This document shows positions 1-64,000 of a stretch of DNA of 64,000 bases, piece after piece; position 1 is the stretch's first letter, and every line of letters starts with the position of its first letter. The stretch is from Scenedesmus sp. PABB004 (Eukaryota): positions 558,001-622,000 of the forward strand of contig JABVCE010000007.1 in assembly GCA_014905635.1 (NCBI GenBank), in the 5' to 3' direction. A program made the position numbers and the translations under genes. The notes beneath the pieces were generated by a model. That model was not told where the DNA came from, did not search any database, and saw only the letters and a program-made list of their open reading frames with translations.

Positions 1-1199
1 GCTGCAGCAGCGCAAAGAGGCCGCCCTGCCAGAAGCTGTAGCAGCCGTCGACGAGCTTGTTGGTGCGGCCGTTGAGCCCGCCCTCGACCCAGCCCTGGCG
101 CTGCGCCGCCCAGCGCAGCAGGCGCGGCAGGTCGAGCGCGTGCGGGCAGCCCGCCAGCACGAGCGCGGCGAGGCCGCAAAAGGTGTAGCCGCCGTGGGCC
201 TCGTTGCCCGGCTCGCCGCCCAGGCCGCCCTCGTACGTCTGCGGCGCGCCGCCGGCGCGGCGCCCGGCAGGCAGGCGGCAGCTCGGAGGCCGCGACGCGG
301 GCGGCGGGCGGCGGGCGGCGGGCGGCGCGGCGCGGGCGGCGCGGGCGGCGCGGCGCGGCGCGGGCGGCGCGGGCCGCGCAGGCGACTGGGCCGCGCGGGC
401 GGCGCGGCGCGCCTGGCAGCGCCGCAGGTAGTCCACCAGGCCCGACCGCGCCACGAGGGCGGGCACGTCGAGGCAGAGGTTGGAGGCGACCGCGAGCGCG
501 GTGTAGCAGCTGCGCGCGTCGCACTCGCCGCCTGTCCGCGGCGCGGCGCGCGCGCGGCGTGGGCGCGGGGCGGCGCGGCGCGCCACGCCGCCGCGGTGCC
601 GAGGGGGCCGCCCGCCCGGTGCTGGCGCGTGCGCCCTGCGCGCGCTGCGGCGCGCTGCGGCGCGCCCGGCCCGCGCACGCACCGTCGTGCATGCGGAACC
701 CGCCGCCCTGGTCGGGTGGGACGGCCATGCGGCAGAGGAAGCCATACAGGCGCCGCCGGTCGATGCTGGCGAGCGCCTCGTCGCCGCCGAGGCTCAGCAG
801 CGCGCCGACGGCGGCGTAGGTGGGCGCGAGGTGCGCCATCTGGCCCGGGCCGCCGCCGTAGCCGCCGTCGGGGTGCTGGCAGGCGGCGAGGAACGCGACG
901 ACGGGCAGCTCGTGCGGCGGCGGCCGGCCCAGCAGCGCGAGGCCGTGCAGTGCCCAGTAGGCGATCCAGGGCCGCGAGGCGTCCAGGCTGACAAAACCCG
1001 CCGGCAGCTCGCCGAGCCCCCCGGCGAGGAAGCGCGCGTGGCGGTCGCGCAGCAGCAGCAGCGCCTCCTCGCGCTCCCCCGGCTCCAGCTCCGCCAGCTC
1101 CTGGTACGCGTCCGCAACCTTGAGCTCCAGGGCGTGCTGCTCGCGGCTGGTCGGCGTCGGCGCGCCCGCGGCGGGCAGCGCCGGCGCGTCGTCCGCCAT
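1..1199 (-). CDS. FNTB: Protein farnesyltransferase beta subunit (3' end runs off the window; 2 introns visible)
   Basis: Spliced translation contains LDASRPWIAYW, GGYGGGPGQMAHLAPTYAAV, GGECDARSCYTA, QTYEGGLGGEPGNEAHGGYTFCGLAAL and GGLNGRTNKLVDGCYSFWQ, the hallmark prenyltransferase-beta repeats. ATG at 1199. Second intron has a GC donor. Confidence 0.95.
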   Translation of the reverse strand, partial: MADDAPALPAAGAPTPTSREQHALELKVADAYQELAELEPGEREEALLLLRDRHARFLAGGLGELPAGFVSLDASRPWIAYWALHGLALLGRPPPHELPVVAFLAACQHPDGGYGGGPGQMAHLAPTYAAVGALLSLGGDEALASIDRRRLYGFLCRMAVPPDQGGGFRMHDGACAGRARRSAPQRAQGARASTGRAAPSAPRRRGAPRRPAPTPRARRAADRRRVRRAQLLHRARGRLQPLPRRARPRGAVGPGGLPAALPGAPRRPRGPVACAARAARAAPRRPRRPRRAARRPPPAARVAASELPPACRAPRRRRAADVRGRPGRRAGQRGPRRLHLLRPRRARAGGLPARARPAAPAALGGAAPGLGRGRAQRPHQQARRRLLQLLAGRPLCAAA

Positions 1200-1572
1200 A
1201 GCGCTGCTCCGCGCCCCGCCCCGCGCGGCGGACGCCGCAGCGCAGCGCGCGGCGAGGCCCGGGACCAGGCAGCAAGCAGCTGGGGCCGGGCTGGGGCGGG
1301 CGGGGCCGACCAGTAGGTGCCGCTCGGCAGCGGCGCCAGCCGCAGCCTGCCGCCGTCGCGTGTCGCGCCGCGGAGCCCTGGTGAGTAACTGGCCTGCAGG
1401 CGGCGGCCGTGGCCAGGTCACACACGTCAGGCTCCTCCCCCAACAGCCCTCTTGCGCCCTCCGCAACAGCCGTGCTGCTGGCCGCCCGATCGCCGAGCCC
1501 CCCGCCGCCCCGCGCCCCCGCGCCCGCCGGCTCGACAGCGCTGCACGCAGGGCGTCCTAGGTCGCGCCGGTC

Positions 1573-2078
1573 ATGGCGGCTCGGCCGGCGCTGCGGCGCC
1601 TGGCGCAGCAGCTGCGTGGCATGCAGCGCTCGTTCGCTAGCAGCCAGCCTCAGCAGCGCAGCTCGGGGCTGCTGGGCGCCTGCGAGCGGCAGGGGATGGT
1701 CACGCTGCGCAGCTGCGAGCGCAGCAGGTGCGTCCGGGCAGCGCGCGCGCCGGGGCGGCGCCGCGGCTGGCGCCGCCGCTGCCGCCGTCGCCGTCGCTGC
1801 TGCCGCGCTCGCTGACCGGTCGCCCGGCGCCGCCGGCACGGCACCGCGCAGGTTGCTGCGGCAGCGCGGCAGCGCCATGCCAACGCTCGTGGGGCGCAGC
1901 GGGCGCGCGGCGCTGGCGGCGTGGCGCGCGCTGCACCACTCGCTCGCTGCGTGCGGCGTCGGTGCGTGCCGCGCGGGGCGGCGCCGGCGCGCGCGAGCGC
2001 GCGGGGCCGCGCGGCGGCGGCCCGGCCGTGATGCCAGCGCGCGCGCGCGCTGCTGTTGCAGATGACGACGGCACCTAA
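1573..2078 (+). CDS. Small hypothetical protein with mitochondrial-presequence-like N-terminus, ending DDDGT (3 exons; alternative last exon 2120-2136)
   Basis: MAARPALRRLAQQLRGMQRSFASS is Arg/Ala/Ser-rich with no acidic residues. GT-AG introns at about 1728-1851 and 1962-2061 keep the frame to G|AT GAC GAC GGC ACC TAA. Confidence 0.65.
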
Positions 2079-2294
2079 TGGGCCTCGCGCGCCGCGTCCA
2101 TCATCGCTGCCGCGTGCAGATGACGACGGAACATAACCAAGGCAGGAGGGCGCCGCCCTCGGCGCGGCTCGGCGGCGTGCGGAGCTCGGCGGCTGCCCGC
2201 GCGCGAGGCGCGGCGTGCGCCTGGGGTCGCTCGCGAGCGGTCGCATTGTGTGGCGCGGCCGGGCCATCCCCGGCATGAGCTTAACCGCGACCTC

Positions 2295-3183
2295 TCAGAA
2301 GATGCGCGGCGGGCCGTCGCGCTCGACGATCAGCGTGTCGCCCCGCACGTCCTGCGCGACGCGGTAGCGCTCGTCGACGTAGACCGTGTCAAACCTGACG
2401 GCGCGCGATCGCGACGGAGAGCGGCGCGCGCGCGCGCGTGAGCGGCGGCCGCAGCGTCGACACAGCAGGCCCCCCAGCGCCGAGAGCGGCATCGCGGGGT
2501 GCGCACCATCCCTTGCCGAACGGCGGCACGCCCCAGTCCCGCCCACCCGCCTTGAGCTTGGCCTGCAGCCCGCGCGCGCGCGCGGCAGGCAGGGCAGGGC
2601 AGCGGCGTCGGTGTCGGCGGGCCTCCGCGCCAGCGCCGGGCGCCGCCCGCTGCGGCCGCGCGCCCACCGCGTTGAACTCGAACGCCACGCGCTGCGGGCC
2701 CTGCACGGCGATGCTGCTGTCGACCACAAACGCGCCGTCCGGGGGGAACGTGATCACGTTCTGCAGGCGCCGCCCGGCGACGTCGATGACCTGGAACACG
2801 CCCCCCGCGGCCGTGCCGAACAGCGGCGCCACGGTCTCGACGATGAACCGTGTTTCTTTCTCGGTCGTCCACAGCAGCCGCCACGTCGCGGAGAGCTGCG
2901 CGTCGCCCGTCGTCGCGGCGCCCGCGGTCGCCGCGCGCAGCTCGGCGACGCGCGCGAGGATGCGCGCCGCCGTGCCCGGCGGCGTCGGCGCGCCCTGCGG
3001 CACCGAGCGCACGTCCGCGAGCAGCGCCTCGAGCGCCGGCGGCGGCGCCGCGCACGCCGCCGCCCCGCGCTGCCGCTGCCGCGCCGCCGCGCCGCGCCGC
3101 GGGCAGCTGCTGCTGGTGCTGCTGGTGCTGCTGCGACTGCTGGGCGGCGCGCAGCCGCCCAGCCGGCTGCGGCCGGCGAGCAT
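2295..3183 (-). CDS. Plastid lipid-associated protein / fibrillin (PAP_fibrillin domain), 3 exons
   Basis: LSATWRLLWTTEKET...VFQVIDV...LQNVITFPP...F.VDSSI, then PPFGKGW|FDTVYVDERYRVAQDVRGDTLIVER. N-terminus looks like a transit peptide. Confidence 0.9.
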
Positions 3184-3476
3184 TTCGGCTGCAGCTGCTG
3201 CCGCTGCTGCCGCTGCTGCAGGCACGAGGGTCTGCGTACGATGAGCGGCCAGCCAGCGCAGGGGTGTGGATCGAAGAGCGCAGAAGGAAGGGCGTCCGAC
3301 CAGCGCAAGCGTTTGGACCAGACCTGTCCGCTCGGGCGCCGCGGCGCGCGCCGCCGCAGCACGCCCAGCACCCTCCCCCCGAGGCACCAGTCGCCTCCCC
3401 GACCTCCACAAACGTCCCCCCGCGCAGCCTCGCACACAGGCTCCACCCCACACGCGGCCTCTCTCTGCCCCCAGCC

Positions 3477-4442
3477 ATGCAGCACCCGGTCGTCGCGAAG
3501 AAGCCCCGCGCCAAGCACCCGCCGTTCGCGGCGATGGTGTGTGAGGCGCTGGTGGTGCTCGGCGACGGCGGCCACGGCCTGGCAGCCATCAAGAAGGCGG
3601 TGGGAGCCAAGCACCAGGTGCGCAGCGACCCGGTCTGCTGCGGCGCTGCAGCGCCGCGCGGCGCGCGCGAGCGATGTCGGGCGGCCCGGCGCGACCGCGT
3701 CAGCGCGCCACGGACCTGCGCGGCGCCGCGCCCGGCACGGCCAGCTCAGCGATGCCCGTGCGGCGTGCCGTGTCGTGCGTGCGGCGCGTGGCGCGGCGCG
3801 CACGCGCGCAGGCGTGTGCGCGTGGCCCCTGCCGCACCTACGCGCAGCGCCGCGTGATGCGCCGGCCGCCGCCGGTGCCCGCACCAGCGCGCCCGCGCCC
3901 GCCGGCCCGCCGCCACACCGGCTCGCGCCGCCGCGGCGCGGCCTCGCGCCCACGGCTCACTGGCGTACTCACCCTCACCGCGGCCGCCCAGCTGCCCGCC
4001 GGCTGGGAGCGCCACGTGACGATGGCGGTCAAGGTGATGGCCGACAAGCACCTGCTCGTGCACACGCCCGGCCACGCCGGCCTCTTCCGCATGAGCAAGG
4101 CCCTGGCCGCCAAGCACGTGGTGCGGCGGCGCGCGCGTGCCGCACGGGGGACTGGGCGCTGCTGCCAGCGCGCGCCGGCGCGCGCTGCCGCCCGCGGCTG
4201 ACGCCGCAGCCCGACGCCGCCCGCCGCGCCGTCCCGCCACCGCCGCCCGCCGCGCCTCGCCGCAGGCCGCGCCCAGCAAGGCCAAGGCGGTGCCCAAGGC
4301 CAAGATGGTCAAGGCCAAGATGGTCAAGGCCAAGTCGCCCGCGATGAAGGCCAAGGCCGCCGGCAAGCCCAAGATGGCGGCCAAACCCAAGATGGCGGCC
4401 AAGCCCAAGGCCGGCAAGGCCAAGGCGGCCAGGAAGGCCTGA
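3477..4442 (+). CDS. Linker histone H1-like protein (divergent, 2 introns)
   Basis: Winged-helix-like HPPFAAMVCEAL...GLAAIKKAVGAKHQ|LPAGWERHVTMAVKVMADKHLLV...GLFRMSK, followed by a Lys/Ala/Pro-rich tail (AKPKMAAKPKAGKAKAARKA*). Confidence 0.8.
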
Positions 4443-5296
4443 GCGCCAGGGGCGGCGCAGCGGGGCCAGCGCCGGGGAGCGCGCGGCCTGCGCAGCGCGG
4501 TGCCCTGCGCCGCGGCCGGCTGCGCCGGGTGAGGGAGGATGGTCCGCCGCGCGTTGCGCGCGTGACGCGCAGCGCTGCAGTTTAAAGGACCTGTGCGCGC
4601 AGTTGCCTGTTCAACAAGTTTGTGATGAGCGGTGCTGGTTTGCAGTGTTTGTGTGCTGACTCGCTCGACGCGCGAGTCGTCTTTGACTGTGACCCTGACT
4701 CTGGCGGCTCCAACGCACGGTCTCGATGCTCACAACCGACCACCTCTCAACTGGCCACGCACCACCCATGGAGGCCTCGCGATCGCGCACTGCACAACAA
4801 CCCACCATCTTCACTGGCGGCTCTGGCTTTGACTCGAAGCGCCTCGGCGCTCGCCTGCAACACGCTGCGCCCACAATCGCGCGCCGGCGACGCGGCAGAT
4901 CCCGTGTGAGCCGCACCGAGGGCTGGCCGCGGGCCAGCAATCAGACTCTGCCAGCCACGGCGGGGCGCGCGGCGGGTGTGCGCCCCAACCGCGGCGCGAC
5001 GCGCCGCCGCGCGGCGGCGCCCCCCAGCAGACCCCGCCGCGCAGTGGCCAGCCCGGCACACCCACTCGGGTGCAGCCGCTCCCCCGAGCCCTGCAGCAGC
5101 ACACCGCGAGCGCACAGGCTGCAGCGCCCGCACCAAGTTTGCGGCCCGAGCTGCACAGCGCGCGGGGGCGGCTGCCGACGCGCAGGAGGCAGCTCTCCCT
5201 GCCTGCGCGAGGTGCAGCAGCGCTGCTGCAGCTCGCCATGCGCTAGCGACCACTGCAGCTCGACGCCCGCGGCCCCATCGGCGGCGCGTCGCCGGC

Positions 5297-7101
5297 ATGG
5301 AGCTCTCAGACTCGGTCTTTGGCGGGCCCGGCTTCGCCGCGCCTTGGGCGGCAGGCGCTATGGTGCCGTGGGAGGCGGTGCAGGCTGCACTCGCCATGGC
5401 GCGCGACGCGCTGCGAGCCAAGCAGCGCGTAGCCGAGGTGAGCCCCCGGAGCCGGGGGCGCCAGGCGGCCGGGCCGCGGCAGGGCGGCGCCGCCGCCGCC
5501 CCTGCTCGCGCCGCCCTCCAGCTCAGCCCGCGCCACCGCCGGCGCCGCCGCAGGCCCTGCAGGCCCGCCTGGACGCAGCCAGCTCCTCGCTGCCGGCGGA
5601 GCGAGAGCTCTTGCAGCGGGTGCGCCGCCGCGCGGCCTGCAGCAGCGGCCGCGCCGCACCGCGCCGCGCCGCTGTTGTTGCGCCAGCGGCGCCCACGCCG
5701 CGGCCGCGCGCCGCCGCCGCCGCAGGCCCAGCGCGCAGAGGTGGACTCGGGGCTGCTCCTGGAGGAGCTGCAGTCGCTCATCGCCGCAAAGAGCGACGTC
5801 GCGCAGCAGCGCGCCGGCCTCGCGCGCGCCAACGAGATGCTGCTGTGCGAGCGGCAGCTGCTCTGCGAGCAGCTCGAAGGTGCGCACGGCGCGCCGGGGG
5901 TAAGGGGGGGGGGGGGATGGGGGGCACCCGGCGAGCCGGTTGCTGTGGCGCTGGGCGCGTCGTGCGCGCGCGCCGCGCGCACGCGCCACACGCCGGCCGC
6001 GCGGCGCCCCGCGCACACACCGCCGCCGCCGCCCGCGCGCGCGGCGCCGCAGTCTCGCCCGACAGCGCCAACCTGTGTCAGGCGGTGCAGAAGGTGCTCG
6101 CCGCGGCCAAGCGCGCGCGCGCGCTGGAGGCGCAGACGCGCCTGCTGGCGCGCGGCCATCGCGACGTGCTTCTGCAGCTCGAGGCGGAGCGCGAGGAGGC
6201 GCGCCGCGCGGCGGACCACTGGCGCGCATGCGAGCAGGCGTATCGCGCCGCGCTGCTCGCCGCCGGCGCCGCGCAGCCGGAGCTGCCGCCCGCGCCCGCC
6301 GTGGCCGCGGCGGCCGCCGCCGCCGCCGCCGCGGGCGCTGCGGCGTCCGCGCCGGCGCCCGTGTCCCCCGGCAGCCTGGCCAGCAGCGCAGCAGCAGCGG
6401 CTACGGCGGCTGCGGCGGACGCGCCTGCGAGCAGCGGCGGCAGCTGCGCCAGCGGCAGCATGGCCGTTTACGCGGCGCTCCTGCAGCGCCTCGGCAGCGG
6501 CAGCGGGCTGCTGCCGGCGGACGTGGGCAGCCCCAGCTGCCACGTGAGCCGCGCGTGCGCGGGCGGCGGCCGACTATGCGCGCGCGCGCGCGCGCGCGCG
6601 CGGTCGCCAGCAGCAGCTCGTCTGCCGTCCCGCGTGCGCCCGGCCGACGCTCCCCGCCCGCCCGCCCCTGCCCCTGCCCCTGCCGCCGCCGCTGCCGCCG
6701 CCTCGCAGCTCCTGCTGCCGCCCACGCCGCCCGCGAGCGACCTCGCGTGCCGCGCGCCGCCGCTGGCGATGCGGCGCAGCCACAGCCTCGACTCGGGCCT
6801 CAACTCGCTCACTGGCCTGCTCGACCAGCTCGCGCTCGGGGCGCTCGGCTCGGACTCGGACGAGCTCGAGCGCTGCGACTCCGAGCGCGACAGCTGGATG
6901 CTGGTGGACGCGCTCTCGGACGAGCCGCCGCCGCCGCACGCGTGCCCCGGGGGCGCCGCGGGCGGCGCCTCCAAGGCCGCGCAGCACACGCACCGCCAGG
7001 GGCACGGCCAGCTGCTGCCCGTGGCCGAGGGCGCAGAGGACTCGCAGGAGCGCAGCGACGACCAGCAGCCGGTCGCGGGGCACGCGCTGAGCGCCGCGTG
7101 A
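5297..7101 (+). CDS. Hypothetical coiled-coil protein with low-complexity C-terminus (about 5 exons)
   Basis: Exons with coding-like codon use (MELSDSVFGG..., LLLEELQSLIAAKSDVAQQRAGLARANEMLL, RARALEAQTRLLARGHRDVLLQLEAEREEARR) joined by GT-AG introns. No family recognised. Confidence 0.6.
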
Positions 7102-7668
7102 GAGCGGGTGTGACGCAGCCGCCGCCCTGGCCAGCGCCGGGCGGCGGGGCGGAGCACGCGTGCGTCGTGTGCCATTCTTGTTGTTTCTGCTCTAGCCGGG
7201 AAGGGAAGGGCGACCGCTTTGACTCTTCTTTACGCACCGATACGCGCACCACCTGACCCAAGCGTGCCGTGTGACCTCCGACGCAAGCGCTGCAGCTGAC
7301 CGGGTGACGCGGCGGTAACACTTGCGCTGTCCCCGGCCTGTGCGGCGTCGCGTCTGGGCAAGCGCACAGCCAGCGCCGCGGGAGCCGGCTCGCGCAGGGG
7401 CCGGCGGCACGCCTCCGCCGCTGCTCCGCTGCGCGCCGCTGCTGCCGGCGCCGCCTAGTGAGCGCGCCGTGGCCGCGGCCGCGCGCGCCGAGTCGAGCGC
7501 GACAGGTCTGGGCCGCTCACAGCGCGGGCAGACCGGCGGGTGAGAGGGGCGAGGGCTTTTGATGCCGCTGCTGCCGCGCGCGCGGCCCGGCGAAGCTGCC
7601 GCCGGCGCGCGCGGCCTGCGGCGGCCGGCCGCACGCCGCTCGCTGACTGGCCGCTGCGGCAGGAGGGC

Positions 7669-9752
7669 ATGGCGGCCGCGCCGGCGCCGCCGCCGCACGA
7701 GGCCGACCCCCTGGCGGTGCTGCTGCGCCACCCGTCGGTCACTCGTAACCAGGAGGTCTGGAGCCGCCTGCTCGCGGCGGCGCCGGCGCTCGCGGTGGCC
7801 GTCGCCGCGCGGTGCGCGGGCGCCCTGTCCGCCCGCTTCTCGGCGCACGGGATCGCCGCCGTGCGCGCCTTTGCACTCTGGCTCGCCAAGCACGGCGGCC
7901 TGCTGCGCAGCCTGCAGCTCTCGCTCAACCTCGCGGGCCGCGAGCGCAGCGAGGCGGAGGCCGCGATCGCGGCGGCGCTGCAGCGCGCCGACGCGGCGGT
8001 GGGGCTGCAGCTCACGACCTACAGGAGCTACCCGGCCTGCGCAGGCCCTGTGATGCAGTACCTGCCCGCGTGGTGGCTGCGCGTGCTGGAGCTCGGCCCG
8101 CGCGCCGACTACAGCGACGGCTTTGCGCTGGAGGGCCTGACCCGGCTGGCCAGCCTCTCGCTGCACGGCGACACCGCCGACGTGCTGCTGCCCTCGGTCG
8201 CCGCGCTGAGCAAGCTCACGCACCTCACGCTCGCTGACGTGGCCGCCACGAGCCTCGCCAAGTTGAAGTGGGTGCCCCCGCAGCTGGTGGCGCTGCACCT
8301 CAGCCTGGCGCACATCCGGCGCGGCGAGGCGCTGCCGGTGCGGGGGCGCCGCACGCTGCGCGCAGCAGGCCTGCTGTGCGGCGGCGGCGGCGGCGGCGGC
8401 GGCCCGGCCCCGCGCGCCCACGCCGGCTCCCTGCTCCGCGCCCCGCAGTCACTTGTGCTGACCCACCTGACCGCGCTCACGTCGCTCTCCAGCGACGGCC
8501 GGCCGCTCGTGGTCCAGGCGGGCGACGCGCTGCCGGCGGGCCTCGCCGCGCTGCGCGTGCGCGACGTGCGCGCCGCCGCGCCGCTGCTGGGCCTCACGCG
8601 GCTGACAGGGCTGGAGATGAGCCTGAGCCTCACGCCCGCGGACGACCTGCGCGCGATCGCGGCGTCGCTGCCGCAGCTGGCGCACGTGGCGCTCTGCTAC
8701 GACGACACGCGCGCCGCCGCCGCCGCCGCGCCGGCATGGGCCGCGCTGCCGCTGCGCCGCCTGGTGCGCCGCCGCGCCGCGGAGCGCCGGCGCGGCGCCG
8801 CGCCGCGCAGTGCCGCGCCAACGCTCGGGCGCCACGCCGCGGCGCGGCGCGCCGGCGTCAGGACTTTCTGGCCGTCGGCGGCGGCGTGGACGCGGCGACG
8901 CTCGCGGAGCTGGGCAAGCTGCAGGGCCTGCTGCACCTGGACGTGCACGGCGGCGCGGGCTGCTGCCGCGAGTCGGGCGTGTTTGAGGCGACGCCGCGCG
9001 AGTTTGCGGCCGTGCTGGGCCGCATGACCGGGCTGCAGGTGCGGGCAGCGGGGCAGCGCGCGGGCGGCGGCCGGGAGGCTGCGCGATGGCGGCGGCGGCC
9101 CCGGGCGCGCCCGTCCGCGGCGGCCCGCCGCCACTGAGTGCGAGCGCGCCGCCGCCGCCCGTTGCCGCTGGCGGCGCAGGAGCTCGGGCTGCGCGGCTTT
9201 GAGCTGCTGCCCGAAGACCCGGCGCCGAGCGGCGACGCCGCGGCGGGCGGTGCGGGCGGCAGCGCCGACGCGCCCGACGCCGCTGCCGCCGCCGGCGGAG
9301 GCGACGCGGCGGCCAACAACGCCGCCGGCGCGGCGTTGGGCGCGGGCGGCCTGGAGGCGGTGATGGCTGCCATCGCCGGCCTGCCGCAGCTCAGCAGCCT
9401 CAGCTGGACCGCCATCTACGCGGCCAAGGCCTCGCACGCGCCGCTGACGCTCGACGAGGCCGCCGCGGCGGCGCTGTGCGGCGCGAGCGCGCTGACGAGC
9501 CTCTCGCTGTGTGACTGCGGGCTGTCCGACGCGGGAGTCAACGCCATCGCGGCGGGCCTCTCGCAGCTGCAGGTGCTCAAGCTGGACCAGAACCCCGGCG
9601 TCTCGCCGGACGTGCTGCCGCCGGCCGTCGCGGCGCGCCTGCGCCTGCGCGAGCTGAGCGTCCTGCGCACCGGCATTCGGCACCCCGCGTTCCGCGCGCG
9701 CCTCGTGGCCCTGCACCCCCGGCTCGTGGTCAAGAGCTCCGTGCGCGGCTGA
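7669..9752 (+). CDS. Leucine-rich repeat (RNI-like) protein, about 4 exons
   Basis: Repeated LxxLxxLxL motifs (LTRLASLSL, LSKLTHLTL, LTALTSLS, LPQLSSLSW, LTSLSLCDCGLSDAGV, LSQLQVLKLDQN). N-terminal FALWLAKHGGLLRSLQL resembles expanded chlorophyte LRR families. Confidence 0.8.
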
Positions 9753-10110
9753 GCGCGCGCGCGGCCGAGAGCGTGCGCGCGGCTGAGTGCGCGCGGCTGA
9801 GTGCGCGCGCGTGGGCCCCTGTTTTGCGCGCGCCGCCCCACTGCGATCACCCCTTTGTGCGGCGGGCGCGCGCCCTAGCGGGTGTGTGCGGCGCGACCAG
9901 GGCCGGGACGGTGAACAGTCCTGAGCCCCAGGGGATCGCCAGCAGCGACGCCGGCGCCGCCGGCTGCGCCCCACCCGAGGCGCGGCGGCAGGGCACAGCG
10001 GCGGCGCAACGACGGCGCCGGCGCTGGGTCGCGCGCGCGCGCAGCAGCCGCCCGCACCTTCCCGCCCGGCCCTCCTCCGCCACGACTCCCGCCAACGCCG
10101 CGCGAGCAGC

Positions 10111-12739
10111 ATGCCGGCGACCCTCCAGACGCGCAGCAGCGCGTCGGCCTTTGTGGGCGCGCGCGTGAGCGCCAAGGTGTGCGGAGCGGCGCGGCCCAGC
10201 GAACCGGGGCCAATGGGGGGGCCCGGCGTGCCGGGCGGGGCGGTCCAGCAGCGACATCGCGCGCTCGCCTATCCGGCCCAGCAGCGGCGCCTGCACGGCT
10301 CGCGGCGGGTCGCGGGCGCACGGTGCCGGGCCGGCGCGCCCGCAGGACGCGCCGCAGCGCCCGTGCCGCCGCCGCGCGCGCCGAATTGCCGCCGCGCCGC
10401 GCGCGCGCCCACGCACGCAGGCGGTGCGCCCCGCCGCGCCCGGCGGCCGCGCGGCGCGCCTGGCCGTGAGCTGCGCCACCAGCTATGTGGAGCCCAAGAA
10501 GGTCCTCATGATGGGTGCGCGCCGCCGGCCCGCGCCGGCCGCGCCGCGCCGCGCCCGCCGCGCCCGCCGCGCGCGCCTGCCTTGCCTCACGCCCCGCTGC
10601 CCCCCCCCTCCCGGCGGCCAGGCGGCACGCGCTTCATCGGCCTGTACCTCGCCCGCCAGCTCGCGGCGGCGGGGCACGAGGTGACGCTGTACACGCGCGG
10701 CAAGAAGGCCATCACCAGCCAGATCGCGGACGACACCGACGCGAGCTACGCGCGCTTCGCGGGCAGCGTCAAGCACATCGCCGGCGACCGCCAGGCGCGC
10801 GCGCGGCGCTGCGCGGGGCTGCACGGCCGTGTGGCTGTTTGGCTGCATGGCAGCACCGCGCGGCGACGTGCGACGGCGAGAGCACGTCGCGCAGCGGCGC
10901 GGCGCGGCGCCGACGCGGCGCCGCCCCGGCGTCGCGCGCAGGACTTTGACGACGTGCGCCGCAAGCTCGGCGGCAGCGGCTTCCAGGTCGTGTTTGACAT
11001 CAACGGCCGCGAGGCGGTGGAGGTGGAGCCCGTGCTCGACGCGCTCGCCGGCCGCGGCGGCAGCCTCGAGCAGTACATTTACTGCTCCAGCGCCGGTGCG
11101 GCGCCCGCGCCGGCGGACGCGGCGGCTTGGGCGGCAGCGGCGCGACGGCAGCGGCGGCGGCGGCGGCGGCTGGGACGGCCACGCGGCGGCAGCGGCGGCG
11201 GCGGCTCCTGCCCGCCCACGCGCCCGCCCCGCCCACGCGCCGCCGCGCCCCCGGTCCCCCCGCGCTCCCTCTCCGCACGCCCCCTCCCCGCAGGCGTGTA
11301 CCTCAAGAGCGACATGATGCCCCACCGCGAGGAGGATGCGGTGGACCCCAAGTCGCGCCACAAGGCGAGGGAGGGAGATAGGGTTACGGGCGCGCGTGGG
11401 CCGCGCGCGGACGGGCCGCCCGGCCGCCGGCGGCGCCCTCCACGGCAGCCCGGCGCGGCGGCGGCGGCGGCCCGCCCGCCCACGCCCGCGCGCGCGCCCG
11501 CGCGCCCCTCCGCGGCGTTGTAACGCCGCGCTGCAACGCAGGGCAAGCTCGACACGGAGGAGCTGCTGCGCAGCAGCGGCGTCAACTTCACGTCGGTGCG
11601 GCCCGTCTACATCTACGGCCCCCTCAACTACAACCCCGTGGAGGAGTACTTTTTCCACCGCCTCAAGGCCGGCCGCCCCATCACCGTGCCCGGCAGCGGC
11701 ATGCAGGCGCGCCGCGGCGGCGCCGCGCGGCGGCGCGGCGTGGCGCGCGCGTGTTTGGGAGAAGGGGGAGGTGCCGGGTGGCGCCGAGCCGCCGAGCCGC
11801 GCCCGCGCCGCCCGCGCCCGCGCGGCGCCGCAGGTGACGCAGCTGGGCCACGTGAAGGACCTGTCCGACGCATTCATGGCCTGCGTGGGCAACCCCGATG
11901 CGGCGCGCCAGGTGTTCAACATCTCCGGCGAGCGCTTCGTCACCTTTGACGGCATCGCGCGCGCGTGCGCCAAGGTGACCCGCCGCGCCGGGCGCCGCGC
12001 CGCACCGCCCGCGCCGCGCCGCGCCGCGCCGTGCCGCGCCGCACCGCCCGCGCCGCGCCGCGCCGCGCCGCACCGCACGACCCACTGCGCGCCGCGTGGC
12101 TCGCCGCGCGGCGCGCCGCTCACGGCGCCGCGCGCCGCGCCGCGCCCCGCCGCGCCAGGCCATGGGCGCGCCCGAGCCGGAGCTGGTTCACTTCAACGCC
12201 AAGGACTTTGACTTTGGCAAGAAGAAGGTGCGCGGGCCCGCGGCCTTCTTGGTGCTGACGCCCCCCGCGCGCGCGGCGGCCCGCGGCCCGCGGCGCCTGC
12301 CCCACGCAGTGTCCCCGGCGGCCGCCGACGCCCGCCGACGGCGCCCCCCCCCCCCCCCCCCCCTCCCCAGGCCTTCCCGATGCGCGACCAGCACTTTTAC
12401 GCTTCGATCGACAAGGCCCAGGCGCTGCTGGGGTGGAGCCCCAAGTTTGGCCTCGTCGAGGGGCTGAAGGACAGCTACGACAAGGACTTTGGGCTCGGGC
12501 AGTGCCGCAAGGCCGCCGACTTTGAGACCGACGACATGATCCTCCAGCGGTGAGCCAGCGCAGGGTTTTCTTTCACGCTCAAACGGGGCTCTGTTTCATT
12601 GGCGCGCTGCCCCGCGCCGCCATCGTCCCTCATCAGCAGCCCCTGGTACGGTGAGCCACGCGGCGCACGCGACCCACGCGGCCCGCCCCGCCCGCCGCCG
12701 CGCAGCCTCGGCAGCAAGAGCTACGCGTACTCGCGCTGA
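10111..12739 (+). CDS. CSP41b: Chloroplast stem-loop binding protein of 41 kDa b (NAD-dependent epimerase/dehydratase fold), about 10 exons
   Basis: KKVLMMG|GTRFIGLYLARQL, FDINGREAVEV, EQYIYCSSAGVYLKSD, VDPKSRHK|GKL, RPVYIYGPLNYNPVEE, VTQLGHVKDL, FDFGKKK|AFPMRDQHF. Ends either at TGA 12551-12553 or, via intron CG|GTGAG, at a last exon 12706-12739 (RLGSKSYAYSR*). Confidence 0.95.
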
Positions 12740-12933
12740 TCACACCACGAGCTGGGGGCCGCGGCTGTCACCGCTGCAGGGGCGGGATGGGGCACGGGGC
12801 GGCGCGCCCCGCGCGGCGCCGGGTCGCCGCTGCGACGCCCGCGCTGCTGCGGTTTTGCAAGCGAGCGAGCGAGCGAGCGGGCGCGCGTGCTGCCCGAGTA
12901 ACAGATGCGACCGGTGCGACCAGTGCGGCCCGC

Positions 12934-14042
12934 TCACGGCCGCTCCGCCGCCCCCACCAGCCACTCGAGCAGCTGCGCCTCGCTCAGCACCACGCCGTAC
13001 GGGCACTCCGCCGCGCGCCGCTCCACCTCGGCGGCCAGCTTTGCGCCGGCCAGCCGCGCCGCCGCGCGGCCGCAGTCGCCGCCGCTGTCGCCGCCGCCAG
13101 CGCTGCCGTCGTCGCCGCTGTCGCTGCCGGCACTGGCGGCGCCGCCGGCGCCGCTGTCCAGGCGGTCGCTGGCCATGCAGCGGAAGCGCGGCAGCGTGTG
13201 GCCGCTCGGCGCGGACGGGCCGCGCAGGCACGCGTGCGGCGGCGGCGGCGCTGCCCAGGAGCCGTCGGGGCGGCGCATGTGGCTGCGGTCGCTCGCAAAG
13301 TGCGCCAAGAAGGTGGCCGCCGCGACGACGCGCCAGCGCCTGCGGCGGGACGGGGACGGGGTGGGGGCAGGGCGCCGCCCGTGAGCGCTGGCGCGGCGCG
13401 GCGCGCGGCGGCCGCGCGCCGCCGGGCAGGCCCGGCAGCTCCGCACCGGGCGAGGTGGCGCGGCAGCGCGACGCGCCCCGCCTGCAGCGCCTCGGCCGCG
13501 TAGCGCGGCGCGTCGCACGGGAAGGGCAGCTGCGAGTCCAGGTCCCACACGCGCGTGGCCGCGGCGGGGCCACGCGCCGGCGGTGCGCCGCCCCGCGAGA
13601 CCTCGAGCGCCAGCACTGCCGCGCGCGGCGGGCGGCGGGCGCGCGACGGCGGCGTGAGCGCCGCCACAGCGCAGCGCGTGGCTGCGCTGAGCGGCGGGCA
13701 GGTGCGCGCCGCTCCCCTCCCACCCCCTCTCCCACCTCCCCTCCCACCTCCCTCCCACCTCCCCTCCCACCTCCCCTCCACCCTCCCTGCCCACCCACCG
13801 TGGTAATCCCAGACGATGAAGCCGCCCTGACCCTCATCGCCCGCCGCCTGGCGCCAGAGCGGGATCGCGTCGGCGGCGTTGCTCACGACCGCGGCGTACA
13901 GCGCGCCGCGGCGGCCCCCGTGCGCCTCCAGGCGGCGCAGCAGCAGGGCCACGTTCTCCTCGCAGTAGCAGCGCGTGTGCGCGCAGTCGCCGCGGTCGAG
14001 GCCGAGCGCTGGCTCGGTCGCTGGCGCGAGCGCGGCCGCCAT
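12934..14042 (-). CDS. NTAQ1: Protein N-terminal glutamine amidohydrolase (N-degron pathway), 3 exons
   Basis: Catalytic motifs CYCEENV, IVWDYH|V, VWDLDSQLPFP and FLAHFASDRSHMRRPDGSW. Confidence 0.93.
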
Positions 14043-14572
14043 GATGCCGCCACGCAGCGCGGGGATCAGCTGCGCCCGGCTGGGGCATCAGCAGGCCCTG
14101 GTGAGCTGGCCCGCTCGCCAGCGGGAGCGGCGCGGGCGCAGCTGAGCTGGTGCGGCCGCCAGTGGCGCGAGCAGCGGCGGCGCCGTGCGGCGGCCGCGCC
14201 GGGCCCCGGTGCGGCTTCAGAGCGCGCGTGGCTGCAATCTGGGAGGCGCGAGCTGGGTCGTGGGCGCGCTAGCGCGGGCGCAGCGAGCTCGGGTGCAGCG
14301 AGGCGGGCCGGCGGCGCTGCTGATGGCTCCGAAGCGCAGCTGCTGCTGGGTACGAGGCCGCAGGCGGGCGGAGTGCCTGTCCGAAAGGGCGGGCCACAGA
14401 GTTCAGGCGCTGCACAAGCGCAGCGGTTCAGGCTCCAACTCGCCGCTGCGTCGTCACTGCCCGCCGCTCCGCTCCGTCGCAGCGCCCGGGGCTGCTCATG
14501 CTGCTGCTGCTGCTGCTGCTGCTCTCCTGCCGACTGCGCCTGCAGCCGCCGCCGCCCACCCGCCCGCTGCCG

Positions 14573-15416
14573 CTAGTGCGGCGGCGGCGGGCGCGCGTGC
14601 CCCGCCGCCGCCTGCGCCACCGCTCGCTGGAAGTAGCGCTGCTCCAGCCTGCACGCGGGCGCGGGGGCACGGGCAGCGCGCGGGCGCCGTCACGCGCGGC
14701 AGACGCGCGCCGCCAGGGGTGCGCGGCGGCGGCGCCGCCCGGCCCAGCCCGCCGCCGCGCCGCGCCTGTGCACGTATGGCGTGAGCGCGAGCGCGACCGG
14801 GAGCTTGATGGGTATGCAGGCCTTGCTGCACAGCACCGCGAGCGCAAAGTGCGACCCCGGGCCGAGCAGCAGCTTCTGCATCAGCGACGGCTCCGCGTCC
14901 GGGTCGGGGTCGTCTGCGTGCGGGCACGGCGCGCGGGCGCGCGCGGGTGTGTGGGCCCCGTGCCAGCGCGCCGCCGCCGCTGCCACAGCGCGCCGCTGCC
15001 GCCAGCGCGCCGCTTGCCGCGCCGCGCGTCGCTGCCGCGCCGCGCGTCGCTGCTGCAGGCGCGCCGCCGCGCCCCCTGCCGCCACCGCCTGCCCCGCGCG
15101 CCGCCGCGCCCCTGCCGCCACCGCCTGGCCCCGCGCGCCGGCGCACCCGTTATGCCCACGAGCTTCTTGACGTCCACGTTGCGCTCGATGGCGACGTAGA
15201 AGCCTGCGCGGGCCGCCCGCCCGCGGCGCGAGCAGCAGCGGCGCGTCAGCCGCGGCGGCCGGCGGCGCCCCGCGGCGGCCCGCCGGCCGCCTCCCGCGCG
15301 CCCGCACCCGCGGTGACGCAGGAGGAGAGCCCCAGGTAGGTCACGATGCCGCTGCGGCCGTACTTTTTGAGCCCATTCCGCAGGCGCTGCGAGTTGAGGC
15401 CGATGGAGCCCCACAT
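14573..15416 (-). CDS. DUF1279 / FAM210-like membrane protein, 4 exons (start codon uncertain)
   Basis: LKKYGRSGIVTYLGLSSCVTA|GFYVAIERNVDVKKLVGI...SHFALAVLCSKACIPIKLPVALALTPYV matches the DUF1279 pattern. Last intron is GC-AG. Confidence 0.8.
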
Positions 15417-15855
15417 GCGGTACTGCACGCGCTGCACGCGCGCCGGCGGCCGGGCGTGAGCTGGCGAGGCCGCGGCGCGCGGGCCGGCGCGGGCGCGTCG
15501 GGAGCGGCGCACGCGGACGGGGGCGGTGCGCGTTGGTGCGTCGGCGTCAGCAGAGTGCCGCGCCCGGAGCGGCACGCGCGGGTGGTGAGAGGCGCCAAGA
15601 CCTGCTGTCACATGTTGGACATCGAGCTCCCCTGCTGAGCCGGCTGCCCTCGCCTCCCCCCGCCCGCTCAGCGACCCCGGCACCTCCCACGCACGATCAG
15701 CCCTCTTTGCCAGCCACCCGCCGCGCTCGCCGCGCTCGCCGGCGCAGGCCCGCGCCGCTGTCAGTGCTGCTGCCGCCGCGCGCCGCAGCCCCAGCGCGTC
15801 GGCCCGCCAGCCCGCCGGGGGGCTCGGCGCCGCGCCCTTGCACCCGCATGTGCTG

Positions 15856-17105
15856 ATGCTGCGGGGCGCCGCACGCACCTCGATGCGCCTCCTCGCAGCA
15901 CAGCAGCGACGCAGCGCCGCGGGCGGCGCGCCGCCGCCGCGCGGCGCCGTGCGGCCGCCCCACACCGTGCTGGCGGCCAGCGCCGGGAAGGGCCTCGCCC
16001 GCGGCGCGCGCGGCGCCAGGGGCAGCAGGTGGGCGCCTCGGCGCGGCGCGCGGCGATCGCCCGCTGCGCGTGCCTCGCGGCCGGGCCCCAGCGGCTGGCG
16101 CTGCGCGGCCGCCCGGCGCGCGCCGCCTGCGCCGGCGGCGCGAGGCCGGCGGCGCACAGGGCACGGCGGCGGCGGGGGGCGCGGCCTCGGGCAGCAGCCA
16201 CCTGCCGGCACAACCGCCGCAGCAGAATCTTGGCGCGCCGCGGCATCTCGCCCGCCGCCGCAGCGCGCCGGGGGCTGACGCCGCTGCTCGCCGCTGCGCC
16301 GCCCGCCGCCGCGCGACGCCGCCGCAACAGGGCCGTGGTGTGGTGCAGCAGCCCCGGCGCTGGCAGCAGCAACGGCAGCAGCAATGGCGGCAGCAGCGCC
16401 CCCGCCAGCAGCAGCAGCAGCGCCGGCAGCTTCAGCTCGCTGGCGTCCGGCGGCAGCAGCAGCACCGCGACCAGCGAACAGCCCAAGGTGCGCCGCCAGC
16501 AGCGGCGCGCGCAGCGGGCGCGGCAGCGGGCGCGCGCAGCGGCCGCGCCCGCAGCCCTGACCGCCCCGACCGCCCCTGGCGCCGACCCGTCGCGCCTGCC
16601 CCGCCCCGCCCCGCCCCGCCCCGCCCGCCGCCGCCCGCCCCGCCCCGCCCCCGCCGCCCCCGCCGCCGCCCGCCCCGCCCCGCCCCGCCCCGCCCCGCCC
16701 GCCCCGCCCGCCCCGCCCCGCCCCGCCCCGCCCCGCCCCGCCCCGCCCGCCCCGCCCGCCCCGCCCCGCCCGCCCCGCCCCGCCCCGCGCCCCGCCCCGC
16801 CCCGCCCCGCCCCGCCCGCCCCGCCCCGCCCCGCCCGCCCGCCCGCCCCGCCCCGCCCCGCCCCGCCGCCCGCCCCGCCCCGCCCCGCCCCGCCCCGCCC
16901 CGCCCCGCCCCGCCCCGCCCCGCCCCGCCCCGCCAGCTGTATGGTGACATCCCGGCGCCGCCGAGCAGCCGGCTGGCGCTCTGGACGGAGCAGCCGTGGG
17001 GCGCGGCGCTGCCGGCGGGGCGGCAGATCTTTTGCAACCGCTCGCTCAACATGAAGCAGATCAAGGCGCGGGGGTGATGACGACGCCTGGCTGGCTGGCT
17101 GGCTG

Positions 17106-17166
<61 letters not shown>

Positions 17167-17191
17167 TGTGGTGTGTGTGTGTGTGTGTGTG

Positions 17192-17260
<69 letters not shown>

Positions 17261-17264
17261 GTGT

Positions 17265-17350
<86 letters not shown>

Positions 17351-20300
17351 TGTTTGGGGGGGGGGGCAGACTGGCGCCCCGGACTAACGCGCCGGACTAA
17401 CGCGCCGCCGCGCCTGGCTGGCTGGCTGTGTGGCGGCGGTGGCCGCCGCTCACGCCCCCCCCCCTCCCCCGTGGGTGCCTGGCGCCAGGCCGTGGGGTTT
17501 GACATGGACTACACGCTCGCGCAGTACAAGCCCGACACGTTTGAGCAGCTCGCGCACAGCCAGACGGTCGACAAGCTCGTGAGCGTGTTTGGCTACCCGC
17601 CCAGGTGACGCGGCGCGCGGCGGCGGCCGAGGCTGCGCCGCCGCCTGCGCCTGCGCAGGCCGCGGCGGCTGCGGCGGCGGGGCCGGGGCCTCGCGCGCGT
17701 GGGCCCCTCAGCCCGCCCTGCGCCCTCCATACCCCTGCGCCCGCCCTGCGCCCCCCCCCCCCCATGCGCTCGCAGCCTGTACGACCTCACCTTTGACTGG
17801 CGCCACATGATGCGCGGCCTCATCATAGACAAGGCGCGCCGCACGCACGCGCCACGCGGCTCGCAGCGGCGCCGCGCCCCGGCGCGCGGCGGCTGGCCGC
17901 GCCGCCGCGCCGCCCGCGCGCCGCCGCCACGCGCGCCCGCCGCCCACGCGCGCCCCCGCCGCCGACCGCGCCGCCCCGCCCCGCGCGCGGCTCGGTGTGC
18001 CCGCCCGCCGCCCCCGCCCCGCCCCGCCCGCGTGGGTGTGCAGAAGCGCGGCAACGTGATCAAGGTCGACCGCCACAAGTACGTCAAGGTCGCCTACCAC
18101 GGCTTCACCCTGCTCACGCGCGAGCAGCGCAACGCCGCGTACAACCAGGCCGCGGTGCGCCGCCGGGGCGCGCGACGCACGCAAGCGCGCACGCGCCCGG
18201 CCCTGCCTCCCTCCTTCCTTCTCTCTCTCCCTCTCTCCCTCTCTCCCCCTCTCTCTCTCTCCCCCTCCCTCTCTCCCTCCAACACACCCACACGCACCCC
18301 CCCCCCCCACACCCCAAACCCCTGACCACCCCCCCCCCCCGCCCCCCACAAGGTGCGTGACGACTTTGAGGAGCCCGCCTACGCCATGATCGACACGCTC
18401 TTCAGCCTCGCCGAGGGGTACCTCTTCATGCAGCTCGTGGAGATGGCGGTGAGGGTTTAGGGCCGCCGGGGCGGGGCTAGGGGGCCGCCGGAGCGCGACC
18501 GGGGGTTCAGGGCCCAGGGGGGAGGCGAGCGCTTCAGGGCTTCAGGGCTCAGGGGCGGGGCGGCGCGCTGCGCGAGGGGCGAGTCAGCGCAGGGCGCTCG
18601 GGCAACGCCGCCGCCGCGTCCGCCGCCGCGTCCGCCGCCGCGCGCAGGACGCGACGCCGCGGCAGCTGCCCAACTTCACCGACTACGCCCAGGTGGGGCA
18701 ACGGCGCGCGACGACCAGGCGCCACGCCTGCGCCTGCGCCGGCCGCGCCCGCGGCGGGGCCCGGGCCCGGGCCGCGCGCCCGCGGGCCCTCAGCCCCCCC
18801 ACGCCGCCGCCGCCCCGCGCCGCCGCCGCGCCTCCTGCGCCCCCCCCCCTTGGTTCACCCCAGGTGTACCGCGACGTGCGCGCGGCGGTGGACCTGTGCC
18901 ACCGCGACGGCAGCCTGAAGCGCGACGTCGCGGCGCAGCCGGCAAAGTACATCCACGACGTGCGCTCGCTCGCGCTCGGGCGGGCGCGCGGCGCCGGCGG
19001 CGCCGGCGCGGGCCTGCGGGGGCGCGCTCGAGCCAGCTCTCCCTCTCTCTGCGCGCGCCGGCGGCGGCGCCGGGCCAGCCCGTGTGTCGCCGCGCGCCCG
19101 CGCCCGGGCCGCGCCGCGCCGGCCCCCGCCCCGCCCGCCCCAGCCGCCCGCCCGCCCCCGCCCCCGCCCCCGCCCTCCCTGCCTCGCTCCCTCCTTCTCC
19201 GCCTCCCTCGCTCCCTCCCGCGCTGCACTGCGCTGCACCGCCGCCGCGCTGCGCCGCGGCAGGACCCACACCTGGTTGGCATGCTGGGCATGATGCGCGC
19301 GAGCGGGCGCAAGGTCTTCCTTGCGACCAACAGCCTGTGGGACTACACGCACGTGGTCATGAACTACCTGGTCAGGTGCGGGTGCTCAGTGTGTGGGCGT
19401 CGCATCGTGTGTGTGGGTGTGGCTGTGTGTGGGTGTGTGGGTGTGTGGGTGTGTGGGTGTGTGGGTGTGGCTGTGTGTGGCTGTGTGTGGGTGTGTGGGT
19501 GAGTTCGAGGGAGCGCGCGGAGCAGGGCGCCCGCCCGCCCGCCCACCCCGCCGCGCGCGCGTCTGCGCCCCCTCGCGCGCCGCGCGCCGCCCGCCGCCGC
19601 GCGCGCGCGCAGCAAGCGCGTGGGGCGGGCCAAGAACGACGACTGGCTGCGGCTCTTTGACGTCGTGATCGTCGGCTGCGGCAAGCCCGGCTTCTTCAGC
19701 GAGCGCCGCCCCCTCTTCGGCGTCAACACGGCCGACGGCACGCTCGTCAACACCGACGGCGGCGCGCCAATCATACCCATCGGCGAGGAGGACCTCCCGC
19801 CTGACGGCCGCCAGGCGCGCGCCGGGGCGCTGGGGCGCGGCGGCGCGCGCGGCAGCGCGCGCAGCGGGGCGGGGCGCTGGGGGAGGGCGCGCTGGGCGAG
19901 GGCGGGCGGGCGGGCCTTGGACGACGCGCCGCGCCACGCGCCGCGCGCCGCGCGCCGCGCGCCGCAGTTTGGCGTCGCGAGCATCGACGCGGGCGGGCGC
20001 GCGAGTCGGCGGCCGTCTTCCAGGGCGGCAACTACCGCGACCTGCACACCATGCTCGGCGTCGACGCCGGCAGCCAGGCGCGCGCGACCGCGCGGGGCCG
20101 GCCGCCGGGGGCGTGCATGCGAGAGCACGCGGCGCGCGCGCGCGCGGCGCAGGGGCGAGTTTGCGCCGCCGCGCCGCGCGCCGCCGCCGCGAGCGCCGCT
20201 CGCGCGGTCACCGTCCCCGCCGCCGCCGCCGCCGCCCCTCAACCCCCGCCGCCAGGTGCTGTACGTGGGCGACCACATCTACGGCGACATACTGCGCAGC

Positions 20301-21118
20301 AAAAAGGTGCCCCCGCCCGCCGGCGCCGCCCCCGCCGCCCGCGCCGCTCGCGCCGCCCGCGCCGCCGCCCTGCCGCCCGCGCCGCCCGAGCGCGCGCCCC
20401 GCGCCGCGCCCGCCACACGCCGCGCCCACCGCGCCGCGCACCGCACGCCGCCGCCGCCGCGCGCGCGCCCGCAGAGCCTGGGCTGGCGCACGATGCTGGT
20501 CGTGCCGGAGCTGGAGGCGGAGCTCGCGGTCGCGGGCGCGACGCGCGACACGCAGATAAACCTCAGCCAGCTGCGCGGCGCGCGGGGCGACGTGGACGCG
20601 CAGATCCAGGCGCGGCGCGCGCGCTGCGCCGCGCGCGCTGCGCCGCCGCCGCGCCGCGAATTGTGTGGCGACGGGCGCCGCCGGCGGGGGCCTTCGTGGG
20701 GTTGGGCCCTCATCGCCTAAGCCCCAGCCCCGTGCCGCGCCGCGCGCCGCAGCGGCTGCTGTGGGCGTTCAGGCACGGCGAGGTGCCGCCGGGCGCGCTG
20801 TCGGACAACCAGCGCACGCTCGAGGCGCTGCGCGGCGAGCGGGAGCGGCTCAAGGAGCTGCACAGCGACCTGCTGCGCCGCCACCACGAGGCCTTCCACC
20901 CGGTCTGGGGGCGGCTGCTGAAGACGGGCTACCAGCACAGCCGCTACGCGACGCAGATCGACCGCTTCGCCTGCCTCTACACCAGCCACGTCGCCAACCT
21001 CGCGTTCGTGTCCCCCGACCGCGCGTACCAGGGCCGCACCGACGTCATGGCCCACGAGGACGGCCTTGGCCTGCCGCTCGGCGGCGGCGACGGCGACGGC
21101 GGCCTCGGCGGCTGCTGA
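15856..21118 (+). CDS. HAD-superfamily subfamily IG 5'-nucleotidase (cN-II type) with organelle transit peptide, about 14 exons
   Basis: IFCNRSLNMKQIK|AVGFDMDYTLAQYK (HAD motif I), RGLIIDK|KRGNVIKVDRHKYVK, KVFLATNSLWDYTHVVMNYL, FDVVIVGCGKPGFF, VFQGGN, VLYVGDHIYGDILRSKK|SLGWRTMLVVPELE, RFACLYTSHVANL. Confidence 0.95.
16600..16932. repeat. Intronic (CCCCG)n / (GGGGC)n low-complexity tract
   Basis: About 330 bp composed almost entirely of ccccg/cccg units, running up to the CAG acceptor at about 16936. Confidence 0.9.
17108..17352. repeat. Imperfect (GT)n microsatellite in a 5'-nucleotidase intron
   Basis: About 245 bp of gtgtgt with a few interruptions. Confidence 0.95.
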
Positions 21119-21213
21119 CCGCGCCGGGCGCGCGCGGGGCGCGGTCGGGGCGCGGCGCGGCCGGTCGGCCGCGCAAGGCCGGTCGGCCGCACGAGGCCGG
21201 CGCGCGCGCAACA

Positions 21214-21224
21214 TGTAAATTACA
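21214..21224. terminator. Back-to-back TGTAA polyadenylation signals (TGTAA-A-TTACA) for two convergent genes
   Basis: TGTAA on + (21214-21218) lies about 95 nt after the nucleotidase stop. TGTAA on - (21220-21224) lies about 40 nt after the PI31-like stop. TGTAA is the established chlorophyte poly(A) signal. Confidence 0.7.
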
Positions 21225-21262
21225 GCGCGGCGGTCGTGCGTGTGAGGGGCGGCGCCGCGCCG

Positions 21263-22378
21263 TCACCGGCGCGGCGCGCCCGGCCCCGCCCGGCGCCGCG
21301 CCGCGACGACGTACGCGACGACGCTGAGCGCGACCGCCGTCGCGACCACCGCGGGCAGCACGTAGCTGGCGCCGCCGCCGCCGGGCAGCCAGGCGGCCCA
21401 GCCCGCGCGGCGGCTACCGCCGCCGTCGGCCCACCCGGCCGCGTCGGCGCCCGCGCCGGGCGGGAGGTCCTCCGCCGCGTCGAGCAGCGGCGCGATCACG
21501 TGGTCGGCCATCATGCCCGCGAGCGCGTCGCCGTGCGCCACGACGCCAGCCCAGGCCGCGCCGCCGAGCAGCGCGGCCGCGCCGGGCGGCACGTACTTGG
21601 GCAGATAGAGGCCGAGCATCTGCGGCCGGGGCGCGGCGCGGGGCGCGGCCGCGGTCACGGCGGCGGCTCCGGCGGCGGCGCCATGCGGCGGCTGTGGCGG
21701 CAGCGGCGGCGACGCCACGCGGCGGCGGCTCCGGCGGCGGCGCCACGCGGCGGCGGCGCCATGCGGCGGCGGCGCGCCGCGCGGCGCGGCGCGCACGTGG
21801 TGGTTGCGCTGCTCGTTGCCCGCCTCCAGCGTGTGCACGAGCATGCGCCCCGTGGCGCGCTGCAGGCTGCAGTGCAGCACGAGCGTCGAGGCCTTGCCCG
21901 GCGCGGCGTAGCGGAACACCCATTCGTCCGCAAACTCCGCCGCCCACCCCGCCGGCGGCGGCCAGCGCGCCGCGGCGGGCGCGCCGCTCGGCAGCACGCA
22001 CTGCGGCGCGGCGCGGCGCGGCGGGGCGCGCGGGTCGGCGCCGCGCCCGGCGGCCGCGGGCGGGCGGGCCGCCGCGGCGGCGGCCGCTGCCGGCCGCCGG
22101 CCCCGCCGCGCCTTCATTCCCGCGTCCACCATCACGCAGTGGCACGCCAGGGCGAGGACCGCGCCCGGGTCGCCGCCGGGCACGCTGGCGGGCCCGCGGG
22201 GCGCCGCCTGGGCGAGCGCCTGCGCGGGTGTGGCGGGGCGCGCGCGCCCGCGGCGGCGTGGGCGCCCCCAGCCGCGCACCGGCCCCGGCGCACGCGGCCG
22301 TGCGCCGCTGCGCGTGCGGCCGCTGCGCGCGCGGGCGGCGCGCACCCGCTCCATGTCGGCCGCGCTCGAGATGGGCAT
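21263..22378 (-). CDS. PI31/Fbxo7 (FP)-domain-like protein with C-terminal transmembrane anchor, 4 exons
   Basis: MPISSAADMER|ALAQ...AVLALACHCVMVDAGMK|CV...PPAGWAAEFADEWVFRYAAPGKASTLVLHCSL...GRMLVH...|MLGLYLPKYV resembles the PI31 N-terminal domain by eye. C-terminal YVLPAVVATAVALSVVAYVVA-ARRR is a hydrophobic helix with a basic flank. Confidence 0.6.
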   Translation of the reverse strand: MPISSAADMERVRAARARSGRTRSGARPRAPGPVRGWGRPRRRGRARPATPAQALAQAAPRGPASVPGGDPGAVLALACHCVMVDAGMKARRGRRPAAAAAAAARPPAAAGRGADPRAPPRRAAPQCVLPSGAPAAARWPPPAGWAAEFADEWVFRYAAPGKASTLVLHCSLQRATGRMLVHTLEAGNEQRNHHVRAAPRGAPPPHGAAAAWRRRRSRRRVASPPLPPQPPHGAAAGAAAVTAAAPRAAPRPQMLGLYLPKYVPPGAAALLGGAAWAGVVAHGDALAGMMADHVIAPLLDAAEDLPPGAGADAAGWADGGGSRRAGWAAWLPGGGGASYVLPAVVATAVALSVVAYVVAARRRAGPGAPRR

Positions 22379-22385
22379 GCTGCGC

Positions 22386-23157
22386 TCAGGGGCGCGGCGG
22401 GCGCGCGAGGCTGAGCAGCGCGCGCAGGCTCTCGGCGACGTGGCCCCTGCCGCGGGGCTTGCCCGTCTTGGCCACGGCGCGGCCTGCGGGCACGCGGCGG
22501 TCGCGGCGCCGGGGCGCGTCGGCGGCGGGCGCCGCCGGCCGCGGGCGGTCGCGGCGCGGCGGCGGCGCGCCTTGCTGGTCGAGCACAATGAAGCAGGGCA
22601 CAGCCTCCACGCCGTAGGTCAGCATCTGCGGCGGGGCAGCGCGCGCCGCCGCACGCGCGCGGGCAGCAGTCGTCGGCAGCGGCGCCGCCGCTGCCTCAGC
22701 GCGCCCAGCAGCCCTGCGCGCGCCAAAACACCTCACCTCAGGCGCCCATGCGACGTGATCGTCGGTGGTGACCGACGCGACGCTGAGCCAGTCGCAGTCG
22801 CTGCCGACCTGCGCGGCAGCGGCGGCGGAGGGATGGCACGCGGCGCCGGGCGCGCAGCGCGCGCTGCGCCCGTCCAGCGCGCACCTGGTCCACCAGCGGC
22901 GCCAGGGAGCGGCAGAGCAGGCAGCGGCGCGAGTTGAAGAAGAGCAGGGTGTGCGTCGGCTTGGAGAGCGCCGCCGCGAGCTGGCGCTGCTGCTCCCTGC
23001 GCGCGCCCAGCGGCGGCAGGCGCAGCGTGAGGCGGCCGCGCGCGGTCGGGAGCGGCCGGGCAGGGCGCCTCGCGAGCGTGAGAGGGCGCGGCGCGCCGCA
23101 CCTGCTGCTGCTGCCGGCGCTGCGCTCGCTGCCGCCGCCGAACCAGTCCGGCCACAT
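22386..23157 (-). CDS. Thioredoxin-like protein (HCF164-like, CLLC active site), 4 exons
   Basis: TLLFFNSRRCLLCRSLAPLVDQ|V...WAPE|MLTYGVEAVPCFIVLDQQ|GRAVAK: thioredoxin fold with CxxC and the cis-Pro (VP) motif. Arg-rich N-terminal extension. Confidence 0.85.
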
Positions 23158-23349
23158 CGGCGAGCGGCGCGGGACCGTGATTCTGCGCGCGCTTGAGTGG
23201 CAGCGGCGGGGTCGGCGGCGAAGCGCCGCCGGGGGGCGCGCGGTTCTGAGCCGGGGCTCGCGAGCCTGCGGCGCCCCCCGGCTCTCGCGCAAGCTGGCCC
23301 GCCGGGCGGTGGTGCCATCACTCAGCGTGCACGAGCGCGGCGGCCGCTG

Positions 23350-24042
23350 GCACGGCGCGGCGGGCCTGCGTGCGGCGCGCCGCTGTTGCGCCGCGCTGGC
23401 GTGCGGCCCGGCGCGCTGCTGGCGGGCGGGCGGCAGCGGTCTAGAGACCCGGCGCTCGCTCGCCGGCGCCCAAGGCAGGAGCGCCCCCGCGCCGCCGCCC
23501 GCCCGCCGGCGGTGACGCGACGCCTCCGCGCGCCAACGACGCCCGGCCCGAGTGGCGCCGCCGGCCCCCACAGCCCGCTGCGCGCGGCGCGAGGCGCGTG
23601 CGCAACCGGCCGTTCCGCGCGTGCGGCGGCGCTGGGCGGCACGAGCCGGCGGGATGCCAATCGGGCGCAGCAGCAGTCAATGACGGAGGTCGTCGCTGAG
23701 TTACAGGGGGATAGGATAACACACTGAGCGCGCGCGCCAAGAGTTGTTGCGCGACGACGACGGCCAACTCCCGTGTTCCCCGGCGCCGGAGGCCTGGCAG
23801 CCGCGCGCGCCGACAGCCCACCATGTCAAACGGGCAGACGGATCCAAATGCCCCAGCAGCAGGGCAGCAGAGGGCCTGCGCAGCTCAGTGCGTGTTGGTG
23901 CCAACGGGCACGCGCAGAGGCAGCAAAAGCAGGGGGCTGTGGGTGGATTGAATTGGAGCGCCGCGCGCCGCCCGGCCTATCGCTGACGGCGGCTCGCAGG
24001 CGCGGGCGCACGCGCGCGCGCGCGGGGCTGGGTGCCGCCGCG
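23350..24042 (-). repeat. Inverted copy 1 of the FAD7 upstream region (matches about 27643-28340)
   Basis: 23665-24042 is a near-identical reverse complement of 27643-28020 (for example ggataacacactgagcg, gagttgttgcgcgacgacgacggccaactcccgtgttcccc, gggtggattgaattggagcg). 23350-23664 is a more diverged match to 28021-28340. Confidence 0.9.
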
Positions 24043-24043
24043 A

Positions 24044-24550
24044 GAGGGCGCGCCAATGCTGGCGACGCCGGCCCGCACGGCGCCCCGGGCCGGCAGGGGC
24101 ACCGCCACCCGGCTCACGGGCCCGGCGCGGCTCAGCCGCGCGCCCTGCGCGCACGGCGCGCGCGCGAGCTGCATCTTGAAGCGGTTTGGTGCGGCGCGCA
24201 GGTGCGCGAGCGCGGTGGCGTGGCGGGCCGGGGCGTGCGGCGCACGGGGAGGGGGGCGGTGTGGCGTCGCGCTGGCGGGCCCGCGCAGCGCTGGCGCGGG
24301 CGGGCGGCGGCGGCGGCGGTCTAGTGACCCGGCGCTCGCTTGCTCGCCGTCTGCGGCAGGAGCGCCCGCCGCGCCGCCGCGCGCCGGCGGTGACGTGACG
24401 CCTCCACGCGCCAACGACGCCCGGCCCTGCGCGGCGCCGCCGGCCCCCACCGCCCGCTGCGCGCGGCGCGAGGCGCGAGGCGCGGCCGCAACCGGCCGTT
24501 CCGCGCGTGCGGCGGCGCTGGGCTGCACGAGCCGGCGGGATGCCAATCGG
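24044..24550 (-). pseudogene. Inverted copy 2: FAD7 proximal promoter, 5'UTR and truncated exon 1 (matches 28021-28514)
   Basis: Reverse complement reproduces ATG (24174) [44 protein letters not shown], breaks at 24044, and reads into copy 1 to a stop at 23977. Confidence 0.88.
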
Positions 24551-24781
24551 CGACACGCGACTTAGCAACGATCACCGCGGCATGAGCGCGCGACGACCCC
24601 TCGCGCCCCAGTCACCGCACGCCCCGCCGCCAGAGCCCAGAGCAGCGCAGAGACGCCCCGCCGCGCACGCGCGCGCACCGCCAGCTTGACGTGCCGTGTA
24701 TCGCGCCCCGCGGCAGCGCCAGCGCCGCCCCGCGCGCGCTCCCCGGCCCTTTGAAGACCCGCAATGTGTCGCGGCCTGCCC

Positions 24782-26458
24782 ATGGACGCCCCCGCCGGCC
24801 CGCTTGGCGCGCCGCGGGCGCTGGGCGGCCGCGCGGCAGCGCGGGCGCAGCAGTATGACGACGACTTCCTGCAGTTCAGCTACAAGGTGCGGGCGCGGGC
24901 CCGCGGGCGCCCCAGGGCCGCCGCCCGGGACGCGCCATTGCGCGCTGTCGCGAGCAGCGCCCGGCCCCCCCGGCCGCCGCGGCGCCCGCCGGCGGGGCCC
25001 GTCGGCGCCAGGGGGCGGGGCCACGGCGCCTCGACGGGCGTGCCGGGCCTGCGGGGGCCCAGGGGCGGCGGGTTATGAGGGGCTTGCCGCGCGCCGCGCC
25101 GCCCGCAACGCCCCGCGATCGGGGCCCGCGACGCGCCGCGGGCCGCCCCCGACACCGCCGGCGGCCGTCGCTCGCCGCAGGTGAAGCCCTGCGACAAGAC
25201 CTACCGCCACGACTTTGCGTCGTGCCCCTTTGCCCATGCCGGCGAGGCCGCGGAGCGGCGCCACCCGAGCGCCTACCTGCCCTTCATGTGCGGCAGCACG
25301 CAGCACAGCACCGACCTCAAGGAGGTGCGCCGGGCGGCGCTGCGGCGGGCTGCAGCGGCGGGCGGCGCGGCCCGCGCCGCGCGGCGGCGCTGCTGCTGCG
25401 CAGCTCCCGCGCCGCCGCGCCCGCCCACGCCCACCGCGCCCCCGCCGCGCGCCCCCGCCCGCGCGCAGAAGTGCCCCTTTGGCGCGGCGTGCAAGTACGC
25501 GCACGGCCACTTTGAGCTGTGGCTGCACCCCGGCCGCTTCCGCACCAAGCTCTGCAGCCTCGGCGGCAACTGCCGCCGCCCGGTGTGCTTCTTCGCGCAC
25601 AGCAAGGCGGAGCTGCGCGTGACGCCGTACAGCAAGCTCGACACGTCGGCCACCGTCGCGGCGGCGCAGCTGCAGGGCGCCGAGTCGAGCGCCACGAGCG
25701 GCAGCCTCGCGGCGGCCAGCACGAGCAGCCGCTGCAGCAGCGACGGCAGCGAGCTCAAGGCCGGCGGCGGCGCGGCGCTGCCGAGCGCGTGCGGCAGCGA
25801 GGCCAGCGCGGCGGCGCCGCTGCTGGAGCCGCTGGCGGCCGCGGGCCTCGGCCTGCTGGACATGCAGCTGCAGGGCGGCGGCGCCCTGCAGCTCGCGCCG
25901 GAGCTCGCCGCGCCCGGCCTCTGGCTCGCGGGCGGCGGCATGCTGCCCGCGCAGCTGCCCGTGCCCGTCGGCGGCGGCTACGCGGGCATGGTGCCCCAGC
26001 AGCAGCCGCAGGCGCAGGCCGCGGCGCAGCAGCTCGTCTACGTCGACGCCGGCGGCGCGCCCGGCGGCGCGCAGGTCGTGTACGCGCCCGCCGCGGCCAC
26101 CGGCGGCTGGCTGCTCGCGCCGGCGCCCGCGCCCGCCGCGCCCGCGGCGGCGCGCCTCGCCGACCAGTGGGTGTCGGGCGGCATGCTCGCGGCGGCGCCG
26201 CAGCAGCAGTGCTACGGCGGGGGCTGCCTGCCCGCGCCGGGCATGCTCGGGGGCGGCATGGACCAGTGGCTCCGCGTCGACGCCGCCTACGCCGCGCCGC
26301 CGGGCCTGGCGCGCGGCGGCGGCTGCGGCCTCGGCGTCGGCATGCCCGCGCAGCCGACGGCGGCCAACGCGCGCATGGCGCAGCTGCTGTCGACGCTGCC
26401 CGACCACGCGATGCAGCAGCTGCTCGGTATGCTGGCGGTGGACGGCCAGGGCGCGTGA
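24782..26458 (+). CDS. Plant-type tandem CCCH zinc-finger (RR-TZF-like) RNA-binding protein, 3 exons
   Basis: DDFLQFSYK|VKPCDKTYRHDFASCPFAHAGEAAERR (CHCH motif), CPFGAACKYAHGHFELWLHPGRFRTKLCSLGGNCRRPVCFFAHSKAELR, followed by a low-complexity tail. Confidence 0.92.
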
Positions 26459-28383
26459 GCGGCGCGCGCGGGGGGCAGCCCCCCAGCCACGGGCCCCATG
26501 AACGCGGCCCCGGAACGGCCTCGAACGGCCTCGAGCGAGTTGAGAGCGACGGCGATGCCCCGCCCATGTGGCTCCCGCGCGGTCGTGTATGTGCCCGGGG
26601 CCGCGGCGCCGCCGCCGTCGCGGCGGCGCCCCGCCCCGGCCAGCCGGTCGGCCGGCAGCAGAACCCCCCGGCCCCCGGCCGCGGCGCCGCCGCGCGCCCG
26701 CCGCCCAGAGCGGCGGCCGCGCGCCGGGCCGCGCGCGTCATCCATTCCTTGCGCCTGCACGTTCTGCCTGCGGCCGGGGCGCCAGCCGGCGGCGGCCAGC
26801 GCTCCCCACCGCACAGGCGGCCTGCCGAGGTTGCGCGCGGCGCGCCGAGGTGGCGCGCCGTGCGCGTCGGTGCTGGCCGCGGGCAGCGGCTGGCCCCCGC
26901 GCCTTTGCTTAGCGCGGCGGGCGGGGAGGGAGGGAGGTCGGCCTGCTTTGGATGCGGTGCAGGCGCGCGCGGGGCTGAACGCTGAACCAACCTTCTACCT
27001 GGCCTGCTGCTCCCCAGGGCATCTCTCTGTTTGTGCCCCCGGTGGCTGCTGCGGCTGCCGACGGGCTCGCGCCGGCCGGCGAGGTCGGCTGCGGGGCGCG
27101 TTTCGTGCAGCCGCGTGTTGAGGGTCGAGGTCGCCTGCTGCTCGCTCGCGCCTGTCGTGCGCTGCTTTCTGGCTCGGCGGCTGGCTGCGGCCGCCGCCCG
27201 CCCCATCAATGCGTGTTTCTCGCCCGAGGCCGGACGGTGGGAGGCGTGTTCGCGTTTTGCGCGTTGTGCGCGTGGTCGGGGCAGGGCCGTGAGGGCCCGC
27301 GCGCCCGTCCGCGAGTGTGGGTCTGTCCGCGTGGGTGGTGGTGAGGGGTTTTCCTTGTGGGTCGCGCGCTGCATCACCCAAGCTCGGATGGCTATATCGG
27401 CCCGCGCGTGGCGGGGAGGGTGCGCGCCGGCGCTCCGGCCGAGGAGTAGGGGGGAGGCTCGACGCCGCTCCCGCACAGCGCGCATGTGGCTGTGCGGCGC
27501 CCACTCGCTCGCTGCGCCCCGACTCGCTCGCTGCGCCCTCGCTCGCTGCGCCCCGTCCGAGGCGCTGCCGAGGTGCGGTGCAGCAGCAGCTGCACGCGCA
27601 TGCCGGTCAGCACTTGCGCGCGGGTCGCACGCCGCGGCGCGGCGCGGCGGCACCCAGCCCCGCGCGCGCGCGCGTGCGCCCGCGCCCGCGCGCCGCCGCC
27701 AGCGATAGGCCTGGCGGCGCGCGGCGCTCCAATTCAATCCACCCACAGCCCCATGCTTTTGCTGCCGTTGCGTGTGCCCGTTGGCACCAACACGCACTGA
27801 GCTGCGCAGGCCCTCTGCTGCCCTGCTGCTGGGGCATTTGGATCCGTCTGCCCGTTTGACATGGTGGGCTGTCGGCGCGCGCGGCTGCCAGGCCTCCGGC
27901 GCCGGGGAACACGGGAGTTGGCCGTCGTCGTCGCGCAACAACTCTTGGCGCGCGCGCTCAGTGTGTTATCCTACCCCCCTGTAACTCAGCGACGACCTCC
28001 GTCACTGACTGCTGCTGCGCCCGATTGGCATCCCGCGGCTCGTGACGCCCCGCGGCGCACGCGCGGACGACCTGTTGCGGCCGCGCCTCGCGCCGCGCGC
28101 AGCGGGCGGTGCGGGCCGGCGGCGCCGCGCAGGGCCGGGCGTCGTTGGCGCGTGGAGGCGTCACGTCACCGCCGGCGCGCGGCGGCGCGGCGGGCGCTCC
28201 TGCCGCAGACGGCGAGCAAGCGAGCGCCGGGTCACTAGACCGCCGCCGCCGCCGCCCGCCCGCGCCAGCGCTGCGCGGGCCCGCCAGCGCGACGCCACAC
28301 CGCCCCCCTCCCCGTGCGCCGCAGGCCCGGCCCGCCACGCCGCCGCGCTCGCGCACCTGCGCGCCGCACCGCGCCGCTTCAAG

Positions 28384-30006
28384 ATGCAGCTCGCGCGCGC
28401 GCCGTGCGCGCAGGGCGCGCGGCTGAGCCGCGCCGGGCCCGTGAGCCGGGTGGCGGTGCCCCTGCCGGCCCGGGGCGCCGTGCGGGCCGGCGTCGCCAGC
28501 ATTGGCGCGCCCTCCAGCAGCGCGCCGCGCACCGACGAGCGCGGCTTCGTGCTCAACGAGGTGCGCCGCCACTCGGGCCGTCTCGCGCCGCCAGCTAGGG
28601 TGGCCTCACCGCCCAGGCGCCGCGCCGCGGCGGCCCGGCGCGCCGCGAGGCCAGCGCATGTGGGGCTGCTGCTGCCCGCCCGCCCACAGCCCCGCCTGCG
28701 GCCCGGCAGCGCGTGCGCCGCGCGTCGCGTGCCCGGGGGGGGCCAGCCCACATCGCAGCGCCACCGGGGCAGGGGACCCGGCAACGCGGGGCGGCGCGGC
28801 GGCGCTGCCGACCGCGCGCTGCGCGCACCCCGCCGCCGCGCAGGACGGCACCTACGACCTCTCCGCGCCGCCGCCGTTTGGGCTCTCCGACATCCGCGAG
28901 GCCATCCCCAAGCACTGCTGGGAGAAGAACGGCGCGGTGCGGCAGGCGGCGCCGGCGCGGTGCCTCTGCGGCCGCGAGCGGTGGTTGGCTCTCCCCTGCA
29001 GCCCGGGCCCGCCCCCCGACGCCCTCCGGCGGGCCGCCCCCGCCCCGCGTGCGCCGCAGCGCTCCATGGCCTACCTGGCGCTCGACGTCGGCATCGTCGC
29101 GGGCCTCGCGGCCGCGGCGTACGCCGTCAACGCCTGGTGCGCGCGCCGCCGCCGCCACGGCCGCCGCCCGCCGCGTCGGCCGCTCGCAGGACGCGCGCGC
29201 GCGCGCGCCTGCGTGCCGCCCCTGCGCCGACGCGCGCGCGCCGCGACGCGGCGCCGCGCAGGTGGGCGTGGCCGCTGTACTGGGTCGCGCAGGGCACCAT
29301 GTTCTGGGCGCTGTTCGTGGTCGGCCACGACTGGTGCGCGCGCAGCACGCGCAAAACCCCGCACCGCCGGCGGCGGCGAGGCGGCGGCGGCATCGCGCGG
29401 CCGCTGCCCGGCCGTGGGCCGCGCCGACCCCGCCGCGCCGCGCGGTGCGCCCCCGCAGCGGGCACCAGTCGTTCAGCGCCAGCCGGCACCTCAACGACCT
29501 GGTCGGCAACATCACGCACGCGAGCATCCTCGTGCCCTGTGAGCGGCGGCGGCCGCGGCGGGCGGCTGCGGGCAGCGACGGGCAGCGACGGGCAGCGGCG
29601 CCGCGCGCCGCGGCGCGGCGCGCGCGCCGAGCCTCGCCCTCCTCCCCCGCGCGCGCGCGCAGACCACGGCTGGCGCATCAGCCACCGCACGCACCACGGC
29701 AACCACGGGCACGTGGAGAACGATGAGTCGTGGCACCCCGTGACCAAGAGCCAGTTTGACAAGCTCGTGCGCGCCGCCCGCGCCGCGCCGCCCGCGCCGG
29801 CCACGCGCCGCCCGCGCCGCCCGCGCCCGCTCGCCCGCGCCCGCTCGCCCGCGCCCGCTCACGCGCGCCCGCTCGCCACTCGCGCCGCGCAGGAGTTTTG
29901 GACCAAGCTCGGGCGCCTGAGCTTCCCCTGGTCTCTCTTTGCCTACCCCTTTTACCTCTGGAAGCGCTCCCCCGGTGCGCGGGGGCTCGGGGCCGCCGCC
30001 GCCGCA

Positions 30007-30044
<38 letters not shown>

Positions 30045-31516
30045 GGGGGAGCACGCCCAGCGCCGCCCCAGCGCCGCCGCAGCCGCCGCCGCCCAACGCC
30101 CAACGCCGCGCCGCCGCCGCCGCCGCCGCCGCCCCGCGCCGCAGGCAAGGAGGGCAGCCACTACGACCCGGGCTGCGACCTCTTCCAGCCGAGCGAGCGG
30201 CGCATGGTGCTGACGAGCGACGCGTTCATGCTGGGCATGCTGGGCGTGCTGGGCGCGGCGACCGCCAAGCTCGGCGTGGCGGCGATGTTCAACCTCTATT
30301 TCATGCCCTGTGAGCACCGGCGGCGGGGGTTTAAAACACTCACGCTTGCGGGGGTTTAAACAGGCGGGGGTTTCGGCGGCGGGGCCCGGCGGCGGGGCGC
30401 AGAGGAGGAGGGGCCAGGGGGGTCCAGGGCCCGCCCCGAGCCTCGGCCGGCGCGGGGCTCCTGCGCTGCAGCGCAGCGCGCGCGTCCCCCCCCCCCCCCC
30501 CTGACGCGCGTCCGCCGCGTCCGCGCCCCCACTCCAGACTGGGTGTTTGTCGCGTGGCTGGACGCGGTGACGTACCTGCACCACCACGGCCCCGAGGACG
30601 CCGGCATGAAGATGCCCTGGTACCGCGGCGAGGAGTGGAGCTACCTGCGCGGCGGCCTCACCACGCTCGACAGGCGCGCGCGCGCCCGCCCGCCTGCGCC
30701 GCGCGGCCTGAGTCCTGCTTGGCCCTGAGCCCTGCTCGACCCTGAGCCCTGCTTGGCCCTAAACCCTGCTCAACCCTAAACCCTCCCTCGCTGCGCAGGG
30801 ACTATGGCATCTTCAACAAGATCCACCACAACATCGAGACGCACGTCGTGCACCACCTGGTGCGACGCAGCCGCCGCCCTCCCCCGCGCGCCCGCCCGCG
30901 CGCCGCCGCCCAGCCTGGCAGCCCCGCGCCGTCCTCGAGCCCCCCCGCCGCCGCCGCTGGACCTCTCAACCTCTATAGACCCCTATAGACCCCTAAACCC
31001 CCGCCCCGCTGAAACCTCTGCCCCCCCTCAAACACACACAACCCGCAGTTCCCCCAGATGCCCCACTACAGCCTGGTCGAGGCGACAGAGGCGGCCAAGA
31101 AGGTCATGGGGCCCTACTACAGGTGCGGGTGTGTGTGTGTGGGGGGGGGGTGGCTGGGTGTGTGTGTGTGTGTGTGTGTGTCTGTGTGTGTGTGTGTGTG
31201 TGGCTGGGTGGGTGGGTGGGTGTGGGTGGGTGGGTGGGTGGGTGTGGGAAGAGAGGGGGGGGGGGGGGGCACGATTGCGTTTGCGCCGCCCTCCGCCCGC
31301 CCTCCGCCCGCCCGCCCGACCCCCGCCCGCCCGCCGCCGCGCCGCGCCGCCGCCGCCAGGGAGCCGGTCAAGAGCGCGGGCCCGCTGCCGACGCACCTCG
31401 TGCCCGCGCTCGCGCGCAGCCTGCGTGAGGACCAGTACGTGGACGACACGGGAGACATAGTGTATTACAAGAAGGCCGGCGACGCGCCGCCGCCCGCGCC
31501 CGCGCCCGCCAACTAG
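28384..31516 (+). CDS. FAD7: Plastid omega-3 fatty acid desaturase, about 12 exons
   Basis: [111 protein letters not shown]: all three His boxes plus a transit peptide. Confidence 0.97.
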
Positions 31517-32498
31517 GCGCGGCGGCGCCTGCCGCCGCGCCGGCGAGCAGGGCGCGGGTCGGTGAGAGGGCGCGCGCGGCGCGCCAGAGGAGGCGCGCGG
31601 CGGCCGCGCGGGCATCGCTTGCGGGGCGCGCCGCGCCAGCGGCGCGGCGCAGCGGAGCGGAGCGGAGGGGCGCCGGGCCGCGCCGCGGCGGGCGCATGCC
31701 GCGGCCGGCGCGGCGTGCGCGAGCGCGCGCGCAGGGGAGCGGGGCGGTCAGCAGTCAGCAGTCAGCAGTCAGCAGTCAGCAGAGTGCTGGCGCCGGCGGG
31801 GCGCCGATTCTTTATGCCTGCCGCGCGGACCCCACCGCCGGCGCCGGTGATTGAATCAAAAGGGAGCGCGGTCGCGCGGGGCGCACTTGACTCGTGTGTT
31901 CTCTGACAGGCGGGGCCCGCCTGCCTGTGCTCTCTGCTGCTCTGTGCTCTCTGTGCCCCGTCTTCGTTTGTTTGGGAGGGCACGCCACGTGCCGTGTGAG
32001 GGCAGGCAGCGTGGGGCGGCGTGGGGCAGCCAAGGAGCGGAGCGGAATAACCAATGTCAGCAGGCGCGCCAGCGCGCTGTGTAAGCGAGTGCTTCATCGT
32101 GGTCCCTTCGCGTGGGCAGCGCCGTCGTCGGGCTGCTCGCGCCCTCGCGCCGCGCGGCGGCCGGTCAAGTCTCCGACGCAAACCGACGCTGGCAGTTCTG
32201 CGGTGACGCTGCGCCGGCCCGCCCGCCACGCAGCCCGCGCGACTCGCGGACCGGCCCACCACTCTGCGCCATCCTCCAGGCTGAGTGTCAGCTGCGCCTG
32301 CAGAGCCTGGGCGGCGCCGCTGCCGCGAGCAGCCAGCAGCCAGAGAGTGACCTGCGCCGCCGCAGAGCCGTGAGTCGGTCATCCTGGCGTCACGACAGCG
32401 TATCACACGCGCCGCGCAGCTGCGCGGCCGGCTGTTTGCGGCTCCCGCGCAAACGCGGCCGCTGTTTCCCCCGCCCGCAGACCGACGCGTGCGGAGCG

Positions 32499-35521
<3,023 letters not shown>

Positions 35522-36739
35522 GCGCGAGCGGGGCGGCCGTCGGGCTGTGTCATTGATTGATTGGCTGGCGGGGTGGGGCGCTCGCCACGTGGCGGGGGCG
35601 GGGCAGCAAGCACGGCGCATGCAGGGGGGGGGGGGGCTGACGGGGGCTCCGGGGGCAGGGGCAGGCCAGCGCGCGCCCGGCTGAACGTGGCGCGCGCGCA
35701 CGCAGCCCCAGACTGGCTGGCAGACACCACCTCCAACCTTGCACCACGCACCTCCTCCGCGCTCAGGCTCCACCGGCGCGTGCGCCACGCCGGGGTGCCG
35801 CCTGGCGGCCTTGGCTGGCGGCGCGGCCGCGCATGCGGCGACTCGCCCCTTCCCTCTGAGTCTTGTTTTGCTTGCTTGTTCTCTGCCCGCCTGGAGTTGG
35901 AGTTGCGTGTGTGGGCGCGCGGGCGTGGTCGGTCGGCGTAGAAGAGGAGCTGCAGCGAGAGAGAGTACGTAGGGAGCCAGCGGCTGGTCAGCCGCCACTT
36001 CATCGTCACAAGTGCAGCAGCGGCAGCAGTTTGCGCGCACGTGAACGCATGCTGGGGGTGCGCGCGGGGTTGCGCACGCGATAGAGGCAACGGCCCGGCC
36101 CGGCCGCGCCGTCCGCCGCCGCGCCGCAGCCGAGGCGCGCAGCGCGCCGCGGCAGCATCCGCAGAGCTCCGCAGCGATCGCCCAGGCGGCCTAGAGGCCC
36201 GGGCTGCCCGAGCGGCGGCCGGGTGGGGCAGGCTGAGCGCGGCGGAGATCGTGGCTCATCAAACGTTAGATTGCAGTCGCCCCCCGTCCCGCCCGCTTAT
36301 GAGTTCTCTGACAAGGAGACAAGGAGGCAAGGGAAGAGGTGGGTCAGGGCGGGCGCGTCTGCCTGCTCGGCGGCGCACGCCTGCCGAGCGGGGGCGCAAG
36401 GCGAAGCAGTTGGTTCTTCAGTGACGCGGGCCGCCGGCCAACGGCAGGCCCGCCCCCGTGCGCCCCGCGAACGCGCATTCGCGACGGCCCCTGCAGGGCA
36501 GCTGGAAACATCATCACGCATCGCCATCGCCCCCCTAGAAATGCAAGTCCCGCGCACGCCTCCTGCCCCCGCTCCCCGAGCCCGCACGGCGCGGGCCGCG
36601 CGCGGGCCACGCGGCGCCAAAGCGGCGCGCGCCGCGCCCCGCGGCGCTCCCTCTCGGCCAGCGGCCGCCATCACGCACCCATGCCCGCCGCCGACGGTCA
36701 GTCGGGCGGCCGCCCACACACCCCACGCGGCGGCGTCGC

Positions 36740-39434
36740 TCACTTCTCATCGGGCACGCCGCCGGGCACGTAGTGCGTGTGCAGCAGCTCGTGCGCCTTG
36801 TGGCTGTTGGGCGCGCCCAGGAACTGCGCCGCGCGGCGCGGCGGGCGGCGGCACAAGTCGGCGCGGCGCGCGGCGCGGCGCGCGGCGCGCGGCGGCGCAG
36901 CCCTGCCCCTGGCCGCCGCGCCGTCCCTCCGCCCCTGCCCCCGTCCCGCGCGCCGCTCCCTCTTTAGCCCCTTCTCACCCCCCCCCCCCCCACCTTCTCG
37001 TACAGGGCGGTGATGAGCGGGTTCTCGTGGCTGCGCCGGATGGTCGACCGCTCGTCGAGCGCGTACATCGCGGCCTGGCGCTTCGCGAGGATGCCCTTGT
37101 CCGCGCTGCGCGGCTGCCCGCCGCCGCCGATGCAGCCGCCGGGGCAGGCCATGACCTTTGCGGCGCGGCGCGGGCGGCGCGGCGGCGGCGCGCGGCGTCG
37201 GCGCGGGCGCGCCGTGGCGCGCGGGCCGGCCAGCGCTCCCTTCAAACTCGCACACCCACGCACGCGCGCAATGCCCGCGCCCGCGCCCATGCCCCCGCCG
37301 CCGCCGCGCCGCACCTCAATGAAGTCGTACTTGCGCTCGCCCTCGGACAGGCCCTTGATGAGCTTCTTCGCGTTGCCCAGGCCGTTGGCGACGGCGATGC
37401 GCAGGCTGATGCCGCCGCCGTCGGCGCCGGCAAAGGCCTTGAACGGCGACTCGGGGCCGGGCACGATCGTGAGCGCCGCCTCCTTGATGCCCTCGAGGCC
37501 GCGCACGTCCTCAAACTCGATGCGACCCATCGGCTTCTGCGTGACCTGGAGTGGGGCGACGCGCCGCGCGCGGGCATGGCGGCGTCGCGTCGGCGGCGGC
37601 GCAGGGGGCCCGCGTGCGCGCTGCAGCCGCCTGTGGCGCCCCGCCGGCGCCCCCCGGCGGCGGCGCGGCGCGACTCACCACCTCGTACACCGTGCGCAGC
37701 GCGGCCTCCATGACGCCGCCGGTCGTGCCGAAGAGCACCGCGCCGCCGGTGCCCTCGCCGACGGGGTTGTCAAACGCCCCCTCCTCGAGCTCGTTGAGCT
37801 TGATGCCGCGGTCGAGGAAGAGCTTGCCCAGCTCGGCGGTGGTGATGACGTGGTCGACGTCGCGCGCGAGGCCGGTCGTGTTGAACCACTCCCGGTCCGC
37901 CTCGCCCTGCTTGCGCACGCAGGGCATGATCGACACGTTCATGATGTCACCCGGCGCCACGCCCGCCTCCTGCGGCGCGACGCGACGCGCGGCGCGGCGC
38001 GCGGGCGCGCGGGTGGGGGCGCAGCGCGTGAGCGCGGCGCGCGGGGCGCGGCGGCGCGCCGCTGCTGCGCACGCAAACGCGGCGCCTCCTCCTCCCCCCA
38101 GCCGCGGCGGCGCCCGCCCCGCGGCGCGCGGGCGCCCCGCGGCGCGCGGGTGCGGCGGGTGCGGCGGGCGCGCACCGTGGAGAAGTAGTTTTTGATGACC
38201 GCGCCGAGCATCATCTGCGGCGACTTGCAGGACGAGAGGTAGGGGATGAGCTCGGGGTTGCTCTTCTCCACCATCGCCACCCAGCCGGGGCAGCAGCTCG
38301 TGAACATCGGCAGCGGCTCCTCCTTGTTGGGGTGCTGCTCGAGGTGGTCCTGCGCGGCGCGGCGCGGCGCGGCGGCGCAGAGGCGGCGCGTGGGCGCGCG
38401 CGACAGAGCGGCGGCGCAGAGCGGCGCGCGGCGCGGCGGGGAGAGGCGCGCGGCGCTGCGCGGCGGCGCGCCTGCAGGCGGTGCAGCAGCTCCGTGCCCT
38501 CCTCCAGGATGGTCAGGTCGGCGCCGAACAGCGTGTCTGCGCGCGGCGGCGGCGCGCGGCGGCGGCGCGGCGGAATCGGCGGCTGCTGCTGCGACGCCGC
38601 GCAGCGGCGGCGGCGGCGGCAGCCAGCCCCCGGGCCCGCTCGGCGGCGCGCGCCGCTGTCGCTGCCGCCGCCGCCGCGGGCGCTGCGGCGGGGCGGGGCG
38701 GCGCACCAAAGACGTAGTCAAAGCCGAGCTTGCGCAGCCCGGTCACGAGCTGCCCGATGCTCACGTCGCCAGGCGCGAGGCCGACGGTCTCCGCAATGGC
38801 CACGCGCACTGCGGGGGCGATCTGGGCGATGCAGACCTTGCGGCCCTCGGGCTTGTCTGCGGCGGCGGCGGGCGGCGGCGCGCGTCGGCGGGCGAGCGCG
38901 CGGTGCCCGCCGCCGGCCCGATCCGGGCTGGGAGCCCCCGGCCGTCGCGTGGGGCGCGGCGCCGGGCGATCAGGCCGCGCCGCGCGCGGGCGGGGCCGCA
39001 CCGAGCTCGTCCAGGGCCTGCTGCCAGTGAGGGAGGTTGGTCTGGGGCGTGGGCGGGCAGTCGCACTCCGCGGTGGGCCCCACGCGGCGCACGACGAGCC
39101 GGCGAGCGCCTGGGCGGGCGGCGGGCGGGGCGGGGCGGGGCGGGGCGCCGGCGGGCAGGGCGGCACGTCGCTGCTGGTCAAGCGGCCGCGCCAGGCGCCG
39201 GCACGCCGCCGCAGCCCCCCTGGACGTGCTCCGCGACGCCAGCGTTCCGGGGCAGCGCGCGCGGCGCCCGGCGCGCCGCCAGCGCGGCGCTCGGAAGCCA
39301 GCAGCTGCGCGCTCACCGCCGAGCGGCCGGGGCCGCGCCACGGGCGTCGCCAGCCGCGGCGCCGCGCGGACTGTGGACTGCCGGGCGGTCAGGCGACCCG
39401 CACGCGCGCGCAGCGCGATGCCGGAGGCCGCCAT
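36740..39434 (-). CDS. HYDA: Chloroplast [FeFe]-hydrogenase (H-domain only, chlorophycean type), about 9 exons
   Basis: H-cluster motifs [10 protein letters not shown] (L1), MPCVRKQGE (L2) and [16 protein letters not shown] (L3), plus [43 protein letters not shown] and C-terminal [11 protein letters not shown]. Transit peptide present; no ferredoxin-like F-domain. Confidence 0.97.
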
Positions 39435-40312
39435 GGCGCCGCGGGACGGGCGCGAAACGAAGGTCGGAAGCGCGGGGCTCGCTGGGGCCACGGGGGGTGC
39501 TACGTGGGCGCGGGGTTGCGTGTCGTGTGCGTCTGAGCAAGAGTCTGTGTGCCGGGCGCCGCGGCGGACCGCTGGTAATGGGCAGCGGCGCGGCGTCGCA
39601 CGCGCAGGCAGCGGCGCAGGGCTTTGGTGAGCAGCCACGTTCCGCGCGGCGGGGCGCGAGAATCGTTACAGTGCCTCGCTCATTGCGCCCTCGGCAAGCC
39701 GCGCCGCGCCGCGCTCCAGCCGGCGGCGGGCGGCGCGCGGCCGGCAGGCAAAGCAGTCCCGGCCCCGCGCGCGCGGCCCCTCACCCCCACTCACCGCGTG
39801 CTCGGACTCGGGCTTCGGGCCATCGAGCACCGTCGAGCGCAGCGGCATCAGCAGCAGCTCGGCGCCCGCCCGGCAGCGGCGCCCGCCCGGCAGCAGCACC
39901 TGCCGCCCGGCAGCAGCACCTGCCGCCCGGCGCGGCGGCGGCAGCAGCAAAAGAGTGCACGGCCGTCCCCCATCGGTCATCAGCATCATCATCATCATCG
40001 TCGTGCACAGCATCAGGCAGTCATCGCGTGCACGGCCTTCAGGGCGCGAGCGCTCGCGCGTCCACACGGCCTCCACGCCTTCATATGCCCCGGCCGCGCT
40101 TCACTCGCGCCGCCTCCGCGCCGCCGCCGCCCCACCTGCAGCGCGGGGGAGCGCGGCCGCGGCGGCGGCGGGCGAGGCGGCGAGCGCGCGCGCGCGGGCG
40201 GCTGCGGCCGGCCCCTCCCGGTCCAGGTACCACCCCGCCACCCCCCCGTCCCCCGCGCCGCCGCCTCGGCTGCGAGGAGCGCCGCCGGCCGCGCCCTGGC
40301 CCCGCCTGGCGC

Positions 40313-41022
40313 TCAAGAGTAGGCGGGGGAGTCGCCGGGGACGTCGTCGCGGGCCGGCGAGGCGCTGCGCGGCGGCGGCGCGTGGCGGCGGCGGCGGCGG
40401 CGTCAGCGCGGGCCGCCGCGGCGCCCTCTGGCGCGGGGCCCCGGCGCGCCGCTGTGCCCCGCTGCCGCCGCGGCCGCGCGGCGCGCACCTGCGCCGGTCG
40501 GGCGTGCGGCTGCGCTCGCGCGCCGGGCTGCGGCTCTTGCCGCGCGCCGGGCTGCGGCTCCGGCTCCGGCTGCGGTCGCGCGCCGGCGTGAGGCTCCGGC
40601 TGCGGCTGCGCCGCGCGGGGCTCCGGCTGCGGCTACGGCTGCGCCGCGCGGGGCTCCGGCTGCGGCTGCGGCTGCGGCTGCGGCTGCGCCGCACGGGGCT
40701 GCGGCTCGGGCTGCGCCCGCGCCGGCGGTCGCCGCTCCGGCTCCGGCTCCGGCTGCGGCGGCGCTCCGCGGAGCGCGAGCGCGAGAGGCTCCGGCTGCGG
40801 CGCCGGTCGGGCGTGCGCGAGCGCGAGCGCGAGCGCCCCCGCCGGCGGTCGTAGTCGCGGCCGTAGCCGCGGTCGCCGTAGCCGCGGTCGCGGTCGCCGT
40901 AGCCGCGGTCGCGGTCGCCGTAGCCGCCGCCGCGGCCGCCGCCGCCGTAGCCGCCGCCGCCGTAGCCGCCGCCGCCGCCGCCTGCGGGCGGTCGGCCGGG
41001 CGCGCGCGGGGTGTGTGAGGGC

Positions 41023-41100
<78 letters not shown>

Positions 41101-41766
41101 GCGCGCCCGGCAGGCTGCCCCGTCGGCGGCTGCCGGCGCGGCGGCGCGGCGGCGGCGCGCACCGCGGCGCTGCTGGTAGTCGTCGGGGCGCTTGCGGCCC
41201 TGCAGCGCGTAGTTGGACTGGATCTCGCGGCCGCCGATCGTGATGCGGTCGAGGCCGCGCACGGCGTCCGCCGCGTCGCGCTCGTCGGTGTACTCGATGA
41301 ACCCCAGCCCGCGCGGCTCCCTGCGGCGTGGGAGGTGAGGGGGTGGGGGGGGCGCCGGGCGCCGCCGCCGCCGCCGCCGCGGCCGCCGCTGCTGCTGTCG
41401 CCGCCCGCTCCCGGGCCCGCCGGCCGCACCCGGTGTAGTAGTCCTTGGGCAGGTACACGTCCTTCACCGGCCCGTACTTCTCCGCGTAGTAGCGCAGGTC
41501 CTCCGGCCTGCGCGCGCCGGGGGCGGCCCGGGCGGCGGGGTGAGGCGCCGGTGCTGCATGCGCGCCGGCGCGCGCGGCCGCGCGGCCCCTGGGCGCCCCC
41601 CGGCGCCTCACACGATGGACTTGGGCAGGTTGCGGACCATGACGCTGATGCGCTGCGTGGGCGGCTGCCGGGCGAAGGAGGGCTCGCCGCGCCCGCGATC
41701 GTCGCCGCGGCCGCGGTCATAGCCGCCGCGGTCCCGCGAGTCCCGGTCGTCGCCGCGGTAGCTCAT
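40313..41766 (-). CDS. Serine/arginine-rich splicing factor, SC35-like (SCL) type, 5 exons
   Basis: RRM: SVMVRNLPKSIV|PEDLRYYAEKYGPVKDVYLPKDYYT|GEPRGLGFIEY...DAADAVRGLD. Charged N-terminal extension, GGY linker and long RSRSRSP repeats. Last exon inferred as SASPARDDVPGDSPAYS*. Confidence 0.92.
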
Positions 41767-42049
41767 GGCGGGCGCGTGGCGGGGGAGCGGCGCGCGAGTG
41801 TGTGGGCGCTCGGGGGGCGCGGGGAGAGGTGGTCGAAGACCAGCAGCCTCGCCAGGGCACAGCGAGCGGTCGCGGAGGCCCCGCTGGCCCTGCCCGCCGC
41901 CCCAGCGCCTCGTGGCCCACACGCCAGACGCTGCCGAGCGGCCCCCGCGCCAGCAGTCAACAAGGAGAAGCAGCTGCCCGCTTACACGCCTCTCCCGGCA
42001 CCACCCCAGCCCGCCGTGCCCGCGCCCCCGCCAGCACCAGGCGTGCGCC

Positions 42050-43144
42050 ATGGCGGCCCAGGGCGCGGCACTGCAGAATCACAACAACGAGGTGCGCCGC
42101 CGCGCCGCGACAGGGCGGAGCCGCTCCGCGCCGCACCGCCCTGGCGAGCAGAGGCCTGCTGCTGCCCCGCTCGCTCACGCAACCTGCCCGCCGCCCTGAC
42201 CGCTCGCAGCTGGTGAAATGTGAGCGCGGCAGCGCGCCGCGGCGGGCGGGGGGTCGCCGCTGTCGGGCGCTCGCCGCTGCTGCTGTCGGGCGCGCCTGCC
42301 GCCGCGGCCGCCCCCTGCCGTCCGCCGGCCGGCGCCGGCGGCGCCGTTGCCGCGCCGGCCTGGCGCGCGCGGGGGCAGCGCGCGCGGGCAGCGCGTGGGG
42401 GCGACACCGCGCGCAACCGGTTGCGCGCCGCCGCCACCGCGGCGCGCAACCGCTGGCTCTGCGCGCGCGCCGACCGCGGCCGCCGGCCGTCGACTGCGGC
42501 GCGCAGGCATTGAGGACCTGCGGGAGAAGCGGGAGCAGATCATGAAGCAGATCCAGGACGAGGAGTTTGAGAAGCAGAAGATTCAGCAGGAGCTCGCGGT
42601 GCTCACGCAGCGCCTCTCGCGCATCAACGAGTCGCTCGCGCGCAAGGCGCGGCCCGCCCGCCCCCCGCGCGACCGCGCGCCGCCGCCGCCGCCGGCAGCG
42701 CTCGCCGCCGGCAGCGCTCGCCGCCGCCGCCGCGCGCCGGCCCGCCGCGCCGCCGCCGCCGCCGGCGCTGACCGGCGCTGACCGGCGCGCGGGCCCGCAC
42801 CCTCCCGCACCCTTCCCGGCCCTCCGCGCCTCGCCCCCCCCCCCCCTCCCCGACAGATTGACACCAAGAACGAGTACGACAAGGTCATCGTGGAGACGGA
42901 GGCGGCGTACCTCAAGATCCTGGAGTCGAGCCAGGCGCGCGATGCACGCGCGCGCGCGCGCGCACGCGCGACGCCGACGCGCACCGGGACGCGCCGGCCG
43001 CGACGCCCGCCGGCCAGCAGCGCCGACGCGCCGCCGCCCCGCCGCGCCGCCGCCCGCCGGCCGGCGCGCGCCGTGCAGACGCTGCTGACGGTGCTGAAGC
43101 GCGAGTCGGTCAACATCCAGAAGAAGCGGCAAGCCACGACGTGA
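42050..43144 (+). CDS. SSNA1: DIP13 / SSNA1 (NA14) basal-body and microtubule coiled-coil protein, 5 exons including a 10-nt micro-exon
   Basis: MAAQGAALQNHNNE|LVKC|IEDLREKRE...QRLSRINESLARK|IDTKNEYDKVIVETEAAYLKILESSQ|TLLTVLKRE. Confidence 0.95.
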
Positions 43145-43740
43145 CGGGGGCCGACGGGGGCGACGCCGGGGCGACGGGGGCTGACGGGGCCGCCCGCTGC
43201 GAAGCGGGGCTGTACCAGTGACGGAGTGACTGAGCGGCCGGCCGGTCAACCGACGGGCGCGCCGGTCAGCGCGCGAGGCCGCGCGGCGGCGCGGTGCCAG
43301 CTTTTTCCGGCCGGTCAGCCCCTGTCGCCCACCGCGCGCGCAACCCAGCCAGTCGTTTGCCCACGCACGCAGACGAGCGTCCGCGCTCGACAGCGCCGGC
43401 GCGCCGGGCCGCCGCTGCTCCGTCGGCAGCGCCGCAAGGCGCCAGCGGGCGCCCGAGCGCGGGCGAGACCCCGCTTCACGGCCCTCGCAGCGCACGGCAC
43501 GCCCACCCAGCGCGGGGCCGCGGCGCGAGCAGCGCGCGGTGCGGCGGGCTCGCCGCGCGCCCGGCGCGGGGCCCCACCTGCCCGCACCGGGCTAGTCGGA
43601 TGTGCAACAGCCGTGTCTGCCGCTGGGGCCGTCTGCCGGGCCGCCTGCCGGGCCTCCTGACGCGGGAGGCGCCGCGCCGCTGCTCGCAGATGCCGCGCCG
43701 CCGCGCCGTCCGCCGCTAGCCCTGCCGTCCTCGGGACGCC

Positions 43741-46700
43741 ATGCAGGGCGGCAGCTCTAGCGCGCCCAGCACGCCCGCCGGCCGGCGGCACGCGCCGGCG
43801 GCGGCCTGGGATGAACCGCCGGCGGCCAGCCGCGCGGGCGGCGCGCCGCGCAGCCCGCTGCGGCCCGCGTGGGCGGGCGCCGGCGCGCGCGCCGCCTGGG
43901 CGGCGCCCGAGGGCTCAGAGCCCGAGCCGCCGCAGCGCTCGGAGTCGCCGCAGGCGCTGGCCAGCCTCGTGCGCGCGCAGCCGGGCGCGGTGCGCGCGCG
44001 CTGGGCGCCGGCGCGGCGGGCAGCTGCCAGCGCCCTGTGGGCGGCAACGGCGGCAGCGACGGCAGCGGCCGACACCCCTGCGTTGCCGCTGCACGCCGCA
44101 GGGCGCCGTGCTGGACGAGGGCGCGGCCTTCCACGCGGGCGTGCGGCACGCCGGGTGGCTCTGGAAGCGCCTCGGCAGCGGGCGCAAGACCACGTGGGCG
44201 CGGCTGTGGGTGCGCCGCGCGCGGCCGGTCGCTCCGGGCTGCTGGCAGCCGCGCGCGCGCTCGGGGTGCTCGCCGCGGCCCCGCCCCACCCTGCTGGCGG
44301 CGACGTTGCACGCGCAGTGCTACCTGGAGGATGACCGCCTCTGCTACTGCCAGCCCGACGGCAGCCCCGGCGGCAGCAGCCCTGGGGGCAGCAGCCCCGG
44401 GGACAGCGGCCCCGGTGGCGGGCGCGGGCCGGGGTCAACGGCCGCGTTCTTCGCGACGCACAGCGGCGGCGGCGGCGGCAGCGGCGGCGGCGGCGGCGCC
44501 TACGGCGGCGGCGGCGGCGGCGGCGCGCTGAGCGGCACCGGCAGCAGCGCGGCGGCGCTCGCGGCGGGGCAGGTGCGGTACATTGCCCTGGACCGCATCC
44601 CCGTGCGCCCCCTGCCGCACCGCCCGCGCGGCGCGAGCCCGCTCGCGCGGAGCCAACCCGACGTCGGCGTGACGGCCGTGGACGCGCGGTGCGGACGGGC
44701 GCGGGGCGCGGCCCGGCTGGCGGCGGCGGGCGCGGGGCTGTCTCCACGCGCCCCGCGTCACTGACTGCCGCCGCCGCCGCTGCCCGCGCAGGGTGCTGGC
44801 GGGCGGGCCCGGCGGCGGCGCGGCGCGCTGGGCGTTCAGCCTCGTCTCCGGCTCGCACACGCACTACCTGGCCGCGGAGAGCCAGCGCGAGGCGGCGCTG
44901 TGGGTCGCGGCGATCCGCGACGCGTGGCTGCACTGCTTCAGCCACGCCGCGCGGCGCACGGGCGGCGGCGGCGGCGGCGGGAGCGGCGCTGCGGCGTCGC
45001 AGCGGCTGCTGGCGGAGAACGCGGTGCTGCGGGAGAGCCTGGGCGAGCTGCAGAGCAAGGTGTCGGCGAGCGACTACGAGTACTGGCGGTGCGGCGGGGC
45101 GGCCCGCGCCGGGCGGGCCGCGCCGGGCGGCTCGCAGGCGGCTGGGGTGGGTGGCCCGGGCGCCGCCGGGCCCGGCCGGCCGCCGCAAACCGGCTGCGCC
45201 GCACCCCGCGTTCGCCCGCGCAGGCGCTGGGTGGAGGAGAAGGCGCGCGCGGCGGCGCTCGAGGCGCGGCTGGTCAACGCGGCGACGTACGAGGTGCTCG
45301 TCCGCACCGGCGCGGCCAAGGGCGCCGCCACGAGCGCGCGCGTGTACGTGGAGATCTACGGCCCCGAGTGGGCCCACGCGGCCGGTGCCGGCGCCAGCCC
45401 ACCGCGCGGCAGCGTCGCGGGCGGCGGCGCCGGTGCCGGCGCGCTCGACGGCGCCGGCGGCGCGAGTGGCGAGGTGCGGCTGCTGGACGCCGACTCGCCG
45501 TCCGCGCCCTTCCAGCGTGGCGGCAGCGACGTGTTCACGGTGCTCTGCAGCAACGTCGGCCTGCCGCGCGCGGTGCGCGTGTGGCACGACAACACGGGCC
45601 CCCACCCCGACTGGCAGCTCGCGGAGCTGCGCGTGCGCAAGGCGGGCGCGCGCGAGTGGACGGTCTTCGCCGCCGACACGTACGGCTGGCGCGCGCCGCG
45701 CGCCGCGCGCCGCGCGCCCCCGCCCGGCCGACCTGCGCCTGCCGGCCGCGGCGCCGCCGCAGCTGGCTGTCGACGCACCTGGGCGACGGCCGCATCTGCC
45801 GCCTGCTCACCCCGGGCACGCCGCGGGCGCGGGTCGCGTACCGCGTGGCCGTCGCGACGAGCGACCTGCGCGGCGCCGGCACCGACGCCAACGTCGCGAT
45901 CACGCTGCACGGCCTCGGCGGCGACGGCGCGCGCCAGCCGCTGCGCGGCGGCGCGGCCGCGTTTGACAGGCGCGGCGCGGCGCGGCGGCGCGGCGGCGCG
46001 GCTGCGCGGCGCGGCGGCGCGGCTGCGCGGCGCGGCGGCGGTGGCGCGGCGCGCCCTCACTGACCACGGCGGGGCCGTCGCCCCACCACCGCCAGGGGCG
46101 CGGTGGACGAGTTTTTGATCGACGACGCCGACCTGGGCGAGCTGACCGCGGTGACGGTCGGGCACGACGGCAGCGGCGCCAGCCCCGCCTGGCACCTGGA
46201 CCACGTGACCGTCACGCCGCTGCCGGGCGGCGCACCCGCGGCCGCGCTCGAGGCGCGCGGCTCGAGCCCGGCGAGCTGCGGCAGCCCCGCCGGCAGCCTG
46301 CGCGGCGGCAGCGGCGGCGGCGGCGGCGGCGGCCCAGTGCTGGCGACCTGTGGCAGCCTCCGCGGCAGCGGCGCGGCCGGCGGGCGGGCAGAGGCGGTGA
46401 CGTACGCGTTCCCCTGCGGCGCCTGGCTGGACGAGCACCAGGGCGACGGCCGCACCGAGCGCCGCCTGGCGGTCGCGAGGCGCGTCGGCGCGCGGCGCGC
46501 GCCGCGCGCCCGCCGCGCGCGCCGCCCCTCCCTCACGGCGCGCCGCCCGCGGCGCGTGCAACCGCCCCGCCCTCACGGCGCGTGCAACCACACCTACGCA
46601 GCTCGCCGCCCGCCAAGGCGTGGTACACGGTGCGCGTGACCACCGGCAACGGTCGCGGCGCAGGCACGGACGCGGAGGTCCACGTCGCGCTCACCGGCAC

Positions 46701-49700
46701 CGACGGCGCGAGCGGGCGGCTCGCGCTGCCGAGCTCGAGCGCGGCGGCGCGGTTTGGCCGGGGGCAGACTGACGCGTTCCGCCTGCAGCTGCCGCCGCTG
46801 GGGCGGCTGGTGAAGCTGCTGATTGGGCACGACGGCCGCGGCGCCGCGCCGGGCTGGCACCTCTCGCTGGTGGAGGTGGTGGAGGAGGCGACGGGGCGCT
46901 CCACCTTCTTCCTCGCCGACAGGTGAGGCGGTCGCAGGGGCCGCCGAGGGCGCGAGGCGGGGCCGCGCAGCTGCAGCCCGCCGGCCGACGCCACGCGCCG
47001 CGCGCCGGCCGTAGGTGGCTGGGGCCGGCGGCGCCGGACGGGCTCTGCGAGGTCACGCTCAGCGCGGCGGCGTCCGACCCGCGCAAGGCGCTCGCGCGTT
47101 ACGTCGTCACCTTTGCCACCAGCGCCGAGCGCGGCGCGGGCACCGACTCGGCCGTCGGCTTTGAGCTGCGCGGCGAGCGCGGCGCGAGCGGGCGCATCGA
47201 CGTCGCGGCGGGGCGGGGCGCGTTTGAGCGCGGCGGTGCGGCGCCGCCAGCTGGCCGGCGCGCGGCTGGCGGCGCTGGCCCACCCGCACGCGCGCGCCGA
47301 CCGCGGTGCCCGTGCCGCCGGTGCCATTGCTGCCGTCCCCGCAGGCAGGGACGCCTTCACCTATGCCCTGCCCTGGCTCGGCCGGCTCACCAGCCTGGCG
47401 GTGTGGCACGACAACGCCGGCGCGGCGGGCGGGCGCGGCCCGTGGCACCTGGAGTCGGTCTCGGTCGCGTGCGACCGCGACGGCGGCGGGCCGGTGACCT
47501 TCCCGTGCGGCCGCTGGCTGTCGGCGGAGGGCGCGCTGCGCCTGGAGCTGGCGCCGGGGCCGCCGCCGGGGCTGGCCAGGTAGGTCGCCAGGCGCGCACT
47601 GCACCAGGCGAAGCCACGCTGAGCCTAGACCCGCCTGTCGCTTCGCCGCAGATACAAGGTTGAGGTCTTCACCAGCGGCCTGCGCGGCGCGGGCACCGAC
47701 GGCGCGCTGAGCGTGAGCCTGACCGGCGCGGCGCCGCTCGGCGGCCCGCCCGCGACGGCGGGGCCCTGGTGCCTGGACCGCCCGGGCGCGTTTGCGCGCG
47801 GCGGCGCCGACGCGTTTGTCGTGGCCGGGCCCGAGCTGCTGCTCAGCGGCGCGAGCCTGGCCGTGCGGCTCCTGCTCAGCGGCGGCGGGCCGAGCGCGGG
47901 CTGGCACCTCAGCCACGTCGCGGTGACGGCGCTCGAGGGCGAGGAGGGCGAGGCGGAGGGCCAGCGGGCCTACTTCATAGCTGACAGGTGACGCGCGGGG
48001 GCGGCCTGTCGTGAGAAAGGACGGCTGACCGCCAGCGCTGGCAGCCGCAGCTAGCTGCTGCGCAGGCGCCGCGCGCGGGGCTCACGCGCTGGGGCGCCCG
48101 CGCAGGTGGCTGGACGCGGCGCACGGCCTCGCCGCCACGCTGGCCGCCAGCGCGCGGCCGCCGGCCAGGGCGGGGCAGCTGCCGTACCTGGTCAAGGTGG
48201 GGCGGCGCACGCGGCGGGAGCGGCCGGCGGCCGGGCGGCGGCTGCTCGCACACGAGCCGCCCACGCCGCCGCCGCGCCTGGCCCTGCGCGCAGGTCTTCA
48301 CGTCCGACGTCAAGGGCGCCGGCACCGACGCGGGCGTGTCGATCGAGCTGCACGGCGCCAGGGGCACGTCGGGCTGGCACCCGCTGCCGGCGCGCCAGGA
48401 GGCGTTCGAGCGCGGCAAGGCGCGGCCGCGGCGGCCGGCCGCCGGGCGGCGCCGCGCGGGCGCGGCCCTGCGCCTGCGCTGCCCAGCAGCCACGGCCCGC
48501 CCGCCGCCCGCCGCTCGCTGGCAGCGCAGGAGGATGCCTTCACGATCATGCTGCCAGATACCCTGGGCCAGCTCACGCAGCTCGGCGTGCGCAGCGACGG
48601 CGCCGGCCGCACGCCGGCGTGGCACCTCGACCGCGTGTGCGTCGTGCCGCCGCCGGCGACGTCGCCGCGCAGCGGCGGGCCCGCGGGCGCCGGCGGCCAC
48701 GCCGTCAGCCGCGCGGCCAGCCTGGGCGCGGCGGCGGCGCTCGAGGCGCGCGGCCAGGAGGGCGGGCAGGGCTCTGGGTGCGGCGGGCAGCCGGTCTGGT
48801 TTGCCGCGCGGCGCTGGCTCGACGCCGCGCACGGCCTGGAGGCGCTGCTGGAGGCGAGCGGCAGCGACCCCTCGCGGGCGCTGGTGGAGTACAAGGTGCG
48901 CGCTGCCAGGGCTGCGTGGGGGCCCTGCGGCGGCTGGCCGAGGGCTGCTCACAGCTGCGGCAGGCGCTGCGGCGGCCCGCGCGCTGCCGCGAGCCCACCA
49001 CGCGCAAACGCGCCCGCCAGGTCGTGATGCGCACCAGCGACGCGCGCGGCGCCGGCACCGACGCCGCCGTGTGGGTGGAGCTGCTAGGCGAGCGCGGCGC
49101 GACGAGCGAGCGCCGCACGCTCGCGCCGCACGGCCCCGATGCGTTTGAGCGCGGCGCGGTGGACGAGTTCAGGCTCTCCTGCCCGCCGCTCGGCGAGCTC
49201 TCCGGGCTGCGCATCGGCCACGACGGCGGGGGCGCACACCCCGCATGGCACCTGCTGCAGGTGCTGGGGCGGCGCCGCGGCCTGCGCCACGGCACGAGCG
49301 CGCGCGTGGCGCGCGCTGCTGACGCGACGCACCCGCGCGGCGCGGGCGTGCCAGGTGGAGGTGACCGACGTCGCTGCGGGCACCACCTGGTTCTTCGCCG
49401 CCGACTGCTGGCTCGGCCAGGGCGGCGGCGGCGGCGCCGCGGAGCGCCTGCTCGCGCCCAGCGCCGCCGACCCGCTGGCCGAGCGCACGACGTACCTGGT
49501 CACGGTCCACACGAGCGGCCGCCCAGACGCGGGCACGCAGGGCGCCGCGTTTGTGACGCTCCACGGCAGCCACGGCCTGCCGGTGACGGCGCTGCAGCCG
49601 GGGGTCGGTGGCGGCACCGGCGGCGCCGCGGCGCCGCCGCACGCGGCGGGCGAGGCGGCCGTGGCGCTGCCGGCCGGGCTCGGCAGCAGCAGGCGCTGCC

Positions 49701-52700
49701 CGCTGGCGGGCAGCCGCGCGGCGTTTGCGCCGGGCGGCACGGGGGCCTTCCTGCTGCCGCCGATGCGGCCGCTGGGGCAGCTGCGGCAGCTCACGCTGGA
49801 GCTGGAGGCGCCGCCGGGCGGCGGCGGGCCCGCCCCGACGGCGACCTGGCACTGCGCGCACGTCGAGGTGGCCAGCAGCGCGACAGGAGAGCGCTGGATC
49901 TTCCCTGCGCACGCCTGGCTGGCCGCCGGCGCGGCCAAGCCCGACGGCGGCGCCGGCGACGTGGCGGCGGCACCGGCGCAGCTGGCGCTGCGGCCGGCGC
50001 CCAGCCTGGAGGCGCTCTGGGCGGCGCAGGCGGCCGAGGCGGGGCGGGCGCAGGCGACGTATACCCTGGCCGTGCACACGCACGACGCGTCACCCGCGGG
50101 TGAGGCCCCGGGCGGGCGGGCGGGCGAGCTGCACCGCACGGCTGCAGACGGCAGCAGCCGCGGCGCGGCTGCTGCCCGGCGGAGCGCGCGCGCCACGCCA
50201 CGCCACGCCGCCCCGCTGCGCCCCGCAGGCCCCGGCGCGCGCGTGTCGGTCACGCTGGTCGGCGCGGGCGGCGAGGAGGCCGGCCCCTTTGCGCTCGGCG
50301 CGCCCGGCGGCGCGCGCTTTGCGCCCGGCGCGTGCGACACGCTTGAGGTCAGCGGCGCGCGGCTGGGGCAGCTGCGCGCGCTCAAGGTGGCGTGCGATGG
50401 CGCGAGCCTCGGGCGCGGCTGGCACCTGGACGCCGTGGCCGTGACGCCGAGCTGGAGCGGCGAGGCCACGTGGTTCCATGCCGACCGCCTCTTTGGCGGC
50501 GCGGAGGGGCTGGAGGCGACGCTCGCGGGCGCCCCGCACGACGCGCGCGCCAACAGGGCGTGCTACAAGGTGTGGCGGGCCCCAGTGGCCGCAGCTGGCC
50601 CGATCCCTCGCGCCGCGGCCGACGCCTCCCTCTCTTGCGCACGCGGCGCACCAGGTGACGGTCCACACAAGCGACCTGCCCGGCGCCGGCACGACCGCAC
50701 GCGTCGCCCTGGAGCTGGTCGGCGCCGGCGCGACCAGCGGGCGCCGGCTGCTCACGCGGCCGCTCGCCGGCGGCGGCGCGCCGCCCTGCTTTGCGCGCGG
50801 CGGCGCGGACGTCTTTGAGCTGCACTGCCCCGAGCTGGGCGAGCTCAGCGAGGCGCTGGTCAGCCACGACGGCGGCGGCGCCGCGCCCGCCTGGCACCTG
50901 GCATACCTGCACGTCGAGCACGCCGCCTGTGGCCGGGTGCGGACGTCACGACGCGCGGCCCGGCGCCGCTGGCCGCACTGGCGCCGCCTGATCGCGCCGC
51001 CGCGCCTCACCCGCACAGGCCTGGTCCTTCCCCTGCAACCGCTGGCTCGACGCCGCGCGCGGCGGCGCCGACGCCACGCGCGCCGCGCTGCCCGCGGCGC
51101 GCGGCGCGTTCGACCCCGCCAGCCTGACCGCGCGCTTCCGCGTGGCGGTGTGGACGGGCGACGCGCGCGGCGCGGGCACGGACGCGGCGGTCGCGCTCAC
51201 GCTGCACGGCGCCGCGCCCGGCTGCGACACCGGGCCGCTGCCGCTCGGCGCGCCCGGCGGCGGCAGCTTTGCGCGCGGCCGGCGCGACGAGTTTGTGGTG
51301 GCGGGGCCGGACGTCGGCGAGGTTGCGCGGTTGGTCATCGGGCACGACGGCGGCGGGCTGACGCCGGCGTGGCTCCTCGCGGCGCTGGAGGTCACACACC
51401 TGGGCAGCGGGCGGACCCAGCGCTTCACGGCCGACAGGCGCGCGGCGTGACCGGGGCGGGCGCACCCGGCGCGGCAGCGACGGCCCGAGGCGGCTGCGGC
51501 TGGGCGGGCCTGCCCCGGTCGGCGGCCGACGCTGGCGCCCCGCGCACGCCCTTGCCGCCGCAGGTGGCTGGACGCGCAGCGCCCGGGCGGCTCCAACTCG
51601 GCCGAGCTCTGGCCCGACCCGCCGGCGCCGGCGGCGCCGATCACGTGGGAGCTGACGCTGGTCACAGGTGCGGGCGAGGGGCGGGGGGCAGCCCTGCCTC
51701 CGCTGCCCCGCGCTCGCACACGCGCGCCGGCGCGACGGCCGCCGCGCGCCCGCAGGCCGCGCGCCAGGCGCGGGCACCGACGCCGACGTGTCGATCGAGC
51801 TGCGCGGCGCCGCCGCGAGCTTTGGCCCGCACGTGCTGCCGGCGGGGCCCGAGGCCTTTGCCGCGGGCGCGCGCGACACCTTTGCCCTCGCGACGCCGGA
51901 GCTGGGCGAGCTGCGCGAGGTGTGCTTGGCTCACGACAACAGGGGCGCCGCGCCGGCCTGGCTCCTGGAGGCCCTCGAGCTGCGCCACCTGCCCAGCGGG
52001 CGGTCGTACGCGTTCAACGTCGCGGCCTGGCTCGACGCGCAGCGCGGGTGCAGCTGCACGCTGCGCGTGGCGGCGCAGGCCGGCCCGCAGGCGCCGCCGG
52101 CGCCGGCGCCGGCGCCGGCACCCCTGGCGCCGCCGGCGAGCTGCAGCTACGAGCTGCGCATCCAGACCGGCGACGTGGAGGGCGCCGGCACGAGCGGCGC
52201 GGTCTTCGTGCAGCTCGCGGGCGCGGGCGGCGCGGAGAGCGGTGCGCTGCAGCTCCAGGCGGCGGCCCCCGACGCCGGCGGCGGCGGCATCGGCACCAGG
52301 TGTGCGCGCGGGCGAGGGCCTGGCTCGTCTGGCGCTGCGTGCACGCGCGCCGTCGTTGCTCACCGTCCCCGCCGCTGCGCTCAGGCCGATGTTCCAGCGC
52401 GGCAGCCTGGACGTCTTTGTGCTGCGCGGCCTGCCGGACCTGGGGCCGCTCGCCAGCCTGCGCATCGGCCACGACGGCGCCGGCCCGCACCCGGCCTGGT
52501 TCCTCGATTGGGTGCGCGTGGCCAACCTGTCGACCGGCGACGCCTGGCTCTTTGCCGCCGACGCTTGGCTCGACGCGCGCGCCCCCGGCGGCGCCGACTG
52601 GCTGCAGCTGCGCGCCGCGCCGGACGCGCCGGCGCTGCCGCCGCCGCCGGCGCGCGAGCCCCCGCGCGGCGGCGCCGTGTTTGGCGGCAGCCCCGCGCGC

Positions 52701-53126
52701 GGTGGCCTCGCCAAGGCGTGGCTGCACGGCAGCAGCCGCGCCGGGCAGCCGGGCTACAGCATCACCTTCACCACGGGCAACGTCCTCGCCGCCGGCACGT
52801 CGGCGCGGGTCTTTGTGGAGCTGCTCGGCGCGGGCGGCTCCTCGGGCGTGCTGCACGTCGCCGCGCCGCGCGGCCAGTTTGCGCGCGGCCGCACCGACGC
52901 CTTCCTGTTCCCCCGCCTGCCGCACCTCGGACCGTTGCACGCGCTGCGCGTCGGCAGCGACGGGAGCGGGCTGTTCGCGGGCTGGCTGCTGCGCGCGGTC
53001 GAGATCGTGCACGTGCCGAGCGGGCAGCGCTGGGTGTTCGAGTGCCACGCCTGGATCGACCGGAGCTGCAGCTGGCAGCGCCTGCTCGCGCCCGCGCTCG
53101 AGCGCGGCCTCGGCGCGGCGAGTTGA
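43741..53126 (+). CDS. Large protein with N-terminal PH domain, coiled coil and 14 tandem PLAT/LH2 domains (LOXHD1-like), about 20 exons
   Basis: PH: HAGWLWKRLGSGRKTTWARLW|CYL...FSLVSGSHTHYLAAESQREAALWVAAIR. PLAT repeats follow the pattern YxVxVxTsd.rgAGTDa.V.i.L.G...F.RG..D.F...LG.L..l.igHDg.G..paWhL..V.v...F.a.rWL, with 14 repeat starts counted between about 45285 and 52750. Confidence 0.9.
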
Positions 53127-53399
53127 CCAGCGGTTGACCGGCGGCAATCGTCGTATTCCCGCGGCCCTCGATCGTCGACGAACTCGCCTAGCCCCTGATC
53201 CGCCCCGCGCCTGTCGCCCTCCCGCATCGCACGGCGCAGCGTGCCGCCGTCGCTCGGCCGTCGCGGGCGCTGCAGCGGCGGCGAGCAGCGCGGCGCGCGC
53301 CACCAGCCGCGCTCGCCCGGGTCGTGCCGGACGCTCGCGAGCCTCTCGATCGCACCGAGCAGCGGCGCAACGCACAGGCGGCGCAGCGCTGCTAGCGGC

Positions 53400-55037
53400 A
53401 TGGCGGCGCCGCAGCGCGGCGGCGTGGTGCGGCGGACGCTCGACTTCCTCAACGGGCCCGAGTTTCGCGTCATCTCTGACGACCGTGAGCGAGCAGCCGC
53501 TCGTCGCTTGCCCGCTGCCGCGCCGCCGCCGGCTGACCGCGCGCTGACCGCGCGCTGACCGCGCGCAGCAACCGACGCCGAGGCTGCGGGCGGCGAGGCG
53601 GTGGTGGAGGTGGTGCTCGCGGCGGCCAGCACCGGCGCCTGGCGGGGCGGCAAGCCGTGCGCGCCGCCGGCGGCGTTTGACGTCGGCAAGCACGTCTACG
53701 AGCCGCACGAGCTCGCGCCGTTGCCCTTCCAGCCGCCCACGTTCATCAGCTACGCCTCCGCCATGCTGCTCAGCGCGTTTAAAGTCCTTCAGTTCGTTAT
53801 CAGCATCCTCATTTCGCTCATGGTCACGCAGCGCGTGCTGCAGCGCCTCTGGGCGGCGCAGGGCAGCGTCATGCGCCTGCAGCGCCTGCTGCTGGCGCTC
53901 TTCGTGAGCTACCCTGCCATCACCCTGCTCCTGGTCGTCCTCTCCAGCAACGAGGTACAACGCAGCCAGGCGCCGGCGGCGCGCCCGGCGAGGGGGGGGG
54001 GGCTGCACGCTGCGCGCTGCGTGCTGTGTGTGCCGCCCGCGGCTGCGACCACGCGCCCGCGCGCCGTGCCAACGGCCGCGCCGCCCGCCGCCCGCCGTCC
54101 GCTGTGCGCCGCGCCGCCAGATGGCGGTCCGCCGCTTCATGTACTTCCGGCTCGTGTCGCTCCAGGTGCGGCCCCCTTTGCTCTCTCTCTCGCACGCGCG
54201 CACGCGGCCGGCCGGTGACGTCGCGGCGGCTGCACCAGACCCCGCGCCGCGCCGGCGCGGCGCCGCGCCCGCCGCGCGCAGATCATCGTTGACTGGTCCA
54301 ACACGCCCTTCTGGCGCATGTGGTTCTTCACGTACTGGGTCGCCAGCTTCGGCCTCATCAACGCGTACGCCCTCTACGCAGGTGGCTGGGCGGGCGGGCG
54401 GGCGGGCGGGCGGGCGGGCGGGCGGGCGGGCGGGCGGGCGGGCGGGCGGGCGGGCGGCGGGCGGCGGCGGGGCGGGCGGGCGGCGGGCGGGCGGCGGGGG
54501 CGGGCGGCGGGCGGGCGGGCGGGCGGGCGGGCGGGCGGGCGGGCGGCGGGCGGGCGGCAGGCGGGCGGGCGGGCGATGCGCAGCCTCAGTCGAGGCGTGT
54601 GCCGCGAGACACACCCCCGCACCGTTCCGCCGCCGCCGCCGCTGCCGCCGCCGCCGCGCGCCGCCCGCGCGGCAGGCGTGCTGACGCGGTCCGACGGCGC
54701 GGCGAGCGTGCTGCCGCACTGGGGCATCATGGCGTCGCAGAGCTGCCTCATCTTCCTGCACTGGCTCAACACCGTCTCCATGGAGGAGCAGCTCGTCAGC
54801 CTCAACCGCGTCATCGAGCGCAGCCCCGACGCGGCCAAGGCGCTCATATCGCGCTGCGAGGTCGTGTCCGAGGCTGCGCTCAAGGACGCGGTCCGCTCCG
54901 CGCACCGGCGGCGCGCAGCGTTTGCGCGCTTGCCGCCCGCGCTGCAGGACGGCGCGGGCGCCGCGCTCGCCGCGGGCGGCCCCTCCGCGGCGGCCTTCTT
55001 CGAACTCGGCGCGCTGCGGCGCAGCGCGGCCGCGCGC

Positions 55038-55079
<42 letters not shown>

Positions 55080-56043
55080 GGTGGTGGCGGCGGCGGCGGC
55101 GGCGCGCCCGCGGGCGCGCGCGGCGACGAGGTCGGCGTCGGCGGCTGCGGCTGGCCCGTGCGCGCGCGCGAGGCGCTGGCCGACCTCACCTTCCGCAAGA
55201 CGTATGCGTGGTGCGGCGCGCGCATGCCGGGCCCTGCCTGCATAGGGGGCGGTCCGCGGCCGGTCAGCCCCGGCACTGTGCTCGAGCACAGCCGGACCAG
55301 CGCTGAGCCCACGGGCCCGCCCGCCCGCCCGCCCGCTCGTGCCCAGGTATTTCTGCCTGAGCATCGCGAGCGCCTCGCTCTGGCGCTGGCGCCGGTGCGC
55401 GGCGGCGGCGGCGACGCGACGGCGGCGGTGGCGAACTGGAGCCGCCGTGCCGCCAACCGCGCCGCCGCCCGCGCCGCGCGCAGCTCGGGGCGCGCGCGCC
55501 GCGCCGCGACGCCGTGGCCCGTCCCCGCCGACCTCAAGTACTTCCTAGCCATGGCCGTGGTCGGCACGGGTGCGCGCGCGCCCGAGAGCTGGGCGCTGGC
55601 CGGCCGGGCCGCAGACCGCACGAGGCTCGTGCCACGAGCCGCGCGCGCCGCCGGCGCCGCGTCCGGCCGCGCCCAGGCTGCTTCCTCACGATCGCGGGCG
55701 CCGCGGCGTACGGGCTGTGGTTCATCTTTGTGGCGCGAGACACGCGCGACCGCGACCGCTACGGCATCCTCGGTGCGCGCCGCCGCGGGCTGCCAGGCCA
55801 GGCCCGGGGCTGCGGCCCAGCCGGCCGGCTGACCGCGCCGCGGCGGCGGCAGAGTGCCGGCAGTGCTACGCGCACATCGAGGGTGCCGGCCCGGCGTGCG
55901 CGTCCAAGCCCGCGGCCGACGCGTGCTGGGGCGCCGCGCAGCGCGGCGCCTGCGCCGTCCGGGGCGCGCTGGCGGGCTACGGGCTGAACGCGACGCAGGT
56001 GGCGGCGGCCCTGGACGGCGTGGCGTGTGCGCTGCTGCAGTGA
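53400..56043 (+). CDS. Hypothetical multi-pass membrane protein, about 8 exons
   Basis: In-frame GT-AG exons with several hydrophobic helices (VLQFVISILISLMV, LLLALFVSYPAITLLLVVL, WFFTYWVASFGLINAYALYA, FLAMAVVGT|GCFLTIAGAAAYGLWFIFV) and a Cys-rich last exon. Confidence 0.7.
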
Positions 56044-56162
56044 GAGGCGTGACACGCGCAGCAACGGCGCCAAGCTCGGGTTCGACGTTCAAAATCGCGG
56101 CGCACCAGGTTCTGGCCCGCAGCAGTCCAACGCCCAGTTCCAGCATCCCGCTCAGCTGCGCC

Positions 56163-57593
56163 ATGGCGGACGCGCACCTGGGCGCTCGCAGGTACGAGTG
56201 CCCGAAGCCGGGGGGGCTGCCCCTTCACGGCCGACAGCCGGCGCCACCTCCAGGCGCACATCAAACACTGCATTCACGGCATCCCTGACCTGCGCACGCG
56301 GGAGGGCAGAGCGTATAAGGCGGCCCGGACCGCGGCAGCGGCTACGGCGGCGGCGGCCGCCGCAGGGGACGGCGGCGCCTCAGCGCCCCCGCCGCCCCCG
56401 GTGCCCGACACGGCGCCGCCCGGTGACGACGTGGCGGCGCCGCCGCCCGGTGACGACGTGGTGGCGCCGCGCGACGACGACGAGCTGCCGGACGCCCCCG
56501 CCGCGGGCGCGGCGGCCGAGTCGGTGAGCCGCCGCCAGGTCTACAGGTTCGCGTGCCCAAAGGGCGCGGACGTCTGCAGCTTCATCAGCTTCAGCCAGCG
56601 CTCCTACGACGAGCACGTCAAATGGTGCGTGCACGGCATCCACGACCGGCGGCGGATCCACGGGGGCAGAGCTCACAGAGCAGCCGAGGCCGCGGCTGCG
56701 GCCGCAGCAGCGGCGTCCACGGGGGACGGCGGCGCGCAAGCGCCCCCGCTCCGGCTGCCCGACGACTCGGCGCCGCCCGGTGACGACGTGGTGGCGCCGC
56801 GCGACGACGACGAGCTGCCGGACGCCCCCGCCGCGGGCGCGGCGGCCGAGTCGGTGAGCCGCCGCCAGGTCTACAGGTTCGCGTGCCCAAAGGGCGCGGA
56901 CGTCTGCAGCTTCATCGGCTTCAGCCAGCGCTCCTACGACGAGCACGTCAAATGGTGTGTGCACGGCATCCACGACCGGCGGCGGTGGGCTTACAGAGCA
57001 GCCCGGGCAGCCGAGGCCGCGGCTGCGGCCGCAGCAGCGGCGTCCGCGGGGGACGGCGGCGCGCAAGCGCCCCCGCCCCGGCTGCCCGACGACGCGGCGC
57101 CGCGCGGTGACGACGAGCTGCCTGGCGTCGCTGCCGCGGGCGGCTCCGCGGGCGTGCTGCACGTCGCCGAGCTGACGCCAGCCGAGAGCGCGAGCGTGCA
57201 GCACCTCAGCGGCAAGATGGGCGAGCTCATCAGCAAAGACTGGCGTGTCACGCTGGAAGAGGTGAGGCGGCGGCGCTGGGCGCGCGCGCGCGAGCGCCGC
57301 GCTGCGGCGCCGCGCGTCGGACCGGCTGCGCGCACGCCCTGCAGTCGACGCCGCGCGCGTCCTCTCCCGCGCCCGCTGCTGCCTCACCCTGCGCTGCTGA
57401 TTCACGGCGCGCGACTCAGTTTCTGGTGAAATTTGGGAGCTGGAAGCGCGACGGCGGCGTCTCCGACGAGGCGTTTGACGCGCTGCTCAGCCTGATTCGG
57501 GGCACGATGCCGCCCGGGGAGGACCCCATCTTCTGCCCCCCGAGCTGGCGCGTGGCCAAGAGGCTCCTGGCCCTCCGCAGCGTCGATTGCTGA
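56163..57593 (+). mobile_element. Truncated, frameshifted CACTA/En-Spm-like transposase fragment with tandem Cys/His repeats
   Basis: Last exon (57420-57593) WKRDGGVSDEAFDALLSLIRGTMPPGEDPIFCPPSWRVAKRLL resembles the 'sd.afd.LL.ll...LP..n.lP.s.y.akkll' segment that precedes the Transposase_21 domain, but stops immediately. +1 frameshift at G7 56210-56216. 330-bp tandem duplication. Confidence 0.55.
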
Positions 57594-57752
57594 GCTGCAG
57601 CCCCGCGCCGTGCGCCGTGCGCCGTGCGCTGCCGCCGCGGGGGCGGAGGGGAGCGCTGCAGCTGCGCGCGCGGGGCGCGGCCTGCCTCGACGCGCGCGGG
57701 TGGGGGACGGCGCGGCGCGCGCCGGCGCTGTTACGTCACCCCCCGAGCGGCG

Positions 57753-60700
57753 TCACTGCCGCTCCGGCAGCCCGCACAGCTGCCGCATCACGCCCAGCAC
57801 CGCCGCCGCGCCGGGGCTGGCCGCCGCCGCGGCCGCCGCGGCGTCGCCGTCCAGCGCCGCCGCGACGCGCGCGATCACGTCCGCGGCGGGGTGCTGGTCC
57901 AGCCAGCGGCTAAACTGCTGCGGCGTCATGCCCGCGCGCTCCGCGGGCGTCTCCACGCCCGCCGGCAGCCTGTGGCGGCGGCGCGCAGGGCGCCGCGGGC
58001 GTCGGCGTCGGCGCCGGGGGGGGGGGGGGGGGGGGGGGGCGACGGCGCCGCGGCGGCCGCGGCGGCGGCGGCGGCGCGGCAGCACACCTGGAGAAGCAGT
58101 GCTGCAGCACCAGCGCGGGCGGCAGCTCGCGCAGGCAGGCCGCGCCCGGCAGCGCCGCGTCGTCCGTGAACAGCAGCGCGCGGAAGGCGCGCAGGCACCT
58201 GGCGGCCGCGGCGCGGCGGCGGCCACGGCGGCTGGGCGCGTGGGGCGTCGGCGCCCAGCTGCACAGCCCCCGCGTGCATTGCGGCGCGTCGAGGCGCGGC
58301 TGCCGGGCGGTCACCGCCGCCGCCGCCGCGCGGGCTCCCCCGCACCTGTTGGCGGGGCCCATCGCCTCCACCTGGTACAGCCCCTGGCCGACGACGAGCT
58401 GCAGCTCCGCCATGTCCTTGGCGAGCTGCAGCTTGCCGCCCTGCCCCAGCGGGCGCAGCAGGCAGGCGTGGCGCAGCCAGAGCATGAGCAGCCGCGCCGC
58501 CGCACGCTCCGCGAGGCTGGAGCCGACCGAGGGCACCGCGGGGCTGAGCGGGGGAATGAAGCGGTTCAGGTACTCCGCCCTACGGCGCACACACGCGCAG
58601 GTCAGGTCGCACAGGCAGAGGAGAGGAGCAGGCAGCGGCGGCGGCGGCGGCGGCGGCGTGAGCGCGCGGCGCGGGGGCGCGGGGCGGGGGCCGGCGCCCG
58701 GGCGGGCGAACCCACCTGAACGTGGTGATGGCGCCGGCGAGGGCTGTGACGTATCCGCTCGTCTCCGTCACGCCGCCCTCGGCGGTCGGGGCGCCAGCGG
58801 CGCCCTCGGCGCCGTCGGCGCCGCCCGGCGGCGGCGGCGGCGGGCCCCAGGCCTGGCCGTGCATGGCCTGCACGTGGCCCTCCAGCACCTCCATGGCGGC
58901 CTTGAAGATGGGCGCGACTGCGGGGAGGGATGGACGGGGGGAGGGAGGAGGGACGGCGGCACGGGGGGAGATAAACGTGTGTCGCGGCGCGCACACGGTG
59001 GCACGACGGCGGCGCGCGCCGCCCGCGGCCGCACCACCCCTGCCCCAGCCGGCGCCGCACCCGCGTCGACGGCCGTGCCCTGCAGCCCCTCGAGCGGCGC
59101 CGCCAGCGCCGCGGCCGCGGGTGCGGGCAGGCGCGGCAGCAGCGTGAGCATCGACCGGTGCACCTCCTGCAGCTGGCTGCACAGCGCGATGTTGCGGAGC
59201 TGCGCGGGGTTGGCACCGCCGGCGCCGGGCCCGAGCGCCACCTGCGCGGCGCGGCGCGGGGCGGCGAGGCGGGTGGGCCACGCGCCGGCCGCCGAGCCCC
59301 GCCCGAGCCCCGGCCACGCCCCGGCCGAGCCGGCGACACGCGGGCGCGGCGCGCGGCGCGGCGGCGCGCCTGGCGCAGCTCCGGCCCCGCCGCCGCCATA
59401 TACTCGGCCTTGTCGCCCAGCAGCCGCAGCGCCTTGCCCACGGTGCCGCCGACGCGGCCCGCGAGGTGCGCACTGCCGCCGGCGGCCTTCAGCTCCTCGT
59501 GCAGCGCGCTGCGCGCGCGCGGACGGGCGTGCACGCGCGCGTCAGCATGCGGGCGCAGCGCAGCACAGTGCAGCGAGAGCGCGCCGCCGCCGCCGCCGCC
59601 AGCGAGCCGTCGCCGGCGCCGGCGCCGCCGCACCCGATTGTCTTCTGCACGTCCGCCGGCGTCGGCAGGCCGCGCGCGGAGCCGGGGAAGGCGGCGCCCA
59701 CGACCTCCTGCATGCGCCCCAGCCCCGCCGCCAGGTAGGCGTCACGGAAGGGCCCCGCCGCGTCGAGCAGCGCGGGCAGCGCCTCCGGCGCCGCCGCGGG
59801 CGGCACGCCCTGCGCCAGCGCGGCGCGGCGTCGGGCGCGGCGCGGCGTCAGGCGCGGCGCGGCGTCGGGCGCGGCGCGGCGTCGGGCGCGGCGCGGCGTC
59901 GGGCGCGGCGCGGCGTCGGGCGCGGCGCGGCGTCGGGCGCGGCGCGGCGTCAGGCGCGGCCCCGCGCCGCGCGCTGCGCTGCGCGCCGGCCCGCCGCGCC
60001 TTGAGTCGGCTCTCGCGCGTGATGCGGTCAAACGCGCCCTCCAGCAGCCCCACCAGGCGCGGGTAGCTGCCCGTCAGCGCGTCACGCACGAAGCCGCCCT
60101 TGGAGGGCCGCGCTGCGGCGGCAAACGCGTCGCCGACGACGCGCAGCGCCTCGGCCCTGCGGCGCGGCGGGTGACGCGTGTTGAGCGCTGGGCGCCGCGG
60201 GCTGCCGGCGCCCTGCCCGCCCCCGCCGCCGCCGCGCCGCACGCGCGGCCGCGCCCGCATCGATCGGTGCCCCGCGGCGTGTGCGCGCGCACCAGTACTT
60301 TTCGGTGAGCAGCGGCGTGCCGGGCGGGCAGAGGGCGTCGAGGAAGAGGGCGTGAGACAGCGGGTCGCGCTTCTTGGCGACCACGCGCTGCAGGTGCCAC
60401 ACCGCGAGCGCGCCGCTGGCGAGGCAGTCGGCCGCGGCGCGCAGGCACTGCCACAGCTTGTCCTGCGCGGCGCGCGCGGGCGGGGGCGAGGGGCGACGGG
60501 TGGGCGGCCAGCGCCGAGGGGGGGGGGGGTCCTCTGGCGGCGGCCGCAGCCGCGCGCGGGCGCAGCCGGCGCAGCGCGGCGCGCCCACCTGCCAGCCGCC
60601 GGCCGCGCCCGGCCGGCGCGACGAGCCCGCGCGCGCCGCCGGGGCCGCCCGGGCCGGCGCCGGGCGCGGCGCCGCTCGCCGCGGAGAGGTGCCGGCTGTC

Positions 60701-61866
60701 GAGCGCGAGTTTGAACGCGCGCTCGAGCTCGTGCAGGTGCTGCTGCAGCACCGCGTCGACCGCCTGTGTGGCACGCACGGCGGCGGGCCGCGGCGCGCGG
60801 GGTCGGCCGGGCGTGCTGCCGCGCGGGCAGGGCCCTGCGCGCTGACGAGCGCGCCGCTGCCGCCGCAGCGGCTGCTGCGGGTCTTGCCTGGTGCAGCTGC
60901 TCCAGGTTGAAGAAGACCTGCAGTGCGCTGCCGACCTTGGCCTGGCTCAGGGACTCCATGCCGTCGATCAGGAACGCCTGCGAGAGGGGCGGCGGCGGCC
61001 CGCGCGGCGGACGGCGCGCTGCTGCTGGCACCGCCGCCCGCCGCGTGCGGGCCGCGCCGCGGGCTGCGCCGCGCCGGTGAGAGGCCCCCGCCCGTTGCGC
61101 GCGTCGCGCCTGCGCCTGGTCCTGGATGTCGGCCGCCGCCTGGGCGAGGAAGGGCTCGTCAGCCTCCGCCGCCGCGATGCCGCGCAGGTCGGCCTCGCGG
61201 CTGATCGCCGCGACGTCAGACACCAGCTTGGCGGCCTGCCGAGCCGGGCGCGCAGCGCGCGCGCGGCGTGGGCGGCGCGCGCGCGGCGCGCGGCACGCGG
61301 CGCGTACGGGCGCTGCGGCGCGGCCGCGCGGCGCGGGCGCTCGCCTTGGCGAGGTCGAGCAGCGCCGGCGCCGCCGCGAGCGCGGCGCGCAGCTTGGCGA
61401 CGGCCTTGAGCCGCGCCGTGAGGTGGCGCAGCGCGTCGATCGTGGCCTGCACGTTGGCGAGCTGCCGCGTCTTGGCCGCCGCCGCGGCGTACGGGCCCGC
61501 GACCTCGGCGCGCACGCGCGTCACCGCCGCCTGCAGCGCCGACACCGAGAGCACGACGTCCTGCAGCGCGTGCTCCATGTCGGCGAGGCGCCGCGCGTGG
61601 CCGAGCAGGTCCGCGTGGTGGGCGAGCACGTGCGCCGAGAGCGCGCCCTCGAGCGACCGCACGCCGGCGCGCAGCTCCTCCGCCTGCGCCTGCGCCGACG
61701 TGCGCGAGCCCGCCAGCACGCGGCTGGTGAACTCGGCGGCGTTGAAGTCGGACGCCAGGAAGGGCGCAAACTGCGGGCTCTCGAGCAGCGCCGGCGGTTG
61801 CTGCTGCTGCTGCTCCGGCTCGCCGCCGCCGCCGCCGGCCGCCGTGGCGCGTCCGCCCTTGCCCAT
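57753..61866 (-). CDS. COG5: Conserved oligomeric Golgi complex subunit 5, about 12 exons
   Basis: FAPFLASDFNAAEFTSRVL, HHADLL, QLANVQATIDALRHLTARLK, GMESLSQAKVGSALQVFFNL, VWHLQRVVAKKRDPLSH, YPRLVGLL, WLRHACLLRPLGQGGKLQLAKDMAELQ, LRAFRALLF. Confidence 0.93.
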
Positions 61867-62238
61867 GGCGTGCGCTGGACGAGGCGCCGAGCGCGCGTCG
61901 GCCGGGATCAGGGCATCGACCGCTGCCCAGGCGCGGCGAGCAGCACACGTGCGCGCCGGCCGCCGCCGCCCTCGTCCGTCTTCGGTGCTGCTGATCGTCG
62001 GTCGCGGGGCCGGGCAGTGGACGTCGGGAGCGGCGTGGGGCAGGACCGGGAGCTGCTGCGGCCGCCGTCACCGGGCGCGGTTTCGGCGCAACCGCTGCGG
62101 CAGCAGTGCCGTTCGCAACTAGCGCCGCCCGCCCATCAAACTCGGACCAAGCGCCAGATCAACTCTCGTCTCAGCGCCGGCACACGCGCTCCGGCGCCCC
62201 CGGCTGCGCGCCGCTGCTGCCGTGCGCCCGCTCACCAC

Positions 62239-63521
62239 ATGGCGCAGCACATCACCACCAACGATGGCGTGCGCCTGGCGTGGGAGGCGGCGGGCCCGGA
62301 GGACGGTGCGCGGCGCCCCGCGCCGGCGGCCCACCGCCCCCGCCGTGCCGCTGCCGCGCCGCCGCGCCCAGCCCGCGGCCGCCACGCCCAGCCCGCGGCC
62401 GCCGCGCGCAGGCCCGGCTGTGGTCCTGATCCACGGCTGGTCGGGCAGCCGCCGCTACTTTGACCGGAACGCCCCCGCGCTCGCGGCGGGCGGCTGCCGC
62501 GTCGTTCGCTACGACCAGCGCTCGCACGGCGAGTCCGACGCGCCGCCGCACGGCCACCACGTGGCGCGGCTCGCCGCCGACCTGCGCGACGTGCTGGCCG
62601 CGCTGGACGTGCGCGACGCGACGCTCGTGGGCACGAGCATGGGCTGCGCCGTGATCTGGAGCTACGTTGAGCTTTTCGGCCTCGAACGCGTGAGCCGTGT
62701 CGTGTGGGTCGACCAGGCGCCGCTGCAGGTGCTGCGCGGGGCGCCGCGGGCGGCGCGGCGGCGGCGCGCGGGCGGCGGCGCGCGGGCCGCCGGGGGCGCC
62801 GAGGCGCGCGCGCGTCGCGCCGCAGAACCGCGCGCCGGGGTGGGAGCTCGGCTCGCGCGGCATCTACGACGAGGCCAGCCTCGCGGCGCTGCGGGCGACG
62901 CTGGACGGCGAGGGCGGCCTGGACGCGGTCGCAGACGGCAACACCGCCGTGTGCCTTTCGCTGCCGCTGCCGGCCGACGTTGCGGCGCTGCTGCGCGCCG
63001 AGACGATGCGGTGCGCTGGGGCGGAGCAGGCCGCGTCGGTGCGTTCGCGGCGCGCGACAGCGGCGGCGGCGCCCGACAGGCCCGCGCGCGCGCCGCAGGT
63101 GCGACCCGCGCGCACTGGGCGCGCTCATGGCCGACCACACGCAGCTCGACTGGCGCCCGTTGCTGCCGCTCGTCGCCTGCCCCGCGCTGAACGTCGTCGG
63201 CGGCACCAGCGGGTGCTTCCCCGTCGAGGTGCGGCGTCACCGCGGCGGCGGGCGCATGCCCATGTGACCGTCGCCCCGCGACTCGCGCGGCGGCGCCTCG
63301 CGCGGCTGGCTGCGCCGGCGCGAGGTCCCACGCGCGCGCTGCCGCCGCTCGCGCAGGGCTGCCTCACCAACGACGAGCTGGCGCCGCACTGCTGCAGCGT
63401 GCTGTTCAAGCGTGCCAACCACTGGCTCTACCTGGAGCAGCCGGAGGCGTTCAACGCGCTGCTGCTGGACTTCGTGGCGCGCGGCAACGAGGGGCGGCCG
63501 AAGCGCGACGAGGTCGCGTGA
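62239..63521 (+). CDS. Alpha/beta hydrolase (non-heme haloperoxidase / arylesterase-like), 5 exons
   Basis: TTNDGVRLAWE, VVLIHGWSGS, YDQRSHGESD, ARLAADL, nucleophile elbow GTSMG, VDQAP, DWRPLL, catalytic His in ANHWLYLEQPEAFN. TGTAA at 63560. Confidence 0.92.
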
Positions 63522-64000
63522 CCGGCTGAGCTGAGCGGTCGGGCTGTTTTGACTCGGCTTGTAACGGCCGCCAGGTGTTGAACACCAACGGCCCCCGACA
63601 GCTGGGTCGGCTCTCAGGGCAGGGAGCCTCGCTCGCTCGCTCAACGCCGCATGCGCGCGCGCGCACGCCGCGCGCAGGCCGCCGGGGGCAGTCAGCCGCG
63701 CCGCGCGGGGCGCCGCCCCGCGCTGCTGGCGCGGGCCCCCGGCGGCAGGCCAGCTGCGTGCGCGCGCCGTCGCCCCCGGGACGCGTCAGTGCTTGGACGC
63801 GGGGCCCACGCGCGGGGCGAGCGCGCGTGCATTGGGTCAGGTGCGCCGCTGCGCTCCTAGTCAGTCATAGCAGACCCACGCAATGGATAAAACGGGGAGG
63901 AACGCAGTGACGTGGTCACGCCGCGCGCGCCGGCAGGCCGGCGCAGCCGCGCGGGCGGGCTTGGCAGTGCCGGCCGGCCGCCCCGTCGCCGCCGCGGGGC

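Follow-up and report, generated by a model that had tools for sequence, protein, structure and literature searches.

Two spliced reading frames on the minus strand

Within the window (i.e., the whole 64,000-nt stretch of Scenedesmus sp. PABB004 DNA that was analysed), the minus-strand interval 23157-21263 reads as a thioredoxin-like ORF (ORF1) followed by an FP-domain ORF (ORF2), both of them spliced. ORF1 comprises five exons and 130 codons (393 nt spliced, stop-free), and ORF2 amounts to 702 nt once spliced. The features of the locus are as follows, in the direction of transcription.

23701-23705, minus strand: TGTAA, the poly(A) signal belonging to the minus-strand gene before this pair; it sets the upper bound of the transcription unit
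23380-23700, minus strand: dispersed repeat of ~320 nt, intergenic, upstream of ORF1, with a GATTGGC (CCAAT-box-like) motif
23102-23157, minus strand: ORF1 exon 1; its start codon at 23157-23155 has a weak context, with C at -3 and T as the next base
22885-22996, minus strand: ORF1 exon 2, which encodes the LLFFNS strand and the CxxC motif, CLLC
22737-22808, minus strand: ORF1 exon 3, in which an out-of-frame ATG opens a 3-codon mini-ORF
22571-22625, minus strand: ORF1 exon 4, which holds in-frame Met81 and the VPCF motif and has a putative GC donor at its end
22484-22570, minus strand: putative ORF1 GC-AG intron of 87 nt (GC 0.94, flat over codon positions)
22386-22483, minus strand: ORF1 exon 5 with the TGA at 22388-22386, giving a C-terminal length within 2 residues of that in metagenome contig L009
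22379-22385, minus strand: inter-ORF spacer GCGCAGC, 7 nt
22346-22378, minus strand: ORF2 exon 1, with two in-frame ATGs, of which the one at 22378 has A at -3 and the one at 22354 has G at -3 and a G directly following; GC3 1.00 versus GC1/GC2 0.55
22112-22219, minus strand: ORF2 exon 2, coding for the helices on the N-terminal side of the FP domain
22001-22111, minus strand: putative ORF2 GC-AG intron of 111 nt (GC 0.97, flat), coding in the NCBI model
21797-22000, minus strand: ORF2 exon 3, which codes for the FP domain's beta-sheet core (DEWVF...LHCSLQ)
21263-21619, minus strand: ORF2 exon 4, which closes the FP domain and continues through a linker, the C-terminal membrane helix and a basic tail to the TGA at 21265-21263
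21220-21224, minus strand: TGTAA, 39 nt past the ORF2 stop, the poly(A) signal for the unit of two ORFs

ORF1 ends in CGC CCC TGA, and ORF2 opens beyond the spacer with ATG CCC ATC (ATG 22378-22376). When we checked the junction as for a green-algal bicistron, we found a 7-nt spacer and two ORFs in different frames, which confirms the coordinates and frames given in the preliminary description of this DNA. The second in-frame ATG of ORF2 (22354), 31 nt past the ORF1 stop, is the start in the NCBI model. Depending on the model, ORF2 spans 702-789 nt, and its product with the putative GC-AG intron removed has 225-233 residues. An NCBI protein of Scenedesmus sp. PABB004 that corresponds to ORF2 is encoded letter for letter by the window. 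Searches of the protein collection with ORF1 exons 3-5 unspliced, or with exon 2 plus 3 residues (longer proteins), found no ORF1-containing protein, not even a self match; these failed word-indexed searches say nothing on whether ORF1 has relatives. The locus illustrates what appears, from these queries, to be an annotation gap, with ORF2 present in the public gene set and apparently no ORF1 protein.

GC3 is 0.95 in ORF1 and 0.97 in ORF2 versus GC2 of 0.56 and 0.62, and the introns are flat (0.86-1.00). This codon-position signature, which is confined to exons, together with homologues of each product, indicates that ORF1 and ORF2 are real genes and not chance frames in an 80% GC genome. GC donors in place of GT are found in two introns of the seven, both putative: 22570-22484 and 22111-22001. 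The 87-nt segment 22570-22484 is in frame and stop-free and could alternatively be a 29-residue insertion in the ORF1 product; the L009 orthologue lacks it, and the corresponding stretch is one exon there. The 111-nt segment 22111-22001 is missing from the other 23 of 24 aligned ORF2 family members and from L009, and the AlphaFold2 model has a pLDDT of 48-60 across it.

A thioredoxin-like protein and an FP-domain membrane protein

The thioredoxin fold (TxlA-like, cd02950) has a CxxC after its first strand and a cis-proline motif before its third. ORF1 carries LLFFNS..CLLC and VPCF at these places and its L009 orthologue CTLC and VPSF, and 17 columns, both cysteines included, are invariant between ORF1 exon 2 and L009 exon 1. 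Thioredoxin family searches were run on single exons. Pfam returned TraF (E 0.099) and was otherwise mostly blank, and L009 exon 1 alone matched Thioredoxin_7 (E 0.056) and Thioredoxin_2 (E 0.21). The best PDB profile match of ORF1 exon 2 was a disulphide isomerase (E 0.022), with the thioredoxin fold in four of eight matches, and a single-exon query of the ESM Atlas drew 27 of its 30 named matches from the PF00085 set (top score 0.93). Neither Pfam nor the PDB profile found a thioredoxin match for the C-terminal half. We take the predicted ORF1 product to be an atypical protein of the thioredoxin fold, 130 residues long and bearing a CLLC motif; the cd02950 label is that of its published counterparts.

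The Pfam family PF11566 (PI31_Prot_N) matched window ORF2 with 15.1 bits, short of the cut-off of 21 (E 0.019), and P0001 had no Pfam family at E ≤ 0.01. PF11566 was matched at E ≤ 0.01 by 19 of the 24 aligned ORF2 family members (best 3.7e-8), with no other Pfam match. An AlphaFold2 model of the ORF2 product (mean pLDDT 80.4) yielded eight Foldseek matches at E ≤ 0.001, all of them FP domains of PI31 or Fbxo7.

PI31 proper has a proline-rich proteasome-binding C-terminal region after its FP domain, and we found no such region in the ORF2 product. Its FP domain is instead followed by a linker, a hydrophobic helix (residues 231-249; 231-254 of P0001 in the structure model; 19-mer mean hydropathy 2.41) and a 13-residue basic tail. 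ORF2 is PI31-like and a putative membrane protein, as first described, through its modelled FP fold and C-terminal helix; its description as a proteasome adaptor is not supported, because only the FP dimerisation domain is kept and the proteasome-binding region of PI31 is replaced by the membrane helix. Compared with the FP domains of PI31 (PSMF1) and Fbxo7 (PDB 2VT8, 4OUH, 4L9C), the ORF2 product has the fold in common (E 3e-5 to 9e-4, target TM-scores 0.51-0.79) at a sequence identity of 13-22%, and differs in having neither the proline-rich region nor an F-box but a tail-anchor helix and short basic tail.

The ORF2 family has 139 representatives at E ≤ 1e-3, 46 of them at E ≤ 1e-10, and every member with an organism name is a green alga. 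Few of the 139 matches much exceed 300 residues, and the N-terminus of the ORF2 product lines up with the free N-termini of 23 homologues. Literature searches on PF11566 or PI31_Prot_N found nothing relevant, and searches on the four Chromochloris and Chlamydomonas gene identifiers given below found nothing related.

The gene pair in other algae and its likely shared mRNA

The pairing was not recognised when this DNA was first described, but Gallaher et al. 2021 (PNAS, PMC7896298) already give it in their supplementary tables (Datasets S1 and S5). These tables list, in Chromochloris zofingiensis, Cz06g30025 (cd02950 TxlA-like thioredoxin, 399 nt) followed after 584 nt by Cz06g30020 (PF11566, 867 nt) and, in Chlamydomonas reinhardtii, Cre14.g615250 (thioredoxin, 321 nt) followed after 447 nt by Cre14.g615224 (432 nt). 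Both pairs are in the "full" Iso-Seq sheets, i.e., those for exclusively polycistronic loci. The supplement of Duenas et al. 2025 (PNAS, PMC11892635 / PMC11291117) records Ribo-seq reads on both ORFs of the Chlamydomonas pair; the second ORF, which carries no domain annotation, was dropped from the 2025 high-confidence set. The words "thioredoxin" and "PI31" do not occur in the main text of Gallaher et al. 2021, and the homology table in its Dataset S4 does not list the pair as conserved. The Auxenochlorella bicistron table shows no sign of the pair. We take the window locus to be the counterpart of the Chromochloris and Chlamydomonas loci, an orthology drawn from domain pair, order, ORF sizes and taxonomy.

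A metagenome scan with an alignment of eight ORF2 family sequences gave nine loci (L001-L009). On the L009 contig (6668 nt), both genes recur with their order and shared strand unchanged, 105 nt apart. Spliced ORF1 and its L009 protein are 47% identical over 106 residues without gaps (E 9e-30), and spliced ORF2 and its L009 protein are 45% identical over 216 residues (E 2e-45). By tblastn and a search for CxxC and cis-proline motifs, no thioredoxin was found within 4 kb upstream of the ORF2 family member in L001-L007, which form three near-identical groups; L008 is 1216 nt long, too short to judge. The gene pair itself is already known, and the window adds an unusually compact case of it.

On the minus strand, TGTAA occurs at 23705-23701 and 21224-21220 and nowhere between, and the original statement that the only such signal sits downstream of ORF2 was borne out by our scan from 23705. 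The window as a whole holds 11 TGTAA against 3.7 expected, a count reached by none of 100 shuffles. L009 has the same arrangement; its only two TGTAA lie 124 nt before the ORF1 ATG and 160 nt after the ORF2 stop. These patterns fit the reading that ORF1 and ORF2 most likely share one mRNA. The repeat at 23380-23700 is a possible promoter region.

Nearby, a lower-GC (0.60-0.71), 3'UTR-like stretch covers 23650-23999, a convergent gene has its plus-strand TGTAA at 21214-21218, and further copies of the repeat lie at 24257-24550 (85%) and 27985-28302 (85%, inverted).

Translation of ORF2

In both the window and L009, the ORF1 ATG lacks a purine at -3 and a following G. The first ORF2 ATG has an A at -3, and the second ORF2 ATG, like that of ORF2 in L009, has both the -3 purine and a G after the ATG. 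A weak ORF1 start with a stronger ORF2 start is the pattern reported by Duenas et al. (PMC11892635 / PMC11291117) for leaky-scanning bicistrons. At 393 nt, ORF1 of the window is of typical size for the first ORF of a bicistron (medians 357 and 291 nt). Very short inter-ORF gaps, with overlapping stop and start at some loci, are reported there for Auxenochlorella.

Spliced ORF1 contains two internal ATGs in 400 nt versus 1.3 expected by base composition, an expectation too low for depletion to be visible. One of the two, Met81, is in frame with a G at -3 and would intercept scanning ribosomes. Upstream of ORF1, an ATG at 23318 in strong context would trouble the bicistron reading if the 5'UTR were longer than 160 nt. 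As a start for ORF1 itself, 23318 was rejected; it is out of frame with exon 2 once spliced, and the start of the L009 protein corresponds to 23157 (MWPDW in ORF1, MLPDY in L009).

We consider it probable that the locus is one nuclear transcription unit whose single mRNA, spliced and polyadenylated, carries two ORFs independent of each other, ORF2 being translated most likely by leaky scanning. A single such mRNA from 23157-21263 (minus strand) would carry both ORFs, and scanning ribosomes would bypass the weak ORF1 start and reach the ORF2 ATG, as in experimentally tested green-algal bicistrons. Reinitiation by ribosomes that have finished one of the short internal ORFs, or ORF1, may add to ORF2 output, a contribution that is possible because the inter-ORF gap is so small. 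The preliminary description had proposed a bicistron, and this proposal is well, if indirectly, supported by the published Chromochloris and Chlamydomonas pairs, the recurrence in L009 and the poly(A) and start-context patterns, while a single transcript and leaky scanning in Scenedesmus sp. PABB004 are what we infer from them.

It is unlikely that termination-reinitiation, at an ATG 7 or 31 nt past the ORF1 stop, accounts for most ORF2 translation on a bicistronic mRNA. Reinitiating ribosomes could come from ORF1, from a 50-codon in-frame sub-ORF starting at Met81 or from the 3-codon mini-ORF. All three of these upstream ATG-initiated ORFs terminate ahead of the ORF2 ATG, Met81 with its G at -3 would take part of the leaky flux, and short gaps, here only 7 nt, favour reinitiation (Duenas et al., PMC11892635 / PMC11291117). 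However, a stronger ORF1 context lowered ORF2 output in the mutated algal loci reported there, which speaks against reinitiation. Its efficiency also drops as the ORF lengthens, and ORF1 has 130 codons; furthermore, the gaps of 105, 447 and 584 nt in orthologues indicate no conserved need for tight coupling.

Two functionally separate mRNAs, with ORF2 expressed from its own promoter inside the ORF1 gene and ORF1 transcripts running through to the shared poly(A) site without serving ORF2 translation, are quite improbable. Many loci are only partly polycistronic (Gallaher et al., PMC7896298), and the NCBI annotation models ORF2 alone; however, the orthologous loci are listed in that source as exclusively polycistronic in two species, neither the window nor L009 has a TGTAA between the ORFs, and the pattern of weak ORF1 and strong ORF2 starts is conserved.

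We regard one fusion protein, made by alternative splicing, read-through or frameshifting, as extremely unlikely, and by splicing or read-through it was rejected on frames. Although ORF1 exons 2 and 3 have phase-0 donors that fit any ORF2 acceptor in frame and an acceptor-like GCGCAG lies just before the ORF2 ATG, these joins would cost the thioredoxin fold its cis-proline half, the last ORF1 donor (exon 4) is in phase 1 where every ORF2 acceptor needs phase 0, and the 7-nt gap excludes a read-through product. In L009, ORF2 exon 1 is 170 nt long, so that the exon-2 acceptor needs phase 2, and the ORF1 donors there are in phase 0; the free N-termini and modest lengths of the ORF2 homologues likewise argue against fusion. 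The splice arithmetic of the preliminary description, i.e., that the phase-1 thioredoxin donor is out of frame with ORF2, was correct, and we share its view that a simple fusion is unlikely.

With two independent ORFs on one mRNA as the preferred reading, the locus adds a third or fourth species to a bicistronic pair recorded by Iso-Seq. The pairing persists across chlorophycean algae, unflagged in the original homology table, and this persistence speaks for a functional tie between the two products. We offer only as a speculation, more doubtful than not, that the thioredoxin-like protein and the tail-anchored FP protein form a conserved two-part chlorophycean module whose stoichiometry is set by bicistronic translation, and that in this lineage the gap, once some hundreds of nucleotides long, has shrunk to 7, with ORF2 translation moving toward stop-start coupling. 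One possibility is that such a module would be a redox-controlled membrane dock, in which the CxxC protein would act on conserved cysteines of the FP domain, those in HC..MV and LHCSLQ. If the module is real, a single orthologous locus would provide a natural test of leaky scanning versus reinitiation. At 7 nt, the gap is an extreme compaction among the orthologues, which helps in comparing translation mechanisms.

The bicistrons of Duenas et al. that are translated by leaky scanning have in common with the window locus a short ORF1 with a weak start, a stronger ORF2 start and a short gap; they differ in that ORF1 here holds an in-frame ATG in fair context and in that the mechanism here is putative. 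The Chlamydomonas pair (Cre14.g615250/Cre14.g615224) also places the thioredoxin first, but its second ORF has only 432 nt and its gap is 447 versus 7 nt. The Chromochloris pair (Cz06g30025/Cz06g30020) differs from the window in its gap (584 versus 7 nt) and ORF2 length (867 versus 702-789 nt), but has the same order and strand, with a TxlA-like thioredoxin first (399 nt, versus 393 nt here) and PF11566 second, and both Chromochloris zofingiensis and Scenedesmus sp. PABB004 belong to the Sphaeropleales (NCBI, names as in the paper).

Organization and recurrence of the gene pair

G+C is ~80% all along the window. On the minus strand, the thioredoxin-like frame (ORF1) ends in CGC CCC TGA (TGA at 22388-22386), followed by GCGCAGC and then by ATG CCC ATC (ATG at 22378), which opens a second spliced frame (ORF2). 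Because the gap is 7 nt, the two lie in different frames, confirming a preliminary description that had placed the thioredoxin-like stop 7 nt before an out-of-frame ATG. The reading frames assemble as follows:

23157-23102, 22996-22885, 22808-22737, 22625-22571 and 22483-22386, minus strand: exons of ORF1
22378-22346, 22219-22112, 22000-21797 and 21619-21263, minus strand: exons of ORF2

The five-exon ORF1 is open over 393 nt (130 codons), and the four-exon ORF2 spans 702 nt. ORF2 could start at ATG 22378 or at a second in-frame ATG (22354), both at most 31 nt from the ORF1 stop; in a 24-sequence alignment, its N-terminus is 3-5 residues longer than that of typical homologues from 22378 and 3-5 shorter from 22354.

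Scanning metagenomes with eight aligned members of the ORF2 family revealed nine loci that carry this family. One of these, the 6668-nt contig L009, carries both genes on the same strand:

3299-3877: thioredoxin gene, three exons
3983-5022: FP-domain gene, 105 nt after the thioredoxin gene

Aligned with spliced ORF1, the L009 thioredoxin shows 47% identity (106 residues, gapless, E 9e-30); between the L009 FP-domain protein and spliced ORF2 the identity is 45% (216 residues, E 2e-45). The thioredoxin N-termini (MLPDY in L009, MWPDW in the window) and C-terminal lengths agree, which fixes 23157 and 22386 as start and stop of ORF1. Up to 4 kb upstream of the ORF2-family gene, we recognised no thioredoxin in L001-L007, which form three near-identical groups (L008 is too short to judge), and term searches of an Auxenochlorella bicistron table did not find the pair. 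Thus, the pairing is conserved in only part of the green algae.

Coding signatures and introns

Unspliced, the ORF2 region is one continuous open frame. Long open frames are cheap at such G+C, and coding signatures were thus checked. G+C at third versus second codon positions was 0.95 versus 0.56 in spliced ORF1 and 0.97 versus 0.62 in spliced ORF2. The seven introns of the pair have a G+C of 0.81-0.97, and codon-position G+C was flat (0.86-1.00) in the five introns examined (ORF1 intron 4 and the ORF2 introns with lengths divisible by three). Two segments have GC in place of the GT donor:

22570-22484, minus strand: putative GC-AG intron of ORF1, 94% G+C
22111-22001, minus strand: putative GC-AG intron of ORF2, 97% G+C

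Both start with GCGCG, lack codon periodicity and are absent from the L009 counterparts; the ORF2 segment is also absent from the other 23 members of the 24-sequence alignment and is poorly modelled by AlphaFold2 (pLDDT 48-60). We read both as putative introns. As both preserve the frame and contain no stop codon, they could alternatively be insertions that are translated, and the NCBI model of ORF2 keeps 22111-22001 as coding.

Of the seven introns across 21620-23101, only the 76-nt one has a length that is not a multiple of three. The other six (105, 111, 87, 126, 111 and 177 nt) contain no in-frame stop; six or more such lengths would arise with a binomial probability of ~0.007. No similar bias is seen among the five introns of L009 (79, 122, 85, 185 and 98 nt). 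L009 has a putative GC-AG intron of its own (3597-3718, starting GCGAGT); the donor at this position in the window is GT. ORF2 intron 3 holds a 56-nt GC-rich unit in four copies that overlap, spaced 28, 34 and 16 nt (repeats at 21670-21803).

Identity of the two products

A word-indexed search with ORF2 returned a single protein, P0001, a "hypothetical protein" of Scenedesmus sp. PABB004 that equals the window translation letter for letter, given a start at ATG 22354 and 22111-22001 as coding. An exhaustive HMMER search revealed 139 cluster representatives related to P0001 at E<=1e-3 (46 at E<=1e-10). Among the 30 of these 139 looked up, all those bearing organism names were green algae (Scenedesmus, Raphidocelis, Myrmecia, Pleodorina, Volvox, Astrephomene, Haematococcus, Auxenochlorella, Tetraselmis and Chlamydomonas species). 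Three parts are conserved in the 24-sequence alignment: an N-terminal helix region, a core (DEWVF...LHCSLQ) and, at the C-terminus, a hydrophobic helix with a few basic residues behind it. On the window's product, Pfam PF11566 (PI31_Prot_N) scores 15.1 bits, below the threshold of 21; it is found at E<=0.01 in 19 of the 24 aligned members. The AlphaFold2 model (mean pLDDT 80.4) matched eight PDB entries at E<=0.001, all FP domains of PI31 or Fbxo7. Residues 231-249, a C-terminal 19-mer, have a mean hydropathy of 2.41 and precede a 13-residue basic tail. Together, family, fold matches and hydrophobic 19-mer point to ORF2 being an FP-domain protein with a predicted tail anchor. We rejected PI31 itself because ORF2 ends in this helix and basic tail, whereas PI31 has a proteasome-binding C-terminal region. 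Of the "PI31-like membrane protein" first proposed, the FP domain and predicted anchor helix are supported; the role of proteasome adaptor is not supported.

Searches with single ORF1 exons gave marginal scores throughout: TraF in Pfam (E 0.099); Thioredoxin_7 for the orthologous L009 exon (E 0.056); a disulphide isomerase as the best PDB match of a two-sequence profile (E 0.022), with a thioredoxin fold in four of eight matches; and, in the ESM Atlas, 27 of 30 named matches in the PF00085 set. The motifs run LLFFNS, CLLC, VPCF, glycine turn and terminal helix, the order of a minimal thioredoxin fold. In published supplements, counterparts of ORF1 are assigned to cd02950 (TxlA-like; E 3e-11 and 7e-16) (PMC7896298). 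No protein with the ORF1 exons (22386-23157) was found in the protein collection, self match included, where the ORF2 product is present; this weakly suggests that the public annotation of this strain lacks ORF1.

Expression of the pair and comparison with other algae

The window holds 11 TGTAA motifs versus 3.7 expected, a count reached in 0 of 100 shuffles. Two flank the pair:

23705-23701, minus strand: TGTAA upstream of the pair, ending a lower-GC, 3′UTR-like stretch of the preceding gene
21224-21220, minus strand: TGTAA downstream of the pair, 39 nt past the ORF2 stop

No minus-strand TGTAA lies between them, in line with the earlier claim that the only such poly(A) signal follows ORF2. 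The L009 contig has just two TGTAA: one precedes the thioredoxin ATG by 124 nt, and the other follows the second stop by 160 nt.

The stretch 21214-21224, TGTAATTTACA, has one TGTAA on each strand, with 1 nt between them. It separates ORF2 from a convergent plus-strand gene, the frame of which ends at 21118, and the two mRNAs probably overlap in their 3′-terminal parts. A ~320-nt intergenic repeat containing GATTGGC lies upstream of both ORF1 and a small ORF that begins at 24174; it occurs in three copies at 85% identity (23380-23700, 24257-24550 and, inverted, 27985-28302). Copies 1 and 3 start right after a TGTAA (23705-23701, minus; 27980-27984, plus). The repeat could represent a mobile element or, alternatively, a terminator/promoter module that is shared.

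Comparison with other algae supports well the prediction that one bicistronic mRNA would carry ORF1 and ORF2, presumably read mainly by leaky scanning. In the published rule for bicistrons, a weak ORF1 start context is paired with a stronger one for ORF2 (Duenas et al. 2025). The pair agrees in both the window and L009: the ORF1 ATG lacks a -3 purine and a following G in both, the first ORF2 ATG has A at -3, and the second ATG and the L009 ORF2 have a -3 purine and a following G. The length of ORF1 (393 nt) also agrees with the medians of 357 and 291 nt published for upstream ORFs, and gaps of a few nucleotides, or stop/start overlaps, are reported in Auxenochlorella.

Some features complicate this picture. 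Spliced ORF1 has two internal ATGs versus 1.3 expected, an expectation at which depletion cannot show: Met81, in frame with G at -3, and one opening a 3-codon ORF. Because both frames end before ORF2, reinitiation may contribute alongside leaky scanning, favoured especially by the 7-nt gap. A further ATG in strong context (23316-23318; G at -3 and after) lies 161 nt upstream of the ORF1 start, in a frame other than that of spliced ORF1. With a 5′UTR of more than 160 nt, it would be an upstream start. An ORF1-ORF2 fusion protein is unlikely, as previously argued from the phase-1 donor: all ORF2 acceptors need phase 0 and the final donor of ORF1 has phase 1. In addition, in-frame alternative joins would destroy the thioredoxin fold, and phases differ in L009 as well.

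This type of locus, the green-algal bicistron, is already known, and the very pairing, at first unrecognised, has been recorded in two further algae. In exclusively polycistronic sheets, the supplements of Gallaher et al. 2021 list Chromochloris zofingiensis Cz06g30025 (TxlA-like thioredoxin, 399 nt) 5′ of Cz06g30020 (PF11566, 867 nt), and Chlamydomonas reinhardtii Cre14.g615250 (thioredoxin, 321 nt) 5′ of Cre14.g615224 (unannotated, 432 nt) (PMC7896298). The main text contains neither "thioredoxin" nor "PI31", and neither pair is in the Dataset S4 homology table, so these parts of the paper do not point out the pair's conservation (PMC7896298). A supplement of Duenas et al. 2025 records Ribo-seq reads for the Chlamydomonas pair, which was dropped from the high-confidence set because the second ORF's stop is not conserved (PMC11892635). 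The present analysis adds that the pair recurs, that ORF2 is identified at the fold level as a predicted tail-anchored FP-domain protein, that ORF1 is apparently missing among the public proteins, and that compaction is extreme, with an inter-ORF distance of 7 nt in the window versus 584 nt in Chromochloris zofingiensis and 447 nt in Chlamydomonas reinhardtii (PMC7896298).
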